The notes under the pieces are model-generated. The model made no database searches. It was not told where the DNA came from and saw only the letters and a list, made by a program, of their open reading frames with translations. The position numbers and the translations under genes were made by a program. A DNA stretch of 64,000 bases from Eledone cirrhosa (lineage: Eukaryota): contig OZ024741.1 of NCBI GenBank assembly GCA_964016885.1, positions 305,536,001 through 305,600,000 of the forward strand, written 5' to 3'. Positions within the stretch are counted from its first letter, which is position 1. Each line of letters opens with the position of its first letter. This document shows positions 1-64,000 of the stretch, piece after piece.

Positions 1-200
1 GACTGAGAACACCTGAAGTCTTAATGGTAACCAAGGACACCCAAGGTCTTAATGGTAACCAAGGATACCCGAGGTCTTAATGGTAACCAAGGACACCTGA
101 GGTCTTAATGGTGATTGAGGATACCTGAGAGCTTGACAGTGACCAAGGACACCAAAGATTTTGATGGTGACTGATGACACCTGAGGTCTTAATGGTGATT
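1..200. repeat. Degenerate ~24-bp minisatellite (GAGGTCTTAATGGTAACCAAGGACACC-like), truncated by window start
   Basis: GGTCTTAATGGT recurs about every 24 bp; related units lie near 7125-7265. Confidence 0.8.
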
Positions 201-559
201 AGCACACAAAGGAAGCAGTGAGTCAAGTCTTGGTATTTGGATATCTTCTGCTCTCCTGAAGTGACATGGTTGTAGGTGGGCAATGTATTGCTACACATTG
301 CATCTCAGGTTAGAGATTTATTCCCCTGCAATTGGTAAAAGTTATTCCACCTGGGAGTTTACTACTGTCACCACAGTTAAGGCTGATAAGCTCCAGTGGT
401 GATGGGAAACTGGCCACTTCAAGGTTCTCAAGAACTTCAAGAGGTTCTCAAAAATGTTGAGCCCCCCCCCCCCCCCCCCCCCCCAGTGCCCCCCAACCCT
501 ATTTCCAGAGAGACCTGCCTATATGCAAATTGTAAATAATATATAATAAATAAAATCGT

Positions 560-707
560 TAATTTATAATAAATAATATAATATATAATATAATATATAA
601 TATATAATATAATATATAATATAATATATAATATATAATATAATATATAATATATAATATATAATATAATATATAATATATAATATAATATATAATATAA
701 TATATAA
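560..707. repeat. AT-only low-complexity (ATATA/ATA)n tract
   Basis: Direct reading. Confidence 0.9.
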
Positions 708-1143
708 TCTCCTTATAATATATAACCAGCAATTTCTCTGTCTGTCTGTCCAACAGTGGAAACACGTGCGCGCGTGCGAATGTTTTTTGCGCACGCGTAG
801 AGAGAGAGTGAGAGTGAAAGAAAGAGACAGACTACAAGAGGGGGATAGCAGGAGGGAGAGAGGGGGGAATTGAGGAGTGCTACAGAAACATATATACATT
901 TCTGTGTGTGTGTAATATATATATATATACACACAAAGAAATATATATATATACACACAGAAATATATATACATTTCTGTGTGTGTAATATATATATATA
1001 TACACACAGAAATATATATACATTTCTGTGTGTGTAATATATATATATATATATATACACACACAGAAATATATATACATTTCTGTGTGTGTAATATATA
1101 TATATACTAGCAGAAAACCACGCGTTGGGCGGTTTTCTGCTAG
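708..1143 (+). mobile_element. Putative short non-autonomous Helitron
   Basis: Starts A|TCTCCTTATAATATATAACC...CTGTCTGTCTGTC (Helitron-like 5' end). Ends in the hairpin ACTAGCAGAAAACC/GGTTTTCTGCTAG, with CTAG at 1140-1143. Confidence 0.45.
880..1105. repeat. ~50-bp tandem repeat with a palindromic unit (CACACAGAAAT-atatatac-ATTTCTGTGTG)
   Basis: About 4 copies; each contains an 11-bp inverted repeat. Confidence 0.8.
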
Positions 1144-1445
1144 TCTATATATATAAAACTGAGGATGTCTGTCTGTGTGTGTGTGAGTTCGAATCCCTAA
1201 AACTCGAGAACCACCAAACCGACTGTTTTCAAACTTTACACATGTAATACTTATGTTTCAGGGAGTGTTTTGAGCAAAAGAAATTTCAAATTTTCAATGC
1301 CCTAGGGACAATATTAGGCGATTTAGCGATCTCTCTCTATAATTCTTAGTCTTTCTCTTTTTAGATAGATACATACATATAACGTCGCGCCCTTATAATA
1401 TCTGTCTGTATGTCTGCTGTCTGCATTACGTCACTTCCCTGAGGA

Positions 1446-1481
<36 letters not shown>

Positions 1482-2051
1482 TGAGTTTGAATCCCTAAAG
1501 CTCGAGAAGTACCGAACCGATATTTTTCAAACTTTACATGTGTATTACTTATGTTTCAGGGAGTGTTATGCAACTTTTTGATCTCCTAGGGCCCGCATTA
1601 GGTGAAAAACTGCGTCTTTTAAGCTTTTTAGGGGTCTTTTGAGGTGTTACGTCAGACCCATTTCCTTGAAATTGTAACTATGTATTAGTCAGTCTCTTCT
1701 TCATACCGTGAGCAAAGATAACTTTTTTATTGCCTTAGGTGAAAAACTTCATTTTTTCAGCATTTTAGGGCTTTTTGGAGGCGTTATGTCTAGCCAATTT
1801 TCCCGAAATTTCAAGGCATATTATGCACATAAAAAAAATTCATTTGCTTGATCCCCTAGGGCCCGCATTAGTTGAAAACCTGCATTTTTCCTGCTTCATC
1901 GAGGAAAATCTTAAAGATTATCCAGCCATCAGAGTATTCGGTTTATTTTCTTTACATATTGTCCAGGCATGCAGTTTTTCCACGATTAGGTCTGTTGGCG
2001 GCTCGTGTTCCAAAATACCTTATCCCATGCAACGCCGTGTACCACTGCTAG
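1144..2051 (+). mobile_element. Non-autonomous Helitron
   Basis: 5' end TCTATATATATAAAACTGAGGATGTCTGTCTGTG; 3' end GCAACGCCGTGTACCACTGCTAG|T. Internal duplication (1159-1270 vs 1440-1570). Closely related copy at 50695-51387. Confidence 0.75.
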
Positions 2052-2127
2052 TATATAATATAATATACTATGTATAAATAAATATATATTTTTTATTTTA
2101 CTATATTTATATATAATATGTATCATT

Positions 2128-2346
2128 TAATATTTAACTGGCCATATCCGGCCAGAATTCTCTCACCTCTTTCTGTTTAAACCAGCCATAACTGGCCACT
2201 CATTCTTATGATAAGGTATTGTTCTCAAAATAAATAACATCAAAATCTCGCAGATTCGATATTATGTGAGATAATTATGTAAGATAAAGGCTTTACCACA
2301 AAAATACATTAGTATATATAGAGTAATGTAAATGCTAAAGGGTTAA
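2128..2346. mobile_element. TTAA/CCC (piggyBac-like) MITE, left end decayed
   Basis: Ends GTAAATGCTAAAGGG-TTAA; homologous to 6625-6819 and 7709-9112. Confidence 0.7.
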
Positions 2347-2959
2347 TATACTTTTATATCATCTCTACCAACCCTTCCATCTCCCCCTTAAGCCGCAGAG
2401 CCCCCTTAGGCCCAGCGCCCTCTGGGAGACAGTAACACCTACTTTGAGAACCTCTTATCTACAGTACTTAAAACCCACAAAATTCCTCCTTTGACCATAA
2501 TTTCTTCTAAAATATATTCTCAGTCTTTCATCTCCAGCTCTACAAATCCATTGAACCTTGGAACTCCTTCTATGATCAAATTTCTTCTGAGAGAATAGAC
2601 ACAATAGAGTAAAAGATACAAATAATTGCATACTCACTGACCTGCAGTTATGTGTGGCCAATGAGGCCACATCTAACTCTGCTATTATTGGAAATCTGGT
2701 GCCAAATAAGAGAGTTGGCAGCACTGTCATTTATACAGGAAGGCAATGTCATGTGGTATTAGGTCAAATCTGTGGGTTTGCACTGAAATTAGTTGCATAT
2801 ATTAATATGCCAATAGATACAATACGAAAATAGTTATTGTTTCATGCACTATAACAAACCAGCTATGTATAATTCCTCTAAAAGTCTTTCAACTCTAATA
2901 TTACAAACCCAGGACATTCTTTTGCACAGGTTTAACTTTATATATACCTACAGCAAGGG

Positions 2960-3600
2960 CTCACAGGAAACAAGCTCTATCAAATGCTTAGAGGATTCCA
3001 TAAAAGTAGTTGAGAGTGACCTGGGTGACGAAATTAGCAGTGGAGGTGGGTGTTCTGAAAGTACAGCAGACAAAGTAAGAATGAGATGAAAAAAGTTCAG
3101 GGAGGTACTACCAGTGCTAGTTACAAAAGGTCTTTTTCCTCGGAATGCAGAGCAGATTGTATGATGCATGTATACAAACAGCAATACTGCATGGATGTGA
3201 GACTGTTTGCAGAGGACCTATTAAAATTGGAAAGAAATGAAGGTCACATGCTTTGATGGATGTGTAATAGTAGTATACATGAACAGTGAAGCATCAATGA
3301 ACTGAGAGAGAAACTGGGCACAATAGCTGTCAGATGCAGTGTGAAAGAGAGGAGACTCCAATGGTATAGAAATGTAAGGCATATGGAGGTTGATAACAGT
3401 AAAAGAAGTGCAGGGTACTTGAAGCTGAAGGAAACTATGGAAGAAGAAGACCTAGTAAAGTATGGGATAAAGTGATAAAAGTTGACCTCTCACAATTAAA
3501 CCTCTCAAAGATGATGGATGACACAGAATCAAGATATCTAGTGATATGCTGGTCTGCAGAATACCTACCTTCCCATGTGCACAGGATGAAGTAAACATCT
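2960..3600 (+). pseudogene. RTE-clade LINE, decayed C-terminal RT region
   Basis: Translates to LGDEISSGGGCSESTADKVRMR*KKFREVLPVL...; similar to the RTE piece at 16975-17404. Confidence 0.75.
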
Positions 3601-4484
3601 AGAGGACACAAGTCTGCACCTTCCTCCATCTTAATACTCACCCACCCCCTCCTCACTAGCTAAGTATTCCACCCTAGACCTCTCTCATTCACTTCCCCCA
3701 TCCCCATCGTGCATACACATTTCACTCTCCCAGCCCCCCAAGAACCACCTTCCACATATCCTGTCCAACCCATGCATGGAAAGCTAGTAATGCTCCACAC
3801 CTGCTCTCACACAGTGCTGCTGTCATGGCAAAAATAAAAAAAAGCACTTATTCCATCCTCTAACATGGTTGTGCTGGTGACATAACAAAAAGCACTCAGT
3901 CTCTCTTTAAGGTGGGTCCACTTTGTAGGTGGTCTTGTTGAAAAAGCACTCAGTCTAACCTGACAGATGATCATTTTAGTGCCACTGTAAAAAGCACCCA
4001 TCCCATGTTGTAATGTGGTTGGCATTAGGAAAGGCAACCAGCTGTTAAATGGTGATGATGATGATGATGATGTATATATATATTTGAAAATAAGCTTAAT
4101 ACTTATTTTATCAATCAGTTTTTATCAAACCACTAAGTTACCAGATATAAACACCAGATAGAGTCACGAAAGTAAATACAGACATGAACACACACTCATA
4201 AACAAACTCTCGGTCCCAAATAATAGGAGTAGAGTAGAATAAGCCATAATTTTTCTAAGTTGTCTATATTGGGGGGGGGGGGGGGGATAAGAGCGGGAGT
4301 AGGTTTAAAAAAAATCTGAAAAATTAAAAGGAGGGAGGTGACGACGACGATTACTAGCCACCCAAGAGTACATACATGCATTCGTACATACATTATTTAA
4401 AAATATGTGCACCCTACAATCAAATTTAAACTGTTTCCTACTCAACTATCAAAACGTTTTTTAATATTTATACACTACTTTCTT

Positions 4485-4996
4485 TAACCCTTTCATGACT
4501 GCATTTCTAATGAAATACTCTTTATTTTAATTAATTAATGAAAAATTTACTAAAATTATTAATTATTTCATTACTAAGATGTGGTTAGAATGCCTTAGGA
4601 AAGAATCACTGGACAGATTTTACGGACAAAACCAGCCGGCAGGTGGCCCATGGGTAGACCCCAAGTAATATGGTTGGATAATATCCATGAGCTTAGCTGG
4701 TCATGCTTGGGGATCCAGCTGGATTAGTTGGAACTGGTTGCTTCTGTCAGGACCCACTGGAAGGAGTGTTTGAGGACTCTGCTCCCACGGCCCTCTCAAG
4801 AATAAGTGGGTGAAGAAGAAGAAGAAGAAGAAGAAGAAGAAGAAGAAGAAGAAGAAGAAGATAGTAACTTAATGTAAGATTCTTATATAAAATTATGTAG
4901 GAAAATTTTTTACATAAATTCGAAACCTTTAAAATGGGTGGTTTTATTTCATAGAACCAAAGCCGGTTTTAGCCAGATTGGTATCTAAAGGGTTAA
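4485..4996. mobile_element. TTAA-flanked MITE containing a nested RTE 3' end (about 4589-4860, (GAA)n tail)
   Basis: TTAACCCTTT...AAAGGGTTAA termini; the insert is homologous to 15918-16147 and 57950-58160. Confidence 0.6.
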
Positions 4997-5429
4997 AATA
5001 TGTAGTGCTAAGTTGAATAATGGTCTTATAAGTCTCAATTAGAAACATTTTATCTGTCAATCTATCTAGCTATTATTGTTTTATGTCTATTAAAGTCAAA
5101 CAAACAATGTTTGATAGTGGAATCATCATCATCATCCTTACCACCACCACCACCGCTGCCACCACCACCACCACCACCACCATCACCACCACCACCATCA
5201 CCACCATCAACATCATCATCATCATCATCACTGTGTCTCACTCTTATGTTCCATTTCTACAGCTGGATGTTCTTCTTAATGCCAAATGCTTCAGGGCATA
5301 TATCAAGTGTGTTTTATCATGACACCACTATTACCACTTGGCAGGGTGGATTAGGTGTTTTTTTTTTTATTATGGCACCACCCCTACCACTTTACAGGGT
5401 GGGCTGTGTGCATTTCATTGCAGCAACAG

Positions 5430-5630
5430 GACTTCTGTAGTTTCCACTTAACAAATTCCACTCAAAAAGCATTGGTTAACCCAAGGTTATAGTAGAAGAT
5501 ACTTGCCCAATGTTCCAAAGCACCAAATCTTGTGATTGTGAAGCACACTTAGCCAAAGTTCCACACACGGGGACAGAATCCAGAACAACATGGTTGCACA
5601 CTGAACTCCTTAAACACACAGACATGCCTG
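5430..5630 (-). mobile_element. tRNA-derived SINE (family C)
   Basis: Reverse complement of the family at 15773-15917 (GGGCAAGTGYCTTCTACTATA core). Confidence 0.6.
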
Positions 5631-6019
5631 TATCTAATATGATTGTTTACCATAGTTTTCATTAGCAGCTTCAATAGAAGTTGGAATCCTTACAAATACA
5701 TAAAGAATAACATAAAGACAAAAAAAAATAAATATCATTAATGAGAACAATGCAAAAAAAAAAAAAACTCCCTCAGAATGCCCTTTTGACTTTGAAATAA
5801 ATGTAGGTGTATATACATATACATAAATATATGCGTGTGTATATATATATATATTCACACACACACACACATATATACATACATGCATACACAGATATAT
5901 ATTCATATATAGTTAAAATATACATACACACATATATACACACACATACACACACACGTGCACACACACATACACACATATATGATTATGTGGGACTATA
6001 CCTTATATATATATATATA

Positions 6020-6198
6020 TAGGAAAAGGTATGACCCCGACGGCAGAGCTCAAGCCGTTTAGACGGCTATTTCAGTCCAGAAAGCCTTGAGCTCTGCCGT
6101 CGGGGTCATACCTTTTCCTATTACCCACTCTACTACCCTAAGTATTGAGTACTCTGGTGCATTATGGTCCATCTGGTTCCTTACCACAATTCCTTTGT
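6020..6198 (+). mobile_element. Fold-back mini-element in (TA)n, 'GACCCCGACGG' family, with the 3' half of a hammerhead
   Basis: 35-bp perfect inverted repeat (6020-6054/6086-6120) plus a ~78-bp tail. GAAA-GC-cttga-GC-TC motif; no CUGANGA. Homologues at 25112 and 31702. Confidence 0.7.
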
Positions 6199-6624
6199 TA
6201 TATATATATATGTAAATGTTAGTGCTGGCGCCACAACAAAAAGCACCCAGTCCACCCTGTAAGGCAGCAGTGATGATACCATGATAAAAGGCTTCCAGTA
6301 CTCGCTGTAAAGTGGTTGGTATTAGGAAGAGCATCAGGCCATAGAAATTTAGCCCAAAATAGAATATATGGGTTAGACATGGTCACCTGACCTATCTAGC
6401 CTCAGAATGAGACAATCCCGTCCAACTCATACAAGCATGGAAAATGGATGTTAAACAATGATGATGATGATGATGACACACACATCAACTCTATATTGTT
6501 TAGTTTGAGTTTCTAAATAACTACAATACAAGGATACTACATCCACATGGTTGCTTTATCTGCTAGAAATAACAGCCAAATTTCTACAAATCATGCCTTG
6601 CTATCTTTAAAAAGGAACTTTACT

Positions 6625-6819
6625 CCTTTAATATTTTAGCATTTAAACAGGCTGTATCCAGCCAGAATTCTCTCCCTTCTTTCTGTTTAAACTGGCCTAT
6701 TGTAGATAATATCAAAATCTTGTAGATTCAATTTTATGTAAGATAATTTTGTCAGATAAAGTCTTTACCACAAAAAAATAATAGTATATATAGAGTAATG
6801 TAAATGCTAAAAGGGTTAA
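6625..6819. mobile_element. TTAA/CCC (piggyBac-like) MITE
   Basis: Homologous to 2128-2346; ends AAATGCTAAAAGGG-TTAA. Confidence 0.7.
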
Positions 6820-7527
6820 GTGACACTTTGCTTTATAGTTTTTGGTAATATTTCTGCTTCAAAATTACATATCTATTTGTTTATCTTTATACACAGGAAA
6901 AGAGAAAGAAAAAGAAAAAAAAAAGAGGCAAGGAGGAGGAAAAAGGGAGAGAGATTGGGAAAGAGCACACTCTACATGATTGACTGCATTACACAAACAA
7001 GATGGTAAAAGTACCGCTTCAGAAAACAGCCTGTTTCCCAGTGTATCAGCCATTCCTGCTCATGGGATTTTTCCTTTGGTGTGATTCCCCTTTCCTGATC
7101 TTACAGAGGAAAATGATGACATTCTGGGGATTGAGGACATTGGAGGTTTTGATGGCAAATAGTCCAAAACAGAAATGATCAGTCAAAGCCTGGTATTTAG
7201 TTATCTACCGTTCTTCTGTGGCAGTCTGGTGACTGAGGACATTGGAGGTTCTCAATGGTAAAGGATATAAGATGGAATTCCTCTGTATTACAGGTTCTGA
7301 TAGCCTGTGGCTAAAGTGATGAGGTTGGCTCAGAACAACTGATACCCTGTGGCTAAAGTGATGAGGTTGGTTCAGGAGAATGTGTTGCAGCATTAGAGAA
7401 CAGTTCACATATTTACAGATGGTATAACATTGTTTCTCTCAAGGTTGATGATGGGTCATGTGTCACTTTGGACAATGAATTAATGTGTAAGTGGTTGAGT
7501 ATTCCACAGACACTTGTACCCTTAAGG

Positions 7528-7702
7528 CAGGGTTTCCCAAAAGCTGGATCCTTTTTGGTTCAGAAACTTTTGAGGGAACTCCAAAATCTAATACTGTTAT
7601 ATGGTCGTCATATAAATATACACCTCTATCTTTTTTCATGGTACCCCAGACACTCCTTTGCGAACCCCTGGGGTTCTGCAGAACCTACTTTGGGAACCAC
7701 TG
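7528..7702. mobile_element. hAT-like MITE
   Basis: Imperfect TIRs CAGGGTTTCCCAAA / TTTGGGAACCACTG. Confidence 0.6.
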
Positions 7703-7708
7703 CTTTAA

Positions 7709-9112
7709 CCCTTTAGCATTTAAACTGGCCATATCTGGCCAGAATTCTCTCACCTCTTTCTGTTCAAACTGGCTGTAACCGGCTGCTCATGATGTTATGT
7801 TAATGTTCTCAAAATAAATAATATCAAAATCTCATAGATTCGATATTATGTGAGATAATTATGTGAAGTAAAGTGTTTATCGTGAAAATATAATAGTAAA
7901 TATAGAGTAATCTATCTATCTAGGGCGGGTAAAATTCCCAAGATCCATGGACGAGTTCTCTCCAGTGGTCTCTGTCCCTCATTATCGCTGCCATGTCCTG
8001 CGTCTCCAACAGACCAGTGTCTGTCCTTAGGGTATCAACATATGTTAACCTCGGTCTTCCTCTTCCAGTGTGTCCATGCAGGGGCTCTCACAGGAGCACT
8101 GAGTGCAGTGTCAACTCTGGATGTCGGTGGGCATGTCCGGCTAACCTCAGTCTCCTCTGTGTCACTTTTGAGCTGATTTTGGAAGGCTCCGTACAGCTCT
8201 GAGTTTTTTATCCTCAGTGTATACTGATTAATGATCAGAGCCATCCTCAGCATTCTAGTGTAGGACCAATCCACCATCTGAGTGAGTTTCTTGGTCAGTG
8301 TCCAAGTCTCAGACCCGTACAGCAGCATAGACTCCACTACAGCAATGAAGAGGCGGATCTTCAGGCCTTTACGAAGGTCCGACTTCCACACTGGTCTCAA
8401 GCTGTGGCACGCTGCCCAGGCTTTGCTCTTCCTCTCGATCACATCATCTTCTGTATTCACCAATCTTTGCTCCCAAATACAGGAAGTCCTCAACCAACTC
8501 TAGCGGCTTCCCGCCTACATTCATAATCTTCTCTAGCTTCTTAATATTCTCTACCAGATACTTCGTCTTAATCTCATTCATTCTCAGCCCCACACTCATC
8601 GACACAATCTCAACCTCCTGCATCAACTCCTCTGCCTCCCTCATTGTGTTTGTTACCAAAACTATGTTGTCGGCAAATTCAGCATCCGATATCTTTTTTG
8701 CCTTAACTCTCCTGCTCTGATCCGGTGTTAGAGTAAAGCCAGAGTCCTGGTGTTTTTCCAGTGCAAGGTGCATACAATAGTCCACTACGATGATAAAAAG
8801 GTAGGGAGCCAATGTATCTCCTGGAGCACTCCAGTATCTCAAAGAACTCCGTGATTCCATCAGGGACAACCAGAACGGCTTCGGAGAGGGAAGATCAACC
8901 ACCAGTCACATCCTGATGCTGAGCACGATATTAGAGGGAGCAAAGTGCCTTCCTGCGGTCATGGTTTTCATTGACTTTAGGAAGGCCTTTGATTCTGTGG
9001 ACCGTCACTGCCTGATGAAGATCTTACAGGCTTATGGAATCCCCAAGAAGATAGTGGACCTGATATCACTGCTCTACACCAACACCAATAGAGTAATGTA
9101 AATGCTAAAGGG
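7709..9112. mobile_element. TTAA/CCC (piggyBac-like) MITE interrupted by an RTE LINE
   Basis: TTAA at 7705-7708 and 9113-9116; TIRs CCCTTTAGCATTTA / TAAATGCTAAAGGG. Confidence 0.8.
7912..9087 (-). mobile_element. 5'-truncated, 5'-inverted RTE-type LINE (RT pseudogene)
   Basis: Minus strand: GVLQGDTLAPYLF...EFADNIVL...LLYGSETWTLT with a (GATA)n tail. Plus strand 8841-9087: QNGFGEGRSTT...FIDFRKAFDSV. 10-bp TSD ATAGAGTAAT at 7902-7911 and 9088-9097. Confidence 0.85.
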
Positions 9113-9517
9113 TTAACGTAATAATTACCAAGCTGAATCAATGTCACACAATATGTGACATGACTGGACTTTTGAATTACAGGTATAGTTCAACTTGTAT
9201 TACAACATAAGTGGCCAAGAATTCCACAAATATGTAATTCCCGGGCTATATCAGCATAAGATGATACATGACAAGGCTGTACCTTTGAACTATAGGTATA
9301 GTGTATCTTGTATTACTGTGTAAGTAGTAGTTGAGTATTTCACAAATAAGTGTACCCTTGACTTAGTTCACAGGAAGATTCAGCATCATATAATGTGACT
9401 AGGTTGGTCCTTGGAATTACAGGCACAGTCTAATCTTTTGTTGCACATTCCCTCTCACTCTCTCTCTCTCTCTCTCTCTCTCTTACTCTTACTGTTTCAT
9501 ATTTGTTACTTCTTCAG

Positions 9518-10015
9518 CACACACACACAGACAGACACACACACACATACACAGACACACAGACACACACACATACAAACACATTTATAAACATACACAC
9601 ACAAATACAGGCACATACAGATACAGGCACAGACGGCCCTACACATAAACACACACATACAAATACAGGCACAAACATACAGACACACACAGATACATAC
9701 ACAGATACACACACAGATACACATACACAGATACACACACATACATAGATACAGACACAGATACACACACACACACACACGCACACTTACGCACACAGAT
9801 AAGACACAAACACCCCTACATACAGATACAATCACAGACACACACAGACAACAAACACAGACACAAACATACACATACATATACAGAGATACACACACAA
9901 ACAACTCTACACACATAAAAACAAAGACACATAAAAACACAGACACAAACATACACATACAGACACAGATACAGACACAAACACTCTACACACAGATACA
10001 AATATACACACACAC
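9518..10015. repeat. Degenerate (CA)n/(ACAG)n microsatellite
   Basis: Direct reading. Confidence 0.9.
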
Positions 10016-10539
10016 TTACTATTTCCATTTGTATCGCTGAATTTATTTTCTCTTTCATCTCTTCTCTTCTCTTTCCTCCTTCAATTTTTATCATTCACTC
10101 AATGATGTTAAAAATCATATTCAGTTCTTCTCCACACAAAACACAAGAAAAATATGCCGAAGAATGTGTTCAAGACCTCCCTTATCTTCAACAACGCAAA
10201 GCACCATGACTGGAATTTGGTTTTTGAAGCCCACAACAAAAAATACGTATATAATTAAATGAAACAGGTGAAAGTAATGTAAGGTAAATAAGGAAAATAT
10301 TTATGTTATTTAGTAGAACAGTATGAAGCAATAATAATTTATTTATTTATTAATGCTTTCTTACATAAGGTCACACAAATAATTCTTTCTAACATAGGCA
10401 CAAGGCCAGCAATTTTGGGAAAGGAGGAAGCTGATTATATTGACTTTGGTACTTAATGATGGTTTCATACCTAACACCACAATAACAAATATGGTTTCTT
10501 ACATAAGGCCGCAATAATAATGGTTTATTATATAAGGTC

Positions 10540-12515
10540 ACAATAATAGTGATGGTTTTTTTTACATAATGTTTCAACAATAATGGTTTATTATATAAGG
10601 TCACAATAATAGTGATGGTTTTCTTACATAAGGTTTCAATAATAATGGTTTATTATATAAGGCCACAATAATGATAATGGTTTCTTACATAAGGTTTCAA
10701 CAATAATGGTTTATTATATAAGGTCACAATAATGATAATGGTTTCTTACATAAGGTTTCAACAATAATGGTTTATTATATAAGGTCACAATAATGATAAT
10801 GGTTTCTTACATAAGGTTTCAATAATAATGGTTTATTATATAAGGCCACAATAATGATAATGGTTTCTTACATAATGTTTCAATAATAATGGTTTATTAT
10901 ATAAGGCCACAATAATGATAATGGTTTCTTACATAAGGTTTCAATAATAATAATGGTTTATTATATAAGGCCACAATAATGATAATGGTTTCTTACATAA
11001 GGTTTCAATAATAATGGTTTATTATATAAGGCCACAATAATGATAATGGTTTCTTACATAAGGTTTCAATAATAATGGTTTATTATATAAGGCCACAATA
11101 ATGATAATGGTTTCTTACATAAGGTTTCAATAATAATGGTTTATTATATACGGCCACAATAATGATAATCGTTTCTTACATAAGGTTTCAATAATAATGG
11201 TTTATTATATAATGCCACAATAATGATAATGGTTTCTTACATAAGGTTTCAACAATAATGGTTTATTATATAAGGTCACAATAATGATAATGGTTTCTTA
11301 CATAAGGTTTCAACAATAATGGTTTATTATATAAGGTCACAATAATGATAATGGTTTCTTACATAAGGTTTCAATAATAATGGTTTATTATATAAGGCCA
11401 CAATAATGATAATGGTTTCTTACATAAGGTTTCAATAATAATGGTTTATATAAGGCCACAATAATGATAATGGTTTCTTACATAAGGTTTCAACAATAAT
11501 GGTTTATTATATAAGGTCACAATAATGATAATGGTTTCTTACATAAGGTTTCAATAATAATGGTTTATTATATAAGGCCACAATAATGATAATGGTTTCT
11601 TACATAAGGTTTCAATAATAATGGTTTATTATATAAGGCCACAATAATGATAATGGTTTCTTACATAAGGTTTCAACAATAATGGTTTATTATATAAGGT
11701 CACAATAATGATAATAGTTTCTTACATAAGGTTTCAATAATAATGGTTTATTATATAAGGCCACAATAATGATAATGGTTTCTTACATAAGGTTTCAATA
11801 ATAATGGTTTATTATATAAGGCCACAATAATGATAATGGTTTCTTACATAAGGTTTCAACAATAATGGTTTATTATATAAGGCCACAATAATGATAATGG
11901 TTTCTTACATAAGGTTTCAATAATAATGGTTTATTATATAAGGCCACAATAATGATAATGGTTTCTTACATAAGGTTTCAATAATAATGGTTTATTATAT
12001 AAGGCCACAATAATGATAATAGTTTCTTACATAAGGTTTCAATAATAATGGTTTATTATATAAGGCCACAATAATGATAATGGTTTCTTACATAAGGTTT
12101 CAATAATAATGGTTTATTATATAAAGCCACAATAATGATAATGGTTTCTTACATAAGGTTTCAACAATAATGGTTTATTATATAAGGCCACAATAATGAT
12201 AATGGTTTCTTACATAAGGTTTCAATAATAATGGTTTATTATATAAGGCCACAATAATGATAATGGTTTCTTACATAAGGTTTCAATAATAATGGTTTAT
12301 TATATAAGGCCACAATAATGATAATGGTTTCTTACATAAGGTTTCAATAATAATGGTTTATTATATAAGGCCACAATAATGATAATGGTTTCTTACATAA
12401 GGTTTCAACAATAATGGTTTATTATATAAGGTCACAATAATGATAATGGTTTCTTACATAAGGTTTCAATAATAATGGTTTATTATATAAGGCCACAATA
12501 ATGATAATGGTTTCT
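10540..12515. repeat. 61-bp tandem satellite (dimer of two ~30-bp subunits), about 32 copies
   Basis: Unit AATAATGATAATGGTTTCTTACATAAGGTTTCAATAATAATGGTTTATTATATAAGGCCAC; the register shifts 1 nt per 60-nt line. Confidence 0.95.
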
Positions 12516-12697
12516 GAATTTGGCACAAGGTCCGCAATTTGTAGGGGAAGGGAAAGTTGATTGAATCGACCCAGTGCATTAATTATTGACCCTGTAAGGC
12601 AAAGCTAACTTTGGTGGGATTTGAACTCAGAATGTAAAGTGCCATAACTCTATGCTGCAAAACATAGTGCCCGTTGCCTTACTGGTACTGCCAATCC
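12500..12697 (-). mobile_element. tRNA-derived SINE (family A)
   Basis: B-box GAGTTCAAATCC on the minus strand; 3' end CCTTGTGCCAAATTCAGAAACCATT. Confidence 0.75.
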
Positions 12698-13349
12698 AAA
12701 ATTCACAATAATAATGATGGTTAGGCTACAATAATAACAATTTCTTATATAAAGACACAATTATGATGGTTTCTTACATTAGGCTACAATAATAATAATT
12801 TCAACTTTAAGTGCAAGACTTCATCATACATTTATTGAAAGATTGTCGTGTTCTTCAGCGTGGCAGGTTATTTCCTGATGCTCCAGTTCACTCAACTGGC
12901 AAAGTATGAGAAAGAAATGGGATAGGCGAAAAGGGAAAGCTAGCCTACCTGATGGCCGCCTCACTGGAGGAAAGAAGGGGGGACATGGTCATTGTGACAA
13001 AAATTACAGTAAAAAAAGTTAGGACAAAATAGTGAGAAGTTAGAACATTGAAATAATAATATAAAAACAAAAACATGTAAATAGAAATGTTAAAAACACG
13101 ATATGGATTAATACAGAAAGATGAAAGATAAAGAAGACTAAAGAAAATCATCTTATCTGCTTTGGTTCCACCATGCCAAATGTTGAGAAAGAGACAGGAG
13201 AGGCAAAAAGGGGAATAATTCAACTCTGTGTCACGTTGCAGTATGAGTACACATGTTTGTTGAATGCTCAGATGATTGCACATTCATTTTATGAGTTTCA
13301 CTATCATCTAATTTTAATTAACCTGTTCATTAACATCATCCCCATCGTC

Positions 13350-13720
13350 ATCATCACCGTTTAATGTCCATTTTTCCACGCTCGCATGGGATAGACAGGT
13401 TATCCTGTTTGAGGAAAGTTGGGTCAGGTGCCCATGTCTTTCTCAAATAGAGCTGTTTCTGGCTTGGTTTGTACAGCTGAATGCCCTTCCTAACAGCAAC
13501 TTCATTTACAGTAAGTACTGGGTGATTTTTTTGTGACACCTGCATGACCACATTTACAGTGTGTGCTGGGTACTATTTGTTGTGACTCCTACACGACCAC
13601 TTTACAGTGTGGGCTGGGTACTTTTTGTTGTGACACCTACAAGACCACTTTACAGTGTGAGCTGACTGCTTTTTGTTGTGACACCTACAAGACCACTTTA
13701 CAGTGTGGGCTGGGTGCTTT
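13350..13720 (-). mobile_element. RTE 3'-UTR-derived repeat with internal ~39-bp tandem (ACCACTTTACAGTGTGGGCTGGGT...)
   Basis: Shares CATGCGAGCGTGGAAAAATGGAC-TTAAACG-(GAT)n with the RTE 3' end near 17745-17800. Related copies at about 3800-4070, 6220-6475 and 18040-18445. Confidence 0.6.
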
Positions 13721-13819
13721 TCTTATAAAATATATGTCTATGATATACAAATCATTTTTTTTTTAAATCAAGGATTTGGTGAGATTTAATAATATAACTA
13801 ACTTTCTCATTATTTATCT

Positions 13820-14042
13820 GGTGGATTGGCAGAATTGGCAGAGCGTCAGACAGCATGTTTCACAGCATACAGTTCTGAGTTCTGAGTTCTGAATTCAAAT
13901 CCACCCAAGGTCAACTTCGTCTTTTATCCTAACAGGAGTTGATAAAATAAAGTACGAGTAATACACTGAGTTTGATTTAAATGACTTTCCCCTCCCCACC
14001 CCAAAAATTGTTGGTCTTGTGCCTAAATCAGGAACCATTATT
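13820..14042 (+). mobile_element. tRNA-derived SINE (family A)
   Basis: TGGCAGAATTGG A-box, ATTCAAATCC B-box, tail GGTCTTGTGCCTAAATCAGGAACCATT. Confidence 0.75.
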
Positions 14043-14139
14043 TATGAGGTGTTTGGAACTTGGCTTCACAAAGGTTCTTACATTATATTATGATGGAAAG
14101 TTTTTAAATAAATATAAACATAAATACAATTAATTATTG

Positions 14140-14410
14140 TGAGGAACCTCACAAATATAATACACAAAAACATATGATCAAAGCAAAAGAAAAGGAAAGC
14201 AAAAAACACAAAAAAAAACACAAAAACTACCATCAATTCACCACCGAGTACGACAATCGGCCACACACCACACCACAAGCGTCAACGGAAAATTTTGAGG
14301 CAAGCTAACACGCTTGCAGCATTACCATGGGTGATGGCAATGCTAAGGCACAGAAACAACCAGGCACCCTCACGAGCATCACCTGACACCTCGGTAAGGC
14401 AAGCTGCCAA
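14140..14410 (-). mobile_element. CRE-clade LINE 3' end
   Basis: Reverse homology to 61603-61960 (LAITxGNAASVLA and the 3'-UTR hairpin TTGTGAGGTTCCTCACAA). Confidence 0.7.
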
Positions 14411-14689
14411 CAGTTTTGTAATAAAGATTCAGTTGTGGTTTTAGACAGTTTGATATCAAAATGGTTAAGTTATATTTTTTAATTTTTAGATAACTTCCAT
14501 AGATAAATCATTAACTTAGTTATGGTTTTTCATGTAGAATAACAGACAGTAATAATTCTTGATTATAGAGATGGAAGGAATATTTATTTTAACTATCATT
14601 TTATTTAATTTTTGTAATGTTAAATATTCTAACACTTGTCAACAGCAAATAGATGTAATTAATTTTAATGTTATACTAGACCAGATCAG

Positions 14690-15185
14690 ACAGGACCACA
14701 TCAAACCACACCATACCACACCATACCTACCACACTAGATCATACCATACTGCACCACACCACACTACACTACACCACACTACACCACACTAGACCATAC
14801 CATATCATACCACACCACACTACACCACACTACACCATACTATACTAGATCATATCATACTACACTACACAAGATCATACCACAAAACACCACACCACAC
14901 TGTACCATACAACACCACACTAGACGAGACTACACCACTCTACACACCACACCAGACCAGGCCACACTATACCACACCTCACTAGACTACAAAACCCACT
15001 ATACCAGACCACATCAGACCATACCATACACCAACTGACACTACACCTCACCATACTATTCCACATCACACCACTCCATGCCACACTACATCAGACCTCA
15101 CCACGCAACACATAAATATTACACTACACTACACCACACCATTCCATACCACACCATACCACACAATACCAGACACTCTACACAA
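14690..15185. repeat. Degenerate pentanucleotide (ACACC/ACACT/ATACC)n
   Basis: Direct reading. Confidence 0.85.
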
Positions 15186-15772
15186 CACCAAATACATAAT
15201 AAAAATCCATTAGAAAGTCTTAGAAAAAAAGAGAATAGAAAAAAATTCTCATTTTTATAGTCATGTAAAATATATTTAGTCAAGTTGAATATATTTTGGA
15301 TACTACACCCTACATCTCTCTCTCTATCTCTTGCTCACACACATCCTACCACACAGCCATATTCACACATATCCATACACACACTTATCATTCCACATAC
15401 ACTCCACCCCACACTTTTACACACATAACTGAAAGAGATTTTAAAAACTTTTTCTGACCATATTTCTAATAAAAGACATTACCTATGGTTTTCAAATATT
15501 TTGAAAATAATCAAGGATTTGCAATGTTTTAGTGAAGAAAGTAACTTTTTTCAGTATTAAGCTGATGTTTTGAAAATAAATTAAGAAAAGTTCTGATATA
15601 AAATTATGATGGAAGATTTTTAGATAAATATAAACATAAAAATAGACGGATTTAAAAAAAATAATCATAGAACAAAGAAAAGACTAGTTTAGGAAGTTTG
15701 GAATCAAAAAGGTCATGACATTTTGATATTAAAATATTAAAATTTTACAATTTTACTTGAGATATGGACACA

Positions 15773-15917
15773 GGTATGGCTATGTAGATAAAGAATTTAC
15801 TTTGAAACTACATAGTTCTGGGTGTAGTCCTACTGGGCAAGCCTTGGGCAAGTGCCTTCTACTATAGTCTTAGGCTGACAAAATGCCTTATGGGTGGAAT
15901 TTAGTAGATGGTAACTG
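15773..15917 (+). mobile_element. tRNA-derived SINE (family C)
   Basis: CCTTGGGCAAGTGCCTTCTACTATAG core; related copies at about 19160-19280, 21055-21180 and 61430-61590 (-). Confidence 0.6.
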
Positions 15918-16117
15918 TCTCAGGAAAGAAACGTTGGACAGATTTTACAGGCAAAACCAGCCGGCATGAGACCGAGGGATAGACCCTGAGCAAGATGGTT
16001 GGATAACATCTATGAGCTTGGCTGATATTGTTTAGGGATCTAATTGGATCAATTGGAGACAGGACCTGCTGGAAGAGTGTTTCAGGACTCTTCCCCCATG
16101 ACCCTCTCAAGAAGAAG

Positions 16118-16147
<30 letters not shown>
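15918..16147 (+). mobile_element. RTE LINE 3' end with (GAA)n tail
   Basis: Homologous to 4589-4860 and 57950-58160. Confidence 0.7.
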
Positions 16148-16149
<2 letters not shown>

Positions 16150-16261
16150 GTAGTAATAGTAACTTCAGAAGCTCATAATATAATTGGAGCAGGTTGGTTG
16201 TTGTTTTAATGGGGTGGGGGGTGAGGTATGGTTTTGAAGGACATGAATTTAATTGATGTGT

Positions 16262-16765
16262 GTGCTGGGTGGCCTGGATCTTTGAAAGGGCAATCAGGAG
16301 TGATAATACCAATTTTCAAAAAGGGAGACAAGAGAGATTGTTCTAATTACCAAGGGATCCCCTTGTTAAACCTCCCCGGTAAAGTCTGCGCTAAGTGTCT
16401 GGTAAAGAGATGCAGGGAGATTTCAAGTCCAAGCTAGCTGATGAACAGTGTGGTTTTCGCCACAGACGCAGCACAGCCATCCAAATATTCACATTGCAGC
16501 AGGTATTCGAGAAATCATAGGAGTATTGCCAAGAAGTATATTTTTGTTTTGTTGACTTTGAGAAGGCATATGACCAAGTCCCTTGGGACCTGCTGTGGAA
16601 GGCTGTGCAGGAGTATGGGATTGATGGTCAGCTTCTTGCTGCCCTGATATCTCTATATGTTTCTATATTTGTGTTCGGATAAATGGTGCTAAATCGACAT
16701 CATTCAATGTGGGAGTTGAACTCCACCAAGGGTGCATACTACCACCTCTCCTGTTCATTATTGAC
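16262..16765 (+). pseudogene. RTE LINE reverse transcriptase fragment
   Basis: IIPIFKKGDKRDCSNYQGI...EQCGFR...FVDFEKAYDQV...LHQGCILPPLLF, with stops and frameshifts. Confidence 0.85.
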
Positions 16766-16974
16766 ATGTGCAGCAGGTCATTATTCGAGAACCAAGAGTA
16801 CATATTTTAATACAGAGTTTCATTTTTGCCAAAAATTAACTAAATGAGAAAATAACCCACCCCAACAAAAAAAAAACCACTTACCCCATCAACCTGACTA
16901 GACATAGTACTAACTTAAATGACTGCTGTGAATTATTTTTAACATGATTTCCACTTCTTTAGTAATATGTATTC

Positions 16975-17800
16975 TTTGCTGTATGATGCCTGCATACGAA
17001 CAGCAATGTTGCATGGCAGTGAGACCTGGGCATTGTGTGCAGAGGATATACGCAGACTAGAGAGGAACGAAGCTTGCATGTTCCGCTGGATGTGTAATAG
17101 TAATATACATGAACGCCAAAGCATTAATGAACTAAGGGAAAAATTAGAAATAAGAGGGATCAGATGTTGTTTACTCGAGAGAAGGCTACGTTGGTATGGT
17201 CACGTGATGCGCATGAAAGACGACAGCTGTATAAAAAAGTGCAGGGCAATAAAAATAGATGGTAGCCACGGAGTAGGCAGACCCAGAAAAACCTGGGACG
17301 ACTTGATAAATTCCGACCTCACACACTTACACCTCTCCAAGACAATGTCACTGGACCGAGATCTTTGGCGGTACTCAGTAATAGAGAAGACCCGCCTTAC
17401 CTAAATACGAAGTAAAACGTACTACAGTCAGTAGGCACCTCTAACAAAATACACCCCCGTCCCAATACCCCCACCCCATCCACACCGCCCCTTTCAATGT
17501 AAAGTTATGTTGATACCACAACATCCAAGCCGAAACAAATGAGGTCGTGTAGGTGTCACGACAAAAAAAACACACAGTCCACGCTGTAATGTGGCCGTGT
17601 AGGTAACACGGTAAAAACCTCCCAGTTCCACACTGTAAACGTGGTTGGTGTTAGGAAGGGCATCCAGCCGTAGAAAACCCGCCAGACAGTCCTATGCGAG
17701 CAAGACAACCACTCTTGCCTCAAGTAGGAAAACTCCCGTCCAAACCCATGCGAGCGTGGAATATGGACGTTAAACGATGATGATGATGATGATGATGATG
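16975..17800 (+). mobile_element. RTE LINE 3' coding end, 3' UTR and (GAT)n tail
   Basis: MLHGSETWAL...RRLRWYGHVMRM...GRPRKTW (ORF 16967-17404). Confidence 0.85.
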
Positions 17801-18559
17801 CTATACACACACAAATCATAGGCAAAAGACTGGGTTAAAATCACACACAGAACTTTCTGTACAACTACTAATTTCCATTGTATTCATTAAGCATCAATAC
17901 AATAGGAACCTATTTCATGCTACCATACTACTTGAATAATGAAAATAGTTTCTACTATGTAGCATTATTTTGTTTGATTGGCATATGAATAAACACCACC
18001 CCACTTCTAGAAGCACATAGAGTAATGTCATCATCATCATCATCAACAACAACAACAACACCATCGTTATTATTTTACATCCACCTCCCATGCTGTCATT
18101 AGTTGAATGGGTTGTAAGTCTGAAACTAAATAGATTAGAAAGATCTCATCTTGCTCATATGTTCCATATTATGGCTTGGTTTCAAGGACTAGACGCCCTT
18201 TCTAATACCATTCTCTTTACAGAGTGTACTAGGTACATTTTATCATGGCACCATAATTACCATTTTACAGCGTGTACTAGGTGCATTTTATCTTGGCATA
18301 AGCATTACCACTTTACAGCAGGCACTGAGTGTATTTTATTGTGGCACTTGTGTTATCACTTTATAGAGTGGACTGGGTTTATTCTATCATGGCACCACCA
18401 TTACCATTTACAGAATTCACTGTGTACATTTTATCATGGCACTAGAAAGGAATTTAATTCACTCACATATGTCATAATTTCTTTGTTAAAATTATAGACA
18501 AATACACACAAACAGAAAATATTTTAGCCCCCAACAACTTTTGATCTTCTACAAAGTCC

Positions 18560-18885
18560 AGGAAAAACTCACAATGGAGTAATGCTACTGCATATACAAA
18601 TATCTTTGGTTACATTCAGAAAAAAGTCACTTGTCTGACAGACATGCTCCAGCCTCTAATCCACAAAAGTTCTGTCACTTCTCTGCCTTTTTGTTGTTAC
18701 CACAATGACCTCTGCTCCTTGGAAATAGTTGATCTTGTACCACCTTCACTCAGGCACTTCTGCCTCACTTGTCTCTCCTCCTCTCATCACCCATGTAGTA
18801 TTCAAGCCTCCACCCTTACCCCCAGGCACCACACTAATCACTACACCCAATCGTTCTTCTCCAGAACATAGGCTGTCTGGAATTC
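18560..18885 (+). pseudogene. Jockey/CR1-group LINE C-terminal remnant
   Basis: LQPLIH..SVTSL...YHNDLCSLEIVDLVPP...HYTQSFFSRT..WN resembles the C-terminus of Jockey/CR1-group ORF2. Confidence 0.5.
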
Positions 18886-19439
18886 AGTTAATTCAGTCAT
18901 TGCATGTTTTACTGGTTTATAAGATGAGACTGTTGTGAGATGACTCTACTTTCTATTGATGTTTTGAATACATTTGCTTCTTGCCAATCCCTAACTCTTA
19001 ACTCCCTGTAATGCTTTAGCAGAAAAAGGTTTATTAATTCAAAAGGTTATAGTAACTTTAATAATGGACAGATTGTTGTGAGAATTTGCAGTATTAGTGC
19101 AAAGACTTAAATGTTTATTGTAATGTAGTCATTGTGCTGTTTGTAATTTCAAGAATGCTCATGTGGTTTGGGATTTGATCCTACATACATCAATTTAAGA
19201 AAGTGTCTTCTACTATAGCCCCTGTCAATCAAAACCTTGTGAATGAAATTTGAAAGACAGAAACTGTGTGGAAACATGTTAAAGGAATCATATTGTTGTT
19301 GGCTGTTAGATTGATGAGAGTAAGGGGAAGCTACATTCAGATAAGTAACTTTAAAATGCTGCTCAGTTTAATACCCACATCTGATCTTCGGGTGCTTTAA
19401 AGTGACAGAAACTTTGAATGTTTGCTCAGTTTAACACCA

Positions 19440-19740
19440 TCACCTTTTATTTGAGTGCCTTTAGAAGGTTGGAAACTTTGAACCTTTGTTCAGTTTAACA
19501 ACATCACCAGATCATTGAGGACAATTAGAGAGTCGGAAACATTTTCATTGTCATACTCTGTAATTTTGCTGTCTGACAGGAAGTTTCGAAAGTAAGAACT
19601 GAGTGACAGATGGAAACTATAGATGAGCAATCTTAGCTTGAAGGTTCTCATGCCAGACATAGTTGAAAGCTTTGCTAATGTCATGTACAACAATATTATT
19701 TTTCTGACATTGAAGGACAAACTCTCTAATAGATAGAGCT
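19440..19740 (-). pseudogene. Jockey/CR1-group RT fragment
   Basis: Minus strand DISKAFNYVWH...FLSDSKI (degenerate LDISKAFDRVWH motif). Confidence 0.55.
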
Positions 19741-20006
19741 AGACACAGAGTAATGAAGATGATGATTGTTAATAGCTGTATCCATCACACTTGGAGTGTT
19801 AGAAGTGAAAGCAATAAGGTCAGAAAGGGTGCATATAGTGGAGTATACTCTATAGTGTCATTAGATATTCTAACTAGAGAGAATAATGAGATTTTTTAAA
19901 GAATTCTTGATCAAGCAGATTGTCTACTATTGCATTTGAGATATGCAGATAGTGTAGTCTATATGAGTTTATGATAAGTGAATACAGTGTACTTTAGGAT
20001 TATGAA

Positions 20007-20275
20007 GGCACATGGCTTAGTGGTTAGGGTGTCTGGCTCACAATCCTAAGGTCATAAATTCAATTCCCAGTGACACATTGTTATTTACATTGCTCCTGTA
20101 TTTCAAAGGGCCAGCCTTGTCACACACTGTATCATGCTGAACCTTTCTAAGAACTATATTAAGGTCACGCATATCTGTGGAATGCTCAGCCACTGGCACA
20201 GTAATTTTACGTACAAGCAGATTATACTGTTGATCAAATAACTAGAATACTTCTCAGAACCAATGGAGATCCTCC
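20007..20275 (+). mobile_element. tRNA-derived SINE (family B)
   Basis: TGGCTTAGTGGTTAGGGTG A-box and ATTCAATTCCC B-box; homologous to 53445-53760. Confidence 0.7.
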
Positions 20276-21609
20276 CTCACCACATACACACATCATACTT
20301 TGTGATTAGAAAATGGTACTTTGGAAAAGATGTGGGTGCAAATATATAAGACATTAGACTTAGTTCTTTTGCTTCATTACCACCTTGACTAGACATGTGA
20401 TAAATTGGGCATGTAAAAGGAGACAAACAACATGTGCATATTGTGATGAAGTAAAAAAAAATCTCGTTAGAAGTGACTCCCACCAATCTTAGTCAGTAAT
20501 TACAATCTCCCATTACAGAAACATGAAAAGCGTTCATTAGTAAGCGCCTATTAAATACCGCTACATGCTAATTAACACTGGTGAGATCCTGATATAGCAA
20601 GATGTTGCTGTCTAAACCTCCTGTTAGTAACTTAGTTTATACAACCAAGGGTAGAATTAACTCTTAACATCCTGTGATGATTTAACAGAAAATATCTAAA
20701 AACAAGTAGTTAATTAATTTAAAGTATCGTTAATAGTAGGAAGAGTTTCCGAACACACAGTCCATTCTATTAAGATAAGATAACATGGCCATGCAGTTAA
20801 CTCTTAAAATCCTGTAATAATTTAGCAGAAAATATCTAAAAACAGGTTTGTTAATTCAAATGTTTATAGTATATTTACAAGTAGACAGATCGTTGTAAAA
20901 AATTGCAGTATTAGTCTAAAAACTCTAATTTTTAATGTAATGCAGTCACTTTTACTAAATGTCGCATATGCAAGGTTGTTAATTAACTTCTAATTTTGTA
21001 ATGATTTAGCAGAACATATCTAAAACCAGGTCTGTTAATTCAAACATTTATAGTATAGCCAAATGGTTAAGAAATTCAATAAAAAACCATTAGGTTTAAG
21101 TTCAATTAATCTGTGTGGCATCTTGTGCAGGTGTCATTCGAAATAGTTTCAGGCTGATCCATGTCTTGTGAATGAAGACAGACGTTATCAAGCTGCAGCT
21201 GTAATATTACGTAGTTTCTGTATAATAAAACTATTATCTGCAGCGGCTACAACCACATTATGTATCTCAACCATAAACACCCCAAAACTACCAAGAGAAA
21301 ATAAGCCATAAAACCTACGGCGTGATGCCGTACAATGAGAAGCTTGCATCAGAAAAAACATCCCATACAACACAAGAAAAACCCAAACGAAATGGTTAAT
21401 TGATGAATATTACACGAATACGATATCCAAAAACAATATAAAATTAAGTACATACTTTAAATCACATTACAAACACACACATGCAAATACACAAATAAGA
21501 TCAAAATAACCAAGAGGAAATTTGCAAAATTACTTTACAAAGATAAAACTCACTGGAAAATTATTCGCACGTCTTGTCTCAACAAAATTGGACAGCAGTG
21601 TGGCAAGCG

Positions 21610-21681
<72 letters not shown>

Positions 21682-21690
<9 letters not shown>

Positions 21691-22234
21691 TTAAAAAATA
21701 ATGAATAAAACAATGAAACAGTTCCTTATATTAAACAAAAAAAGTTCATTATTTAACGATCGTTTCTAGGATATATATGTGTTAGAATTGGCATGCATAT
21801 TCAACAGATCTATGTACAAAATTATACAAAATTATACAAACTATCAAAATTAAATATACATACCAACACATATATATGCCGTCTTCAGAAATATTTCTGA
21901 AGACGGCATATATATGTGTTGGTATGTATATTTAATTTTGATAGTTTGTATAATTTTGTATAATTTTGTACATAGATCTGTTGAATATGCATGCCAATTC
22001 TAACACATATATATCCTAGAAACGATCGTTAAATAATGAACTTTTTTTGTTTAATATAAGGAACTGTTTCATTGTTTTATTCATTATTTTTTTAATATTT
22101 TATCTTGACTCTGTATTCCGTTTATCTTTCACCGAAAGTGATTTTTCATTGCATCTCTTCTTTCCATGATATCCGGATTACATTGAGTTCTTCATACGGA
22201 TTGGACACTACCGTAAACTCTTGGTAGATTTATC

Positions 22235-22238
<4 letters not shown>
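21682..22238 (+). mobile_element. Penelope-like/retrozyme-type fold-back element in (TA)n
   Basis: Near-perfect ~210-bp arms with no spacer (centre 21892/21893), then a ~135-bp unique tail; flanked by (TA)n. Confidence 0.8.
21892..22035 (+). ncRNA. Type I hammerhead ribozyme with a very long stem II
   Basis: Stem I TATTT/AAATA; core CTGAAGA 21897-21903; stem II ATATATATGTGTTGG/CTAACACATATATAT; GAAA 22019-22022; palindromic stem III CGATCG; GUU cleavage predicted after 22030. Confidence 0.7.
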
Positions 22239-22269
<31 letters not shown>

Positions 22270-22499
22270 CTGGACGGAATTTCTCCAGTACAGCCTGCTT
22301 CCATGTAAACTGATGAGGCCTGTTGTATATTAATACATATATATGTATACATGGTCGGGTCGTCGGCGACTAAACCGGCAACCCCACAAAGCTTGCTTGA
22401 TGGGGAGAGTAATTTTGGACACCCTGCGGGATGAAAAACAAAACACGTCAAAGGGCGGAGGAACTCAGGAGAGTCAGAGGCCATCCAATAAAGTTTTGT

Positions 22500-22830
22500 T
22501 TTTGTGGAGCAAGAGACTCCTAGTTTTCATTAAGACATCTATCTATCAGAAGGTTACTCTGATATAAAACCCGAGACTTCGTTTACATCCAATGATGTAG
22601 ACCAGTTCTTCTTTTTGCGTAAATGCACTCGATGTTCAGAGAGTGGGTTTGGCCCCATGCAAAGCCTTCCTTTACTTAAAAAAGCTTCAAGCACAGGCAT
22701 CGCTTGATATGTTACATTTTTTTGTAATGCATGGTATTGCAGGACAAAAAAAACAAAAACAGAAAACAAAACAAAACATGTCCTTGCTTAAGTATCAAGC
22801 GATGGCAGTACTCGGAATCGAGTTTGTAGC
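22500..22830. mobile_element. Unclassified interspersed repeat (uninterrupted homologue of the Gypsy target site)
   Basis: Matches 34491-34623 joined to 38852-39030. Confidence 0.75.
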
Positions 22831-22914
22831 TATTACATGTATGTTTGTATGTATGTATATATGTATGTATATAAGTATGCATGCTAAAGCAGCTGCACAG
22901 AAATATGAAAACTT

Positions 22915-24345
22915 AAGTTACCTTCAATGGTCAACTATCTGGGGAAATCCCAATTGACAATGGGGTAAAGAAAGGTGATATTCCTGCTCTTACGCTTTTA
23001 TCCATCTTCTTTGCTGCCTTGCTCACACATGCTTTCCATGATTGTGACAAAGGCATTCTCTTACGGTTCAGAATTACCGGAAATGTTTTGAACTTAAGAA
23101 GGTTTAATGCCAAAACAAAAACGTTTCAAGCTTTGATCAGAGACCTTCTTTATACCGACAACGCTGACTTCCTAGCACACACAGAAGCTGACATGCAGCA
23201 CATTATGGGCCGTTTCTCATTCTCGTGTACACCATTTGGGTTTACACTCAACTTTAAAAAGACAAAAATAATGTTTATCCCTTCTCCTGGAAAACCATAT
23301 TCTGAACCTAATATCATGGTTGGTGGAACCAGGTTGGAGTAATAGATACATTTGTCTACTTGGTTAGCACACTGTCAAATGATGGCTGCTTGGATGCTGA
23401 AATATATCTGTGTGTCCAGAAGGACTCTGTTGCTTTCAGAAAATTGGAAAAGGGAGTTTGGGCTAATCACAACATTACCAACAATACCAAGGTGTGTGAG
23501 TATAGATCATGTGTTCTGTCTGCTCTTTTATACTTCCCCGAAACCTGGACGCTATTCCGTAAACATATCAAATTGCTTGAGCGTTTTCAGCAGAAATGTC
23601 TAAGGCGCATATTCAACATCTAGTGGCACGACAGAACTCCTGACATCAATGTCCTTGTCAAAGCAGAATGTCCAAGCATTGAGTCTCAAGTAACATTTTC
23701 TTAAATGCGCTGGACAGGACATATCGTCCGCATGAAAGCAGAATCCCAATGCAACTGTTTTACGGTGAGCTCCATCTTGGGAAAAGGCCTCAACACAAAC
23801 CGAAAATGAGGTACAAGGACACCATCAAGAACAACCTCAAAGAGCTTGCATTTGATATAGACAATGGGGAGGAGATAGCAGAGTGGCGAACGCGCATAAA
23901 TGGCAATTGTTGTCACCTAGAATATAAACAACTGAAGCGTCGGCTCCGGAAGGGTGATGCTCACATTCTGGATGAAGACATCAGTAGTTGGACATGTCAA
24001 TTCTGTCAACGTGTACTCCTCCCAAAAGCTGTTTACGTTAATCACCTGAAGTCACATGAAAGAACAACCACCCTCAACACCATTCAACAAAGACCTGGTG
24101 AAACAATGTGTGTGATATGCAACAAAGTGTGTAGAACTAGTTCCGGACTAAAAAGACACGTGGTGGTGCATAAAGATTGTATCCCACAAAATGGCCCCCA
24201 CCAATTCTGTGGAAAGCGCAACTCTCTTGGACCACATGTGTCGCAAACCATGCAGATCTGTAGCTGGTTTACAAAGTCATCTACAAAGTCATGGATTCTG
24301 ATGGGATGGCAATGAAGAATCAATGAAAGACGGTAATCGGTTGTG
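22915..24345 (+). pseudogene. RTE (BovB-like) LINE: RT C-terminal half and C2H2 zinc fingers
   Basis: GVKKGDIPA...IRDLLYTDNADF...LFYGELHLGKRPQHKPKMRYKDTIK; CQFC..H..H and CVIC..H..H, plus a third, frameshifted finger. Confidence 0.85.
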
Positions 24346-24363
24346 AAGACGCTGCAATCCTCG

Positions 24364-24860
24364 TGTATGTATGTACGTATGTATGTATGTATGTATGTAT
24401 GTATGTATGTATGTATGTATGTATGTATGTATGTATGTACGTATGTATGTATGTATGTATGTATGTATATGTTCTTCTGGTTTTATAATTTCACAAATTT
24501 TTACCAATAGAGAGCGAGTCGGTTTCTAACATAGTTACAAGACTCTCTCATTGGAATTTACACATCAACTAGGTAGATATGTATGCATGTCTGCATGCAT
24601 GCATGTGTGTGCAGGTATGGATGTTATTGTATGTGTGGATGTGTATGCTTTGAGTTGTATGTGTTCATGTGCATACGCTTTGTATCTGTACATGTGTATA
24701 GTTATTAGATGCAACATTTTTGGAGTATGTATGTATAAATTTTTACCAATAGAGAAAAAAAGCCGGTTTCTTACATAGACACAAGAATCTTTCATTGGAA
24801 TTTAGACAACATCAACTAGGTAAATATGTATATATGTCTGCATTCGTGTATGTAACACAC
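24364..24860 (-). mobile_element. R4/Dong LINE 3' UTR with (TACA)n tail
   Basis: Homologous to the 3' UTR at 42065-42520 and to 52575-52890. Confidence 0.8.
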
Positions 24861-25111
24861 TTATAAGACGTTTAGATCAAGCGATGCCAGTGCTTGAAAT
24901 TTGTTTAAGTGAAGAACCAATCCCATTCTCTGAACAAGAAATCTGCCATCGAGTCGCAGATTTTAAATCAGTTTTTCTTCTCCTAGAATGATATCCTAAC
25001 AAGGACCAGGGGTCTGTCACCACGAATATTTCCATGTCTTTACACGCGCGCGCGTACATGCATATATATATATACACACATATACATATATATAATATAT
25101 ATATATATATA

Positions 25112-25280
25112 TGAAAAGATTCAGGACCCCGACGGTTAAGCTCTGGCCATTACAACAGCTAGATCCAAACTCAGCCGTCGGGGTCCTGAATCTTTTCATA
25201 TTACCCACTCTACAACCCCAAGTATCGAGTACTCTGGTGCGTTATGGTCCACCTGGTTTTTTACCACACACTATTTGATA
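25112..25280 (+). mobile_element. Fold-back mini-element, 'GACCCCGACGG' family
   Basis: GAAAAGATTCAGGACCCCGACGG / CCGTCGGGGTCCTGAATCTTTTC, plus a tail shared with 6120-6198; in (TA)n. Confidence 0.7.
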
Positions 25281-25332
25281 TTTATATATATATATATAAT
25301 ATCAGTATGAGTTATTAACTCTGCCTTTTATT

Positions 25333-25387
<55 letters not shown>

Positions 25388-25433
25388 TATAGTAATAATA
25401 ATAAATTTGAAGACTGTATATATATATATATAT

Positions 25434-25609
25434 AAGAAAATGCGATTATTTTAAAAAGATGTCCCACACGGGTGAAAGTATTAGGAAAAGAAATTGAAAA
25501 TGCAACTGGAGTCTTTTAAGAATATTTGTTTATTTACTTTACCGGTTTCACAGTTCTTTTCAAAAGTAAAATTTAGACGGAGGGTTTGTGTTTCTGTTGA
25601 GGTTTGTCT

Positions 25610-25613
<4 letters not shown>
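25434..25613 (-). mobile_element. Single-arm copy of the 31309-31682 family, with a decayed hammerhead
   Basis: Minus strand ACTT-TTGAAAA-gaactgt-GAAA-CCGG-TA-AAGT (stem II partly deleted); flanked by (TA)n. Confidence 0.65.
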
Positions 25614-25655
<42 letters not shown>

Positions 25656-25882
25656 CACATATACATACATTCAGACATGCATACACGCAGGCACACACAC
25701 ACACATATATATATAAAACATAAAATAACAATATCAATAATAGATGTAAAATAATAGGTATACAAATTTGACTGCTGTGCTTCAGTGTTTATTGTTATTT
25801 GCCTTTTGCATACATACATGTGTGCGTGTGTGTATATATATATATAAATATGTGTGTGTATGTATTGTGAATATATATATAT

Positions 25883-25957
25883 CTGATGAAGAAAGGTTTC
25901 TCCATGATCTCCATTTGAAGACTATGTATATTCCCTTTCAGAAACTAATTAGTTGGA
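25883..25957 (+). ncRNA. Hammerhead motif at the start of a 5'-truncated PLE-like 3' end (element to ~26128)
   Basis: CTGATGA at 25883; stem II GAAAGG/CCTTTC; GAAA at 25941; palindromic stem III CTAATTAG; GUU. The 5' strand of stem I is replaced by (TA)n. Confidence 0.6.
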
Positions 25958-26125
25958 GTGAAATTTAAGTAAGTAAGTTAATTACTATAATTTTCTTATT
26001 TTACGTTTTTCATATAATTTGTTCTGCATCCCATTGTATTGAACCACAAAGTTACTAAGACAAAACCTATATATTTGCTAGCATAAGTATACATCTGTAT
26101 AAATATGTTGGTAGATATACTAATT

Positions 26126-26171
<46 letters not shown>

Positions 26172-26546
26172 GATATTAAATAAATGGAAACTATATTTAT
26201 AAAACCATATTTATTTCATTATACATATTTCAGGGATACCAAATTAAAATATGGTATGCCTTCACCAGACAAAATACAATATATAAACAGTTTTATAAAT
26301 AATTTTGACGTACCCTATTAAATGCAACCATTATTTTTGGAAACTGTTTATATATTGTATTTTGTCTGATGAAGGCATACCATATTTTAATTTGGTATCC
26401 CTGAAATATGTATAATGAAATAAATATGGTTTTATAAATATAGTTTCCATTTATTTAATATCTACTCCAAAAACTTGTCGAGTGCTTTATATCAGTTATA
26501 AAATATTTACTTGTTGTATCCCAACAATTTTAAATAGAACTTTTGC
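26172..26546 (+). mobile_element. Fold-back hammerhead element, 'TAAATGGAAAC' family
   Basis: Arms 26172-26293 and 26341-26462, 47-nt spacer, ~84-bp tail; in (TA)n. Confidence 0.8.
26358..26422 (+). ncRNA. Type I hammerhead ribozyme
   Basis: TATTTTGT-CTGATGA-AGGCATACCA...TGGTATCCCT-GAAA-TATGTA-TA|ATGAAATA; cleavage predicted after 26414. Confidence 0.75.
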
Positions 26547-26681
<135 letters not shown>

Positions 26682-26690
26682 TATATATAT

Positions 26691-27026
26691 ACAATATATT
26701 AATAAATGGAAACTATATTTATAAAACCATATATATATTTATTATATATATTTCAAGGGCCACCAAGGCAAATTATGGTCTTTTTTTCGGGTATGTCAAT
26801 ATTTATTTATAAAACGAATCTGTATTTTATCTGATGAAAGCGCACCATAATTTGCCTTGGTTGCCCTTGAAATATATATATAATAAAATAAATATGGTTT
26901 TATAAATATAGTTTCCATTTATTAATATATTGTGTATTTACTCCACTAATTTGTTGAGTGCTTTATATCAGTTATAAAAAAACTTTAAGCTTGTTGAATT
27001 CCAACAAATTAAATATAACCTCTGCA
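26691..27026 (+). mobile_element. Fold-back hammerhead element, 'TAAATGGAAAC' family
   Basis: Arms about 26691-26779 and 26844-26933; tail ends CCAACAAATTAAATATAACCTCTGCA|TATA. Confidence 0.8.
26823..26890 (+). ncRNA. Type I hammerhead ribozyme
   Basis: TATTTTAT-CTGATGA-AAGCGCACCA...TGGTTGCCCTT-GAAA-TATATATA-TA|ATAAAATA. Confidence 0.7.
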
Positions 27027-27102
27027 TATATATATATATCCCGTCTAACCCATGCTAGCGTGGAAGATAGATGTTAAACGATGATGATGATGAGGATGAT
27101 GA

Positions 27103-27152
<50 letters not shown>

Positions 27153-27182
27153 ATGTATTTATATACATATACATATATATAT

Positions 27183-27300
<118 letters not shown>

Positions 27301-27759
27301 ACTGACAGACAGAGAGGCAGAGACAGAGTGATGGAAGAGAGACCCATAAAGATAACCGAAATAATAATCTAATTACGAAATCTGAAATGTAACGCAAGAG
27401 TAGATCGCACGCAACAGTCATGTGCATATATAACAACACATACGCACACTCCTATTTACTTACACAACTTTGTACCCACAGACATGTACACACACACACA
27501 TAGGCTCGTATATACTCACAGAAGTTTGCGGCCGCACTATATCATATATACAAACATTCATAGATAGGAATATACGCACACACCAGCTCACAATTTTAAA
27601 AGAATTTAGACAGATAAAAAAAAAAAGAAAATGAAAATCAACAGAAATCCATGGATGTTACCTTCCTGTCAGTTTTACCGCTGTACTTGTATTCTACACC
27701 GTATAATGATCTGACCTGTATACCGGGTTAAGGTTAGGGTTACCTTTTGTAGTTGAGGT

Positions 27760-28680
27760 AGACTGCACACTGAACTGTAAATGACCAGGTAAACTGCACA
27801 CTGCACTGAATTGTAAATGGCCAGGTAGATTGCGGGCTTAACTGTAAATGGCCAGGTAGACTGGCCAGATAGACCGCACGCTGAACTGTAAATGGCCAGA
27901 TAGACCGCACGCTTAACTGTAAATGACCAGGTAGACTGCACACCGAACTGTAAATGGCCAGATAGACCGCACGCTGAGGTGTAAATGGCCAAGTAAGACC
28001 GCACGCTTAACTGTAAATGACCAGGTAGACTGCACACCGAACTGTAAATGGCCAGATAGACCGCACGCTGAGCTGTAAATGGCCAGGTAAGATCGCACGC
28101 TGAACTGTAAATGGCCAGGTAAGACCGCACGCTGAGGTGTAAATGGCCAGGTAAGACCGCACGCTGAACTGTAAATGGCCAGGTAAGACCGCACGCTGAG
28201 GTGTAAATGGCCAGGTAAGATCGCACGCTGAACTGTAAATGGCCAGGTAAGACCGCACGCTGAGGTGTAAATGGCCAGGTAAGATCGCACGCTGAACTGT
28301 AAATGGCCAGGTAAGACCGCACGCTGAGGTGTAAATGGCCAGGTAAGACCGCACGCTGAACTGTAAATGACCAGGTAAACTGCACGCTGAACTGTAAATG
28401 ACCAGGTAAACTGCACACTGAACTGTAAACGGCCAGGTAGACTGCACACTGAACTGTAAATGGCCAGGTAGACTGCACACTGAACTGTAAACGGCCAGGT
28501 AGACTACACACTGAATTGTAAACGGCCAGGTAGACCACGCGCTCTGTGTAAACGTAAATATTTACCATGAAATATATGTAGTTAGACTGCACGCTGAACA
28601 GTTAATGACTAGGTAGACTACACGCTGAATTATAAATGTGCCGCTAGACTGCATGCTAAATGTAAATGACGAGGTAGATT
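27760..28680. repeat. 30-31-bp minisatellite (ACTGTAAATGGCCAGGTAAGACCGCACGCTGA), roughly 28-30 copies
   Basis: Direct tandem repetition with alternating AACT/AGGT variants. Confidence 0.95.
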
Positions 28681-28754
28681 CAGGACATATTAAGCTTTCA
28701 CCGAGCCCCTGTCTGAAAATGTAATTGAGAATCTTGCGTATTACTTATGGTAGG

Positions 28755-28977
28755 AATAATAATAATGATTTCTACTATAGGCACAAGGCCAGTAATTTGG
28801 GCGAAGGGGAAAGTCGATTAAATCGAACCCAGTGCATTACTGGTACTTTATTTTATCGACCTCGTAAGGATGAAAGGCAAAGTTAACCTCGGCGGGATTT
28901 GAACTCAGAACGTAAAGTGACATGACTATATGCCGCAAAGCATGTTGTACGACGCTCTACCGATACTGCCAATCCAA
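28755..28977 (-). mobile_element. tRNA-derived SINE (family A), full length
   Basis: Reverse complement of 31939-32163; (AAT)n at both flanks. Confidence 0.8.
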
Positions 28978-29567
28978 ATAATAATAATAGTAATAATTTG
29001 GCGCCAGTGTGAACATTGCACATTAAAGATTATATGACCAGGTAGCCCGTACAAAAAACTGTAACCAAGAAATGAATGAAAAAAAAAAAAGAACAGGTAA
29101 AAAAAGAACAGAAACTTACCAAATGCTTAATTTGTATATTATATATATATATATATCTATCTATATATATATATATATATAAATTATATATATATAATTT
29201 GTTTTCCTTTCTGTCCCAGAAATAAAATATCTCTTGTGTTTGTTCTCACCTAAAACTGTTTTAAACTGTTATAGTGTTTTCTGTTGTGAGTATGCTGTGT
29301 GATTACGTGAGTGGGTTTATATGTAGTAAAAGTTGAAAGCAAGAGAGAGTGAAAGAAAGAGAGAGAGAGAATGTGGTGATATTCTTCTCCGAGCGAGAAT
29401 AAGCGAACTGTTCAAAATTCCAGGTAGCGATCTATAATCTAACAAAATGTTGGATCCGCCGCGCACAAGTGGAAAGAAAACTACAAAATAAAAACAAGAC
29501 AAAAAAAAAATGTAAATAACAATACTACTACTACTAATAATATCTAAACAACAAAAGTAACAACTAA

Positions 29568-29636
<69 letters not shown>

Positions 29637-29894
29637 ACACACGCGCGCGCGCGCACACATATATATTATATAATTTCGGTTGCAACCACCCCCACCATAT
29701 ATATATATAAGTTTCGTTTGTACACACCTATATATATATATATATATATAAATAGAGTTACAACATCGATAATGGATTTAGTCAATGTTCTAAATGCCTT
29801 CTGATTTCTATTATGTATACCAAGAATTGACCCTAAAACCCGTTATATATACACCCCTATATATATCAAAGCTTCGATTTTTACTAAGCTTCCA

Positions 29895-29930
<36 letters not shown>

Positions 29931-30494
29931 TGTGTATATATATATATATATGGGTGTGTATATATAGGTGTGTATATATAGGTGCGTATATATATATATA
30001 TAGGTGTGTATATATAGGTGTGTATATATATATATAGGTGTGTATATATAGGTGTGTATATAAAATATATATATATAACTTTCCTTTGTACCCACACCTA
30101 CATATATATATATATATATCATCATCACCGTTTAACGTCCATCTTCCACGCTTGCATGGGTTTGATATATATATAGTTAAAGAGAATTTCTTAGAATAAA
30201 AAGACTCACTTGCAGAATATGATGCACTTTCTCTTGTTTTCCTTTGTTTCTTATTGTTGATTGTTCGTTCTTACTTTTCCTCTTTCGCACTTATCTCGTT
30301 AAAACTAAATAAATATTTGTAATAATACATAAAATATAAAAACCATCATTATTTTTGGTTAAATTTTCTCTGTGTGTGTGTGTGTGTGTGTATGTGTGTG
30401 TGTGTGTGTAGACAGACAAATAAATGGTGTGGGCTCTCCGTTGGGATCCTAACTATATATATATATATAACTATATATATATATATATCAATGC

Positions 30495-30760
30495 TATTAA
30501 TAAATGGAAACTATATTTATAAAACCATATTTATTCTATTATAAATATTTCAAGGGTACCAAAACTTTGGTACGCTCTCATCAGATAAAATACAGAGCTT
30601 GTTTTATAAATATTGAAATATATATAATAGAATAAATATGGTTTTATAAATATAGTTTCCATTTATTAATATCATATTCCAGAAAATCTGTCGACTGCTT
30701 CGCATCTGTTATAAATATATATATTTGTTGAATTACCAACAAATTAAATATCTCTTTGCT
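30495..30760 (+). mobile_element. Fold-back element, 'TAAATGGAAAC' family; forward arm internally deleted
   Basis: Outer arms start at 30495 and end at 30671; tail to ~30760; in (TA)n. Confidence 0.75.
30532..30592 (-). ncRNA. Type I hammerhead ribozyme (in the inverted arm)
   Basis: Minus strand TATTTTAT-CTGATGA-GAGCGTACCAAAG...TTTTGGTACCCTT-GAAA-TATTTA-TA|ATAGAATA. Confidence 0.7.
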
Positions 30761-30784
30761 TATATATATATAATATATATAATA

Positions 30785-31243
30785 TACAATAAATTAATAA
30801 ATGGAAACTATATTTATAAAACCATATTTATTTTATTATACATATTTCAAGGGCAACCAAGGCAAATTATGGTGCTCTTTCATCAGATAAAATACAGATT
30901 TGTTTTATAAATAAATATTGACATACCCGGAAAAAAGACAACCTTAACGGTTGGCGCTTCCTGGATAGTTACTATCCAGGAAGCGCCAACCGTTAAGGTT
31001 GTCTTTTTTCCGGGTATGTCAATATTTATTTATAAAACAAATCTGTATTTTATCTGATGAAAGAGCACCATAATTTGCCTTGGTTGCCCTTGAAATATGT
31101 ATAATAAAATAAATATGGTTTTATAAATATGGTTTCCATTTATTAATATATTGTGTATTTACTCCACTAACTTGTTGAGTGCTTTATATCAGTTATAAAC
31201 ATTTTAAAGTTTGTTGAATCCCAACAAATTAAATATAACCTCT

Positions 31244-31244
<1 letters not shown>
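30785..31244 (+). mobile_element. Fold-back hammerhead element, 'TAAATGGAAAC' family (longest copy)
   Basis: ~185-bp arms around a 1-nt loop at 30970; ~90-bp tail; hammerhead on both strands. Confidence 0.85.
31046..31111 (+). ncRNA. Type I hammerhead ribozyme
   Basis: TATTTTAT-CTGATGA(31054)-AAGAGCACCA...TGGTTGCCCTT-GAAA(31092)-TATGTA-TA|ATAAAATA; mirror copy on the minus strand at about 30829-30894. Confidence 0.75.
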
Positions 31245-31308
<64 letters not shown>

Positions 31309-31315
<7 letters not shown>

Positions 31316-31682
31316 GTGAGGTTTTTTTTACAAAATGAAAAATAACCGAGGTGTCCTACACGAGTGGAAGTATAAAGAAAAAGGGATGAAATCGAAAATG
31401 CAACTGGAGTCTTATTTTTTTAAAAATATATATATTTATTTGGTTCCTTTACCGGTTTCGCAGTTCTTCTGCTTTTCAAAAGGTGAGTTGAGATGGAGGG
31501 TCTGTGGTTTTTCTCACATGTGGTTTTTCTCACATGTGAGAAAAACCACAGACCCTCCATCTCAACTCACCTTTTGAAAAGCAGAAGAACTGCGAAACCG
31601 GTAAAGGAACCAAATAAATATATATATTTTAAAAAAAATAAGACTTCAGTTGCATTTTCGATTTCATCCCTTTTTCTTTATA
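31309..31682 (-). mobile_element. Fold-back element with a variant (U3/A8) minimal hammerhead
   Basis: Arms 31371-31518 and 31535-31682; 16-bp duplication at the centre; tail 31309-31370. Motif CCTT-TTGAAAA-GCAG-aagaa-CTGC-GAAA-CCGG-TA|AAGG at 31570-31607, mirrored at about 31446-31483. Confidence 0.75.
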
Positions 31683-31701
31683 TATATATATATATATATA
31701 T

Positions 31702-31800
31702 GAGGAGATTCGGGACCCCGACGGCTGAGCTCTACTACCCCAAGTATCGAGTACTCTGGTGGGTTATTGTCCACCTGGTATTTTACCATACCCTTTCTGA
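31702..31800 (+). mobile_element. Collapsed copy of the 'GACCCCGACGG' fold-back family
   Basis: Inverted arm joined directly to the tail at a CTCT microhomology. Confidence 0.65.
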
Positions 31801-31938
31801 TATATATATATATATATAGGGATTGCAACCTAACAAATCGTCCTTTTAGGGGTCGATAAAAGAAAGTACCAGTAATTCACTAGGATAATTGCTGGCCTTG
31901 TGCCGAAAGTAGAAACAATTATTCGTATATATATATAA

Positions 31939-32163
31939 AGGGCAGTGGATTGGCAGTATCGGTAGAGGGTCGGGCGCCATGTTTTGCAGCATAGAGTTAC
32001 GGCCCTTTATGATCTGAGTTCAAATCCCGCCGAAGTTAAATTTGCCTTTCATCCTTACGGGGTCGGTAAAATAAAGTACCAGTCACACACTGGAGTCGAT
32101 TTAATCGACTTCCCCCCCTCCTCCCAAATTGCTGGCCTTGTGCCTATATAAGAAACCACTATT
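31939..32163 (+). mobile_element. tRNA-derived SINE (family A), full length
   Basis: A-box TGGCAGTATCGG, B-box GAGTTCAAATCC, central GCCTTTCATCCTTACGGGGTCGGTAAAATAAAGTACCAG (resembles a Meta/MESC-type SINE core, from memory), tail GGCCTTGTGCCTATATAAGAAAC. Confidence 0.8.
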
Positions 32164-32181
32164 AGTATATATATATATATA

Positions 32182-32374
32182 TAACATCAAATTTAATATA
32201 GAAATGGCTTCTACAAGACTAGAACTGTTTTATTCGAAAGGACTGATGATTTCTTTCGAATGAAACAGTTCTAGTCCTGTAGAAGCCATTGCTATATTAA
32301 ATTTGATGTTTACACTCTAGTAATGTATTGAGTACCTTACTTACTGTGGTTGCCCCTGATTGAACCCGGGACTC
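32182..32374 (+). mobile_element. Fold-back element with a hammerhead-like core at its centre
   Basis: Arms 32182-32240 and 32253-32310; the spacer contains CTGATGA (32243); GAAA at 32262; ~64-bp tail. Stem I/III register is imperfect. Confidence 0.65.
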
Positions 32375-32539
32375 ACACAGACACACACACACGTGTGTGT
32401 GTGTGTCTGTCTGTGCATATATATTATGTGGATTAGGAAGGAAAGAAAGAAGAAAAATGAATCCATCTTTTTATTACCCCCCCCCCCCATATATCACAGA
32501 CAAAAAATTAGACAAAGGAAAGTTCAATAGTGATTATAA

Positions 32540-33118
32540 TAATAATTGTTTCTACTTTAGGCACAAGGCCAGCAATTACCCAGTACATTACTGGTACTTT
32601 ATTTTATCGACTCCCTAAGGATGAAAGGCAAAGCTAACCTCGGCGGTATTTGAACTCAGATCGTAAAGGGGCGTAACTCTATGCTCCAAAGCATGGCATA
32701 GAGTTACGCCGTTTCTACTTTTGGCACAAGGCCAGCAATTTTTAGGGGAAGGGAAAATCGATCAAATCGACATCAGTGCATTACTGGTGTTTTATTTATC
32801 GATCCTGTAACGATGAAAGACAAAGTTAACCTCGACGGGATTTGAATTCAGAACGTAAAGGGTCGTGACTCTATACTGCGAAGCATAGTTCTGACGCTAA
32901 TAATAATGGTTTCTTATATGGGCACAAGGCCAGTAATTTTTTTTTGGGGGGGAGTCGATTAAATCGACCCCAGTGCGTGACTGGTACTTTATTTTATCGA
33001 CCTCATAAGGATGAAAGACAAAGTTAACCCCGGCGGGATTTGAGCTCAGATCATAAAGAGCCGTAACTCTATGCTGGAAAGCATGGCGTCCGACCCTCTA
33101 CCGATTCTGCCAATCCAT
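32540..33118 (-). mobile_element. Three head-to-tail family A SINEs
   Basis: GGCACAAGGCCAG...GATGAAAG...TTTGAACTCAGA repeated at about 32540, 32710 and 32900. Confidence 0.8.
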
Positions 33119-33272
33119 CCTGACACCCACGACAGAATGTTCTCGGAGAGGATAAGTCACAACTTTGGTAAGGTCTAACAGTGCCAAATCCAGGTGGTGC
33201 TGGTGGTGGTAGTAGTGGTGATGTTAATGAAGGTACTCGTGGTTGCTATTGTGGTTGTAGTGGTGGTTGTGA

Positions 33273-33767
<495 letters not shown>

Positions 33768-33891
33768 GCAATTTAAGGTAATGAAGGTTGTTCCTATGAT
33801 GGTGGTGATAGTGATGTTGTTGGCGGTAGAACTGCGTGAAATGCTTGAGGTGATGTTGAAGTGTGTGTATGTGTGTATGTGTGTGTGTTAG

Positions 33892-33923
<32 letters not shown>

Positions 33924-34451
33924 CACATATACATATACACATATAAATACGTGGAATTACTCTCACCAATTGTCCCCTTCCCGTTCCCACCCCTAATACA
34001 TCTCTCTTTCTCTCTCTTTCTGAAACCACCCAGCCACTCCTGCCCACCACCCACACTTTCATGGCGTACTTCTTTTTCAAGTTTGGCCAATGAACAGCTG
34101 AGATGTTGGTGTTGAACATCCCAGTTCTCTCTTTCTCTCTCTACATCTCTCTTCTCTCTACATCTCTCCCCCTCTCTCTATATATACGTTTCATTCCCTC
34201 ACTCTCTGTACACCATCTCTCTCTCTCTACATCTCGCACATTTCTTTATGTGTATCTCTCACCTCCTCTCTAATTGTTCACCTCTCTCTTCTCTCTCTCA
34301 TCATCTCTCACCCTCCCCTCTCTCTACACCCCTTCGTACGTTTCACCCCTCTCTCTCTATACATCCTACCTGTCACCCCACTCTCCAGAGCGTGAAATTA
34401 ATAAACATTCGTTGTACTGCCTGTCTGTTTTGTCCCTGTTCAAATTTTTCC

Positions 34452-34494
<43 letters not shown>

Positions 34495-34623
34495 GGAGCG
34501 AGAGACTCCTAGTCTTCATTAAGACATCTCTCTAGGAGAAGGTCACTCTGATATAAAACCTGCAATTTCGTTTGCATACAATGCTGTAGACCTGTTCTTC
34601 TTTTGGGGTAAATGCATTCGATG

Positions 34624-34877
34624 TGTGGTTAGAAAAAGCTATCTCACTTACCGTTTTTCGTAGGCGCCGCTAAACTCCACTGCAGGTTACTCCTCTTCCA
34701 CGTGCGTCCAACTGTTCACACCGGGAGCTGCCCAAAACTCGCGTCCACACCGTTTGCTGGTCACCACTAAAGAGAGGCCCTCTGCTGGCCCTTCCGGTCG
34801 AGCATCCTTCCGGCCAAACACCCTTCCGGTCGAGCACTCCCCCGCCTCCGGCCACCGCACGCCACACCATACCCACA
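34624..34877 (-). repeat. 3' LTR (254 bp)
   Basis: Near-identical to 38545-38846 except a 48-bp duplication and a few substitutions/indels. Confidence 0.95.
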
Positions 34878-34890
34878 CGCCTCCCTGATC

Positions 34891-37770
34891 TCAAGGATCA
34901 ATTTCCCCCTCGTCCCTCTGCATATGAAAGTCTGCTGTCCAGGTTGGTGGTCTACGACTTCGTTGCGATCTTCGTAGTATTGGGGCAGAGCTCTGGGTTT
35001 CCACCTCATCTTGGGTTTCCTCTTCCTCGGAGTCCGTCGACACAGTGATTCTTCTTACATCCAGGACATGACGTGGTACCCCGTCCACGGACACATTGTT
35101 CTTTGAATTTACGGCCGTCACCGTTCCCCTTCCCCATTGAGATGTGCAACGTGCATCTGGGGGCTTAACCCAGACTTCGCCCACCTGCACGAATGCACTC
35201 TCTCTCCCCACTGGCCGTTGTGGTGGCGTGCACGGGTGCTGCCACTCGTATTTGAATACTGCTCTGTGTGGCACCGATTCCTCGACCTGTCCAACCCGAG
35301 GGGACATATTGTACCAGAACACTGCCTCCATTGGTAAGATATGGCCCCGCTCCGCCATTGCCTTGATCGTCCGGTGGTGTCGCTCCACGATTCCATTCCC
35401 GCTCGGCCTGTGCGCCGCTCTGAAGAAACGGTCCACCTTCCATCCATCGAGCATCTCCCTCAGTGCCTCCGAGCGGAACGCTGCGCTGTTGTCCATCAGC
35501 AGTTCGTCCACAGGGCCCCGCTCCAAGAACACCTCTCTCAACGTCCGCACGATTTCCTCGGCCGTTCCAGTCTTCATCTCCCTCCATATCGCCATTCGAC
35601 CTGGTCCACAGTCGACCATCGAGAGGTACGTTCCCTGCCGGTAGTGCGTCACATCCACCTCTAATCGCTTCCAGTCGCGATCCACCGGGAGGCTTCCCGT
35701 TTCGTGTACACCCGGGGCGGGATCAATGGACTGACATCGGACGCAGCCTCTAACCCCCCCCCCCCCCCGAACACTGTGTATGCTAACGTCCGAGTCGATT
35801 CTCCCTGCTAGGAACAGGCTCCTATCCACCCCCATGTGGTGCATGTCATGCAACCCCTTCAGGTCTGACTCCGTCAGCCGACACACGGCAGCTATCTTAT
35901 CCTCTACCTCCTCCGGCGCTTCCATCCAGGTTTTCTTCACTCTAGTTAAGATGTCCGCCCTATTTTTCTCTGAGGGCACGAACACTACGCTCAGCTTCAG
36001 GTCGAACTCGGTGGCCAGCTCTCCTAACGTTCCCAGGCGGCGCTTTATCAGCATCTCCGCCGCGCCTCTCGTTCGCACTCTCTTCTCACTGGTGAGCACT
36101 GATCTTACCTATCCGAGTACAGTAGCCGAGTCGGTGCGTATCTCGATGGTGCGCAGCCCCCACCGCAGGGCGAGGTTCACCCCTCTCAACACCGCGTCCA
36201 GCTCGGCCACATTGATGTGGCTGCAGTCGTCCTTCTTTCTAAGCCAGGCTGCATCCTCGACCTCAACACCTCCTAGCTCCAACGTGACACCCAGCGCTAT
36301 GCTGCTGGCATCGCACCATACGGTCCCGCTCTGTGATTTGGGAACATACCAGCGTCCCCGCACTGGGTCGTCGGCCTTCACCCTCCCCGCGATCTCCTGC
36401 ATCATGGCCACCGTCCTCTCTCCCACTCTGTCACTCCAGGTCACCCCTCCCGCTCGTCTCTTGACATAGCTGCATGCCGTCCGGAGCCACCCAGCGATCG
36501 GGTAGTGACCCACCAGCTTTCCATACACCGAGAAAAGCTCCCGCCTACTCATACTTGGGCCCAGTTCCGGAACTTCGTTTCCCCTCTGGAACACAAAAAC
36601 GCCCGTCTTGTCTCGCCGTAGCCTAAGTCCCAGCGCGGCTCCTCCCTCCAATGCTTCTGATGGCTTCGCAGTCAGTCCATACCTCCGCAAATGGCTCGTG
36701 ACCTCCGCCGTCGACACCACCGACTCGTCCACTAGGATGTCGTCAATATAGGAGTTAGTAGCCCTCTTTATCTTGTCGGCCCTCCCCAGAGCGGTCTTGA
36801 GGACCGCCGCCATGATCTTCGGTGCGGAGCTCAGCCCGAAACCGAGCCTGGTCAGGCAATATGTCCGGCCCTTATACCCGACCAGCTGATACCGCCAGAG
36901 CTTCTCATCTATATGCAACTGCAAGTAAGCCGACTTTAGATCCACGATCGCTGAACCCCCCGTCATTCGTCTCCACTCACGCAGGGTTTCCCCACAGACA
37001 TCCGAGACCTCGCCACCCGTGTGGCATGACACGTGCTCGTTCAGCTCCCGATAGTCCAGCACCGGCCTCACCTTGCTCTTCGTGGGTTGCACCACCGCCA
37101 TTAACGGCAATACTCCGCACTTCACCTCCTCCTTCCAGGGAAGCAGTATGCCCTCTTCGATCCATCTCTCTACTTCTCGCTCGAACTCGCTCCTAGCGTT
37201 TCCCTTCAATGTGTGTTGATAGCAGCCCACTTTGGTCTTCAGTGTTGGTGGTTCTCCCTTCCAGTACCACTCAACAACCCATCGCTGCCCATCTAACACG
37301 GCCTTGAAGTCTTTGTCCTGTACAGTGTAAGCGGGGTATTCCTCCTCGTGGGCCTTCTGGTTCTCATGACGTGCACTCACAGCGCATACCGATGCAGCGG
37401 CGCCAAACGACACACCGACATTGTTCACCGTGACGCCCCCTAGACGGCCAATCGCGTCCATGCCCATAACCACGCCGATCCCATCCACCACACTGTCTAC
37501 CACGATGGCGGAAAGCCTTATCCTCCTTCCCCGTACCGCTATTTCCATCTCGCTGCGACCTCGGCATTCAATTTTCCTGCCGTCGACTGCCCTTACGCTG
37601 CTCTTCCCTCCCCACCTCTGCGCCACCCCCGCGGTCACCAGTGTCGTCGCACAGCCCGTATCCACGAGGGCTCGCTGTGGCTTCCCCCTCACGAAGACTT
37701 CCACCACGGGCAGCGCCGCTACTCGTAAGGGGCAACTACCGGCGCAGTAGTTCCCCTTGGATCGTTTCCC
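34891..37770 (-). pseudogene. pol: Gypsy pol (protease, RT, RNase H, integrase) with one in-frame stop at 36109-36111
   Basis: ALVDTG protease; RPVLDYRELN, DLKSAY and YIDD in RT; WCDAS...HINVAEL...RTDS...NRADILTR in RNase H; H-x3-H...CVRC and DDE core (EVDVTH, LLMDN, GNGIVERHHRTIK) in integrase. Confidence 0.9.
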
Positions 37771-38481
37771 TGGTCGCAGTTAGTAGCGATGCGGCCTGGT
37801 CGCTTACACCGGTAGTAAATTATCTCCGGCTTCGACTCTTTACAGTCTCTAGCCATGTGCGGGCCCTGGCACCGAAAACAGCGCCCTCTAAACGCACGCG
37901 GGCGGCCGTGTGCCGAGGTTGCCTCCCTTTCACCATTTCGCTGCCAGGTGTCCTGAGCCTCTGTAGTTGCTATCGCCGCAACACTCTTTTTGGCATCTTC
38001 CGCTATGATCCGTGCTTGTTCCACCAGTGAACGCATTTCCATCTCTTTATAACCCGGAACTTGCTGCAGTTTCACCGCTATGTCGTCCGGAAATCCATTG
38101 ATGAACGCCAACCGCACCGTGCGTCCGCATTTCACCTGGTAACCGGCCAACATGGCCAACCGCCGTATTTCCGCTGCGAAAATGTCGACGCGCTCACCAT
38201 TCCACCTGATTCTCGCCAGCTTAGCAAAAGCCGCCAACGGTCCCTCGGCGAATGCATCCATCAGACGCATTCTCAATCTTCTGCGCATCTCTTTGGCTGT
38301 GCTCGTCCAACTCAAGGAAGAGTACCAACGCATCGCCCTCGAGGTACAGTGCCATGAGGCCGGCCACATCCTCTATCTTCTGCAAGCTTGCGACCAGCCG
38401 AACCTTCCGCAGCCAAGCGACAACATCGTCTTCCCCGGTAAATGCCCTAATAGCTTCGTTCATCCGTAGTCTTGTCGCCAT
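37719..38481 (-). pseudogene. gag: Gypsy gag with CCHC zinc knuckle(s); one frameshift near 38270
   Basis: MATRLRMNEAIRAFTGEDDVVAWL...LYLEGDAL continues into LMDAFAEG...CFRCQGPHMARDC and a degenerate second knuckle. Confidence 0.85.
37727..37770 (-). promoter_or_regulatory. Programmed -1 ribosomal frameshift signal (gag-pol)
   Basis: Slippery heptamer G GGA AAC in the gag frame (37770-37764), then after 5 nt the hairpin AAGGGGAACTAC-tgcgccg-GTAGTTGCCCCTT; the -1 frame is open into pol. Confidence 0.8.
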
Positions 38482-38532
38482 CTTCTGACTTGTCTTGCGG
38501 CAAGTGTTTTTTTTTTGTTTTTTTTTTCAGTC

Positions 38533-38544
38533 GCCGAAATAGCT
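38533..38544 (-). promoter_or_regulatory. Atypical primer-binding site AGCTATTTCGGC
   Basis: Abuts the 5' LTR; complementary to nt 1-12 of metazoan tRNA-Phe (GCCGAAAUAGCU, recalled sequence); no TGG start. Confidence 0.55.
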
Positions 38545-38846
38545 TGTGGTTAGAAAAAGCTATCTCACTTACCGCTTTTCGTAGGCGCCGCTAAACTCCA
38601 CTGCAGGTTACTCCTCTTCCACGTGCGTCCAACTGCTTCACACCGGGAGCTGACCAAAACTCGCGTCCACACCGTTTGCTGGTCACCACTAAAGAGAGCC
38701 CTCTGCTGGCCCTTCCGGTCGAGCATCCTTCCGGCCAAACACCCTTCCGGTCGAGCACTCCCCCACCTCCGGCCACCGCACGCCACACACCCTTCCGGTC
38801 GAGCACTCCCCTGCCTCCGGCCACCGCACGCCACACCATACCCACA
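38545..38846 (-). repeat. 5' LTR (302 bp)
   Basis: TGTGG...CCACA termini; internal 48-bp tandem duplication. Confidence 0.95.
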
Positions 38847-39028
38847 CGATGTTCAGAGAGTGGGATTGGCGCCATGCAAAGCCTTTCCTAACTTACAAAA
38901 GCTTCAAGCACAGGCATCGCTTGATGTGACATTGTTTGCGATGCATTGCCGGTCATAGACAAGCCACGTCCGTGATGCTCATACTTAAGTATCAAGCGAT
39001 GGCATTACTCGAAATCGAGTTGCAACCA

Positions 39029-39138
<110 letters not shown>

Positions 39139-40036
39139 TCCAAATGTATTCCAAACGGCTGCGCTACCATTACACCAACACGAGACATTCATAGTTTGTA
39201 CCTGCCTTGTAGCAAATTACATTAAGCTAACATTCCTTCAATACGCACACTTGGTGCATGTAATTGGAATTGTGAAGTTATACATACAGATTTAAATGGA
39301 AAAATCAGACCATCTCCATTTTAATTGTGCACTTTCCATACTTAAAGCTATTTAAAAACACACAAACACACACATAACCAAATATATATATACATTAAGA
39401 ACACACCCATACAAATATACACCATATTTTTCTATAAAACTGGATGATCATATCTTCTTACCTTCTACAACAGACATCTGATGTTGCTAAAGTAGAGAGA
39501 TTTTGATAAATTGCCATAAGTATTTTTTGTTAAAAGTATTGCTTTGGTGTGTCTAAAAGATAAAACCAAAAGCCTATCAGGGGCACGCCTTTGAAAATCC
39601 CAGGGCACATCTATCTTACTAGGCGCCACTCACGCCGATAGGGCCACCAGTTGATGGGGGCCCTGGGGAAAATGCCCCATCTGTCCCGCTCTAAATACGC
39701 CCCTGCACACATTCAAACACACACACATATATACATATATAGGGAATGCCGCAACACAGGGAAAATAGCAAAGAGAGTGTTCTACACAGCAGGGTGTTAT
39801 ATACGTAATATAGTGAGTTAACTTCGATCTAGTGAGATTGTCCATGCAATTAGTAAACAAAACCTCCCACTAGGTGTGATAAAACCCTAATAAAATCACA
39901 ATACTGAGCGACAGTATAGAGGTATGGTGAATGTAGACACATTGTGAATATCAACAGGCGTTGAAGATCATTTATTCGAAATATTTGGGACTGGATTTTT
40001 TCGGATTTTTAAATATTTGTGTTAGATTTCTATAAA

Positions 40037-40726
40037 CTAGCTGACCCCGTAGAAATTCTACAGTTTAATTAGAAACAACGATCAAGTATCAATGATCAAT
40101 ACGACATTTTAAATGTTATAAGTTATATGGTATATTATGGTCCCGTAACTCCTGATAGAGTCGTAGGGGCGCCATATTGACACACGGCGTTTCTTGGGCA
40201 TTTAAAGCATGGCGGAGTCCATCCCTCCCCAGGCCTGAGTACAGTAGATTTCTTTCAGAGAAAGATAGAAAGTGAGAGAGAGGAAAATGAGAAAGAAATA
40301 GAGGAAGAATCCACCCCAGTACTAGATTAATACTTTTCTTTATCGACCTCGAAAGGGTGAAAGACAAAGTTGACCTCGGTGAGATTTGAACTCAGCGAGT
40401 AGAGAGCCGGAACTAATACCACAAAGCCTTCTATCTGACCTTCTAACGACTCTGTCAATTCGCTGCCTTATATGTTATATATAAACACACAAATAATATA
40501 AATGTCCGGGAATATTACTTCGCCCTCGCACACACACAGCGCGCCCCCACCCCCTTCCTGAAAGACTAACATTTTCATCGTTGCAGCGACGACTACCCCT
40601 GTTTCTTTCGTTCTCTCCCTCTCATTCTCTTTTTTCTCACTCTCTTACAAACACACACTATCTCCTTTCCAGTGTGACAAACGTTTTACACGCCATGTGC
40701 ACGAGCTTTATTAATACAATAGAAGA
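40037..40726 (-). mobile_element. Non-autonomous Helitron with a nested SINE (about 40130-40468)
   Basis: On the minus strand it starts A|TCTTCTATTGTATTAATAAAGCTCG and ends with hairpin TGTAGAATTTCTACG-GGGTCAG-CTAG|T. Confidence 0.65.
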
Positions 40727-40747
40727 TTATATATACTCTTAAGGTAG

Positions 40748-40789
<42 letters not shown>

Positions 40790-40792
<3 letters not shown>

Positions 40793-41065
40793 GTATAAAA
40801 ATCAATACAATATAATTACCTCATTACCAGAGGTTTCCCGAATGAGGCGAATACGAAAGAAACGTCTTCATTCGTTCGTCAGACGAGGCAATATATTCTG
40901 ACGAACGAATGGAGACGTTTCTTTCGTATTCGCCTCATTCGGGAAACCTCTGGTAATGAGGTAATTATATTGTATTGATTTTTATACATTAAATTTTGCT
41001 CTGATACTTACATAGAGCACTCTTCACTTCTATGACCTTTTCTGTTTTCAACGGAAATTTCAATA

Positions 41066-41068
<3 letters not shown>
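40790..41068 (+). mobile_element. Fold-back hammerhead element in (TA)n
   Basis: Arms 40790-40883 and 40897-40990, 13-nt spacer, 78-bp tail. Confidence 0.8.
40889..40972 (+). ncRNA. Type I hammerhead ribozyme with a full stem III
   Basis: Stem I CAATATATT/ATTATATTG (1 mismatch); CTGACGA at 40898; stem II CGAATG/CATTCG; GAAA at 40943; stem III CCTC-tggtaat-GAGG; GUA cleavage predicted after 40963. Confidence 0.8.
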
Positions 41069-41155
<87 letters not shown>

Positions 41156-41161
41156 CATACG

Positions 41162-41214
<53 letters not shown>

Positions 41215-41433
41215 GAAGAGATGAATTATGTGAATTATCGAAGGGCTGGAAGTATTTAAAATTTGATAAAGTGAGCATCCAAGGCGCAGAAAATATCTGT
41301 AATAACAGTTGATCACAATAGATAATAGTTGAGAGAATTTGGTCAATTATCCTTAGAGACTCAAAGACGGGAACAGTGGTTATTACAGTTAGTTACTGAA
41401 TTCATAAGGCTCACGTTTACAGATTTTGACACA

Positions 41434-41529
<96 letters not shown>

Positions 41530-41530
<1 letters not shown>

Positions 41531-41695
41531 ATAATTGTTTCTACTTTTGGCACAAGGCCATCAATTACCCCAGTGCATAAATCGACTCCGTAAGGATGAA
41601 AGGCAAAGTTAACCTCAGGGGGATTTGAACTCAGAACGCAAAGGACCATAACTCTATGCTGCAGACATGGTGTCTGACACTCTACTGATACTGCT
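41530..41695 (-). mobile_element. tRNA-derived SINE (family A)
   Basis: Homology to 31939-32163. Confidence 0.75.
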
Positions 41696-42060
41696 AACAT
41701 ATATAATGTCATGTTAGCACTAGAGAAACCTTCGGATTTTGGGGCCTCCAAATAGGATTCTTAACCTGTAGTATAAAGAAGAAAATATATTAAGAAAGCC
41801 TTCTATATGTAAATCTTACTATATGGATATACCTATGTATGTCTTCCTGTTTGTCTAACTGGCTGGCTGTCTACTGTCTTTATACCCCCCCCCCTGCCCC
41901 CCCTCTCTCTCTCTACATCCTTGTTCCCTCCAGTGTAATTTTCAGATTTCCGTTTATACCTAATTGTGAACAATTTTTCATGTTTATTTAATATGTATAA
42001 TATTACAAACAGCAAAGTTCATAGCGATTAATTAATTCGTTAGTTATTTAGTTAGTTAGC

Positions 42061-42064
<4 letters not shown>

Positions 42065-42093
<29 letters not shown>

Positions 42094-44130
42094 TGTATGT
42101 ATGTGCGTGCGTATGTATGTATGTATGTATGTATGTATGTATGTATGTATGTATGTATGTATGTCTGTATGTATGTACGTACTATTATGTATGTATGTAC
42201 GTACGTATGTATGTATGTATGCATGTATGTATGTACGTACGTTTTTTATGATTTTACAAATTTTTCCCAATAGAGAGAGAGTCGGTTTCTAACATAAACA
42301 CAAGATTCCCTCATTGGAATTTACACAACATCAACTAGGTAGATATGTATGCATGTCTGCATGCATGTGTGTGCAGATATGGATGTTAATGTATGTATGG
42401 ATGTGGATGTTTTGAGTTGTATGTGTGCATGTGCATATGCTTTGTATCTGTACATGTGTATGCAGTTATTCAATGCAGAATTTTTGGAATGTTTTACATA
42501 TTTTTACTGTTCCATTAATGGATTGTACTTGTAATTTACTAACTAGTTGTGTTCTTTCTGTTTCTGTGAAGCCTAGCTTCTCAAGATTTATACTGAGGCA
42601 GTTACTAACATATCCCAGTGCCCCAATAATCACAGGTATGAATCTGAAGGTATAGTAGGGTGGAGTATCTGCAGATTTCTCATTAGTTCTGCATAGAAGT
42701 TCTCCTTTTCGCTAATCTTTGATATTATATTGGCATCTACTGGGCAGCTAACTTCCACTACTGTGCATGCCTTCTTTTCCCTGTCCCATATCATTATATC
42801 TGGTCTGTTATGTTTGCATTTTATTGGGGTTTTTACTGGAACATTCCACCTGTACTCTTTCATATTATGTACGTATATGTCTTCCACATTGCTGTAATGT
42901 TTAATGTTTATTGTCAGGGATATCGTTTCTACAGATTGCATTGTACAGTGTTTTGGCCACTACATCATGTCTCATGAGTAGATAGTACCGTGATGACATC
43001 TTTGGACAGCTGCTTATGGCATGGGTAACATCTTCGATGTTAATTCTGCAGAGTCTGCATTTGTTGTCACATCTAGGTGCTTTGCCTGCATCCCTATCTC
43101 TTTTGTGAATCAGGTATTTTGTGTTGATTTCCTGTTCTTGGATTGCAAAAGCATATCCTTCAAAGTGGGAGCCAATATAGCGGTTGTTGGTCCAAGATAG
43201 ACTACTTTCCTTATCTATATTACTCTCACTCTGGAGCTTCCTGGCAACATATCCATGCATGATTTTTCTGATAAGCATGCAGTTTTTCATCATGGATTCG
43301 CTGCGGTATTGCTGATGGCAATCGTTTGGAGGTTCGTAAGTGTTGTCAGAGGGATATGATGCGACATTCAAATGCTGTCTGGACTGATGTTAACCCTCTA
43401 CCTCCCTACTTACGTTTAAAGGCGGTCTATGTCACTGTTGATGTGGAAGTTTCCGGTGTTGTTTAAAACTTTTCGAATTTTAACATCAATTGCTCGGATT
43501 TCGTCTATCGTCCAATTGAGTATTCCAAACGTTGGTGTTAGGACAGTCACAGCAAACACATTGTGAGCCACTGTTTTATTGTGAGCAGAGAGTTCCGATG
43601 ACCATATTTTTCTTAATCGGATGTAATATTCCCTGGTTACGCGTTCCTTATTACAGATACCATTACAGGATATATTCTCATCTATCCCCAGGTATCTGTA
43701 GCAGCCCTCGTCAGATATCGGTGAAACAGTTAGGCCATTGATAAGAATGTTGCTAGATTGGGTTGTAGTTTTTCCCCGCTTTACAATCGTATATGAACAT
43801 TTATCTTGGCCAAACTCCATTCCTATATCCTTTGAGAATGTTGTAATCAGGTCAAGATTTTTCTTCATCCCATTTATGTTCTTGGCATAGAGTTTCAGGT
43901 CATCCACAAAGAAATTATGGGTTAAGTTCATATTTCCGTTCTCCTGTGAACCAATACTTCACATTTCTTGAGCAGAAAGGACAAGATGTTTAATGAGAGT
44001 ATAAATAGTAGCATAGAAAGACTGTCTCCTTGAAAATATCCCTGTGATATTCTATTTTATCAGTGAAAATAGAGTCCTCTTTTTTTGTTTTTAACTTTAG
44101 GATAGTAGCCCCAAAAGAAAACAGTTTATC
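42065..44130 (-). mobile_element. R4/Dong-clade LINE, 5'-truncated and frameshifted (RT, CCHC, restriction-like endonuclease, 3' UTR, (TACA)n)
   Basis: IFQGDSLSMLLF; THNFFVDDLKLY; CRLC...THAISSC; RHD; HNRPDIMIWDREKKACTVVEVSCP. Confidence 0.9.
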
Positions 44131-45424
44131 GATAGCTCTGGTAATATATTAGATTGACTTAAATTCCTCTGTTGAATATGGTACTCTAAAACTATGTTTA
44201 CACGATATAAAAATAAAAAAAATACCAAGCCCGAGTAACGTTGGTGAACTAGAGCCACCACTGAAATAAGGTTTGGTTAAAATATAAGGGTGATTAAAAC
44301 ATTCGATAGGCTTAATGTTCCTTTGCTGAAAACCGTATTTTACATTGAAATCCTCACTTCCAACTTTTAACTTCCTTTACTGACCACTGCCACCTTCAGT
44401 TTATAGGATGCATGTGTTTTTAGAGACCAATATTTATACCAGGAATGCATGAAATAGTGTACGTGTTTTTTTTTATAGTAAAATATATTTTTTGCTCCGT
44501 TTACAGAGGAAAGTAAGAACATTTATTGCACAAATTTAATTTTTTTTTTACAAAGTGAAAGTATCTCACATTTTTTTTTTGTATTTATATAAAACATTGA
44601 TTCTTTTACATGCATGGGCCCTTAATATCTGGTATAATCGTAAGCTTATCTTGGACAAGGGCCTTTGATATCTGGCGTAGTCGTAGGCGTATCTTGGGCA
44701 TGGACCCTTAATATCTGGTGTAGTCGCAGGTGTATCTTGGTCATTTAAACCTGGTAGTTAGCATTGCCGGTCGCGAGAATAATAACACAATACCATAGAA
44801 GAGATTAATATTTTATTAAGGCCAAGTTTGAGATTTGTTAATCTGGAATTTCTCCTCTGTACAGACAAGTCTTGTTTGATCACCCGACCGCGAAATACGG
44901 TGTTTTCTCTATGCTGAATACTTATAATGAAAGCAAAATACCCCCCCCCCCCCCCCCCCTCAATAAATACAAGCTGTTTCCCGGATGTTGTATGATCAAG
45001 GTTTTATTTACCTTTTTTATTTGCTTTGATCTACAAGACATAAGCACATTCCCAATTTGACCAGCCTACAAAAAAGTTTGCGGATCCCTGAACGTGTTCG
45101 TTCCGGTACAAGGCACTAATTTCTAATCCTGCTGAAGTCAACTTTGCTTTTCATTCTGTCCAAGTCGATATATATAGTTATATAGTACCAGTGCAGTACT
45201 GGGTTGATTCTTAATCTTTCTCTGTTTCTCACTTTCTTTCTCAAGAAATCGGCTGGGTTCCGACCTGAAAAGGAATGGGCTCCACCAGGTTTGACTGGCC
45301 AAGATCGGATTTAAACGCTAATATATCAGGACGGTGCCTCCTTATAACTCAACCAGGAGTTCAGGGTTAGTAGCATAGCATGGCCTTATAAAAATAAATA
45401 GTCTAACGACACGAGCTCGTCTTA

Positions 45425-45648
45425 GTAATAATTGTTTTTCAAATTGCTGGCACGAGGCCAGCATTTTGAAAGGAAGGAAAAGTCGATAAAATCGATCCCA
45501 GTGCATGACTGGTACTTTATTTTATCGACCCCGTAAGGATGAAAGGTAAAGTTAACCTTGGCGGGATTTGAACTCAGATCATAAAGGGCCGTAACTCTAT
45601 GCTGCAAAGCATGACGTCCGACCATCTACCGATACTGCCAATCCACCG
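45425..45648 (-). mobile_element. tRNA-derived SINE (family A), full length
   Basis: Homology to 31939-32163. Confidence 0.8.
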
Positions 45649-45716
45649 TTCGACTTAGCAGCGAAATCTCCCTCAAATCAAACCCAACAGTTACGTCATA
45701 TATATATACAAGAAGA

Positions 45717-47046
45717 TGGGATGTTCAACCCCCCAAAGAGGATGTCCTCATCCTCGGGTCACCGATCCACCCGCCGGCCATCCGCTCCACCATCAGGTCC
45801 AGGCTTCAACAGCTCCAGACTCTCACGAGCCAACTGGGCTTGATTGACGGCCACCCAGCTCTCTTTCTGCTGAGGAACTGCTTCGCCATGCCGAAGCTCC
45901 TCTATACACTCCGCAGCGCTCCATGCTACACCCAGACATCTCTCCTCGCTGACCTCGATACTTGTATCCGAGCAGCAGCCGAGGGGATATGCAACGTCAA
46001 GTTTGACGACATAGGGTGGCAACAGGCCACTTTACCTGTCAGGTACGGCAGCCTTGGCCTCCGGTCCCCGATCTCACTAGCTTTGCCGGCGTATCTTTCG
46101 TCGGTAACCTCGTGCCGCGTCCTCGTCAGCAGGGTTCTTCAAAACACAACAGAACCCTCTGTGTTCAGAGAACGCGAGGCCGCCTGTGAGACGTGGGACC
46201 GGCTGAGACTTAGCCCAGTAGACGTCCCTCCTCCTTCTCCCCCTGTTGACGTCAATTCCCCCCAACGCACTTGGGATGCCATCCAGTGCAGCCTGGCCTC
46301 AGACAGGCTCACGTGCCAGCTCGACCAGCACCGCCTTGCTTGTTTTCGTGCGACCTCCAAACCCCACAGTGGTGCCTGGCTCCATGCCATGCCCTCCTTC
46401 TCCACTGGCTAACCATAGCCTGCGAATCGGCGTTTCCCTGAGGCTCGGCCTCCGGATCTGCCAGCCACACCAATGTCGCTGCGGTTCCACCGTGGACTCT
46501 TTCGGCCTCCACCCGCTTTCCTGTAGCCACAGTGCCGGCCGCATTCCACGCCATGCTGCCCTCAACGAGGTCATTAAGCATGGCTTGGACGCTGCAGGCT
46601 TCCCTTCCCAGCTCGAGCCGGTGGGGCTGGATCGAGGGGACGGCAAAAGGCCAGATGGCATGACCATCTTCCCGTTCCGCGGTGGCAAACCCCTCGTCTG
46701 GGATGCCACTTGCACTGACACTTTCTGCAGCCGCAACCTGGTGCAGTCTGCAACTGACCCAGGTTCTGCTGCACGTCGGGCTGAGGGGGCCAAACTCCTC
46801 AAATACCGGTCGCTCTCCAACAGGTTTGCGGTTGTTCCCCTGGCAGTGGAGATTTCTGGTGTCCTCGGCCCCAGGGATACCTCCTTACTCACCACCATAG
46901 GCGCTGAGCTGGCCAGCCGCAGGTGTGAGCCCCGCGAGTTGGAGTGGCTTTTCCAGCGCGTCTCCCTTGCCGTCCTCCGGGGAAACGCCTTCTCCATTCT
47001 GTCCGCCGGGGTTGTGGGTGGGCCCCATCGCGTACCAATACATTAG
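45717..47046 (+). pseudogene. CRE-clade LINE 3' portion (RT C-terminus, zinc knuckle, restriction-like endonuclease)
   Basis: LLRNCFAMPKLLYTLR...LPVRYGSLGL...SGAWL; CRC...HPLSC; RHAALNEVI; KRPDG...WDATCTDT...KLLKY...VPLAVE; frameshift near 46405. Confidence 0.9.
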
Positions 47047-47654
47047 TTAAATACCTTTCTTTCATCTGATATATCTCTAAATTAACAGACTCACCACAGT
47101 CAACAATGGCGAACATCAATTTTAACTGTTTCAAAGCTAGCTTTATCATCTATACAATGGCCACTAAAAAACATCGCTCCCACTAACTGCCGCCGAAACC
47201 ACTGCAACCACCACCACCACCACCACCACCACCACCACCAAGATTACTATCTCTAAGAACAACACCAAGATTGCTATCGTCATCTCCACCAACACTACTA
47301 CCATCACCACCGCCATTGCATCCATCGCTACACCACTACCACCATCATTACTATCACCATGAAAAAAAAAACCAAGATTACTATCGGCATCTCCGCCACC
47401 AACCCAACACCACCACCACCACCACCACCACCACTACGAGCCACCAGCAACACATTCACAATCACTACCACCACCAGTACCAACATCTCCACCACCAACC
47501 ATTACAAGCACAACCACCAGAAGGAACACTAACACCAATATCACTACCGCCGCCACCACAAGCACTCACAAATATCGTTTCCGAAGCCGCCGCCACCACC
47601 ATCTCCACCACAAACACTCACCAACACTTAGCCCCCCCCCCCCCCCCCCACCAC

Positions 47655-48050
47655 CACTCTAAACATTCACTTCCAACACTTCCTCTACCACCACCACCAC
47701 CACTCTAAACATTCACTTCCAACACTTCCTCTACCACCACCACCACCACCACCACCACCACCATCATCATCCCCCCACCATCACCCTAAGCATTCCTTTC
47801 TAACACTTCCTCTCCCACCACCACCACCACCACCACCACTCTAAACATTCACTTCCAACACTTCCTCTACCACCACCACCACCACCACCACTAAACATTC
47901 ACTTCCAACACTTTCTCTATCACCCCCCCCACCACCACCACCACTCTAAGCATTCCCTTCTAACACTTCCTCTCCCACCACCACCACCACCACCACTCTA
48001 AACATTCACTTCCAACACTTCCTCTACCACCACCACCACCACCACCACCG
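47655..48050. repeat. ~45-60-bp tandem repeat (CTCTAAACATTCACTTCCAACACTTCCTCTA-(CCA)n)
   Basis: About 7 copies separated by variable (CCA)n runs. Confidence 0.85.
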
Positions 48051-48289
48051 CCACCACCAGCCCCAACAACAACATTATTGAGATTACCACACCCTCCCAA
48101 TTCAGCAGCAACTAGTTATATGTTGATGGCAATAAGCGTGCTGGATGTTGGGTGTTGGGTGTTGGGTGCTGGGTGCTGGGTGTCTGTCGGTAGCTGCAAC
48201 TGTCTGTGTACGAAGGGTGTGTGTATGTGTGTATCAGATTCCACAAGCTCTTTGCAAGCTGCTCTTGGCAGTGGTTCTATGACTGCCGT

Positions 48290-48380
48290 GTTGAATCTGA
48301 CGCTGCACGATTGGCTGAACAGACCTTGCCAGTTGCTATTGGCAACGGCTGTAGCGCTGCATGATTGGCTGAACAGACTT
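48290..48380 (-). promoter_or_regulatory. Putative promoter module: two CCAAT boxes flanking an RFX X-box-like palindrome
   Basis: CGCTGCAYGATTGGCTGAACAGAC at 48301-48324 and 48355-48378; GTTGCTATTGGCAAC at 48332-48346. Confidence 0.4.
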
Positions 48381-48409
48381 GTTGAGTTGCTCTGAATGAT
48401 GGAATTCAG

Positions 48410-49160
48410 TAGCCAGAGAAAGGACAGCATGCCCAGAGAAGAGAGAGCAAGACCAGATAAAGGAGAGTATGCTAAGAGAAAGGAGAGCATGTCCAGAAAA
48501 GGAGAGCGACATCAAAGAAAAGAGAACGTAGTTAGAGAAAGGAGCACGTGACTAGAGAAAGAAGAGTGGGGTTAGAGAAATGAGAGCATGTCCAGAGAAA
48601 GGAGAGCGTGGAGCGTGGTCAGAGAAAGGAGAACATGTCAATAGAAAGGAGAGCATGGCTAGAGAAAGGAGAGCGTAGCTAGAGAAAGGAAAGCATGGCC
48701 AGAGAAAGGAAAGCATGTCTAGAGAAAGGAAAGCATGTCCAGAGAAAGGAGAGCGTGGCCAGAGAAAGGAGAGTGTGTCCAGAGGAAGGAGAGCGTGGCT
48801 AGAGAAAGGAGAGCATGTCCAGAGAAAGGATAACCTGTCCAGAGAAAGGAGAGCATGTCCAGAGAAAGGATAACATGTCCAGAGAAAGGAGAGCGTGGCT
48901 AGAGAAAGGAGAGCGTGGCTAGAGAAAGGAGAGCATGTCCAGAGAAAGAGAACCTGTCCAGAGAAAGGAGAGCATGTCCAGAGAAAGGAGAGCATGTCCA
49001 GAGAAAGGGTAACGTGTCCAGAGAAAGGAGAGCGTGCTAGAGAAAGGGGAGTGTGGCAAGAGAAAGGAGAGCGTAGCTAGAGAAAGGGGAGTGTGGAAAG
49101 AGAAAGGAGAGCGTAGCTAGAGAAAGAAGAGCTTGGTCAAGGAAAGGAGAGCATGGCCAG
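48410..49160. repeat. 20-bp purine-rich minisatellite (CCAGAGAAAGGAGAGCATGT), roughly 37 copies
   Basis: Direct tandem repetition. Confidence 0.95.
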
Positions 49161-49578
49161 AAAACTGACAAGAACACAAAAATGACTACAGAAATGACAT
49201 GGTGGTCATCATAAAGGTAGCATGAGTCCAATAAGACGCGATAATCATAACAAAGACAGTATAGTTACTCTAAGAACAGAATTATCACAGTAAGGACATA
49301 TTGACCACAGTAAAGACAGAATGACCAGAGCGGAAGTAGTATGGTCACGCTAATGACAAAATGACCAGAGTGCGTGTAGTATAGTCTATGGACAAACGAA
49401 TCACAGTAAGGACACAGAGGTACCACTGTGGTCAAAATGACCCCAATAGTGACAGAATGGTCACAGTAAGGACAGAATGATCACAATAATGCTACTACGC
49501 GTTTGATCTTCACGAGGTAGAAATTTGAGGAAATGAGGAAATACACACACACACGCACACAAATATATATATATACAT

Positions 49579-49703
49579 ACAATATATTAACAAATGGAAA
49601 CTATATTTATAAAGCCATATTTATTTTATTATACATATTTCAAGGGCCACCAAGGCAGATTATGGTGCGCTTTCATCCCAACAAATTAAATATAACCTCT
49701 GCA
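49579..49703 (+). mobile_element. Collapsed 'TAAATGGAAAC' fold-back element
   Basis: Inverted arm fused to the last ~26 nt of the tail at an ATC microhomology. Confidence 0.7.
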
Positions 49704-49955
49704 TATATATATATATATAATTTCGATTTTACTACCAGCACTGCCCGTATGTGAACAAGAGGTCGTTCTTCCACCCGTGACGTCACTAGTAGTAATTTAC
49801 CGACGCGCGGAATGGACAAGCTATCTCACGGCTCTCGCTATTTTAGATACATCTGCTGACGAAGCATTGCAGAGGTTGGCACACATAGATGCACTTATGC
49901 TGCCACTGTAGTTGACAAATTGCAGATTGCATCTGTCAATGCAATCTGCACTTAT

Positions 49956-50086
49956 AGATGGTTAAAAGAATTCCATATATTTTATTATGCGCATTTCGAA
50001 TACAAAATCTTCCTGATGATTTTGTATTCGAAATGCGCATAATAAAATATATGGAACTCTTTTAACCATCTTTTAATTTCTTCTTT
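49956..50086 (+). mobile_element. Short fold-back element with a hammerhead core at its centre
   Basis: Arms 49956-50009 and 50018-50071; CTGATGA (50013)-ttttgtattc-GAAA-TGCGCA-TA; stem II and stem I incomplete. Confidence 0.6.
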
Positions 50087-50095
50087 ATATATATA

Positions 50096-51387
50096 TCTAA
50101 ATATATAAAACTGATGTTGTCTGTGTGTGTGTCTGCGTGTGTGTCCTCATTTTTGCAAAATCTATACAAATCTACATTTCTACTCCGATTGACTTCAAAC
50201 TTGCATTTATATATTCCTTGCGGTCTAAAGATATTAACTGTAGCTTTTATTTTTCAATTTTCTGTTGTTAAAGGGGTGTTAGGCGCCGGTTATCCATCTC
50301 CATCGCGCTCTTATAATTGTTTCTACTTTAGGCACAAGGCCAGCAATTACCCAGTGCATTACTGGTACTTTATTTTATCGATCCCGTAAGGATGAAAGGC
50401 AAAGTCAACCTCGGCGGGATTTGAACTCGCGCTCTTATAATATCTGTCTGTATGCCTGACTGTCTGCATTACGACATTCTGACGAACATTGATGATGTAT
50501 TATGTTTGCTATTTTCCGTTCATTGCCAGGGAACGTCTTCACGAACCAAAGTATCGTCTTCCTGTTTTCCTTCGGCTGCAATGTTTTTCGAAATATTTAC
50601 TTCTGCGTTCGCAGATTGATGTTTTTAGTTTCAGAAGATCCCGTTAAGGGTGAAAGCAACGATTCTTTGTTTAAACTTTAATTTGTTATTTTAATCTATA
50701 TATGTATATATATAAAACTGAGGAAGGATGTATGTATGTATGTGTGTATGTGTGTATGTGTGTATGTGTGTTTGTGTGTGTGCGTGCGCGCGCGCGCGTG
50801 TGTGTGTGTGTGTGTGTGAAACCCGAGAAGTACCCAACCGATCTTTTTTAAACTTTACATGTGTATTACTTATATTTCAGGGAGTGTTATGCACATAAAA
50901 AAATTCAACTTTTTGATCCCTAGGTGAAAAACTGCGTTTTTTCCAGCTTTTTAGGGTTTTTTTAGGCGTTACATCAGACTGATTTCCTTGAAATTGTAAC
51001 TATATATTAGTCAGTCTCTTCTTCATACCGTGAGCAAAAAAAAATCCAAATTTTTTATGGCCTAGGGCCTGCATTAGGTGAAAAACTTCATTTTTTCAGC
51101 TTTTTAGGGCTTTTTTGAGGCGTTACGGCTAGCCGATTTTCCCGAAATTTCAAGGCATATTATGCACATAAAAAATTTCATTTTCTTGATCCCCTAGGGC
51201 CCGCATTAGGTGAAAACCTGCCTTTTTCCTGCTTCATCGAGGAAAATATTAGATTATCCAGCCATCAGAGTATTCGGTTTATTTTCTTTACATATTGTCC
51301 AGGCATGCAGTTTTTCCACGAGTAGGTCTGTTGGCGGCCCGCGTTCCAAAATACCTTATCCTGTGCAACGCCGGGTACCACTGCTAG
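50096..51387 (+). mobile_element. Composite non-autonomous Helitron (two 5' ends, at 50096 and 50695; one 3' end)
   Basis: A|TCTAAATATATAAAACTGATG and A|TCTATATATGTATATATATAAAACTGAGG; 3' end GTGCAACGCCGGGTACCACTGCTAG|T; homologous to 1144-2051. Confidence 0.7.
50318..50426 (-). mobile_element. 5'-truncated family A SINE with a 15-bp TSD
   Basis: TSD TCGCGCTCTTATAAT at 50303-50317 and 50427-50441. Confidence 0.85.
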
Positions 51388-51897
51388 TATATATATATAA
51401 TGATATATACGTAAAATAGAACATATCAACTTTAACAGGATCTCACCGGTCGCAGTCTTCAATTTGTCAAGCTTTCTAACGTATGTTATTACTCTAAGGT
51501 GACACTACCTCATCGAGTGCTTTGCTGCACATTCCTGATTACATATCGTTAGCTTGGTCATAGCCAGAGCTTCGATTTTACTGAACTTCCATTTGTATAC
51601 ATATATATAAACTGAAGTTAATAATGCACACCTACCAATTTCATCCCATCGGCACATACACAACATGAAGGACTAGCGTCCGAAACGTTATATACATTTA
51701 ATATATCTTAGATTTTCTAGTATATGGTGTTTTGTGCATATGTGTATATTGTTTAATTAATTACGTCGCCGGTGAATGCACATTATGCAAATCAGAAAGG
51801 CGAACTTCTAAATTCCTGTCATCCGTGTACGAAGAGATTAACAGAATGTTTTTACTTTGCATTTGTTTACGGTTTTACATCAAAGTTTAAAGGCTGT

Positions 51898-51980
<83 letters not shown>

Positions 51981-52142
51981 TCTGCGGTGCTGAGAAAGGG
52001 GAGATCACAAATCAGGGGAGTACTCTATGCATGGGAAGAAGCAGAGTGGGTATAAAGGAAGGTAATCCCCCCTCTCTCTCTATATGTATATGCAAAAACA
52101 CGTACATGCACACGCACACATATGCACACATACATACATATA

Positions 52143-52570
52143 TCTTCTTGGTTGTCCATCGTAAACGATGATGCCATCTTCTTTATTTTAGTTCCCGTCT
52201 GCCGTGAGCACGAAGGTGGCTGTGGAGGCCGATCCTTGACTTGCAGGTCCGGGGACAGTGGAGGCAAGGGAAGAGACCGGAGTCGCTTGGGGCAGCTGCT
52301 GATGCCTTTCTCCTTCTTTCACGGGCCTCAGTGACCTCTGCCCGTCTCTTCTCTTCAAAAGAGTCTTTGGCGCGTCTGGTAAGGGCTCGCCACTCAGTCC
52401 TGTCCTGAGCATGGGACTCGAGTTGTTTTGGGGCGATTCCAGTGTTGTTGATACTGGACTTCACGCAGTCTTTGAACGTCTTAAGAGGCCCGCCCCGCTT
52501 TCGTTTCCCCGAACAGAGTTCCCCATACATCAGTTGCTTTGGAAGCCTGTGATCGTCCATCCGGATGACA
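52143..52570 (-). pseudogene. RTE-BovB-like LINE 3' end with a C2H2 finger
   Basis: HVIRMDDHRLPKQLMYGEL...CLHCPRTCKSRIGLHSHLRAH. Confidence 0.85.
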
Positions 52571-52574
52571 TGTC

Positions 52575-52890
52575 ATACATATATACATACAATAAAAATA
52601 TGTAAAACATTCCAAAAATTCTGCATCTAATAACTGCATGTACACATGTACAGATACAAAACATATGCACATGCACAGATAAAACTCAAAACATACACGT
52701 CCACACATACAATAACATCCATACCTGCACACACATGCATGCATGCAGACATGCATACATATCTACCTAGTTAATGTTGTGTAAATCCCAATGAGAGAGT
52801 CTTGTATCTGTTAGAAACTGACCCTTTCTCCATTGGTAAACAATTATAAAATTATAAAACCAGAAGAACATACATACATACATACATACA
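52575..52890 (+). mobile_element. R4/Dong LINE 3' UTR with (TACA)n tail
   Basis: Reverse-complement homology to 42240-42510. Confidence 0.8.
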
Positions 52891-53444
52891 TATCCAAATA
52901 TGTGCATATGTACACGTACATGTATCTGTGTTGAATGTAGGTGTGTATGTACGTGTATAAATATCTATGTGTCATTAATATAAACCTATACGATAATTAT
53001 TTACTTTAAAAAAACTTGTCTAAGGTTAGCCTTTCACATTGTGTCGTTAATCTGTAGTATTATGCTGTCTCCTGAAATTTCCTCTCTTTGAGAATTGATT
53101 TCAGTTTAAATCGCTATAGTTTTCTCTAAAATATCGATTTCAATTTAAATCGCTATATTTTCTCGAAAAATTCGATTTCAATTTAAATCGCTATAGTTTT
53201 CTCTAAAAAACGGGAAAGTCAGATATATCTTTGGTTGCTGAAATTTGTAGTGGCTCTGCATCTTCACTTTCACCATCTCCATTTTCTGTCCTGCGTTAAT
53301 CCATGGCCTGGTCCTTGGATATTTCTTCATCATGTGTAAACTAATCTTTGAACATTATCCTTTCTAGTAATCCACACCTTTTTATTTGATTGCTATATCT
53401 AGGAGTAGGAGATTTAGAGTAGTATTTCATAGATCTTGATGAAA

Positions 53445-53760
53445 GAGCTTAGCTTAGTGGTTAGGGTGTTCGGCTCACGATCGTAAAGTCGTGAATTCAA
53501 TTCCCGGCAGTGCGTTGTGTCCTTGAGCAAGACATTTTATTTCACATTGCTCCAGTCCACTTAGCTGGCAAAAATGAGTTGTCCTTGTAATTCAAAGAGT
53601 CAGCATTGTCTCACACTGTGTCATACTAAATCTTCATGAGACCTACTTTAAGGGTGTATGTATCTGTGGAATACTCAGCCAAATGCATATTTAATTCACA
53701 AGCAAGCTGTTTGATTGATTGTACAATAGGGGCACGCATCGTCTGAACAGTTGGAGGGCC
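53445..53760 (+). mobile_element. tRNA-derived SINE (family B)
   Basis: GCTTAGTGGTTAGGGTGTTCGGCTCACGATCG...AATTCAATTCCCGG; GTCCTTGAGCAAGACA. Confidence 0.75.
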
Positions 53761-54454
53761 AACACAAATTAACTGTTAATCTCATCAATGAAGATCTTGT
53801 TTATTAAACAACAAAACATCTACTACTACAACAACAACAACAACAACAACAACAACTAATACATCAACAACAACAACTACTACTACTACATAGAAACTAC
53901 GAAGATCTCGGAATGAAAGCGTTATACATTATCAGTGTATCCTTATCTGTAAAATACAGAATTATAAACAACTAATTAAAGGAACAGATTTTCTTTTTCG
54001 GGCTGTTATCTCCATCTGTTTTATTTTTAAAGTTCTATACTCTCGAGGTGAAGCTTCAATGATGAACAAATTCTTCCGGACTAACCCCACTCCATCCCCA
54101 CGCTCTCTCTCATATTCTTTCCTTGATTTTTACGGTGTTCCGGTATTCCCACAAGTCGAATGTCTTCATGCGTTCTGCAAAGGTAGTATTAGTAGTGTAC
54201 TGGAATAAAGTCATTTGGTGGATGATTGGTGTTATTGAACCATAGCATTAATGATAAAATCCAGGCCATCGAGTTCATGGTACTGTTTCGATTTCTAAGT
54301 GGAACTTCTTCGCTTATTTCCATTACTATTTCTATTGGAAAAGGCATGAACGCTACAATGCCCTTTTTTGTTACCTAAAATATAGTGCATTTCTACTTAA
54401 GAACGACAGTTAAAGGGGACGGAGATATAAATAATAATAATAATAATAATAATA

Positions 54455-55195
54455 ATAATTGTTTCTACTTTAGGCACAAGGCCAGCAATCACCCAGTACA
54501 TTACTGGTACTTTATTTTATCGACCCCGTAAGGATGAAAGGTAAAGTTAACCACGGCGCGATTTGAACTCAGACTGTAAAGGGACGTAATTATGCTAGAA
54601 AGCATGGCGTCCAACCCTCTACCGATACTGCCAATTCACCGATAATAATAATAAATAGAAAGGAGCTGATCGTCTGAAGCAGATCGAATGAAGGAGACGG
54701 TGTTTCCATTCGTTTTTCCACTGCTAACAGAAGGCAGGGTTTGAACTGAGAACGTACAGAGCCGGATCAGATACCGCAAAGCATTCCGTCTGATTCTTCA
54801 GCAATTCCAACATTCCAGCATCTCTCGATAGGTATTTTATGTATCTATTCCGAATTAGGCGGTAAATTGGTAGAGTCGTTAGGATGTTGCGGTATTCATT
54901 CCAGCTCTCTGTGTTCTGAGTTCAGATCCCACCAAGGTCAACTTTGCCTTTCATCCATTCAGAGTTGATAAAAAAGTACCAGTGAAGTACTGGGGTTGAG
55001 TCTTCTTCTATATTTCTTTCTCTCACTATATGCCCTTCTCTGGAAGAAATCCGCTGAATTCAGACCAAGAGAGATGGGCTCTGCCAGGTTTAAAATGCCC
55101 CAGAAACGCCGTATGTCAATATGTGGCGTCCATATGACTCCCTCTGGAGTTACGGGGACCACACCAGAGCATACCATACCATGCTGTTCCTAAAT
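54455..55195. mobile_element. Cluster of family A SINEs (54455-54642 minus; 54858-55195 plus, long-tail variant)
   Basis: Shared B-box and GCCTTTCATCC core; long-tail variants also at about 57507-57760, 59690-59980 and 60668-60965. Confidence 0.7.
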
Positions 55196-56189
55196 TATGA
55201 AAAGCACAGTTAACCTCGGCGGGCCTTGAACACAGAGCCCTAATGACTCTGCTAATTTTCCGCCTACATAAACAAAAAACAAACCTGATAAATAAAGATA
55301 TAAATAATTAACCTTTCCTTTATTTCACAATCTCCACCTAAAATACAATCTTTACGATAATCTTTAAAATATAAAATAAACGGTAAAATGTAAAGAAAAG
55401 AACGAAATCAATACATTTACAGAGCCGTGGCTATTACATCTTTAATCATTCACTTTAAAATGTTCACCAGTAACTACTTTCTTTGATATATTGGGCGCAA
55501 AATATTTCCTTTTCGGTTTTCTACTAGCAAGTTTCCTTTCTGCAAGTTGTCTTTCTGCATGGTATTCAATGAAAATTTGAATAAATTATGACAATCACAA
55601 CCACATAAATGTAGAGAGAGACAAGTATTACACAATAACTGTGTTAACTGAAACTGACGTGGAACAGTTGAGCCATGGAATAATTTTCGAGGCCTGTTTA
55701 AAAAGTAACCAGTTTAAAAAGTAACCGATTTTTATTATTGTAATTCCTGTTTTCTGGAAGATGGCTAAATAGTCGGCTATTTGTACTCTTATCGTACTAT
55801 ACCGTGCTTGTTTTTGTTTGTTATTAAATTAGGTATTAGAAAGTGTCAAATACAATTTTCAATTCTTCCCGTCCGATGGGGAGATCTCCCACCCACTTTT
55901 GGGTGGGTGAGAAATGTCTTCTCTTTTGAAAATGGGTATAGCTTTCATTATGTAAAATCTCCTCCATTTTGCCTCATTTCTCCCCGTTTTGGAGCCCTTC
56001 TTTTCATGGTACTCCTCGTTTGGGTTTTTAGAGGTTGGCAGGTCTGATATTCATTCTTGATTTATCTTTGTTGCAATGATGTGTCTGTAAAATACTCAAA
56101 CTACATGTACGTTAATTCACGAGTTGAACGTTCCTTCAGTTGATCGAGCAACTGAACGGTCATCCTTCAAATTGACAGAGGATCCATCA

Positions 56190-57010
56190 TTGACGGGAAA
56201 AGGTACACTGCACCACTGCTGTCTGTGGATACAAAAAGGAAACAGAAAATTGTAATATTAAAAACCAAATTAGAAGTGCTACAAAGATTCTTATTTTTAT
56301 CAATAAAACATTACAAATTAACTCAAAACTATTTTTTTTTATCTTTAAATTAAATTTCATAATTGGATCTTGTTTTTATTCAACTTTAATCCAAAAAATA
56401 TATATAATATTTTAATAATAATAGGAAGTGACTTTTGGCCCAACCTGTAGATGTTGAAGGAACTCTATGAACAATCAACTACCAATAAAACCAGCGTAAT
56501 GGAAAATATGGAAAAGAAGTTTAAAGATATGGTAGGGCGACATACGGCAGCGTGACATTCCATATTCACTACTTGTGATACAAATGAAATCTTTAAGTTT
56601 GATGGTTTGATAAATTCAGGGCTCTATAGCCGAAAATGAAAACATTGTAGCAAGTTAGGGGTTGGGGTTTGGGTTGAGCGTTTCAAGAATAGATTAACAT
56701 TGCATAGCATAAGTTTGTAATTGCCGGGAAAGAAACTGCAGCTGTTGGTGCAGCTTTACTGAAAATTAACCAGCTTTACTGAAAATTATTCTTGACGAAG
56801 GAGGATATACATACTGCAGTAAATTTTAATGTAGGTGAGACAGGCGTGTTTTGTAAACGAATGCCAAAACTATAAAGAAAGAAAAGAAATTCATCGGGAT
56901 TCAAGGTATCTAAAGAACGTATGACTCCTCTACTTTGTGGTAATGCTTCAGGAGATCTGAATCGCATGCCACTATCTGTTTATCATAATGCAGCTTCAAG
57001 AGCTATGCGT
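56190..57010 (+). pseudogene. Tigger/pogo (CENP-B HTH + DDE_1) transposase remnant
   Basis: KLEVLQ; WVERFKNR; FNVGETGVFCKRMP; GFKVSKERMTPLLCGNASGD. Confidence 0.75.
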
Positions 57011-57769
57011 TGCACCTTCACCGGTTCAGACGATTAGTATTCCAGTTGTTCGAAAAACAGAGCAACCTACTCGTGAAAATGGCTGAGCATTTCGCACGCA
57101 CAAGTGAACCCTTAATGTAGTTCTCAGTGTGACACAATGAATGACAAGACTGGTCCTTTGAATTAGAGGTACTATTCATTTTTGCCAGCTGAGTGAACTG
57201 GAGCAACATGAAATAAAGTGTCTTGACCGACGATCGATTAGATTGAACTCCAGTACGTGATTGGTACTTTATTTTATCGAACTTGGAAGAATAAAAGGCA
57301 AAATTGAAATTCGTGGGATTTGAACTCAAGGCTGGAATAAATCTACCTATTCGCGGCCTTTGACACAAACCACCATGTTAAAAATATCATCACAACTCGA
57401 AATAAGTCGAGCCAAAACAGTTCTCATAAGTGTTCATTGACTTTAATGAAGCAAAATATTTAAAGAAGATATATTCTTTTAGTTGACCATACATAAAAGT
57501 AAACACGGCGAATTGGCAGAGTCGTTAGAATGTGGGATAAATTGCTTTACGGTATTCGTTCCGGCGCTCCGATTCAAATTACGCTGAGGTTAACTTTGCC
57601 TTTCATCCTTTCGAGGTCGATAAAAAAGTACCAGTCCAATACTGAGGGCAATTCTTTCTTTTTCTGTCTGGAAGAAATCGGCTGTCTTCTGATTGGAGAG
57701 GGAATGGGCTTCGTCACGTTTAAATGCCCAAGCATATCACGACGGTGCTTCTACGGGTCTATATATTTC

Positions 57770-58160
57770 TCCCTGAAGTATATAAAGCAAAATTGATCTC
57801 AGCGGCCGAAATGGGGTTCCTCCGAAGGGTCTTTGGAGTAACGTTACTGGATAGAGTGCGTAGCTCGGAGCTCAGAGAATCCACTCCAGGTAGAGCCGCT
57901 ACTTCTCTGAATTGAGAGATCACATCTCCGATATTACGGACATGTGGTTAGAATGTCTCAGGAAAGAATCGCTGGACAGATTTTACGGGCAAAACAACCG
58001 GCAAGAGACCCAGGGGTAGACCCTGAGCAAGATGGCAGGATAACATCCATGAGCTTGGCTGGTCAGGCTTGGGGATCCAGTTGGAGATGGTTGCTTCTGA
58101 CAGGACCTGCTGGAAGGAATGTTTGAGGGTTTTGCCCCCCCCCCCCCCCAACAACAACAA
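57770..58160 (+). mobile_element. RTE LINE 3' end
   Basis: ISAAEMGFLRRVFGVTLLDRVRSSELRE...LRYYGHVVRM. Confidence 0.8.
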
Positions 58161-60357
58161 GAAATTGAAACACCGGTTTTATATGAGAGAACCCTTCTTC
58201 CTCGTCTCCTTTTCCTCCATTTTTGAGATGGCAGGGTAAGATTTAGGCTGCTATTTCTTGAAGGTTGAACCGCCATGTAGAATCTCCCTCGGTTTCTTAC
58301 TTGGGTTACAAGACTCCAGATATACACAAGAGAATGAGGTAACTGCAAATGTGAAAACTAGACATTTCTCGGGACATTTTCTAGCTGGATTTATACATAG
58401 GTTTTAATGAATTGACAGAGTTATTAGAGCGCCGGTATCTGCGCTCTCAGTTCAAATCTCGCCGAATGCAACTTTGAGTTTCAGCCTTTCAGGGTAGATA
58501 AAGTACCAATCTAGGGGTGTAGAATCGGTGGAATTGTTAATGAGTCGGACGGGATATTTTACGGCATCTGATCTCCCTTTGTGTATCCTGTCTCTTTCTG
58601 CGAGGAGTTCCGACCGGCAGATAGTATCATTGTTTCCTTGGTCCGATCTCACGATCGGTTCCTTTCCTTTTCCTCGAATGAAACAAATTGATTTTCACTA
58701 GGAAAAGAAACCCGTGAATTAGGTTCATTGCTAGCTCAACTATAGCATCAAGACACGTTTTTGATCGCCATTAAATTGCTACAGATAGAAATGCAACTTA
58801 CCAAGCCACCATCCTCCATCTATCTACCTGCGTATTGTGTATCGATCAAAACTTTCATCCGACTGCATTCTTCATGGTCCTTACTGACAGATACATACAT
58901 TTCCTGAACAAACAAACAGTCAACCGCTTCAAACATTGTATCCTAGAAACCGTTATGCATTTCGAGATTTTCCCGGTCATCATATTAATCATGACAACAG
59001 AATGAAATCGAGAAGACCAAAGTGAATAACGAGTAAGTAGACAGCCAGCAAAACCTTGCCATGTCATCTCAGCGGTAAATATCAGAGTCGGCAAGATTAT
59101 CGACATATGAAATAATGCAAATAATGAACTATTAATGCAGCTTATATAAATACAGCTTGCAAAGATTTTCTGCAACAACAAATCATTTGTGTTTGCATTA
59201 GATTCTGTTCGGAGCTTGTAGACTTGAAAATTGTTTGATGCCAATGTCAAGGATAATTATAATAGATGTCCTCGGCAAAACCCTACCGTCATGTGGTTTC
59301 GAGTTTAGATTAAAACTATTTTCTATTATTTACGTTATTCATCATTATCTTGTAACAACGTGTAGCCAGTCGTTGAGGCACCGCAGAAAGGTCGCAGTGA
59401 CCTGCTCAGTCCTTGGTGTTGTAGAACCATGGTTTTCTTTGTCTGCCTCTTCTTTACCGTCTTTTAACTGTACCCTGGTGAATGGTTTTTCACGGGGAGT
59501 TGTAGCGGGATATATGTCCGTACCAGGTGAGCTATCATCTTTTTACTGTGGTTCTTCCCTCCCTGTTGGTAAAGTAAAAGGTAAATGAATCTCTATCGGT
59601 TTCGACGATGATCGTTCCAGTTAACTCAACGGAACAACCTACTCTTGAATTTAATAGGCAAGTGCCTGAGCATTCCACAGATATTCAGATAGATTGCCCT
59701 TTATAGTATTCATTCCAGCTATCTGCCCTTTGAGTTCAAATCTCTTGGAGGTTAACTTCATCTTTCATCATTCTAAGATAGATAAATAGCTGGTCTAGTA
59801 CTGGTGTTGATCCCCCCGCTGTCTCTCTTTCTGGCTTTGCCTCACTCGCTCTTGCTCTCCTTCTCTCTGGAATTAGTCAGCTGTGTTCCCACCTGGAGAG
59901 GGATCAGCTTCCCCAGGCTTAAAATACCCAAGACGTGTTGTATCTCAGGACGGCACTCCTACGATACCACCTGGAGTCCATAGTCCATAGATAGACTCTT
60001 GATAGAGATAATAAATGCGCGAATTTAAAATATAGGAGAACATTTTCTTCAGATGTTCAAAATATATACTCTACATATAAAGGACATTTAAACAACAACA
60101 ACGCAAGAATGATGGCATCAGAATACTATTTCAACTCGAGAAAAGAATTGTTGAAAATTATCCAAAAGGGAAGCGTGTTTAACACTGTTGAAAAGATACA
60201 TCATTAATACTTCTGTATATGGTTGAGAAAGTAGTAAAAAAAGTGGGAAGGAGAGAGTGAGAAAGAAGCAAAGAGAGAGAGAATTTATTGGGGGTCATTG
60301 CATTTGAAGACTAACCAGTTAAGATTCTTAAAAATGTTAGACTAACATATTCAACCA

Positions 60358-60484
<127 letters not shown>

Positions 60485-61602
60485 AGAGAGAGAGAGAAAG
60501 AGAGAGAGAGATGAAACAGACAAATAAATAAATAAAAGAACATTCATTTTGATTTTAAGAAAGAGAAAATAAAATAAAGATAAACAAATTCTTTATAGCT
60601 AAGTTTATTTTTACATTTGAGATACCGGAAGTAAAGTATTTTAAACATAACATAAAGTATGTAAGACAGCGAATTGGCAGAGTCGTTAAAATGTCAGATA
60701 GAATGATTTGCGGTATTCGTTTCGGCCCTCTGTTCTCTGAGTTCAAATTCCGCTGAGGTTAACTTTGCCTTTCATCCGTTCGAGGTCGATAAAAAAGTAT
60801 CAGTCAAGTATTGGGGTTGATCCTCCCTCTATATCTCTTTCTAACTTCCATTCTCTATCCTTTTCTGGAATAAATCTGCTGTATTCAGACTTGGAGAAGA
60901 GATGGCCAAGTTTAAAAATGCCCTAGAAACACCGTATTGATATACGGCGCTCCTCGAGAGTTACGGGGAAAAGAAAAAGAATAGAGTATGTAGAATTACT
61001 TCGACTAAGTAAAATATGTATGTATATATGTAGTAGTTAGTCTAGTCTTTTGGGAAGTTCGTCCAATCATTGACGAAGTTAGTTGACTTCATCATAAACT
61101 ATGTCTGCTGTTTTTACTGCAATGAGTCATCACTTCTATTGCGACCAATTGAAACGACTAAAACAATGTGAAATAAAGTGTCATCATCAATGACACAACG
61201 CATCATCCGGCTCAGGAATTGAATTCACGACCTTTTAACAGTGTGACTAGCAACCCAAGCAGTAAGCCAGGCATCTATTATATCGTAAAAAAACTGATCG
61301 TAATTATTCTTTTATTCTTTTACTGTTTAAGAGATTTCCTTGATCATATCGACTACAGTACTTCTTTTAAAGACTGGCAATTATTTTATCGATTTCTTTT
61401 TGTTGAACGGCTATAAGCCAGCACAGAAACGGATGCCACACATTGCATATTACATCTATGAAATTTCACTCAAAGAACTGGTCAACCCGAAGCTAAAGTA
61501 GAAAATACTTGTCCGAGGCACCACGCTGTGGGACAAGACCCGAAACCACATAGTTGTGTAACGAACTCCTTCACAACACGACCATACCTAGGAACTATTA
61601 AA

Positions 61603-61960
61603 TAACTATTTTTCCAGCCTGTGGGGTTCGAGACGTTTGGTGGAACTGGACCACTGACAGCGAAGTTCTTGTCATCGTTGGCAGCTCATCTTACCAAGAT
61701 GTCAGGAGATGCCCATGAGGGTGCCTGGTTGTTTCAGCGCCTTAGCCCTCGCCATCACCCGCGGTAATGCTGCGAGCGTGTTGGCTTGCCTCAAAATGTT
61801 CTGTTGACCCTTGTGATGTGTTGTGCAACCGATTGTCGTACTTGGTGGTGAATTGATGGTTGTTTTTGTTTGTTTGTTCTTTTTTTTCCTTTTCTTTTTC
61901 CATCGCTTTGATCATACATTTTTGTGTATTATATTTGTGAGGTTCCTCACAACAATTAAT
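61603..61960 (+). mobile_element. CRE LINE 3' end
   Basis: ETFGGTGP...GAWLFQRL(S)LAITRGNAASVLA; 3'-UTR hairpin shared with 14140-14160. Confidence 0.75.
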
Positions 61961-62045
61961 TGATTTATTATATGTGTTTATATTTTCATTCTGTAAGAAT
62001 TATGAATAAAAGTAACCAGGACTAAATACATTAAATTATTTAATT

Positions 62046-62103
62046 GATTTACGAACGTTTCTATCAATACAGTAAAAAATTCAATACTGATTTCCTCAGA
62101 ATC
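62046..62103 (-). ncRNA. Type I hammerhead ribozyme
   Basis: Minus strand GATT-CTGAGGA-AATCAGTAT...GTATTGATA-GAAA-CGTTCG-TA|AATC. Confidence 0.7.
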
Positions 62104-62220
62104 TATCACGCAATATAAATAACATAATTACTTACCGGACATTTCCATTCCGAAAACGTTAAGAAATTTACTGATATTCATATTATATACATTATTGAGA
62201 AAGATTATATATATATATAT

Positions 62221-62468
62221 TTTCATTACCACTAAAAGGCGAGCCGTGGATTACAGAGTCGGGCAAGATCGATACAGATCGAACCTTGAGCTGATCGGTG
62301 GCGAAACGTGCGTCACCAACCAATAAACGTAACGAAGGAGTAACCACTCGTCCTTGTTTTATTTCATTATACTACACTGTCTCGCTCTACACCTCGATAC
62401 AGATGTGAACCTAAACATCGAGTACTCACCCGGGTGAACCTACAGTAACTCCGTGTTACACTCCCTGG
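62221..62468 (+). mobile_element. PLE-like 3' end inserted in (TA)n, with the 3' half of a hammerhead
   Basis: GGTGGC-GAAA-CGTGCG-TC|ACC near 62297-62317; CUGANGA absent (5'-truncated); TA repeats on both sides. Confidence 0.5.
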
Positions 62469-62529
62469 ATATATATATATAATCTTTCTCAATAGTATAT
62501 AATATGTATATCATTGAGAAAGATTATAT

Positions 62530-62925
62530 GTATATAACTGAATCAATCAGCTCAGAGACGCACTGGCCATATACCGAGAGGAATCAACAAAGTTTGATCT
62601 TCAGGTAAGCTGGGCGAAAACAGAGCTGATGCATGTCGGCAATGGCTCGGGTCTACCTCAGCTTCATATTGTCCCCGACGCCGTGGAGTTTGTCAGTTCC
62701 TTCATTTGAGCTTGACATTCAGCTGCAAAGGAGACTTGACCCCGGAGACCAACCACAGATATGGCCTGGCTGCCGGGGTCATGCACTCCCCATGGAAGCC
62801 CCTTTGGCACCATGGCTCAATCTCCCAGAATACGAAGCTCCGTATTTACAATGCATCGGTCCTCTCCGTTCTCCTCTATGAAGCAGAAACGTGGCTCCCC
62901 ACCAAGACCCTGGTAAAAAAGACAT
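62530..62925 (+). pseudogene. RTE LINE fragment
   Basis: GLQVSWAKT...TKLRIYNASVLSVLLYEAETW. Confidence 0.7.
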
Positions 62926-62944
62926 AGAAACATATATATATAAA

Positions 62945-64000
62945 CAATAAAAAAATAAAAATGAAAATTTCCCCAATAGGGGGGAAATCTCCGAGGGTTA
63001 CTCGTGGCGAAAACCACACAAAAGACCACGGCCACCCTGACCACCAGGGCAAGCCCCTCTCTCAATTTTTCCCATTCCTCAAACTACAAGCGTATATTCA
63101 GAGCGGTTCCGTTCACTCGGATCATTCTCGCTTCATTCACCCACCTTTCAACAAACTTGCTAGAAGACAGCACTTGCCTCTCCACCCTGATTTTCCTCTT
63201 CAAGTGAAACTTGAAAAAGTTAATCAGGGATTCGCCGAAGAGGAAAGTGTCTGTCTTTAACCCTTTCAACCTTGTCCACCACACAACCTCTTTCGCCATG
63301 GCCACCAGGCAGATGAAAATAATAATAATAATAATAATAATGCTTTCTTTATTAACCACAAGGGTCTACATAAAGTAGACATTAAGGACAGTACAGGACA
63401 ATACAGGGCGGTACAAATGCGCATTTCTGCGTGTAAAAAACAAGAAACAGAGGATGTAATAATAGAACAATGAAAAATTCCCCAATAGGGGGGGGGGGAG
63501 ACTTCCGAGGGACATTCGTGGAGAAAGCCCATTAAAAAGCCACAGTGATACTGACCACCAGGGCAAGTGCCCTCTCCCAGTTTTCCACCTTTAATTTACA
63601 GACACATATTCAGAGTAGGCCCATTCACTCGGGCCATTCTTGCTTCTCTCACCCATCTTTCAACAAAATGCTGGGAAGAGAGCACTTCCCTTTCTACCCT
63701 GATTTTCCTTTTTAAATGAAATTTGAAAAAGTTAATTAGGCCATCACCGAAGAGGTAAGTGCTCGTCTTCAGCCCTTTCAAACGTGTCCACCATACTATC
63801 TCTTTCGCCATGGCCACCAGACAGATAAAAACTGCCTGCCCTTCCCGGCTAAAGGAAGAGGGCGGGGCAATCCTCACGATGGACTCAGCTGATAGCTGGA
63901 TCCGTCCTACACGTGACAGCAGGTGTTCGACATAAACCCACAAGTCAGCAATGCTCGGACACTGGACGAGTGCGTGCAGGACGGTTTCGTCACCCTGCGC
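62945..64000 (-). mobile_element. Two tandem L1/Tx1-like LINE 3' ends (62945-63318 and 63340 to window end)
   Basis: ETVLHALVQCPSIADLW knuckle; FICLVAMAKE(I/V)VWWTRLKG...FKFHLKRKIRVER...FVERW in both copies; T-rich 3' ends. Confidence 0.7.

Follow-up and report, generated by a model that had tools for sequence, protein, structure and literature searches.

Introduction

Penelope-like elements (PLEs) of the Hydra clade are described as encoding a protein with an RWK motif, DKT in place of DKG, a CxCX5C linker, no CCHH motif, and CxxC and CxH motifs; among the members described is an octopus family that targets (TA)n (PMC8557442). Pairs of hammerheads lying on opposite strands, 100-700 bp apart, have been noted in metazoan PLEs, and a model in which these ribozymes cleave the element RNA and generate a circle was proposed in the same account (PMC4209133). 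The transcript of Penelope itself starts inside the pseudo-LTR (PMC2377424). The Poseidon RT cuts and extends both strands of its target, starting at two internal RNA sites, with the interval between these sites constituting the tail; for Poseidon_Ac, uncut RNA is reported to be the main substrate, and its hammerhead to need protein (PMC11167929). PLE ends that are both inverted and tailed, and hammerhead pairs on opposite strands, are already on published record (PMC8557442, PMC4209133, PMC3846280); the origin of the tandem and inverted structures of PLEs and the role of their hammerhead are stated to be open in the passages concerned (PMC8557442, PMC2377424).

The locus at 21682-22238 of the window (the whole 64,000-nt stretch of DNA that was analyzed) belongs, judging by its sequence, with these elements: it represents a short Hydra-clade PLE insertion in (TA)n. 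The counts that follow make it probable that the insertion is recent, and that it arose in a TA repeat by twin priming on one capped RNA, with both copies running off the 5' end of that RNA and being joined head to head.

The palindrome and its one-sided tail

The coordinates of the parts are collected in Table 1. The original prediction of a spacerless palindrome of ~420 bp is real: the arms (21682-21892 and 21893-22103) are 211 bp each, abut with a spacer of 0, and differ by the single mismatch T21692/T22093. The center reads CAGAAAT/ATTTCTG (the slash marks the apex), and its CTG is shared with the CTGAAGA of a predicted hammerhead core, which does begin, as had been claimed, 4 nt past the apex. 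The hammerhead details given at the time also stand: stem II is 115 nt long; stem I closes by the pairing of AAATA in its 3' strand with TATTT in its 5' strand; and the same ribozyme motif is indeed found on the minus strand. The suggestion of a recent origin is in keeping with arms that differ at 1 of 211 positions, and with another copy in the genome that is 100% identical to the palindrome locus over 346 bp.

Table 1. Parts of the palindromic insertion and its flanks (window coordinates)
Feature	Position	Strand	Remarks
Left (TA)n target flank	21612..21684	.	36.5 copies of AT
Short arm: inverted PLE pseudo-LTR	21682..21893	-	unit ~+3 to +205, the first fixed end (numbering of parent L051)
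Head-to-head junction	21889..21896	.	both arms start at about unit +3; 2 nt (TA) in common
Long arm: pseudo-LTR and tail	21892..22238	+	to the second fixed end (unit +342)
Type I hammerhead motif (predicted)	21892..22035	+	stem I 5' strand 21892-21896, CUGAAGA 21897-21903, stem II 21904-22018
Type I hammerhead motif, continued		+	GAAA 22019-22022; palindromic stem III 22021-22030; stem I 3' strand 22031-22035
Predicted hammerhead cut	after 22030	+	GUU
Mirror hammerhead motif	21750..21893	-	core from 21888
One-sided tail	22104..22238	+	135 bp; parent 5' UTR between the two fixed ends
Right (TA)n target flank	22238..22268	.	15.5 copies of AT

What had been missed is the one-sided tail, the existence of hundreds of sister copies and the Hydra-clade PLE as the source of the sequence. 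The tail is attached to the right arm only, the left arm having none, and the whole is framed by (TA)36 on the left and (TA)15 on the right. A long bulged hairpin starts at 22107 in the tail, 4 nt past the short end, and is present as well in six of six sister tails; folding yielded no counterpart hairpin after the long end in six parents. The full palindrome folds at -313.9 kcal/mol, a value from which no more follows than that a transcript reading through it would form a double strand. Since palindromes of this layout persist in hundreds, the locus is not rare; in itself it is an ordinary dead fragment of a retroelement.

The parent element

A 27-mer from the arm has 6,716 exact matches in the 3.0-Gb genome (control, 0). 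Exact sequence patterns were used to locate copies of the family, and 423 head-to-head apices are found genome-wide, each no more than 30 nt from two cores. The element unit is 7,081 bp, and long copies carry ORFs of 810-813 amino acids. The 813-residue ORF of parent L051 has YRDD at 346 and NIVY at 691, followed by YIG at 707; RWR at 37 (R for the K of the RWK motif) and DKT at 115; a CxCx5C linker (CNCRNKANC) at 673, with one Cys between NIVY and YIG; and CRLC at 771 and CNH at 799, so that CxxC and CxH lie near the C-terminal end, with no CCHH in the protein. On the basis of these motifs, a single ORF comprises an RT followed by a C-terminal endonuclease of GIY-YIG type. A Pfam search of the ORF returned no RT or GIY-YIG match and a PDB sequence search nothing useful; Atlas neighbors at 0.96-0.99 include clusters in which 18-92% of the members have GIY-YIG or RVT_1. 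The protein motifs match the description of the Hydra clade, the placement being by motifs, and further traits of that clade are also present: the (TA)n target, the pseudo-LTR, the inverted copy and the one-sided tail.

The long arm in the window matches the opening 351 bases of L052, an ORF-bearing parent, in its 5' region at 98.3% identity, and the tail of the palindrome is the 5' UTR of the parent element. The window sequence thus being the 5' region of an ORF-bearing element, and tandem monomers being absent from the locus, identity as a non-LTR retrozyme (a tandem series of non-coding monomers, every one of which has a hammerhead) was considered and is rejected.

Several observations on the larger copies are recorded here. 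In L051 the 3' UTR (3187-7330) extends over ~4.1 kb, most of it microsatellite-like; in L049-L050, TA runs of the element 3' UTR have received an insertion of another family. Three-unit tandems and a two-sided multi-unit array of the full element are located at C1:126843752-126857482, C1:420382635-420396791 and C2:36297462-36323095.

Other features of the window

A second, unrelated family repeats the layout of the palindrome at 40786-41067, with a short arm, an apex just before a CUGACGA hammerhead, and a long arm with a 73-bp tail, all between TA flanks. It has 55 apices genome-wide close before a core, and each of the six loci read pairs a short arm with a long one. Eight further inverted pairs lie beside TA repeats (6019-6121, 26172-26462, 26684-26940, 30491-30675, 30781-31159, 31371-31682, 32183-32310 and 49956-50071), five of them with hammerhead cores by pattern; among the inverted pairs of the window, the position of the apex relative to the core differs by family. 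The minus strand of 34700-38900 holds what we take to be an LTR-retrotransposon-like element with RT- and integrase-like ORFs, and 22917-24315, just downstream of the palindrome, presumably consists of broken LINE-like RT fragments. A 61-bp tandem repeat (33 copies, 96% identity) occupies 10477-12515.

The predicted hammerhead

The segment 21886-22045 has a folding energy of -45.7 kcal/mol (z = -5.75), which none of 200 shuffled sequences equaled, and contains the hammerhead core elements CUGAAGA, GAAA and GUU (GUA in a sister subfamily). The sequence AACGATCGTT at 22021-22030, which would form stem III, is self-complementary, and its self-duplex is worth -12.4 kcal/mol. Stem I comprises 7 bp from the putative RNA start and 10 bp in read-through RNA, but the window copy has 5. 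Across a set of 54 arms representing 30 haplotypes, kinship of the arms being ignored, the variation in both of these stems, I and II, preserves pairing. In the 33 arms of this set that belong to repeated haplotypes, positions 1-7 of stem I are always paired, and pairs of stem II vary as G.U/A-U and as A-U/G.U/G-C; a change of U-A to C-G in stem I is seen in single-copy sister haplotypes.

Several features of the predicted hammerhead are non-canonical: a C.A adjoins the core, stem II contains a C.C mismatch, and the site is GUU. In the hammerhead residue numbering that we take to apply to this motif, the R10.1-Y11.1 pair next to the core is absent: there is a C.A in 33 of 33 arms, or there are extra bases flanking G.U on both sides. 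The free fold is better than the constrained hammerhead fold by 4.5 kcal/mol for RNA from +1 to +160, and by 10 kcal/mol for a 21885-22045 RNA, and Rfam gives no match at the gathering score in the 64-kb window. Few 5' ends lie at the predicted cut site, and they are in no clear excess: 34 were counted there, as against 19 at a control position for which the match odds differ, and 12 of the 34 show AG-AAAT, perhaps through small deletions.

Stem II contains splice-like signals (GTATGT at 21922, CTAAC at 22000 and a TAG ending at 22019, spanning 21922-22019 of the window), and its GGTAT is retained in a sister subfamily. Of nine genomic candidates for a spliced join none is spliced; an intron in stem II is unsupported.

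The apex as the probable start of the RNA

The census of arms covers the first 65 Mb of C1 and uses exact core motifs only. Among 100 consecutive intact-core arms, a stop close to the A of ATTATTTCTGAAGA is seen in 48 (at 0 to +8 in 44 of these), and the other 52 run on into the 3' UTR, which places a fixed 5' point ~7 nt before the hammerhead core. Genome-wide, 10 native upstream bases are found on 3,525 arms and an intact core on 6,310. At 37 joins of the form ATATAT-N-(+1), the native base being C, N is G in 14, A in 13, T in 6 and C in 4; the background frequency of G after ATATAT is 4.9-7.7%, and the excess of G is significant at p = 3e-7. Bases inserted at palindromic junctions (G 10, C 10) are uninformative since one base there reads both ways, and the evidence concerning G is for that reason restricted to the 37 TA joins. 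In L1 and SVA insertions, an extra 5' G has been attributed to copying of the cap (PMC3287187). The fixed stop, the excess of G and the start of the Penelope transcript in the pseudo-LTR together lead us to read the apex as, most likely, the capped RNA start of the element; the most likely reason that the apex adjoins the ribozyme is that the element RNA begins there. An apex at the ribozyme cut was rejected as the main explanation: 4 apices lie there, against 423 at +1, and the cut is ~140 nt downstream. The apex inserts of L002 and L018 repeat the first ~13 RNA bases two to three times, as if the RT had re-copied the 5' end.

Two fixed 3' ends and matched arm fates

One arm ends at unit +205 and the other at +342 in 58 of 59 short palindromes. 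Paired insertions, whatever their length (up to 12 kb), likewise have one short and one long arm in 30 of 31 cases, this set overlapping the 59 short palindromes. Two of the 59 arm comparisons are outliers, with 39 and 51 mismatches, and were retained in the count. An exception is the short/short pair L040-L041, which lies beside a long arm head to head with a fragment of another family. The locus (C1:30693300-30708200) consists of an 11-kb palindrome with two short ends, followed by the ORF fragment of the other family and the long arm; it is possibly a two-template or template-switch event. By analogy with Poseidon, the two fixed 3' ends would be RT start sites, one for each end of the DNA cut.

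The fates of the two arms at the fixed 5' point are matched. The 31 paired insertions divide into 16 in which both arms stop and 15 in which both run through, with 0 mixed (Fisher p = 3e-9); one of the 16 stop/stop pairs overshoots by ~10 nt. The 48 stopped arms have a partner that ends by +20 in 35 cases, a shorter partner in 7, no partner in 6 and a partner upstream of +1 in 0; a read-through arm with a partner starting at +20 (L049-L050) is an exception that falls outside the 31-pair census. The median number of differences between arms is 0 within an insertion and 8 between insertions. We infer from these counts that the two primers are extended on a single RNA molecule; two RNAs transcribed from the same donor, or gene conversion, would likewise produce identical arms.

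The arms that run through have a different bearing on the template. Pseudo-LTRs that are followed by the 5' UTR retain native upstream bases in 231 of 235 cases, so that full-length copies almost never begin at the putative cap site. Some arms exceed one 7,081-bp unit, and three-unit tandems occur. Since full-length copies pass +1 and multi-unit arms exist, a linear capped RNA explains the short class only, and the long class needs an endless template.

Mechanism and alternatives

From these counts a composite model of insertion can be drawn. The two ends of one DNA cut would prime synthesis on a shared capped RNA, each at one of two fixed internal sites; both cDNA copies would run off the 5' end of the RNA and then be joined head to head, generating the palindrome, which would be a non-coding by-product of uncut RNA and not a selected device. 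More tentatively, the long and tandem copies would come from an endless template, probably a circle, formed from a transcript longer than one unit by its two pseudo-LTR hammerheads, which would pair with each other through stem III and cut as a dimer; the circle proposed earlier for PLEs (PMC4209133) is the simplest template of this type. The support that the sequence counts give to twin priming is sharp; that for a circular template is indirect.

A bolder proposal, which we hold to be conceivable if somewhat short of probable, is that the 5'-terminal hammerhead is a switch between two templates. Uncut capped RNA would give rise to dead twin run-off palindromes, and cleavage of the dimer followed by ligation would give rise to a 7-kb circle, which a PLE dimer would copy from two sites at once, to yield every long, tandem and promoter-complete copy. 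If it is true, the inverted ends, one-sided tails and partial tandems of PLEs and the purpose of their ribozyme would come under one mechanism. The statistics of the family outweigh the locus itself in importance, as they supply exact positions for a putative transcript start, two putative RT starts and a putative circle junction; a literature search of open-access text found no publication with these counts.

The main rival explanation of the long copies keeps the twin priming but replaces the circle by a transfer guided by homology: on reaching the 5' end of a linear RNA, the growing strand would move to a 3' end that is terminally redundant, perhaps one located at the downstream hammerhead cut. 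Strand transfer accounts for the seamless -1/+1 junction and for repeated passes, an AATAAA is located just upstream of +1, and matched fates follow if each RNA either has or lacks the redundant end. What makes it unlikely is that independent jumps by each RT predict about one-half mixed pairs, whereas 0 of 31 were seen, and that passage is ~50% at terminal and 98% at internal pseudo-LTRs, a disparity that requires two fixed template classes. That PLE RTs are not known to have RNase H also counts against it.

Self-priming, in which one cDNA, or an antisense template, folds back on a short terminal palindrome and copies itself, is the published proposal for head-to-head PLE junctions (PMC3846280). 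It is compatible with the many apices that are short AT palindromes and with arms that are nearly identical. Fold-back cannot, however, join unrelated unit positions, as long insertions do (e.g., 2164 to 6861 and 3540 to 2544); at many short apices there are inserts that lack symmetry, as well as repeated copies of the first 13 nt; and no reason is offered for a second arm that ends exactly at the other fixed site. Self-priming is accordingly a quite improbable source of these structures.

That hundreds of copies have nearly the same length and ends could also suggest that the palindrome is itself a mobile non-autonomous unit (a hairpin, or retrozyme-like), descended from one master and possibly acting through dsRNA. 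This is very improbable: junctions vary from copy to copy, no tandem monomers exist at the locus, and the two arms of a palindrome share subfamily variants (0 differences within, 8 between), which implies that each palindrome was formed anew. Finally, long perfect palindromes are a known long-read artefact and the 12-22 short reads per run (RAD-seq) that cover 21891 cannot be assigned to this locus, but a fold-back chimera of sequencing or assembly, which the original prediction had named as its possible undoing, is scarcely credible for arms that differ at one base, have unequal ends fixed across the family and different unique flanks, and recur as 423 similar apices whose junctions vary and whose arms differ at as many as 3 positions in 190 nt, an apex-type loose end being present also in short-read contigs under another organism label (X4).

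Comparison with known systems

Among known elements, the closest in these features are the C-terminal EN+ PLEs of the Hydra clade, including Hydra-1_Obim (Craig et al. 2021, PMC8557442), with which the present element shares protein motifs, the (TA)n target and a pseudo-LTR hammerhead and, comparing by description, a tail on one side, tandems that are partial and a 5'-truncated copy in inverted orientation. It differs from the members described there in its dimensions, the unit being 7.1 kb with a 4.1-kb microsatellite-like 3' UTR where Hydra-clade members are generally under 3 kb, and the tail being 135 bp instead of 30-40 (PMC8557442). It differs as well in that about one-half of its arms stop at one fixed 5' point, which is unlike the clade as described (PMC8557442).

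The likeness to Poseidon_Ac in vitro (Frangieh et al. 2024, PMC11167929) would lie in the cutting and extension of both strands and in two internal starts that define the tail. The putative start sites of the present element lie 135 nt from each other within the 5' UTR, each arm using one of them; for Poseidon_Ac, no strand difference in start site is reported to have been seen, and joining is not addressed (PMC11167929).

With the metazoan PLE hammerheads (Cervera and de la Pena 2014, PMC4209133) the motif shares its type I form, its location in the pseudo-LTR, a short palindromic helix III and an extra base after A9. Its helix II of 115 nt compares with 7-8 bp in the minimal PLE hammerheads, and, unlike the hammerheads described there, it has an extra A before G12, so that a C.A flanks the core, and would start at the 5' end of the RNA (PMC4209133).

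The Penelope elements of Adineta vaga (PMC3846280) and Drosophila virilis (PMC2377424) have in common with the present one an inverted pseudo-LTR with an optional tail; their promoter and transcript start are located in the pseudo-LTR, and the origin of their tandems is stated to be open in the parts of those accounts that concern it. For these elements self-priming on an antisense template has been proposed (PMC3846280, PMC2377424); the data presented here favor twin priming on sense RNA.
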